This document shows, piece by piece, positions 1-6,943 of a stretch of 6,943 bases of DNA; positions within the stretch are counted from its first letter, which is position 1; each line of letters starts with the position of its first letter. Both the position numbers and the translations under genes were made by a program. Below the pieces are notes generated by a model. It saw nothing but the letters and a program-made list of their open reading frames with translations. It had not been told where the DNA came from and did no database searches. This DNA comes from an uncultured bacterium (GTDB lineage: Bacteria; SAR324; NAC60-12): positions 1 through 6,943 of the forward strand of contig CBFIGY010000059.1 of the NCBI GenBank assembly GCA_965662235.1, read 5' to 3'.

Positions 1-1257
1 CGTCTGCAGCGCCCGCACCTCCTGCAGCAGGGCCGGGTCCTGAAACTCCATCCACCCAAGCGGGTGCAGGGTCAGCAGGTGCAAAGGGGGGGCTTGGAGG
101 TTTCCGGTCAGGGCATGCCAGGCCAGGCCCATCAGCAGCAGCCGATCGCGCTCCTGCAGCGGAACATGAACCCTTTGCTCCTTCCCGGTTTCTCCCACCA
201 AAAACGCTGTATCCGGTGCCACCGGGAGGTCCAGGGCCTCCGAGTACCGGGGGGCATTCTGAAAGGACTCCGGAACCGACTCCAGCTGCTTCTGTAGGAG
301 GGCCGGTGAGCCGGCGTCCTGCAGCCAGGCCTGGAGGTAGACCTTGCGGTCAGACTGGTTTCCCAGTGCCAGCTCCTCTGGAGTCATCCACAGCAGCTGC
401 TCAGAGGGGCTGCTCTGGACCTTCCGGCAGAGCTGCTTGAAGCCCTCGGGGTGGAGCTGAATCTGGTAGCAGGAGATGTCGTAACGGGTGAGGGCGTGGT
501 TGGCCCCAGCACCTTCAATCTCCTGGTAGGGGTGCTGGAGCGAGGAAAACGGGTGGGCGGTGTAGTGCTGGGGCAGCAGTCCCAGCTCCTCCCGGAGCTC
601 CCGTTCCAGCGTCTGACGGAGGGCTTGCTGAACCGGAGCCCCTGGAGGCGCCTGCTGGAGACGGACCAGCGCAGGACGCGAGAGCTGGGAGCCTTCGGCA
701 TTGAGGTCGTGCAGGTTGAGCTTGCCGCCAATGAGGACGTAGTTGGGGCGTCCGGTCCGGTGGATGTCTTCACGGTGGTTGACAAGGAACCGTCCTTGGA
801 GGCGGATCAGGCCCCAGGCCACATGGACCTGTCGGATGGGAGGGGCCGTCTGGGGAGCAGTGGCCAGGCGCTGGGCTTCGGCACGCGCCAGCCAGTTGCG
901 CTGTCGGTCTTCTGCAAAGCCAGGTGTCCAGAAGCCTGACTCCAGCAGCGCCGGGTGGTGCTGCGAGAGGCTTTCGAGCAGGGAGCGCGCCATCAGGGAA
1001 GCTGGGAAGCTTTGAAACTTCCAGAGGGCTTCCTGGAGGGCAAAGACGTCCAGCAGTCCCAACGCTTCCCAGAGGTGCTGGAGCAGCGTTAGGGTGCCCT
1101 GAACCCGTTCCTCAGCAAGCCCGGTCTCTAGGGTCACCTGTTCCAGCAGGTGCTGCACCGGAACCTCTTCGGCAACAAAGGTTTCCTCGGAGTGGACCGG
1201 CAGGAGGGGCTTCAGGGCCGTGAGGATGAGCAGCAGTTGAGCGGTTCCATGAGTCAT
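1..1257 (-). CDS. Nudix-fold hydrolase with N-terminal helical (possibly wHTH-like) region; 3'-truncated by the window edge (>419 aa)
   Basis: Not in the ORF track because there is no stop in the window. Manual translation from ATG 1257 (GAAGGA RBS-like site just upstream) is open to base 1: MTHGTAQLLLILTALKPLLP...PIRQVHVAWGLIRLQGRFLVNHRED...NYVLIGGKLN...LRQTLERELREELGL...LLWMTPEEL... It has a Nudix-like beta strand plus LxxxR, a 'GG' at 724-729, the REUxEExGU helix RELREELGL at 577-603, and the typical downstream W-x-x-x-EEL. Confidence 0.85.
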   Translation of the reverse strand, partial: MTHGTAQLLLILTALKPLLPVHSEETFVAEEVPVQHLLEQVTLETGLAEERVQGTLTLLQHLWEALGLLDVFALQEALWKFQSFPASLMARSLLESLSQHHPALLESGFWTPGFAEDRQRNWLARAEAQRLATAPQTAPPIRQVHVAWGLIRLQGRFLVNHREDIHRTGRPNYVLIGGKLNLHDLNAEGSQLSRPALVRLQQAPPGAPVQQALRQTLERELREELGLLPQHYTAHPFSSLQHPYQEIEGAGANHALTRYDISCYQIQLHPEGFKQLCRKVQSSPSEQLLWMTPEELALGNQSDRKVYLQAWLQDAGSPALLQKQLESVPESFQNAPRYSEALDLPVAPDTAFLVGETGKEQRVHVPLQERDRLLLMGLAWHALTGNLQAPPLHLLTLHPLGWMEFQDPALLQEVRALQT

Positions 1258-1278
1258 GAGGCGTCCTTCAGTTGGAGG

Positions 1279-2211
1279 TCAGCGGGGCAGGGCAATCCAG
1301 TCTCCGAGCGCTTCCTGGAGGGATTCCGGAAGCACCGGGCCGTTCAGAGGACCGGTCAGACACCACTGGTCAAAATCGGTCTTCTTCAGCTTGGGGGTGC
1401 ACCGCAGCGCCAGAGGGGTTTCTCCCGTCACCCGCCAGTGGAGCACCAGCATCGGACGGTCGGTGTCTGTCCGATTAACTCGGAGGTGTACAAGCAGGCC
1501 TTCCGGACTGAGGAGCCGAGGCCCCAGACGGATCATCTCCTCCGGACGCCGCAGCGCTAGGTGAAGGCGGTGCTGCTCGGTCCAGACGTCCACCCCAGAG
1601 TCGATCAAGGAAGCCTTCTGGACAATCCAAGAATGGAATCCCAGCTCCGGACTCCGGAAGGCGGAGGGACCAAATGAGACACCATCCCAGGCCTGCTGCA
1701 CCCACGTCGGGAGGTCCACCTGAGCCTCATATCCGTTGGGGCCAACCCACCCCTGTGCTGGAAGCGGCCGTGGCACCTGCTCAGGCGAAGGACAGCGGGC
1801 AGGGTGAAAGGCCCAGGCCTTCCGGGGTCCCGAGTGCGGACGGGCGTGGGCGAGGCGTTCCATGAAAAAGTACTTCAGGTTGCTGGTGAGGACAAGCCCC
1901 CCGCGGGCTTCTGGATTGAAGGTGCTGTTGATCCAGACCCGGGACTGCCGACAAGTCTTCGAGAAGGCGAGGCGGGTGAGCCAGACGGCCACCTGGCGGT
2001 TGGCGTCATCCAGTCGAAAGGGCTCCAGGGCGGTTCCGGTGAAGTGACAGAGCACGGATTCGACCTCAGCGATGGAGTAATGGGGGCCGCTTTGCTCCAC
2101 CCAGGCGTCCAGGGCCTCCTGAACCTGCGTCCGAACCGTGGCCTCAGGGTGATGGAGGAAGGTGTAGAAGAGCAGGGGCAGGGCTCCGGTGGTGGGAAGG
2201 ACAGCTTTCAT
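1279..2211 (-). CDS. Hypothetical protein, 310 aa
   Basis: Long ORF with protein-like composition. Its ATG (2209-2211) overlaps an upstream TGA (2208-2210, ATGA coupling), and it ends 21 nt before the Nudix ATG. No motif recognised. Confidence 0.75.
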   Translation of the reverse strand: MKAVLPTTGALPLLFYTFLHHPEATVRTQVQEALDAWVEQSGPHYSIAEVESVLCHFTGTALEPFRLDDANRQVAVWLTRLAFSKTCRQSRVWINSTFNPEARGGLVLTSNLKYFFMERLAHARPHSGPRKAWAFHPARCPSPEQVPRPLPAQGWVGPNGYEAQVDLPTWVQQAWDGVSFGPSAFRSPELGFHSWIVQKASLIDSGVDVWTEQHRLHLALRRPEEMIRLGPRLLSPEGLLVHLRVNRTDTDRPMLVLHWRVTGETPLALRCTPKLKKTDFDQWCLTGPLNGPVLPESLQEALGDWIALPR

Positions 2212-2408
2212 GATCGACTCAGAGCAAGGCGTTCAGGGTCTCCNNNNNNNNNNCGTAACCGACCACACGCCGGGCCAGCTTCCGGGCTTCCTGCATCCTG
2301 AAGCAAGGCGCTGTGCCAGTTGCTCAGTGGAAGCCGGCTGTGCCCAAAGCGGAGGTTCTTGACCTGCCACACGCCGGCTCCGTGCGGCCGGAGGATGAGG
2401 CGTTTCAT
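2208..2408 (-). CDS. Hypothetical protein coupled to the RT, interrupted by an assembly gap (true length unknown; may be the ends of one or more longer genes)
   Basis: ATG 2406-2408 overlaps the RT stop TGA 2405-2407. TGA 2208-2210 overlaps the next ATG. N-run at 2244-2253. Confidence 0.55.
   Translation of the reverse strand: MKRLILRPHGAGVWQVKNLRFGHSRLPLSNWHSALLQDAGSPEAGPACGRLXXXXGDPERLALSRS
2244..2253. other. Assembly/scaffold gap (10 N)
   Basis: Ten consecutive n bases. Confidence 0.99.
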
Positions 2409-5245
2409 GGGTGCACTCCGGCTGCTTGCAGCTGGGCCTGCAGGGCCTGAGCCTCCTGAGGTTGGGTTTGGGCGAGGAAGTGAATCAGGCCAAGCAGCGG
2501 CTGGTCCTCTAGGGGGCGTCCGTGCCAGAACACCGGACGTCCCTGAACCCGGTGGTGCACGGCCGCCCGGAGCTTGCGACGCAGGGGCTTGGCCCAGTTG
2601 GGCTTTTCATTCACCACCAGTCCGGTCACACACTGTCGCCGGCCTCGGCGGAAGAGGTTGGTCTTCTTGGGATCCAGCTCGTAACCCTGGTCCCGGAGGC
2701 GTTCTTCAACAAACGGGAGGATCTCCACCGCCCCCCTTCCAGAGGAGGAAAACGTCAGGTCGTCGGCGTAACGGGTGTACGTCACCCCGCGGCGAGTCGC
2801 CACAGTGGTCAGGGCGGCATCGGTGGACCGGAGCAGTTGGTTGGCCAGGGCGGGACTCGTGGGAGCCCCTGTAGGAAGGGCCTGCTCGTAGCTGAGCAGC
2901 GTTGCCAGCAGCCGGATGGCACGTGGACGGAACCGACCAGAGAGGCGCTGGCGGAGCAGCTTCAGAACCTGCGGGAAGCGGGTGTTGGGGAAGAAGCCCT
3001 TGATGTCCACATTGACGACAAGGGCCTGCCCACAGTGCCGGCGGGCGTTCTCGACAATGCCGATGCCGGGGCGAAATCCGGTTGCGGCGTCGTGCAGCTC
3101 CCAGGTGTTCAGCTCCTGATCCAGCACGGCTCGCTGGAAGCGCTTCAGGGTAGGGTGGGGGGCCGTAATGATCCGGGTGCCTCCGGAGCGCTTGGGAAGC
3201 GGGTAGGTCCGGTACCACCGGTTGCACTCATCTCCTTGCACCTGATCGTCTCGTCCGAGCGCAAGCTTCTGGGCCAAAGCGAGGAGGAAGGGCGCAAAGG
3301 CGAGCCCAAAGTGAACCGCCAGCTCAAGGGCCGCCAGCTGGTTGGGACCATAGTGGTCCTGCAGGGCTTCCAGGGCCTGAGGCAGGTCCGCTGGACGAAC
3401 GGCGTCCGCGAACTCTGAGCACAGCGTCCCCCGGGCGACAACCTGAGGGATCAGCTTCCACCACGGTGCCTGACGCTGATAGGGCTTCAGGAAATTTGGA
3501 GGGTCCTGCTCAAAGGCGTGCCGGAGGAGGTCCGGGTGGGCGTCAATGAATTCCAGAAGCTGCGGAGGAAGGGGCAGGTCGCTTTTGCCCCAGGCAGAAA
3601 AGGGGAAGGTCTTCAGCTCCTCCAGCACCTGCGGGTGCGTCCAGAAGTCTGGCCGGGGAAGCAGCAGCGCCCACTCGGTGACCGTCCAGTGCGTCCGGGG
3701 AAGCTGCTGCCGCCAGATCTGCAGGAGCTCCGGGGAAAGGCTCCGGAAGCGCTCTTGCCACTCGGGTGACGCCTCTCCTAGGTGCTCCCGGAGGGCAAGC
3801 AACGCCCGTCCCAGCAAGGCCTGATGCTTCGGACCTCCGCGGAGCAGGCGCTTGAGGCGCCAGGGCTCGAGCCACTCCGCCGCCGAAACCCCGGAGGGTC
3901 GCTGTTTTCGGAGGGCCGGCAGGTCCTGAGTGGTTCCTCTGAGGGTCCAGCTCAGGGCGGAAGGAGCTTGGAGCTGAGGCAGGTCCGGAAAGCGGGGGCT
4001 CCAGCGGTTCCAGTTGCGCAGGAAGGCGGCAGAGCGATACGGATCCCGCAGGGCCTTCTGGAGAACCGCCCGGGTCAGAACCTCCTTGAGCAAACCTGCA
4101 GCCTGAAGGTCCTGAAGCCACTGCTGGGACGCGCGCAGCTGCTGGGCGGTCGGCAGGGCTTGGGGCGCGGGGGCCGACCTAGAGGCCTCTCCGGCACCGA
4201 GGAGCTGTTGCTGAAGGTGCTTACGGACGCTGGACAGGAGCGCGTTGGGGGCCGGCGGTGACGGACGCTGGAACAGCAACTGACGCTTCAGGGACCCGGA
4301 GGTGCCAAGGATCAGGAGGCTCCAGACGACGGGCTCATGCCGCCAAGGTTCCAGGAGCAAGCGTACCTCTGGGCTGATGTTCAAGGAGAGGAGGGACCTG
4401 CTGGATACCCCCTCCAGGAAGGTGCGGAGGACCGGCAGGTGGGCCTGGAAGTCGCTGCGGTAACGGAGCCAGAAGCGCCAGGGACCCGCCTGGAGCTGCC
4501 GCTCCTGCAGGTCCTCAAAAACCTGGTCCCGGTGCTGCTTCAGCAGGTGCCACTCCGGAGTCTCTGGAAAGGTGTGAGGGGCCCCCTCCACGGCACAGAG
4601 GAAGGAGGTTTCCAGCAGATGCTGGCGGTACTCCTTGCGCAGCACCTGACGCTGCAGAGGTCGCTTGAGCTGCCGGAACAGGGTTCTGGAGAGGGTTCCC
4701 CGGACCCCTCCGTTCTGTTTCAGCAGGACCAGTTCGTCAAGGAGGTCCTGGGGATGGAGGTCGAGGTGCCGGAGGGGAAGAAGGAGCTGCCGCAGGGTGC
4801 GGCGTCGTGGAGGAAGTCCCTGGAGCAGGGCCTGAAGTGGAACGCCCTTGTGGCTCAGGCGGGCCTGACACAGCACCTCCCATTCAGGCACGTTGGGCGC
4901 CAGTGCTAGGTCCCGGTACAGCGCCCAGGCCCCTTGGGGCTCGGGCAGTTGCGCCACGGCCGCGGCCTGCACGGTTCCCAACGAGGGAAGCCCCTGGGCC
5001 AGTTCCCATTCCAAAAAGACCCGCCACCCCATCAGGTCCTCCGCGTGCAGCACCTCCTCCCGAAGGGCATCTGCCAGAGGCGGGGCTTCGGGGGCTCCGG
5101 TGAGCTCGGCCTGGAGGCGCTTCCGGAACTGCTGCAACGGGTGCTGCACCTGCTGGTGCGCCTGTCGCCAAACGTCCGGTTGGTCCAGAGGAAGGGTGCA
5201 GAGGAGGCGGAGGACGTGGTCCAGTCCGTTGAGGCTGAGTTCCAT
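2405..5245 (-). CDS. Retron-type reverse transcriptase with ~675-aa N-terminal extension (~946 aa)
   Basis: C-terminal ~270 aa (about 2405-3220) contain YRTYPLPKRSGGTRIITAP, HDAATGF, retron region-X NARRH (3035-3049), DIKGFFP, LPTGAPTSPALAN (LPTG 2867-2878), YTRYADDLTFS (YADD 2759-2770) and region-Y VTGLVVN (VTG 2621-2629). Start placed at ATG 5245, preceded by AGGAG, rather than the track's TTG 5287, which lies inside the ncRNA inverted repeat. Confidence 0.95.
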   Translation of the reverse strand: MELSLNGLDHVLRLLCTLPLDQPDVWRQAHQQVQHPLQQFRKRLQAELTGAPEAPPLADALREEVLHAEDLMGWRVFLEWELAQGLPSLGTVQAAAVAQLPEPQGAWALYRDLALAPNVPEWEVLCQARLSHKGVPLQALLQGLPPRRRTLRQLLLPLRHLDLHPQDLLDELVLLKQNGGVRGTLSRTLFRQLKRPLQRQVLRKEYRQHLLETSFLCAVEGAPHTFPETPEWHLLKQHRDQVFEDLQERQLQAGPWRFWLRYRSDFQAHLPVLRTFLEGVSSRSLLSLNISPEVRLLLEPWRHEPVVWSLLILGTSGSLKRQLLFQRPSPPAPNALLSSVRKHLQQQLLGAGEASRSAPAPQALPTAQQLRASQQWLQDLQAAGLLKEVLTRAVLQKALRDPYRSAAFLRNWNRWSPRFPDLPQLQAPSALSWTLRGTTQDLPALRKQRPSGVSAAEWLEPWRLKRLLRGGPKHQALLGRALLALREHLGEASPEWQERFRSLSPELLQIWRQQLPRTHWTVTEWALLLPRPDFWTHPQVLEELKTFPFSAWGKSDLPLPPQLLEFIDAHPDLLRHAFEQDPPNFLKPYQRQAPWWKLIPQVVARGTLCSEFADAVRPADLPQALEALQDHYGPNQLAALELAVHFGLAFAPFLLALAQKLALGRDDQVQGDECNRWYRTYPLPKRSGGTRIITAPHPTLKRFQRAVLDQELNTWELHDAATGFRPGIGIVENARRHCGQALVVNVDIKGFFPNTRFPQVLKLLRQRLSGRFRPRAIRLLATLLSYEQALPTGAPTSPALANQLLRSTDAALTTVATRRGVTYTRYADDLTFSSSGRGAVEILPFVEERLRDQGYELDPKKTNLFRRGRRQCVTGLVVNEKPNWAKPLRRKLRAAVHHRVQGRPVFWHGRPLEDQPLLGLIHFLAQTQPQEAQALQAQLQAAGVHP

Positions 5246-5249
5246 GGGG

Positions 5250-5254
5250 CTCCT
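5250..5254 (-). promoter_or_regulatory. Probable ribosome-binding site for the RT
   Basis: Minus strand reads CAC-AGGAG-CCCC-ATG. Spacing is short (4 nt) but plausible. Confidence 0.55.
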
Positions 5255-5281
5255 GTGAGGGGGGACCAGGAAAGCAGGGAG

Positions 5282-5473
5282 CAGCAACCGGATTACTGAA
5301 AAGCCGAACCTCAGTCGACACGACGCTAGAAAGTGAGCGTCGCGAACCCGAAGGAGGGAGCTCGCGCGTGGATTCGGGTAGAGCGAAGCTCACTTTCTCA
5401 AGGAGGGGAGGCCCCTGAGTCCATGATGTCACCCCTCCGGCGAAACGCCGGATCGATCCTAATCCGGTTGCTG
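5282..5473 (-). ncRNA. Putative retron msr-msd non-coding RNA
   Basis: Perfect 14-bp inverted repeat CAGCAACCGGATTA (5282-5295) / TAATCCGGTTGCTG (5460-5473) brackets the region. On the minus strand the 5' arm ends ...GATTA-G (G = 5459), opposite another G (5296). msr-like hairpin TCCGGCG-TTT-CGCCGGA (5436-5452) and GGAGGGG/CCCCTCC stem (5402-5408/5432-5438). Long msd-like hairpin at 5328-5398. Lies directly upstream of a retron RT. Confidence 0.85.
5282..5473. repeat. a1/a2-type 14-bp perfect inverted repeat (arms 5282-5295 and 5460-5473)
   Basis: cagcaaccggatta is the exact reverse complement of taatccggttgctg. Confidence 0.95.
5328..5398 (+). other. Predicted msDNA long hairpin (msd)
   Basis: AGAAAGTGAGC (5328-5338) pairs with GCTCACTTTCT (5388-5398); TCGC (5340-5343) with GCGA (5383-5386); ACCCGAA (5346-5352) with TTCGGGT (5373-5379). 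The plus strand is the cDNA sense for a minus-strand transcript. Confidence 0.75.
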
Positions 5474-5475
5474 TA

Positions 5476-5636
5476 AACCCCGAAGGGTCATGCAGTGAAA
5501 TCGGTGTGGCTGCACAGAAGCCCGGAACGGCCCCTTTGCGGGGCCTCAGGTGTTCCGGCCTCTGTTCTGCCTGATGCTGACCCTCAGTTTACGCCCTCCT
5601 CATGAAGACGGGAGGGGGCTGAGGGGAGCAACCAGG
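5476..5636 (-). ncRNA. Additional structured RNA domain (four tandem hairpins) 5' of the msr-msd
   Basis: Hairpins: ACCC-UUCG-GGGU (5477-5488, cUUCGg loop on the minus strand); TGCAG/CTGCA (5491-5514); CCGGAAC/GTTCCGG plus GGCCCC-GCAAA-GGGGCC (5522-5558); CCCTCAG/CTGAGGG plus CCCTCC/GGAGGG with outer TGCT/AGCA and CCTG/CAGG (5570-5636). Confidence 0.55.
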
Positions 5637-5654
5637 TATCCGTCCTGCCAACGC

Positions 5655-6943
5655 TCACTCCAGCGTGAGGGAGAGGGTCAGCTCCACCTGCCGGAGGGCG
5701 CGGTAGAGGCTGACGCTGTCGTCTTGAGGAAGCGCCGTGTCAACATCGCTGAACAGCTGGGAGGCAAGGTCACTGGAGGAGACGGTGAGGCTGGTGTTGT
5801 CGGTGCTGGCGTTGTCAAACGACCAGGTCAGGGTTCCGGTGGCTGAGCCACCCCGGATCACCCCATCCATCAAGTAGTCGGCTGGTGCACTGGCAGCGTA
5901 GGCAAGGAGCAGGCGCTGGTAGCTGAGGTTGACATCGTGTGACACCTGATGGGTGAAGGTCTCCGTCTGGTTGTCGAGGGTGACCTGGGTAACCACTTCC
6001 ACAGTGGAGGCGGTGGCGGTGGGGTCGATCACAATCCCACTGAAGTAGTCACCGGTCAGGGCGCCCAAGGAGCCGGAGATCGCCTGAGGCAGCTTCTGGG
6101 CATTGGGAGAGGCGTCAATCATTGACACCATGGTTGCCGGGATCACCGGCTTCTTCAGCTGTCCTCCGGACTGGGTGAAGGCGTGCGCAAAGGCCAGCCA
6201 GAGGCCTCCTGATGAGTAGCTCAGGGTGCCATAGGCGCCCAGTCGCCCCAGGTCACCTGACAGGTCGAGCACCGCCACCGTGTTGCCCGGTTGCAGCAGC
6301 GGCTGCAGCACCGCGTTGGGGTTCCGTTCAGAAGACGGGCGCCGTGGGGGAAGGAGGGCGGCGAGGGTCCGGTAGGGCAAGGCGCGTTCCTGAGCGGCAA
6401 GCGTGCTCAGCGTCTCCCGCAGCGTCATGGAAGACCCGGCCATGCCCAGTGGCTGGAAGCCTGCTCCTGCAGCCGAGGTCCTCTCCTGACGGAGGCTCTG
6501 GCGGGCGGCCTGAGGCCTCTGGGGCAGGGTCAGCAGGTCTTCAATGGCCCGTGCAGCAAAGAAGTGCTTGTTGTCCGCCCATCCGTAACACAGGGCGGCC
6601 ACCACCCGACCCTCGGCATCCAGCACCGGAGAACCGCTGTCGCCGGCTCCAATGATGAGGTCCTCTGCTGTGGAGAGCAGCACCAGGCGTTCGCCAGAAT
6701 CATAGACGGAGTCAAAGGCGACGGTGTACTCGTCCACCTGCGTCCCCCTTCGGTTCAACCGGAGACGCAGTTCGGTGCCGGGCTCCAGACCGGAGAGGGT
6801 GGAAAATGAAGCATACCCTTCGGAGGGCGCCGCCACGTCTTCCTGAACCAGAGACGATGACGGGCTGCTCAAGCTGGAGGTGCTGTCGTTGGAACAGGCA
6901 GGAAGGAGGAGCAGCAAGAAGGCTCCAAGAGCCTGTAGGATAC
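5655..6943 (-). CDS. Lipoprotein, SpoIVB-like (peptidase S55-type) serine protease domain; 5'-truncated
   Basis: The frame is open to the right edge (..ILQALGAFLLLLLPA-C-SNDSTSS), giving a hydrophobic signal, a lipobox Cys at 6894-6896 and a Ser-rich linker. Motifs IIGAGDSGSPV..GRVVAALCYGW (GDSGSP 6627-6644), LQPGNTVAV..GDL..LGAYGTLSY and LAFAHAF (His 6183-6185) resemble the GMSGSPV / GTVTY / LAFGHPF pattern of SpoIVB-S55 domain proteins. Confidence 0.75.
   Translation of the reverse strand, partial: ILQALGAFLLLLLPACSNDSTSSLSSPSSSLVQEDVAAPSEGYASFSTLSGLEPGTELRLRLNRRGTQVDEYTVAFDSVYDSGERLVLLSTAEDLIIGAGDSGSPVLDAEGRVVAALCYGWADNKHFFAARAIEDLLTLPQRPQAARQSLRQERTSAAGAGFQPLGMAGSSMTLRETLSTLAAQERALPYRTLAALLPPRRPSSERNPNAVLQPLLQPGNTVAVLDLSGDLGRLGAYGTLSYSSGGLWLAFAHAFTQSGGQLKKPVIPATMVSMIDASPNAQKLPQAISGSLGALTGDYFSGIVIDPTATASTVEVVTQVTLDNQTETFTHQVSHDVNLSYQRLLLAYAASAPADYLMDGVIRGGSATGTLTWSFDNASTDNTSLTVSSSDLASQLFSDVDTALPQDDSVSLYRALRQVELTLSLTLE

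Follow-up and report, generated by a model that had tools for sequence, protein, structure and literature searches.

The locus described here raises the question of whether a reverse transcriptase (RT) gene and the structured RNA in front of it form a retron and, if so, whether the genes that follow belong to the same defense system. It lies in a 6,943-nucleotide stretch of DNA from an uncultured bacterium (GCA_965662235.1, CBFIGY010000059.1:1-6943; hereafter, the window), the host being a marine SAR324-type bacterium of an uncultured phylum. All of the features are on the minus strand, in the order ncRNA, RT, DNA methyltransferase, 310-aa protein, and Nudix-like protein (Table 1), to which a macro-domain protein is added in G046, one of two genomes of the same genus (G046 and G047) that carry the locus. 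An initial annotation had proposed a new retron architecture with its effector in the RT N terminus, the 310-aa protein, and/or the Nudix protein; its observations are partly confirmed, and its interpretation is supported in part.

Table 1. Features of the window, with positions counted from its first nucleotide
Feature	Position	Strand	Basis or remark
Retron ncRNA core (msr-msd)	5282..5473	-	192 nt; bounds set by a1/a2 inverted repeats
a1 repeat	5460..5473	-	100% complementary to a2 over 14 nt
msr hairpin	5436..5452	-	7 bp, loop UUU; identical in G046
Long hairpin, candidate msd stem (msDNA template)	5328..5398	-	arms 5398-5383/5343-5328
a2 repeat	5282..5295	-	36 nt 5' of RT start codon
RT N-terminal extension, residues 1-670	3236..5245	-	all alpha-helical (AlphaFold2)
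Retron-type RT domain, residues 671-946	2405..3235	-	Pfam RVT_1 and PADLOC retron models
Beta-class N6/N4 DNA methyltransferase remnant (pseudogene)	2219..2408	-	alignment to G047/G046 genes
Assembly gap (31 nt, shown as 10 N)	2244..2253	.	bridged by public contig
310-aa protein, unannotated family	1279..2211	-	confident model, no known fold match
Nudix-like protein, first 419 of ~550 residues, cut by contig end	1..1257	-	Pfam NUDIX, Nudix-box residues

The ncRNA and the RT

Directly 5' of the RT gene and on the same strand lies a structured ncRNA closed by the a1 and a2 repeats, which are both 14 nt long, perfectly paired, and set 164 nt apart. Its predicted fold has a z-score of -4.5, none of 200 shuffled sequences folding equally well; the candidate msd stem has 16-nt arms with 94% complementarity and 39 nt between them, and the GG directly 3' of a1 provides a candidate branching G, which would be compatible with a retron. 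The repeats and the fold, together with the RVT_1 domain described below, bear out the earlier proposal of a retron-like ncRNA followed by a same-strand, 946-aa RT; the proposed extent of the ncRNA, up to position 5636, had to be reduced, as the core ends at 5473. The ncRNA shares 151 of 189 aligned bases (80%) with its copy in G046, versus 91/180 (51%) for the spacer upstream of it. Both sides have changed in 3 of the 32 base pairs of the named structure, and one pair is broken: two of the compensatory changes (A-U to G-C) fall in a1/a2, and the third, like the broken pair, is in the candidate msd stem. G046 also has an additional, partial copy of the msr-hairpin segment 227 nt upstream. Rfam searches retrieved no family for the ncRNA at an E value of ≤1; the sole match, to the L31 leader on the opposite strand within the RT gene, was below threshold and was set aside as chance. 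A scan of positions 5150 to 5750 recovered no sigma-70-like promoter and a single terminator-like site, located inside the ncRNA.

The RT is encoded by an ORF at 5245-2405, in which Pfam RVT_1 matches residues 684 to 866 (E value of 2.8e-20). It displays the motifs by which retron RTs have been defined (PMC7736814), namely, the region X NAxxH (here VENARRH), YxDD (YADD), and the region Y VTG, all of them invariant across the RTs of the window, G046, and G047. Foldseek searches with its AlphaFold2 model retrieved the RT chain of retron Ec86 (7v9x_A) with a probability of 1.00, and the NCBIfam model retron_St85_RT gave 201.5 bits, under its cutoff of 235. Identity as a UG/Abi or DRT enzyme was rejected, the NCBIfam Drt2 model scoring 31 bits against a cutoff of 390. 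A tree of 10 rows places the three RTs within the retron group, with support of 100/100 against group II intron RTs, on a long branch of their own (support of 96/99) apart from the type XIII row. Scanning metagenomes with the RT alignment recovered no relatives.

PADLOC searches matched the RT to 60 families, the best 25 of which are all retron RT models, led by RT_XIII (235.3 bits), RT_X (211.3 bits), and Ec107-like (207.3 bits). The margin of RT_XIII over the runner-up is just 24 bits, and its score lies inside the cross-class range: four typed RTs of the phylum exceed their runner-up classes by 39 to 188 bits and have cross-class scores of up to 244 to 404 bits. The initial proposal of a new retron architecture is supported on this point. 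Judged by its sequence, the RT appears to fall outside all of the retron types modeled in PADLOC, and we regard the locus as a genuine retron with an RT of an unclassified lineage.

The AlphaFold2 model of the N-terminal extension is helical throughout, with pLDDT values of 70 to 90 at residues 130 to 350. Neither Pfam nor PADLOC matched it at E values of up to 10, and among 88 genomes of the phylum, strong matches were limited to G046 and G047, the whole 670-aa extension being confined to one genus. Since Foldseek retrieved weak rows of helical-repeat proteins (E values of 4e-3 and above), a HEAT/ARM reading of the extension is an analogy rather than a finding. A complex prediction for residues 1 to 670 with the 310-aa protein, run without controls, scored 0.00.

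Type XIII retrons, whose RT model is the best match (235 bits), share further features with the locus: their RTs are described as working with a helical HEAT/ARM-like repeat protein (PMC7736814), reminiscent of the long helical domain on the RT here, and they are reported there to be vertically inherited, as the window locus also appears to be. However, G068, of the same phylum, has a true type XIII RT with a score of 425 bits, 181 above its runner-up, in contrast to the margin of 24, and the neighbor of that RT matches SWIM_XIII with 428 bits, whereas the window's neighbors and the extension match no type XIII accessory model. Membership in type XIII was rejected on the small score margin, the absence of a wHTH-SWIM or HEAT/ARM neighbor, and the placement off the type XIII row of the tree. 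As a large RT polypeptide with an extra domain, the window RT also resembles retrons with RT-fused effectors (I-C Toprim, VII-A1 DUF3800, XI protease, and XII TIR); those fusions are described as C terminal and as recognizable enzymatic domains (PMC7736814), whereas the 670 residues here are N terminal, helical, and without a family.

Genes downstream of the RT

The RT stop codon overlaps the next ATG at 2405-2408. The ORF starting there, originally taken for a coupled gene of 66 aa (2408-2208), is really what is left of a gene for a 258-aa DNA methyltransferase, intact copies of which are present in G047 and G046 (PF01555 E values of 1.5e-22 and 2.1e-21, respectively; PADLOC MTase_II, type II, E value of 8e-28). 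The window copy has suffered two internal deletions, with about 570 nt gone, including the SPPY motif, plus a frameshift; its C-terminal piece reads MQEARKLARRVVGY, in a frame different from that of the start codon. Its true stop is the TGA at 2221-2219, 7 nt before the ATG at 2211. Of two ATGA overlaps reported earlier, that at 2405-2408 stands, and that at 2208-2211 is an artifact, arising because the string of N was read through. Positions 1670-2296 are spanned by a public contig (record 2 of run X1) that has 31 letters in place of the 10 N; loose contig ends from two other runs, X3 and X4, are consistent with this bridge, and record 6 of run X2 (2257-2487, 0 differences) confirms both deletion junctions. 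As the gap measures 31 nt and is bridged by public contigs, linkage across it holds, which settles the caveat originally attached to the genes beyond it. Four runs, each from a different study, have contigs with the shortened methyltransferase, and no second copy was found in the window's genome. The sole other match in that genome is an unrelated methyltransferase-like stretch with 43% identity over 70 residues.

The 310-aa ORF (2211-1279) and the 21-nt spacer (1278-1258) separating it from the next ATG at 1257 were confirmed as annotated. Its family comprises 169 representative clusters at E values of up to 1e-3; Pfam searches with 48 members gave nothing credible (one match, at an E value of 0.0044), and PADLOC gave no match to the protein. 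The AlphaFold2 model (pLDDT of 91.9) had no match in the PDB or BFVD at E values of up to 1e-3 (best VIA Z of 5.6). The ESM Atlas gave no cluster for the protein (best score of 0.82), which has no recognizable enzymatic fold or motif. Viral-contig scans for the family and a metagenome scan with the single protein found nothing, and tblastn returned zero matches in plasmids and zero in phages. Homologs were found in none of 401 sampled Pseudomonadota genomes and in none of three genomes carrying the Nudix-like gene; within the phylum, matches occur in 3 of 88 genomes, all belonging to the window's genus.

The Nudix box has the consensus G-x5-E-x7-R-E-U-x-E-E-x-G-U. In the protein encoded by the last gene, RELREELGL and a GG are present and invariant, with about 25 residues inserted between them, and the R-E-x-x-E-E of the catalytic helix is invariant across 22 homologs, 8 of which have PF00293 in their precomputed annotation. 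A PDB profile search gave MutT-related matches with E values of 0.009 to 0.15 (3grn_A at 0.009). The Pfam NUDIX scores speak against the assignment, the window protein (E value of 9e-4, 19.7 bits) lying under the 21.1-bit cutoff and the G046 protein likewise falling below the curated value; the gene is best called Nudix-like, in keeping with the initial annotation, which had named a Nudix gene here. PADLOC yielded only a chance-level match to PDC-S07. That annotation had also recognized no known effector, and indeed, the neighbors of the RT match no PADLOC retron effector model.

In 40 of 43 loci of the genome collection, the Nudix-like family occurs without RT, methyltransferase, or 310-aa neighbors; the remaining three are those of the two genus-mates, which have these neighbors, and a locus where the sole such neighbor is an unrelated group II intron RT. 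Similarly, the gene is without such an RT in 7 of the 10 phylum genomes that carry it. The co-occurrence of the neighbors with homologs of the RT, proposed initially as a check, was seen in the two genus-mates; most loci of the Nudix-like gene lie apart from this RT. Other loci of the family sit among defense genes (BREX, type I R-M, Cas6, and HicB-like), and the Nudix-like gene is a mobile defense-island gene. A 565- to 579-aa macro-domain protein (Pfam Macro E value of 3e-12; weak PADLOC DarG match, E value of 1.2e-6) is encoded next to it in six of nine phylum loci with a visible flank; this partner was found in G046 and not seen in G047, and the window contig ends first. The domain and the DarG match recall the DarG-type macro-domain antitoxins of DarTG systems, from which these loci differ in that no DarT-like toxin was seen and the partner has a large unannotated C-terminal part.

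Conservation and inheritance of the locus

G046 and G047 have the same gene order, with protein identities of 41 to 80%. Their RT stop/start overlap is followed by junctions of 6 to 7 nt and then 25 to 42 nt, so that across the three genomes, the genes are joined by overlaps or spacers of 6 to 42 nt. The RT, 310-aa, and Nudix-like ORFs are intact in all three (that of the window's Nudix-like protein runs off the contig), the methyltransferase having decayed in the window while the 310-aa and Nudix-like ORFs remain intact. An upstream lipoprotein gene is common to the window and G046 (61% identity), and therefore, the position of the locus was inherited; among 45 genomes of the family, only the window's genome (G000) and G046 have this gene. 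No compositional island signal was seen, the GC content being 0.62 to 0.69 throughout. In a further genome, G061, what remains of this RT has been fused to a DUF2201 gene and adjoins BrxA-BrxB-BrxC, and the Nudix-macro pair adjoins PglZ-BrxL on a different contig. Given that the 310-aa family has 169 clusters whereas just one genus has the RT extension, their co-occurrence reflects one evolutionary event rather than a recurrent association.

Possible mechanism and alternative readings

We favor, with a probability of about 0.5, the view that a retron of an unclassified lineage heads a vertically inherited, co-directional defense operon in one SAR324-type genus, with its msDNA restraining a downstream protein. 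The RT would copy the long hairpin into msDNA, starting from the branching G next to a1, and the 670-aa helical domain might serve as a built-in scaffold or sensor, paralleling the separate HEAT/ARM-like proteins proposed for type XIII retrons. The RT-msDNA complex would restrain at least one downstream protein, namely, the 310-aa protein and/or the Nudix-like enzyme, the latter possibly hydrolyzing an NAD- or ADP-ribose-type nucleotide. Damage to or modification of the msDNA by a phage would then free the restrained protein and abort the infection, with the methyltransferase as an accessory, losable component that the window has lost. This working model follows the tripartite toxin-antitoxin retrons Retron-Sen2 and Retron-Eco1, in which the effector is restrained by RT-msDNA, with msDNA acting as the sensor. 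The presence of a methyltransferase gene within a retron operon is noteworthy because the trigger of Retron-Sen2 is reported to be msDNA methylation by a DNA adenine methyltransferase (10.64898/2026.10.13.758329); in that system, however, the methylase is external and the effector is RcaT, whereas here the methylase is operon encoded and losable, and PADLOC detected no RcaT/NDT-like protein at the locus. A defense RT adjoining a Nudix-domain protein (2TM-NUDIX) is also described for UG23, a class 1 UG/Abi RT, along with an exchange of Nudix modules among systems (PMC9226505), but that RT is a non-retron enzyme with no msr-msd, and the Nudix protein paired with it is a membrane protein from another family.

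The combination of an RT with a helical extension, a methylase, a 310-aa protein, and a Nudix-like enzyme is so far undescribed for retrons. The 13-type classification includes none with a long N-terminal RT domain, DNA methyltransferase, Nudix-like enzyme, or macro-domain protein; literature searches joining "retron" and "Nudix," with or without "methyltransferase," found no such architecture, and neither "Nudix" nor "methyltransferase" occurs in Mestre 2020 (PMC7736814). The locus is hence a candidate new retron variant with a putative effector. If coupled to the retron, the neighbors would constitute a new class of retron effectors, connect retrons with the chemistry of nucleotides or ADP-ribose, bring a methylase into a type of system whose Retron-Sen2 trigger is msDNA methylation, and give the 310-aa and ~550-aa Nudix-like families their first functional context. 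If uncoupled, the locus would still provide a clear case of a new retron RT lineage from an uncultured marine phylum. Points in favor of the operon reading are the anatomy and covariation of the ncRNA, the retron motifs and tree position of the RT, the gene order and close spacing shared with G046 and G047, the inherited position, the closed gap, the 310-aa and Nudix-like ORFs left intact beside a decayed methyltransferase, and the invariant Nudix catalytic helix. The setting of the Nudix-like family amid defense genes may favor the operon reading by analogy with retron effectors elsewhere, which are likewise described as common to other defense systems (PMC7736814). Against it, the functional link would derive from a single lineage of three genomes, the Nudix-like family mostly lacks an RT, the 310-aa family is far wider than the RT extension, the 310-aa protein shows no recognizable enzymatic fold or motif, the Pfam NUDIX scores lie below the cutoff, and one of the operon genes is already a pseudogene, which would also fit a decaying locus.

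The strongest competitor, which we consider possible if somewhat doubtful, is a juxtaposition in a defense island: a self-contained retron, with the fused N-terminal domain as its sole partner or effector, would stand beside independent methyltransferase-310-aa and Nudix-macro modules sharing its strand and promoter. Single-gene retrons with fused domains offer a parallel, and the 40 of 43 loci in which the Nudix-like gene is alone or with other partners, its recurrent macro-domain neighbor, the separate BREX contexts of the RT remnant and the Nudix-macro pair in G061, and the loss of the methyltransferase with retention of the other genes are all compatible with it. However, three diverged genomes maintain both the close spacing of the genes and the RT stop/start overlap, the only terminator-like site in the 5150-5750 scan lies inside the ncRNA and not between genes, and the extension, modeled as an all-helical, repeat-like domain, does not look like an obvious toxin.

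An unlikely extension of the operon reading is a new retron type in which the operon-encoded methyltransferase would mark either the genome or the msDNA, the 310-aa protein, with its novel fold, would read the state of the msDNA on the helical N-terminal scaffold of the RT, and the Nudix-like and macro-domain proteins would execute an NAD- or ADP-ribose-based abortive response; strains lacking the methylase, such as that of the window, would have a retuned trigger threshold. More improbable is a decaying or domesticated locus with no present role in defense. The methyltransferase pseudogene, the RT remnant fused to the DUF2201 gene in G061, and the vertical distribution across a few related genomes fit it, and vertical inheritance of type XIII has been viewed as a possible sign of domestication (PMC7736814); nevertheless, the RT, 310-aa, and Nudix-like ORFs are intact in all three genomes, and the ncRNA is better conserved than its flank (80% versus 51%), with compensatory changes. 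Very improbable, and rejected as a type II R-M pair, is a restriction-modification-like unit beside the retron with the 310-aa protein as the nuclease partner of the methyltransferase: restriction enzymes frequently lack sequence annotation, and in G046 and G047, just 6 to 7 nt separate the methyltransferase gene from the 310-aa gene downstream, but the confident 310-aa model has no nuclease-fold match, which by itself would not be decisive, the protein's conserved residues form no D...(D/E)xK, HNH, or GIY-YIG pattern on inspection, and in the window, the 310-aa gene is intact beside a remnant lacking the SPPY region, in a genome without a second copy and with the truncated form recurring in contigs of all four runs and studies.

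The retron and its reverse transcriptase

The contig C59, which the window covers entirely, is one of the 75 contigs of a 3.47-Mb genome, and its features are collected in the table below. The initial annotation had read the ncRNA and the reverse transcriptase (RT) that follows it as a retron; the repeats, fold, RT motifs, and tree placement agree on this point, and we regard the retron itself as secure.

Features of the retron locus
Feature	Positions	Strand	Remark
Lipoprotein-like gene	6917-5655	minus	first in 5'-to-3' order
Spacer, lipoprotein-like gene to ncRNA		minus	181 nt
ncRNA	5473-5282	minus	14-nt inverted repeats
RT	5245-2405	minus	
Methyltransferase remnant	2408-2219	minus	190 positions, assembly gap inside
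310-aa ORF	2211-1279	minus	
Nudix-like ORF	1257-1	minus	open at contig end

The ncRNA repeats (5473-5460 and 5295-5282) are perfect over 14 nt, lie 164 nt apart, and enclose one short hairpin and one long hairpin with 16-nt arms. The fold of a 221-nt stretch (-97.3 kcal/mol, z = -4.5) was equaled by none of 200 shuffles. In a two-sequence comparison with the sole other copy to hand, that of the genus-mate G046, identity is 80% in the core (151/189 aligned bases) and 51% in the spacer 5' of it (91/180); an ncRNA reaching 5636, as first drawn, is too wide, the core ending at 5473. Within the structure compared (a1/a2, msr hairpin, and long hairpin), 3 of 32 pairs are changed on both sides with pairing kept and one is broken, against 0 to 1 double-changed pairs in slid controls; the shuffle control, weak at two sequences, matched the observed value in 53 of 500 cases. 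No Rfam family matches the ncRNA region. G046 also carries a partial second copy of the 5' msr segment (L008 9551-9578, minus strand; 28 nt, one difference), which lies 227 nt 5' of the retron ncRNA and is devoid of the a1 repeat.

The 420-aa protein encoded directly 5' of the retron has a leader of the lipoprotein type (LLLLLPAC); its trypsin-like serine-protease signature (GDSGSP; Trypsin_2, E 0.015) is weak. Among the family's 45 genomes its gene occurs only in the window's genome and G046 (61% identity). Since this flanking gene is common to both, the position of the operon is inherited, and the gene may belong to the same island as the retron.

The start codon of the RT, an ATG at 5245, has AGGAG ahead of it and aligns with the starts of its relatives; a longer frame opening at TTG, which would extend into a2, was rejected. 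Pfam RVT_1 covers residues 684 to 866, and the NAxxH, YADD, and VTG motifs, given as defining retron RTs in parts of PMC7736814, are invariant across the RTs of the window, G046, and G047. Sixty PADLOC families match the RT, the best 25 of the 60 being all retron RT models, with scores of 235.3 bits for RT_XIII, 211.3 for RT_X, 207.3 for Ec107-like, 201.4 for III-A, 200.8 for RT_other, and 200.1 for the outgroup. For calibration, four typed retron RTs from the same phylum scored 425, 592, 388, and 401 bits with their home models, with margins of 181, 188, 144, and 39 over the next class, and up to 244 to 404 bits across classes. The best score of the window RT falls in this cross-class range, and the RT thus belongs to none of the modeled retron types. 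Every NCBIfam retron model scored below its cutoff. The RTs of the window, G046, and G047, analyzed alongside four RTs of typed retrons and three of group II introns in a 10-row tree restricted to one phylum, lie inside the retron group (100/100) on their own long branch (96/99), joined to no type in this small reference set.

The N-terminal extension of the RT (residues 1 to 670) has no Pfam or PADLOC match at E values up to 10, and 5.8 billion proteins, searched through a word index, yielded one full-length relative (57% identity). Among the phylum's 88 genomes, the whole extension is present only in the two genus-mates (48% and 41% identity), a remnant is kept in G061, and a doubtful match with an internal stop occurs in G057 (E 6.7e-4). 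An AlphaFold2 model from three sequences is all helical (mean pLDDT 61; 70 to 90 at residues 130 to 350), and Foldseek searches with the RT model recovered weak helical-repeat proteins for the extension and retron RTs for the C-terminal part. The term "alpha-solenoid scaffold" is therefore a description of the model, and the likeness to the HEAT/ARM-like proteins of type XIII an analogy.

On contig C121 of G061 (L010 8324-11095), a 923-aa frame directly 5' of BrxA-BrxB-BrxC combines the C-terminal half of the extension, the RT fingers, and metallopeptidase/VWA-like DUF2201 domains, and looks like a deletion-derived RT remnant. In G046, the retron has a DUF2201 homologue ~7 kb away.

The methyltransferase remnant and the assembly gap

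In G047 and G046 the RT is followed, with the same stop/start overlap as in the window, by a 258-aa gene matching PF01555 N6_N4_Mtase (E 1.5e-22 and 2.1e-21) and PADLOC MTase_II (E 8e-28). Its product has SPPY near the N terminus and DPFAGGG near the C terminus, which we take to be the beta-class motif order. Alignment to these genes reveals that the 66-aa ORF initially annotated here is a methyltransferase remnant in four pieces, namely, the first codons, a 35-codon middle, a 14-codon piece (MQEARKLARRVVGY) out of frame with the start codon, and the 7 final codons, amounting to 211 nt with the gap counted as 31 nt, versus 777 nt in the intact genes. The remnant's stop (TGA, 2221-2219) lies 7 nt ahead of the 310-aa ATG; the ATGA overlap formerly placed at 2208-2211 arises only when the 10 N are read through in the wrong frame. 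The window genome holds no second copy of this methyltransferase.

Logan contigs from four public runs of four studies were aligned to 1300-3300. Record 2 of run X1 (648 nt, 1670-2296) supplies 21 letters in addition to the 10 N, which sets the gap at 31 nt, close to the 36 nt at the same place in the relatives. The loose ends of runs X3 and X4 show the same letters. Record 6 of run X2 (2257-2487) has zero differences and thus confirms both deletion junctions, and X3 record 12 and X4 record 18 confirm one each. The best-covering run may be the genome's own source sample, the others being independent studies. The gap and the methyltransferase deletions are real, and the caveat that genes left of 2244 were linked only across the gap is settled by the bridging contigs and synteny. 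The X1 bridging contig ends exactly at 2296, where the second deletion junction lies; the following contig of X1 starts at 2335, a break that may reflect strain variation in the sample.

The 310-aa and Nudix-like proteins

Neither Pfam nor PADLOC matches the 310-aa protein, and NCBIfam offers no credible hit. A profile of its three orthologues retrieved 169 representative clusters at E values up to 1e-3 (98 at 1e-10), most members being 300 to 345 aa long, and a Pfam scan of 48 members gave nothing credible (single match, E 0.0044). G59, P64, and G105 are invariant and R27, T60, E63, F65, R119, E224, and W283 nearly so. AlphaFold2 with the family alignment (pLDDT 91.9, pTM 0.87) predicts an N-terminal part of four helices, a middle of mixed structure, and a beta-sandwich. 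Foldseek found no PDB or BFVD match at E values up to 1e-3, and the best hit of an exhaustive VIA search (Z 5.6, rated by VIA as a common arrangement) was to Ig-like domains over residues 149 to 265 only; hence, no fold is assigned. Neither the model nor the conserved residues display a nuclease signature.

Full-length Nudix-like proteins span 546 to 552 aa. PF00293 is detected in 8 of 22 homologues, a Hahella member is named "Nudix hydrolase domain-containing" by its source, and GG and R-E-x-x-E-E are invariant. The family profile weakly matches MutT-related PDB chains, and its Atlas clusters have 69 to 158 members from several phyla. Our census, by tblastn and the 310-aa family profile, covered 43 loci (L011-L053) of a species-representative genome collection. 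BREX, type I R-M, helicase, and uncharacterized genes surround the Nudix-like genes at loci other than L033 and those of the two genus-mates; a ~950-aa Sel1/HATPase_c protein is nearby in 12 loci and a ~480-aa protein without known function in 11, mostly as an adjacent pair upstream or downstream. The three genes possibly constitute an undescribed defense-island module.

Within the phylum, the family is found in 10 of 88 genomes, and a 565- to 579-aa macro-domain protein adjoins it in six of the nine loci with a visible flank (G046, G061, G049, G050, G054, and G055). In the G046 retron operon the macro gene is directly 3' of the Nudix-like gene, its sequence interrupted by an N run; none was found in G047 or on any other contig of the window genome, whose window contig ends inside the Nudix-like gene. 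PADLOC v2 is without this family and its partners, the sole match being a weak DarG-type one to the macro domain.

On contig C149 of G061 (L097 141-8865), genes for PglZ, BrxL, a 198-aa uncharacterized protein, the Nudix-like protein, and the macro-domain protein lie on one strand; the BREX system of G061, over two contigs, may lie between the RT remnant and the Nudix-macro pair. A Cas6-domain protein is encoded near the Nudix-like gene in G057 and G060 (L092 and L096), and in G057 that gene is directly 3' of a HicB-like antitoxin-type gene.

Possible coupling of the downstream genes to the retron

Three diverged genomes keep the operon with its genes closely spaced, and we put the probability that at least one downstream gene is the retron's effector at about one-half. 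The proposal that these neighbors co-occur with the RT holds for the two genus-mates and fails for the rest of the 43 Nudix loci: only in those two does an RT of this kind, the methyltransferase, or the 310-aa gene lie in the vicinity. The RT adjoining the Nudix-like gene at L033 carries a maturase domain and is of the group II intron kind. The three-genome co-occurrence is a single evolutionary event, and each downstream component is also found independently elsewhere. As described retron effectors are likewise common to other systems (parts of PMC7736814) and Nudix modules are said to swap among RT-based systems (a portion of PMC9226505), such independent occurrence does not argue against coupling, nor does it prove it. 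That the retron is self-contained and the downstream genes merely juxtaposed is a tentative alternative, to which we give the lesser credence. Pairing of the methyltransferase with the 310-aa protein as a restriction-modification system loses weight, since the methylase is gone and the 310-aa gene next to it intact.

With regard to novelty, the words "Nudix," "methyltransferase," and "methylase" are absent from Mestre 2020 (PMC7736814) and from the 2026 SPIRE retron survey. Of the papers listed as combining "retron" with "Nudix" (and "methyltransferase"), none describes such a retron in its main text, and no title or abstract has "retron" and "Nudix" together. Retron-Sen2 is activated by msDNA methylation, according to a preprint (10.64898/2026.10.13.758329); by analogy, a link between an operon-encoded methylase and such a trigger would be an attractive lead.

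As a separate observation, a type II-A retron (NDT_II-A and RT_II-A) in another SAR324-phylum genome (G064, contig C1; L065 54-3371) has a 399-aa methyltransferase 140 nt further on, a second retron-methylase neighborhood. The two methylases share the best PADLOC model, PDLC03353, at an identity of only 25%.

Follow-up and report, generated by a model that had tools for sequence, protein, structure and literature searches.

Retrons are classified by their effector modules, and the closest described type to the locus presented here is type XIII, in which an RT of clade 10 occurs together with a SWIM/winged-helix protein and a HEAT/ARM-like accessory, as laid out in the text of Mestre et al. (2020; PMC7736814). 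As far as that text and the derived PADLOC models go, none of the 13 types has an N-terminal helical fusion or a MoxR/VWA-peptidase partner. Single-gene fusions likewise join an RT to a second large domain, as in RT-Toprim (type I-C, Retron-Eco2/Ec67), RT-protease (type XI) and RT-TIR (type XII), where it is a C-terminal and recognisable enzyme. The MoxR-vWA NTP-dependent conflict systems combine a MoxR AAA+ protein with a vWA protein carrying a MIDAS, near peptidase domains, and the RT tied to them comes, according to the text describing them, from a diversity-generating retroelement and mutagenises an effector (Kaur, Burroughs, Iyer and Aravind, 2020; PMC7159879). The locus studied here resembles type XIII in having a retron RT with an N-terminal extension, an all-helical partner coupled to the RT and an msr-msd directly before the RT, but the partner genes differ (methyltransferase, c1, MoxR and DUF2201). 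From the single-gene fusions it differs in that the second domain is N-terminal, non-enzymatic in appearance and accompanied by further genes. With the MoxR-vWA systems as described there it shares a MoxR and vWA pair, but here the RT is a retron RT with an msr-msd and the vWA protein is of the DUF2201 type with an N-terminal HExxH. We consider it modestly probable that the extension is a genuine, family-defining, non-enzymatic and alpha-solenoid-like N-terminal fusion, that its RT is a member of a large retron family which seems to be unclassified, and that the domain serves as an adaptor coupling the RT-msDNA to a MoxR/VWA-peptidase module.

The RT gene lies on the minus strand of the window, the whole stretch of 6,943 nt that was analysed, and its ORF (2405..5287) encodes 960 aa from a TTG. 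The true start is likely the ATG at 5245, giving 946 aa, since an AGGAG is located 4 nt upstream of it, the TTG falls inside the a2 repeat of the RNA gene described below and a database copy (P0003) has 946 aa. The retron-type reverse transcriptase domain (2405..3217, minus strand, stop codon 2405-2407 included) occupies the C-terminal end, as the sequence-only reading had stated. In the 960-aa form, residues 698-880 match RVT_1 of Pfam (E 2.8e-20), 60 PADLOC retron RT models match, and the fold matches the RT chains of the retrons Eco2, Ec86 and Eco7 (Foldseek, E 1e-14 to 1e-12), while the NCBIfam model retron_St85_RT gives 201.5 bits, under its cut-off of 235. The translation contains YADD, ENARRH and VTG, which we take to be the RT motifs of these names (ENARRH being NAxxH-like). 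The protein is, judged from these matches, a retron-lineage RT with an intact catalytic YxDD box.

The top PADLOC model was RT_XIII with 235 bits. This could imply that the locus derives from a type XIII retron and that the domain is a strongly diverged, fused HEAT/ARM-like accessory, as the RTs of type XIII co-evolve with a separate HEAT/ARM-like protein according to the text of PMC7736814, and structure comparison found weak HEAT/ARM-like geometry in the C-terminal block of the domain, residues 1-420 being barely covered. However, confirmed type XIII RTs (n=3) score 620-675 bits with RT_XIII and 322-341 bits with the next model, which leaves a margin of about 290-330 bits, whereas five other RTs of the family score 229-253 bits with a margin of 3-24 bits, so that the family reaches about a third of the score of true members and the window RT is, by score, placed outside RT_XIII (clade 10). 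Confirmed type XIII loci have an extension of about 175 aa, the family one of 570-894 aa. In the window, the final ~55 aa of the extension, which are common to N-terminal extensions of other retron RTs, align to some type XIII RT extensions. The N-terminal alignment compared with 10 confirmed type XIII WGR/HEAT-ARM proteins gave an hhalign probability of 0.2%, and the domain had no PADLOC match with HEAT-ARM_XIII or WGR_XIII at E<=10. SWIM_XIII was likewise absent from 4 window neighbours and from 12 neighbours of related loci L002, L006, L008 and L009, and none of the neighbours scanned matched HEAT-ARM_XIII; of 7 comparison loci whose RT has a short N-extension, 6 gave a SWIM_XIII match in the same scan (E 1e-229 or better), and comparison locus L012 had two proteins that matched no model. 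A type XIII derivation thus seems quite unlikely.

The N-terminal domain itself (676 aa, 3218..5245, minus strand) is all-alpha in the AlphaFold model, with 47 helices, no strand of 3 or more residues and confident blocks at about residues 1-350, 365-425 and 455-660, which bears out the largely alpha-helical character expected from the letters. The sequence-only reading had recognised no known motif or retron-fusion domain in it, and database searches gave the same picture: Pfam had no match upstream of RVT_1 and none among its repeat families at E<=0.1, PADLOC none at E<=10, PHROGs none, NCBIfam noise only and the ESM Atlas no usable match. A PDB profile search returned only designed helical repeat proteins (E 0.0035-0.011). 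Foldseek with the full-length model gave RT matches only, with residues 1-420 barely covered and a known fold possible there. No transmembrane segment was noticed in translation or model.

Proteins of 520-1656 aa include 769 relatives of the RT (E<=1e-3). The RT was C-terminal in all those analysed of the best 120 RT-domain relatives in this size range, and 99 of the other listed proteins have 850-1060 aa with the RT at the C-terminal end. Among related loci whose RT ORF is uncut at the 5' end, 570-894 aa precede the RT in 61 of 65, the exceptions being L102, L107, L126 and L168. An extension of about 675 aa, read in frame before the RT, is therefore real and its homologues keep the fusion. 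That the long ORF is an artefact, with two genes run together through an error of sequencing or assembly, could be argued from the short contig (6943 bp) and from a gap of 10 N elsewhere on it (2245-2254), but the same continuous frame without stops occurs in two genomes of the same genus (990 and 948 aa) and the fused loci come from many unrelated assemblies; the homologues already refute this explanation, and we give it a negligible chance. The comparison across loci indicates that the fusion is neither chance nor artefact. Some short close RT homologues on long contigs (P0164, P0177 and P0166) start at the RT and are split, decayed or real short forms. In the RT-domain tree, all 86 family tips form one clade with L015, which has a 454-aa extension, on a long stem (support 0.70). 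Among relatives, matches occurred in 5 of 61 genomes, this one included, the strong ones in the same genus only and one of the others (G020) weak, with an E of 6.7e-4 and an internal stop. A phage origin of the retron family was considered and dropped, as a scan of viral contigs gave just 4 weak RT-only matches with 26-33% identity.

The domain is poorly conserved in sequence. The top-residue frequency averages 0.13-0.32 over the N-terminal part and 0.5-0.75 over the RT, and the mean column identity is 13% in an alignment built from N-terminal DNA references of 58 loci (A3). Apart from E641 (96%) and G671, the residues that are conserved are for the most part L, P, A and W, and the alignment of relatives showed no conserved catalytic-type residue; 98 of 110 relatives carry a positive net charge here, with a median of +22. 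A phmmer search with the N-terminal part over 1.84 billion representatives found only 5 proteins, and the nearest relative (P0004) shares 48% identity in this part versus 81% in its RT. Among proteins of 528-1680 aa, a word-index search returned only the window's own protein, because the fast divergence of the domain makes this method blind to its relatives; those missed were recovered by HMMER and RT-anchored searches, and an iterated HMM of the N-terminal part reaches 119 of 121 relatives. By these comparisons the domain evolves several times faster than the RT. It is a genuine domain, conserved in architecture, fast-evolving and without a detectable known relative. The same divergence, together with the patchy distribution over the genomes searched, both typical of arms-race components, could mean that the domain chiefly serves to recognise phage proteins as a fast-evolving receptor, a trigger sensor rather than a passive scaffold for the system's own parts, in which a phage factor bound to the surface of the solenoid would release the downstream module or activate it. 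However, a scaffold under low constraint would diverge equally, and such a receptor overlaps with the adaptor explanation rather than excluding it. We regard a role chiefly as receptor as rather unlikely.

The sequence-only reading had offered two functions for the extension, a helical-repeat sensor or scaffold and a novel fused effector. The first fits, because the model is solenoid-like and all-alpha, polar residues are not conserved, evolution is fast and there is weak in-silico support for binding of c1 (see below). The second, a toxic effector restrained by msDNA, has precedents in single-gene retrons that fuse the effector to the RT (the PADLOC names RT-Toprim_I-C, RT-Protease_XI and RT-TIR_XII) and is in keeping with a domain of no known function. 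It found no support, as no polar or catalytic-looking residue is conserved, known retron fusions are C-terminal, and the enzymatic candidates, a MoxR AAA+ protein, a VWA/HExxH zinc-peptidase and, in this genus, a Nudix-like protein, are encoded by separate co-occurring genes. An effector function of the domain itself is very unlikely.

Directly upstream of the RT gene there is a predicted canonical msr-msd RNA gene (5282..5473, minus strand), recognised by inverted repeats, fold energy and covariation. Its a1 (5460-5473) and a2 (5282-5295) repeats, both on the minus strand, form a 14-nt perfect inverted repeat, 164 nt apart, with a conserved G after a1 (5459/5458) and another before a2 (5296) in the alignment. 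A repeat search located a long msd stem of 16 nt (arms 5383-5398 and 5328-5343, minus strand), and covarying pairs mark an msr hairpin at about 5436-5452 on the same strand. The fold energy is -94.5 kcal/mol (z -5.16 versus shuffles). In related loci, equivalent a1/a2 repeats of different sequence precede the RT gene: 24 of 53 upstream regions contained a perfect repeat of 11 nt or more with 150-215 nt spacing, versus 0/53 and 1/53 in coding controls. For the msr hairpin, in 29 aligned sequences picked for having such repeats, 174 of 174 cells pair, compensatory changes occur in 5 of 6 pairs and 0 of 500 shuffles reach the score. Rfam gave no match with a retron msr family at E<=1, and a sigma-70 promoter scan of 5200-5700 found none. 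A sub-threshold Rfam match with the L31 leader lies inside the coding region on the other strand.

Downstream of the RT, which in most relatives is the first gene of an operon, the unique related loci encode a set of recurring partners, namely MoxR (40/46), DUF2201 (31/37), a DNA methyltransferase (50/69, thus absent in about a quarter of loci) and c1 (39 of the 56 loci with enough downstream DNA). The pair is predicted to be an AAA_5-type ATPase (Pfam AAA_5, E 1e-9 to 4e-11) followed by a DUF2201 VWA/zincin protein (DUF2201_N, E 4e-25 to 1e-38; DUF2201, E 1e-18 to 2e-25), with HExxH in 29/30 and the MIDAS motif DTSGS in 30/30 proteins. Both match phage families over their full length, MoxR phrog_1297 (E 2e-80 to 3e-85) and DUF2201 phrog_1314 (E 1e-68 to 6e-81), and thus resemble a phage AAA+/DUF2201 pair, but in the present family they are found on the chromosome and coupled to a retron. 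The RNA gene and the conserved operon were both missed by the sequence-only reading, and with them the odd fusion becomes a whole retron family.

The c1 protein of the window (310 aa, 1279..2211, minus strand) is of an unrecognised family and is conserved just downstream of RT and methyltransferase. It had no match in Pfam, PADLOC, PHROG or PDB, ESM Atlas scores were 0.82 or less only, and 28 members of c1 compared with Pfam gave nothing except one match at E 0.054. It is not a universal partner, because 17 of the 56 loci are without it and some of these have in its place an unrelated protein of ~350 aa (c5/c11; hhalign probability versus c1 1.7% and 0.1%). Complex prediction of the N-terminal domain with c1 gave an ipSAE of 0.55 (runs 0.55, 0.54 and 0.57), compared with 0.00 for the best of 3 controls; the runs share at least 73% of contacts and the partner pLDDT is at least 83. 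In the benchmark, 116 of 157 solved complexes and 2 of 215 mismatches came up to the ipSAE mark, with only 18 of those 157 complexes and both mismatches at 0.60 or under; these counts apply only roughly, since own alignments were used for the complex prediction, and a score of 0.55 lies in a range that is more often wrong than right unless the pairing is likely beforehand. The prediction lends weak support to binding of c1 by the N-terminal domain.

If the domain is an adaptor, the RT would make msDNA from the upstream RNA, and the helical domain would hold this msDNA and/or c1 as a built-in part. In this way the MoxR/VWA-peptidase module would be made to respond to the state of the RT-msDNA complex, and this module would be the executing part once a phage disturbs the complex. 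In type XIII retrons, the separate HEAT/ARM-like accessory protein may play a comparable role. A wider proposal, which we hold tentatively and place a shade below an even chance, is that these loci represent an undescribed retron class, with the present locus as its type member, which is widespread in aquatic and soil bacteria (Verrucomicrobiota, several proteobacterial classes and SAR324-type). Its RT would have gained a domain of 600-900 aa, lacking any detectable structural relative, that docks msDNA and a partner protein specific to the family, while the MoxR AAA+ motor executes with the VWA/zinc-peptidase. In such a class, the often-present dedicated DNA methyltransferase may mark msDNA or the genome as 'self'.

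The literature on retrons, type XIII, MoxR, vWA and DUF2201 yielded no description of the family, although supplementary tables could list such RTs as unclassified, and the texts of PMC7736814 and PMC13712802 mention nothing on the extension, methyltransferase, AAA, MoxR or DUF2201. This retron family, which occurs together with a putative ATP-driven motor and metal-dependent protease, thus seems to be undescribed. A family with hundreds of metagenomic members outside the present scheme would add an effector logic of AAA+ motor and zinc peptidase, with an optional methyltransferase. If the wider proposal is true, it would provide the first case of a retron wired to an AAA+-driven protease and would connect the MoxR-vWA conflict systems with retrons. 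Structural studies would gain a new large domain attached to an RT, and retron engineering would gain more compact msr-msd scaffolds in which covariation is clear. The family also gives the almost unstudied DUF2201/MoxR pair a testable function.

The system of this genome is a variant, with a decayed methyltransferase, a Nudix-like gene after c1 and the MoxR/DUF2201 pair elsewhere. A remnant of the family's N6/N4 DNA methyltransferase gene (2208..2408, minus strand, interrupted by the 10 N) was recognised by homology to the protein of related locus L088; its 66 aa align only to residues ~68-107 of that 258-aa methyltransferase, without the stretches that hold SPPY and DPFAGGG there. Behind c1, the Nudix-like protein c6 (1..1257, minus strand) is cut by the contig end and comprises 419 of about 550 aa. 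Its NUDIX match (E 9e-4) is under the Pfam cut-off. The Nudix box has the pattern REUxEExGU, which is fitted by the stretch RELREELGL of c6. Full-length homologues of 552 and 546 aa occupy the same position in L087 and L088, and c6 follows c1 in this genus only. The orthologous MoxR/DUF2201 pair of this genome is located on another small contig (G000:C69), outside the window, and in another genome (G001) it sits on the opposite strand at ~6 kb upstream, with five further genes in front of it. As the pair is outside the operon in this genus, the functional link is weaker for the window itself. In a sister genome, a gene with a caspase domain is located between the MoxR/DUF2201 pair and the retron.

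The locus is a retron. All five sizeable genes of the window (6943 bp, the entire contig) are on the minus strand, and the RT gene is preceded by a putative msr-msd RNA gene with a perfect 14-nt a1/a2 inverted repeat (arms 5460-5473 and 5282-5295, separated by 164 nt) and a 16-nt stem (arms 5383-5398 and 5328-5343), directly 5' of the RT gene. The 206-nt stretch with these repeats has a fold energy of -94.5 kcal/mol (z -5.16). Related loci have the same repeat geometry with differing sequences, ending close to the RT start. Perfect repeats of >=9 nt spaced by 150-215 nt occur in 33/53 upstream regions versus 10/53 and 2/53 coding controls, and those of >=11 nt at that spacing in 24/53 versus 0/53 and 1/53. 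Alignment of 29 of the 31 qualifying regions (L094 and L135 were omitted as near-duplicates of L092 and L134) showed (T)AG 3' of a1, AGTAA 5' of a2 and a conserved hairpin, CCGGYG-TTTC-GCCGG. Although the aligned regions were picked by their repeats, this choice leaves the hairpin test unbiased: the hairpin pairs in 174/174 cells, with both-side changes in five of six pairs and a covariation score reached by none of 500 shuffles, whereas no more than 26-52% of cells pair in slid controls. The RT model matches the solved retron RTs Eco2 (9lm3_A, 7.5e-15) and Ec86 (7v9x_A, 1.0e-14) in Foldseek.

The RT-fusion ORF (2405..5287, minus strand) encodes 960 aa when read from a TTG. Since this TTG falls within the a2 repeat, AGGAG lies 4 nt 5' of the ATG at 5245, and the database copy of the protein (P0003) has 946 aa, this ATG is the likely start. 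The RT is then preceded by 676 residues (3218-5245, minus strand). The only Pfam match of the whole protein is RVT_1 at residues 698-880 (numbered on the 960-aa form), and the N-terminal domain has no match in PADLOC at E<=10 or in PHROGs and gives only noise in NCBIfam. This confirms the sequence-only reading of an unrecognised extension of ~675 aa fused to a retron RT. Antisense in the RT gene, at 3937-3966 (plus strand), Rfam gave a match to the L31-Firmicutes leader (29.2 bits versus a gathering threshold of 33.3) that is most likely due to chance.

One rival reading is that the fusion is an artefact. A HMMER search of 1.84 billion representatives with the 676-aa query found five proteins in total; the best, P0004 (945 aa), has 48% identity across residues 16-676. 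With the RT as anchor, 769 relatives at E<=1e-3 were recovered from proteins of 520-1656 aa, with RT identities of 47-81% in the best 120. The RT is at the C-terminal end in all 121 relatives analysed, and the more distant P0123 has a further 254 aa C-terminal to it; among the matches listed, 99 of the other RT relatives are 850-1060 aa long. An HMM built on the N-terminal parts alone grew by iteration from 13 to 119 of the 121 members. Therefore, these parts are homologous, though fast-evolving. At the DNA level, 92 loci were compared (the window, 9 loci from genome contigs, 2 from sister genomes and 80 from metagenomes). The RT ORF is uncut at its 5' end in 65 of them, and 570-894 aa precede the RT in all of these except L102, L107, L126 and L168 (61/65). 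Short close homologues (148-473 aa) are mostly on contigs <3 kb. Among 14 on longer contigs, six carry pieces of 57-208 aa from the end of the domain, four begin inside the RT, and four (P0164, P0177, P0166 and P0191) have no domain match and begin at the RT or ahead of it. The fusion is a real feature. In a distant relative from the same bacterial family (L089, G023:C121, RT ORF 5324-8095, 923 aa), the RT is central (start ~568) and followed by a C-terminal extension, the downstream genes differ, and the match between the N-terminal part and the window's domain is limited to residues 454-536 and 586-675 of the latter.

The domain is predicted to be entirely helical. AlphaFold2 gave pLDDT 87.5 and pTM 0.63 with an alignment of 100 full-length relatives, and 87.8 and 0.64 with an alignment of 59 N-terminal parts; the latter model has 47 helices, no beta strands and low-confidence linkers near 351-366 and 420-453. 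Foldseek found nothing at E<=1e-3 in the PDB (best 1.1e-2, TM <=0.19, generic solenoids) or in BFVD; according to the calibration of the tool, such a result carries no information for helical repeats, and residues 1-420 were barely covered. A PDB profile search with the domain returned designed repeat proteins only. Columns are conserved at 0.13-0.32 in the domain versus 0.5-0.75 in the RT, and conservation falls on L, P, A and W, together with E641 (96%), G671 and an R-N-L-x-A motif that reads R-E-E in the window. The net charge is positive in 98/110 relatives (median +22; window +9). Nothing in the domain suggests an active site. The sequence-only reading had offered a helical scaffold or a fused effector, and of these two the scaffold fits better.

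Among known retrons, type XIII is the nearest. The best PADLOC model for the window RT is RT_XIII (235 bits), ahead of RT_X (211). RT_XIII scores are 229-253 bits for five other family RTs, whose runner-up lies 3-24 bits lower, whereas they are 620-675 bits for three confirmed type XIII RTs, whose runner-up model reaches 322-341. In the type XIII loci used for comparison, WGR/HEAT-ARM_XIII (~1030 aa) and SWIM_XIII (~548 aa) genes precede an RT of ~510 aa, whereas neither partner was found in the window or in the 12 family neighbours scanned. The domain could be a diverged type XIII accessory that became fused, but profile-profile comparison with 10 type XIII HEAT-ARM proteins gave a probability of 0.2%. 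In a FastTree phylogeny of 151 RT domains, 86/86 family tips form one clade (stem 0.40, support 0.70) together with L015, which has a 454-aa extension. The low RT_XIII scores, the missing partners, the profile result and the clade therefore place the family in a retron lineage of its own, which fails the defining features of type XIII.

The genes downstream of the RT were clustered and annotated in 88 unique loci, each counted where downstream DNA suffices. They encode an N6_N4 DNA methylase (~258 aa; 50/69), the c1 protein (~310 aa, no annotation; 39/56), a MoxR protein (~327 aa, AAA_5, phrog_1297; 40/46) and a DUF2201 protein (~400 aa, DUF2201_N and VWA-like DUF2201, phrog_1314; 31/37, or 33/37 anywhere in the locus). 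Cluster c9 represents a divergent form of c1 (hhalign 98.9%). The DUF2201 proteins contain HExxH in 29/30 and the MIDAS motif DTSGS in 30/30. A sub-lineage of mostly betaproteobacterial records (L006-L009, L144, L146 and L158) lacks the methyltransferase and has a ~350-aa c5/c11 protein between RT and MoxR, with no Pfam or PADLOC match; c5 and c11 are related to each other (hhalign 97%) and neither is related to c1.

The window has a variant of this layout. The methyltransferase is a 66-aa remnant (2208..2408, minus strand) that aligns only to residues ~68-107 of a 258-aa homologue, and lacks the parts in which L088 has SPPY and DPFAGGG. It is interrupted by 10 N at 2245-2254, which may mark a scaffold gap or withheld sequence, so its loss could partly be a matter of assembly; the missing N-terminal part falls outside this gap. 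Next are c1 (1279..2211, minus strand) and a Nudix-like gene (1-1257, minus strand) that runs off the contig end and encodes a RELREELGL box (NUDIX E 9e-4, below cut-off). The Nudix-like gene follows c1 in the window's genus, and in metagenome locus L094 it adjoins a divergently oriented MoxR/DUF2201 pair; its product may add to the effectors of this sub-lineage or replace one. Gene order is the same in the sister genome G001, with a MoxR/DUF2201 pair ~6 kb upstream on the opposite strand, past a caspase-domain gene. The orthologous pair in the window's genome is on the 3.3-kb contig C69 (L170): MoxR at 494-1477, then a 395-aa DUF2201 protein at 1474-2661 (DUF2201_N E 3.8e-25, VWA-like DUF2201 E 1.4e-18, HELLH and DTSGS motifs). 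Upstream of the retron, a 420-aa protein (5655-6917, minus strand) has a lipoprotein-like N-terminus (LLLLLPACS), a GDSGSP serine-protease motif and sub-threshold matches to Trypsin_2 and Peptidase_S3. Its homologue has the same place in G001, with the caspase-domain (Peptidase_C14) gene ahead, and its conservation does not extend to other loci of the family.

We propose that the RT would produce msDNA, that the helical domain would serve as an adaptor for msDNA and/or c1, and that the MoxR/VWA-peptidase pair would execute the response. Complex prediction of the domain with c1 scored 0.55 (runs 0.55, 0.54 and 0.57; best control 0.00), with contact agreement between runs of at least 73% and partner pLDDT of at least 83, although passes at or below 0.60 are more often wrong than right with this tool unless the guess was already a likely one, and its calibration counts are rough here since own alignments were used. 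This hints that the domain might bind c1. Alternatively, the domain could be the receptor of a phage trigger.

A search of main texts (PMC7736814, PMC13712802 and PMC7159879 among them) found no account of a retron that carries an N-terminal domain of this kind or is partnered by MoxR/DUF2201. The odd fusion extends to a family that is probably a new retron type. Among 61 related genomes, five have a match, including the window's own; the strong matches are confined to the two further genomes from the window's genus, and the remaining ones are a distant relative and a weak match with an internal stop (G020, E 6.7e-4). Viral contigs gave four weak matches, to the RT only. Named relatives belong to the Verrucomicrobiota and the Alpha-, Beta- and Gammaproteobacteria.
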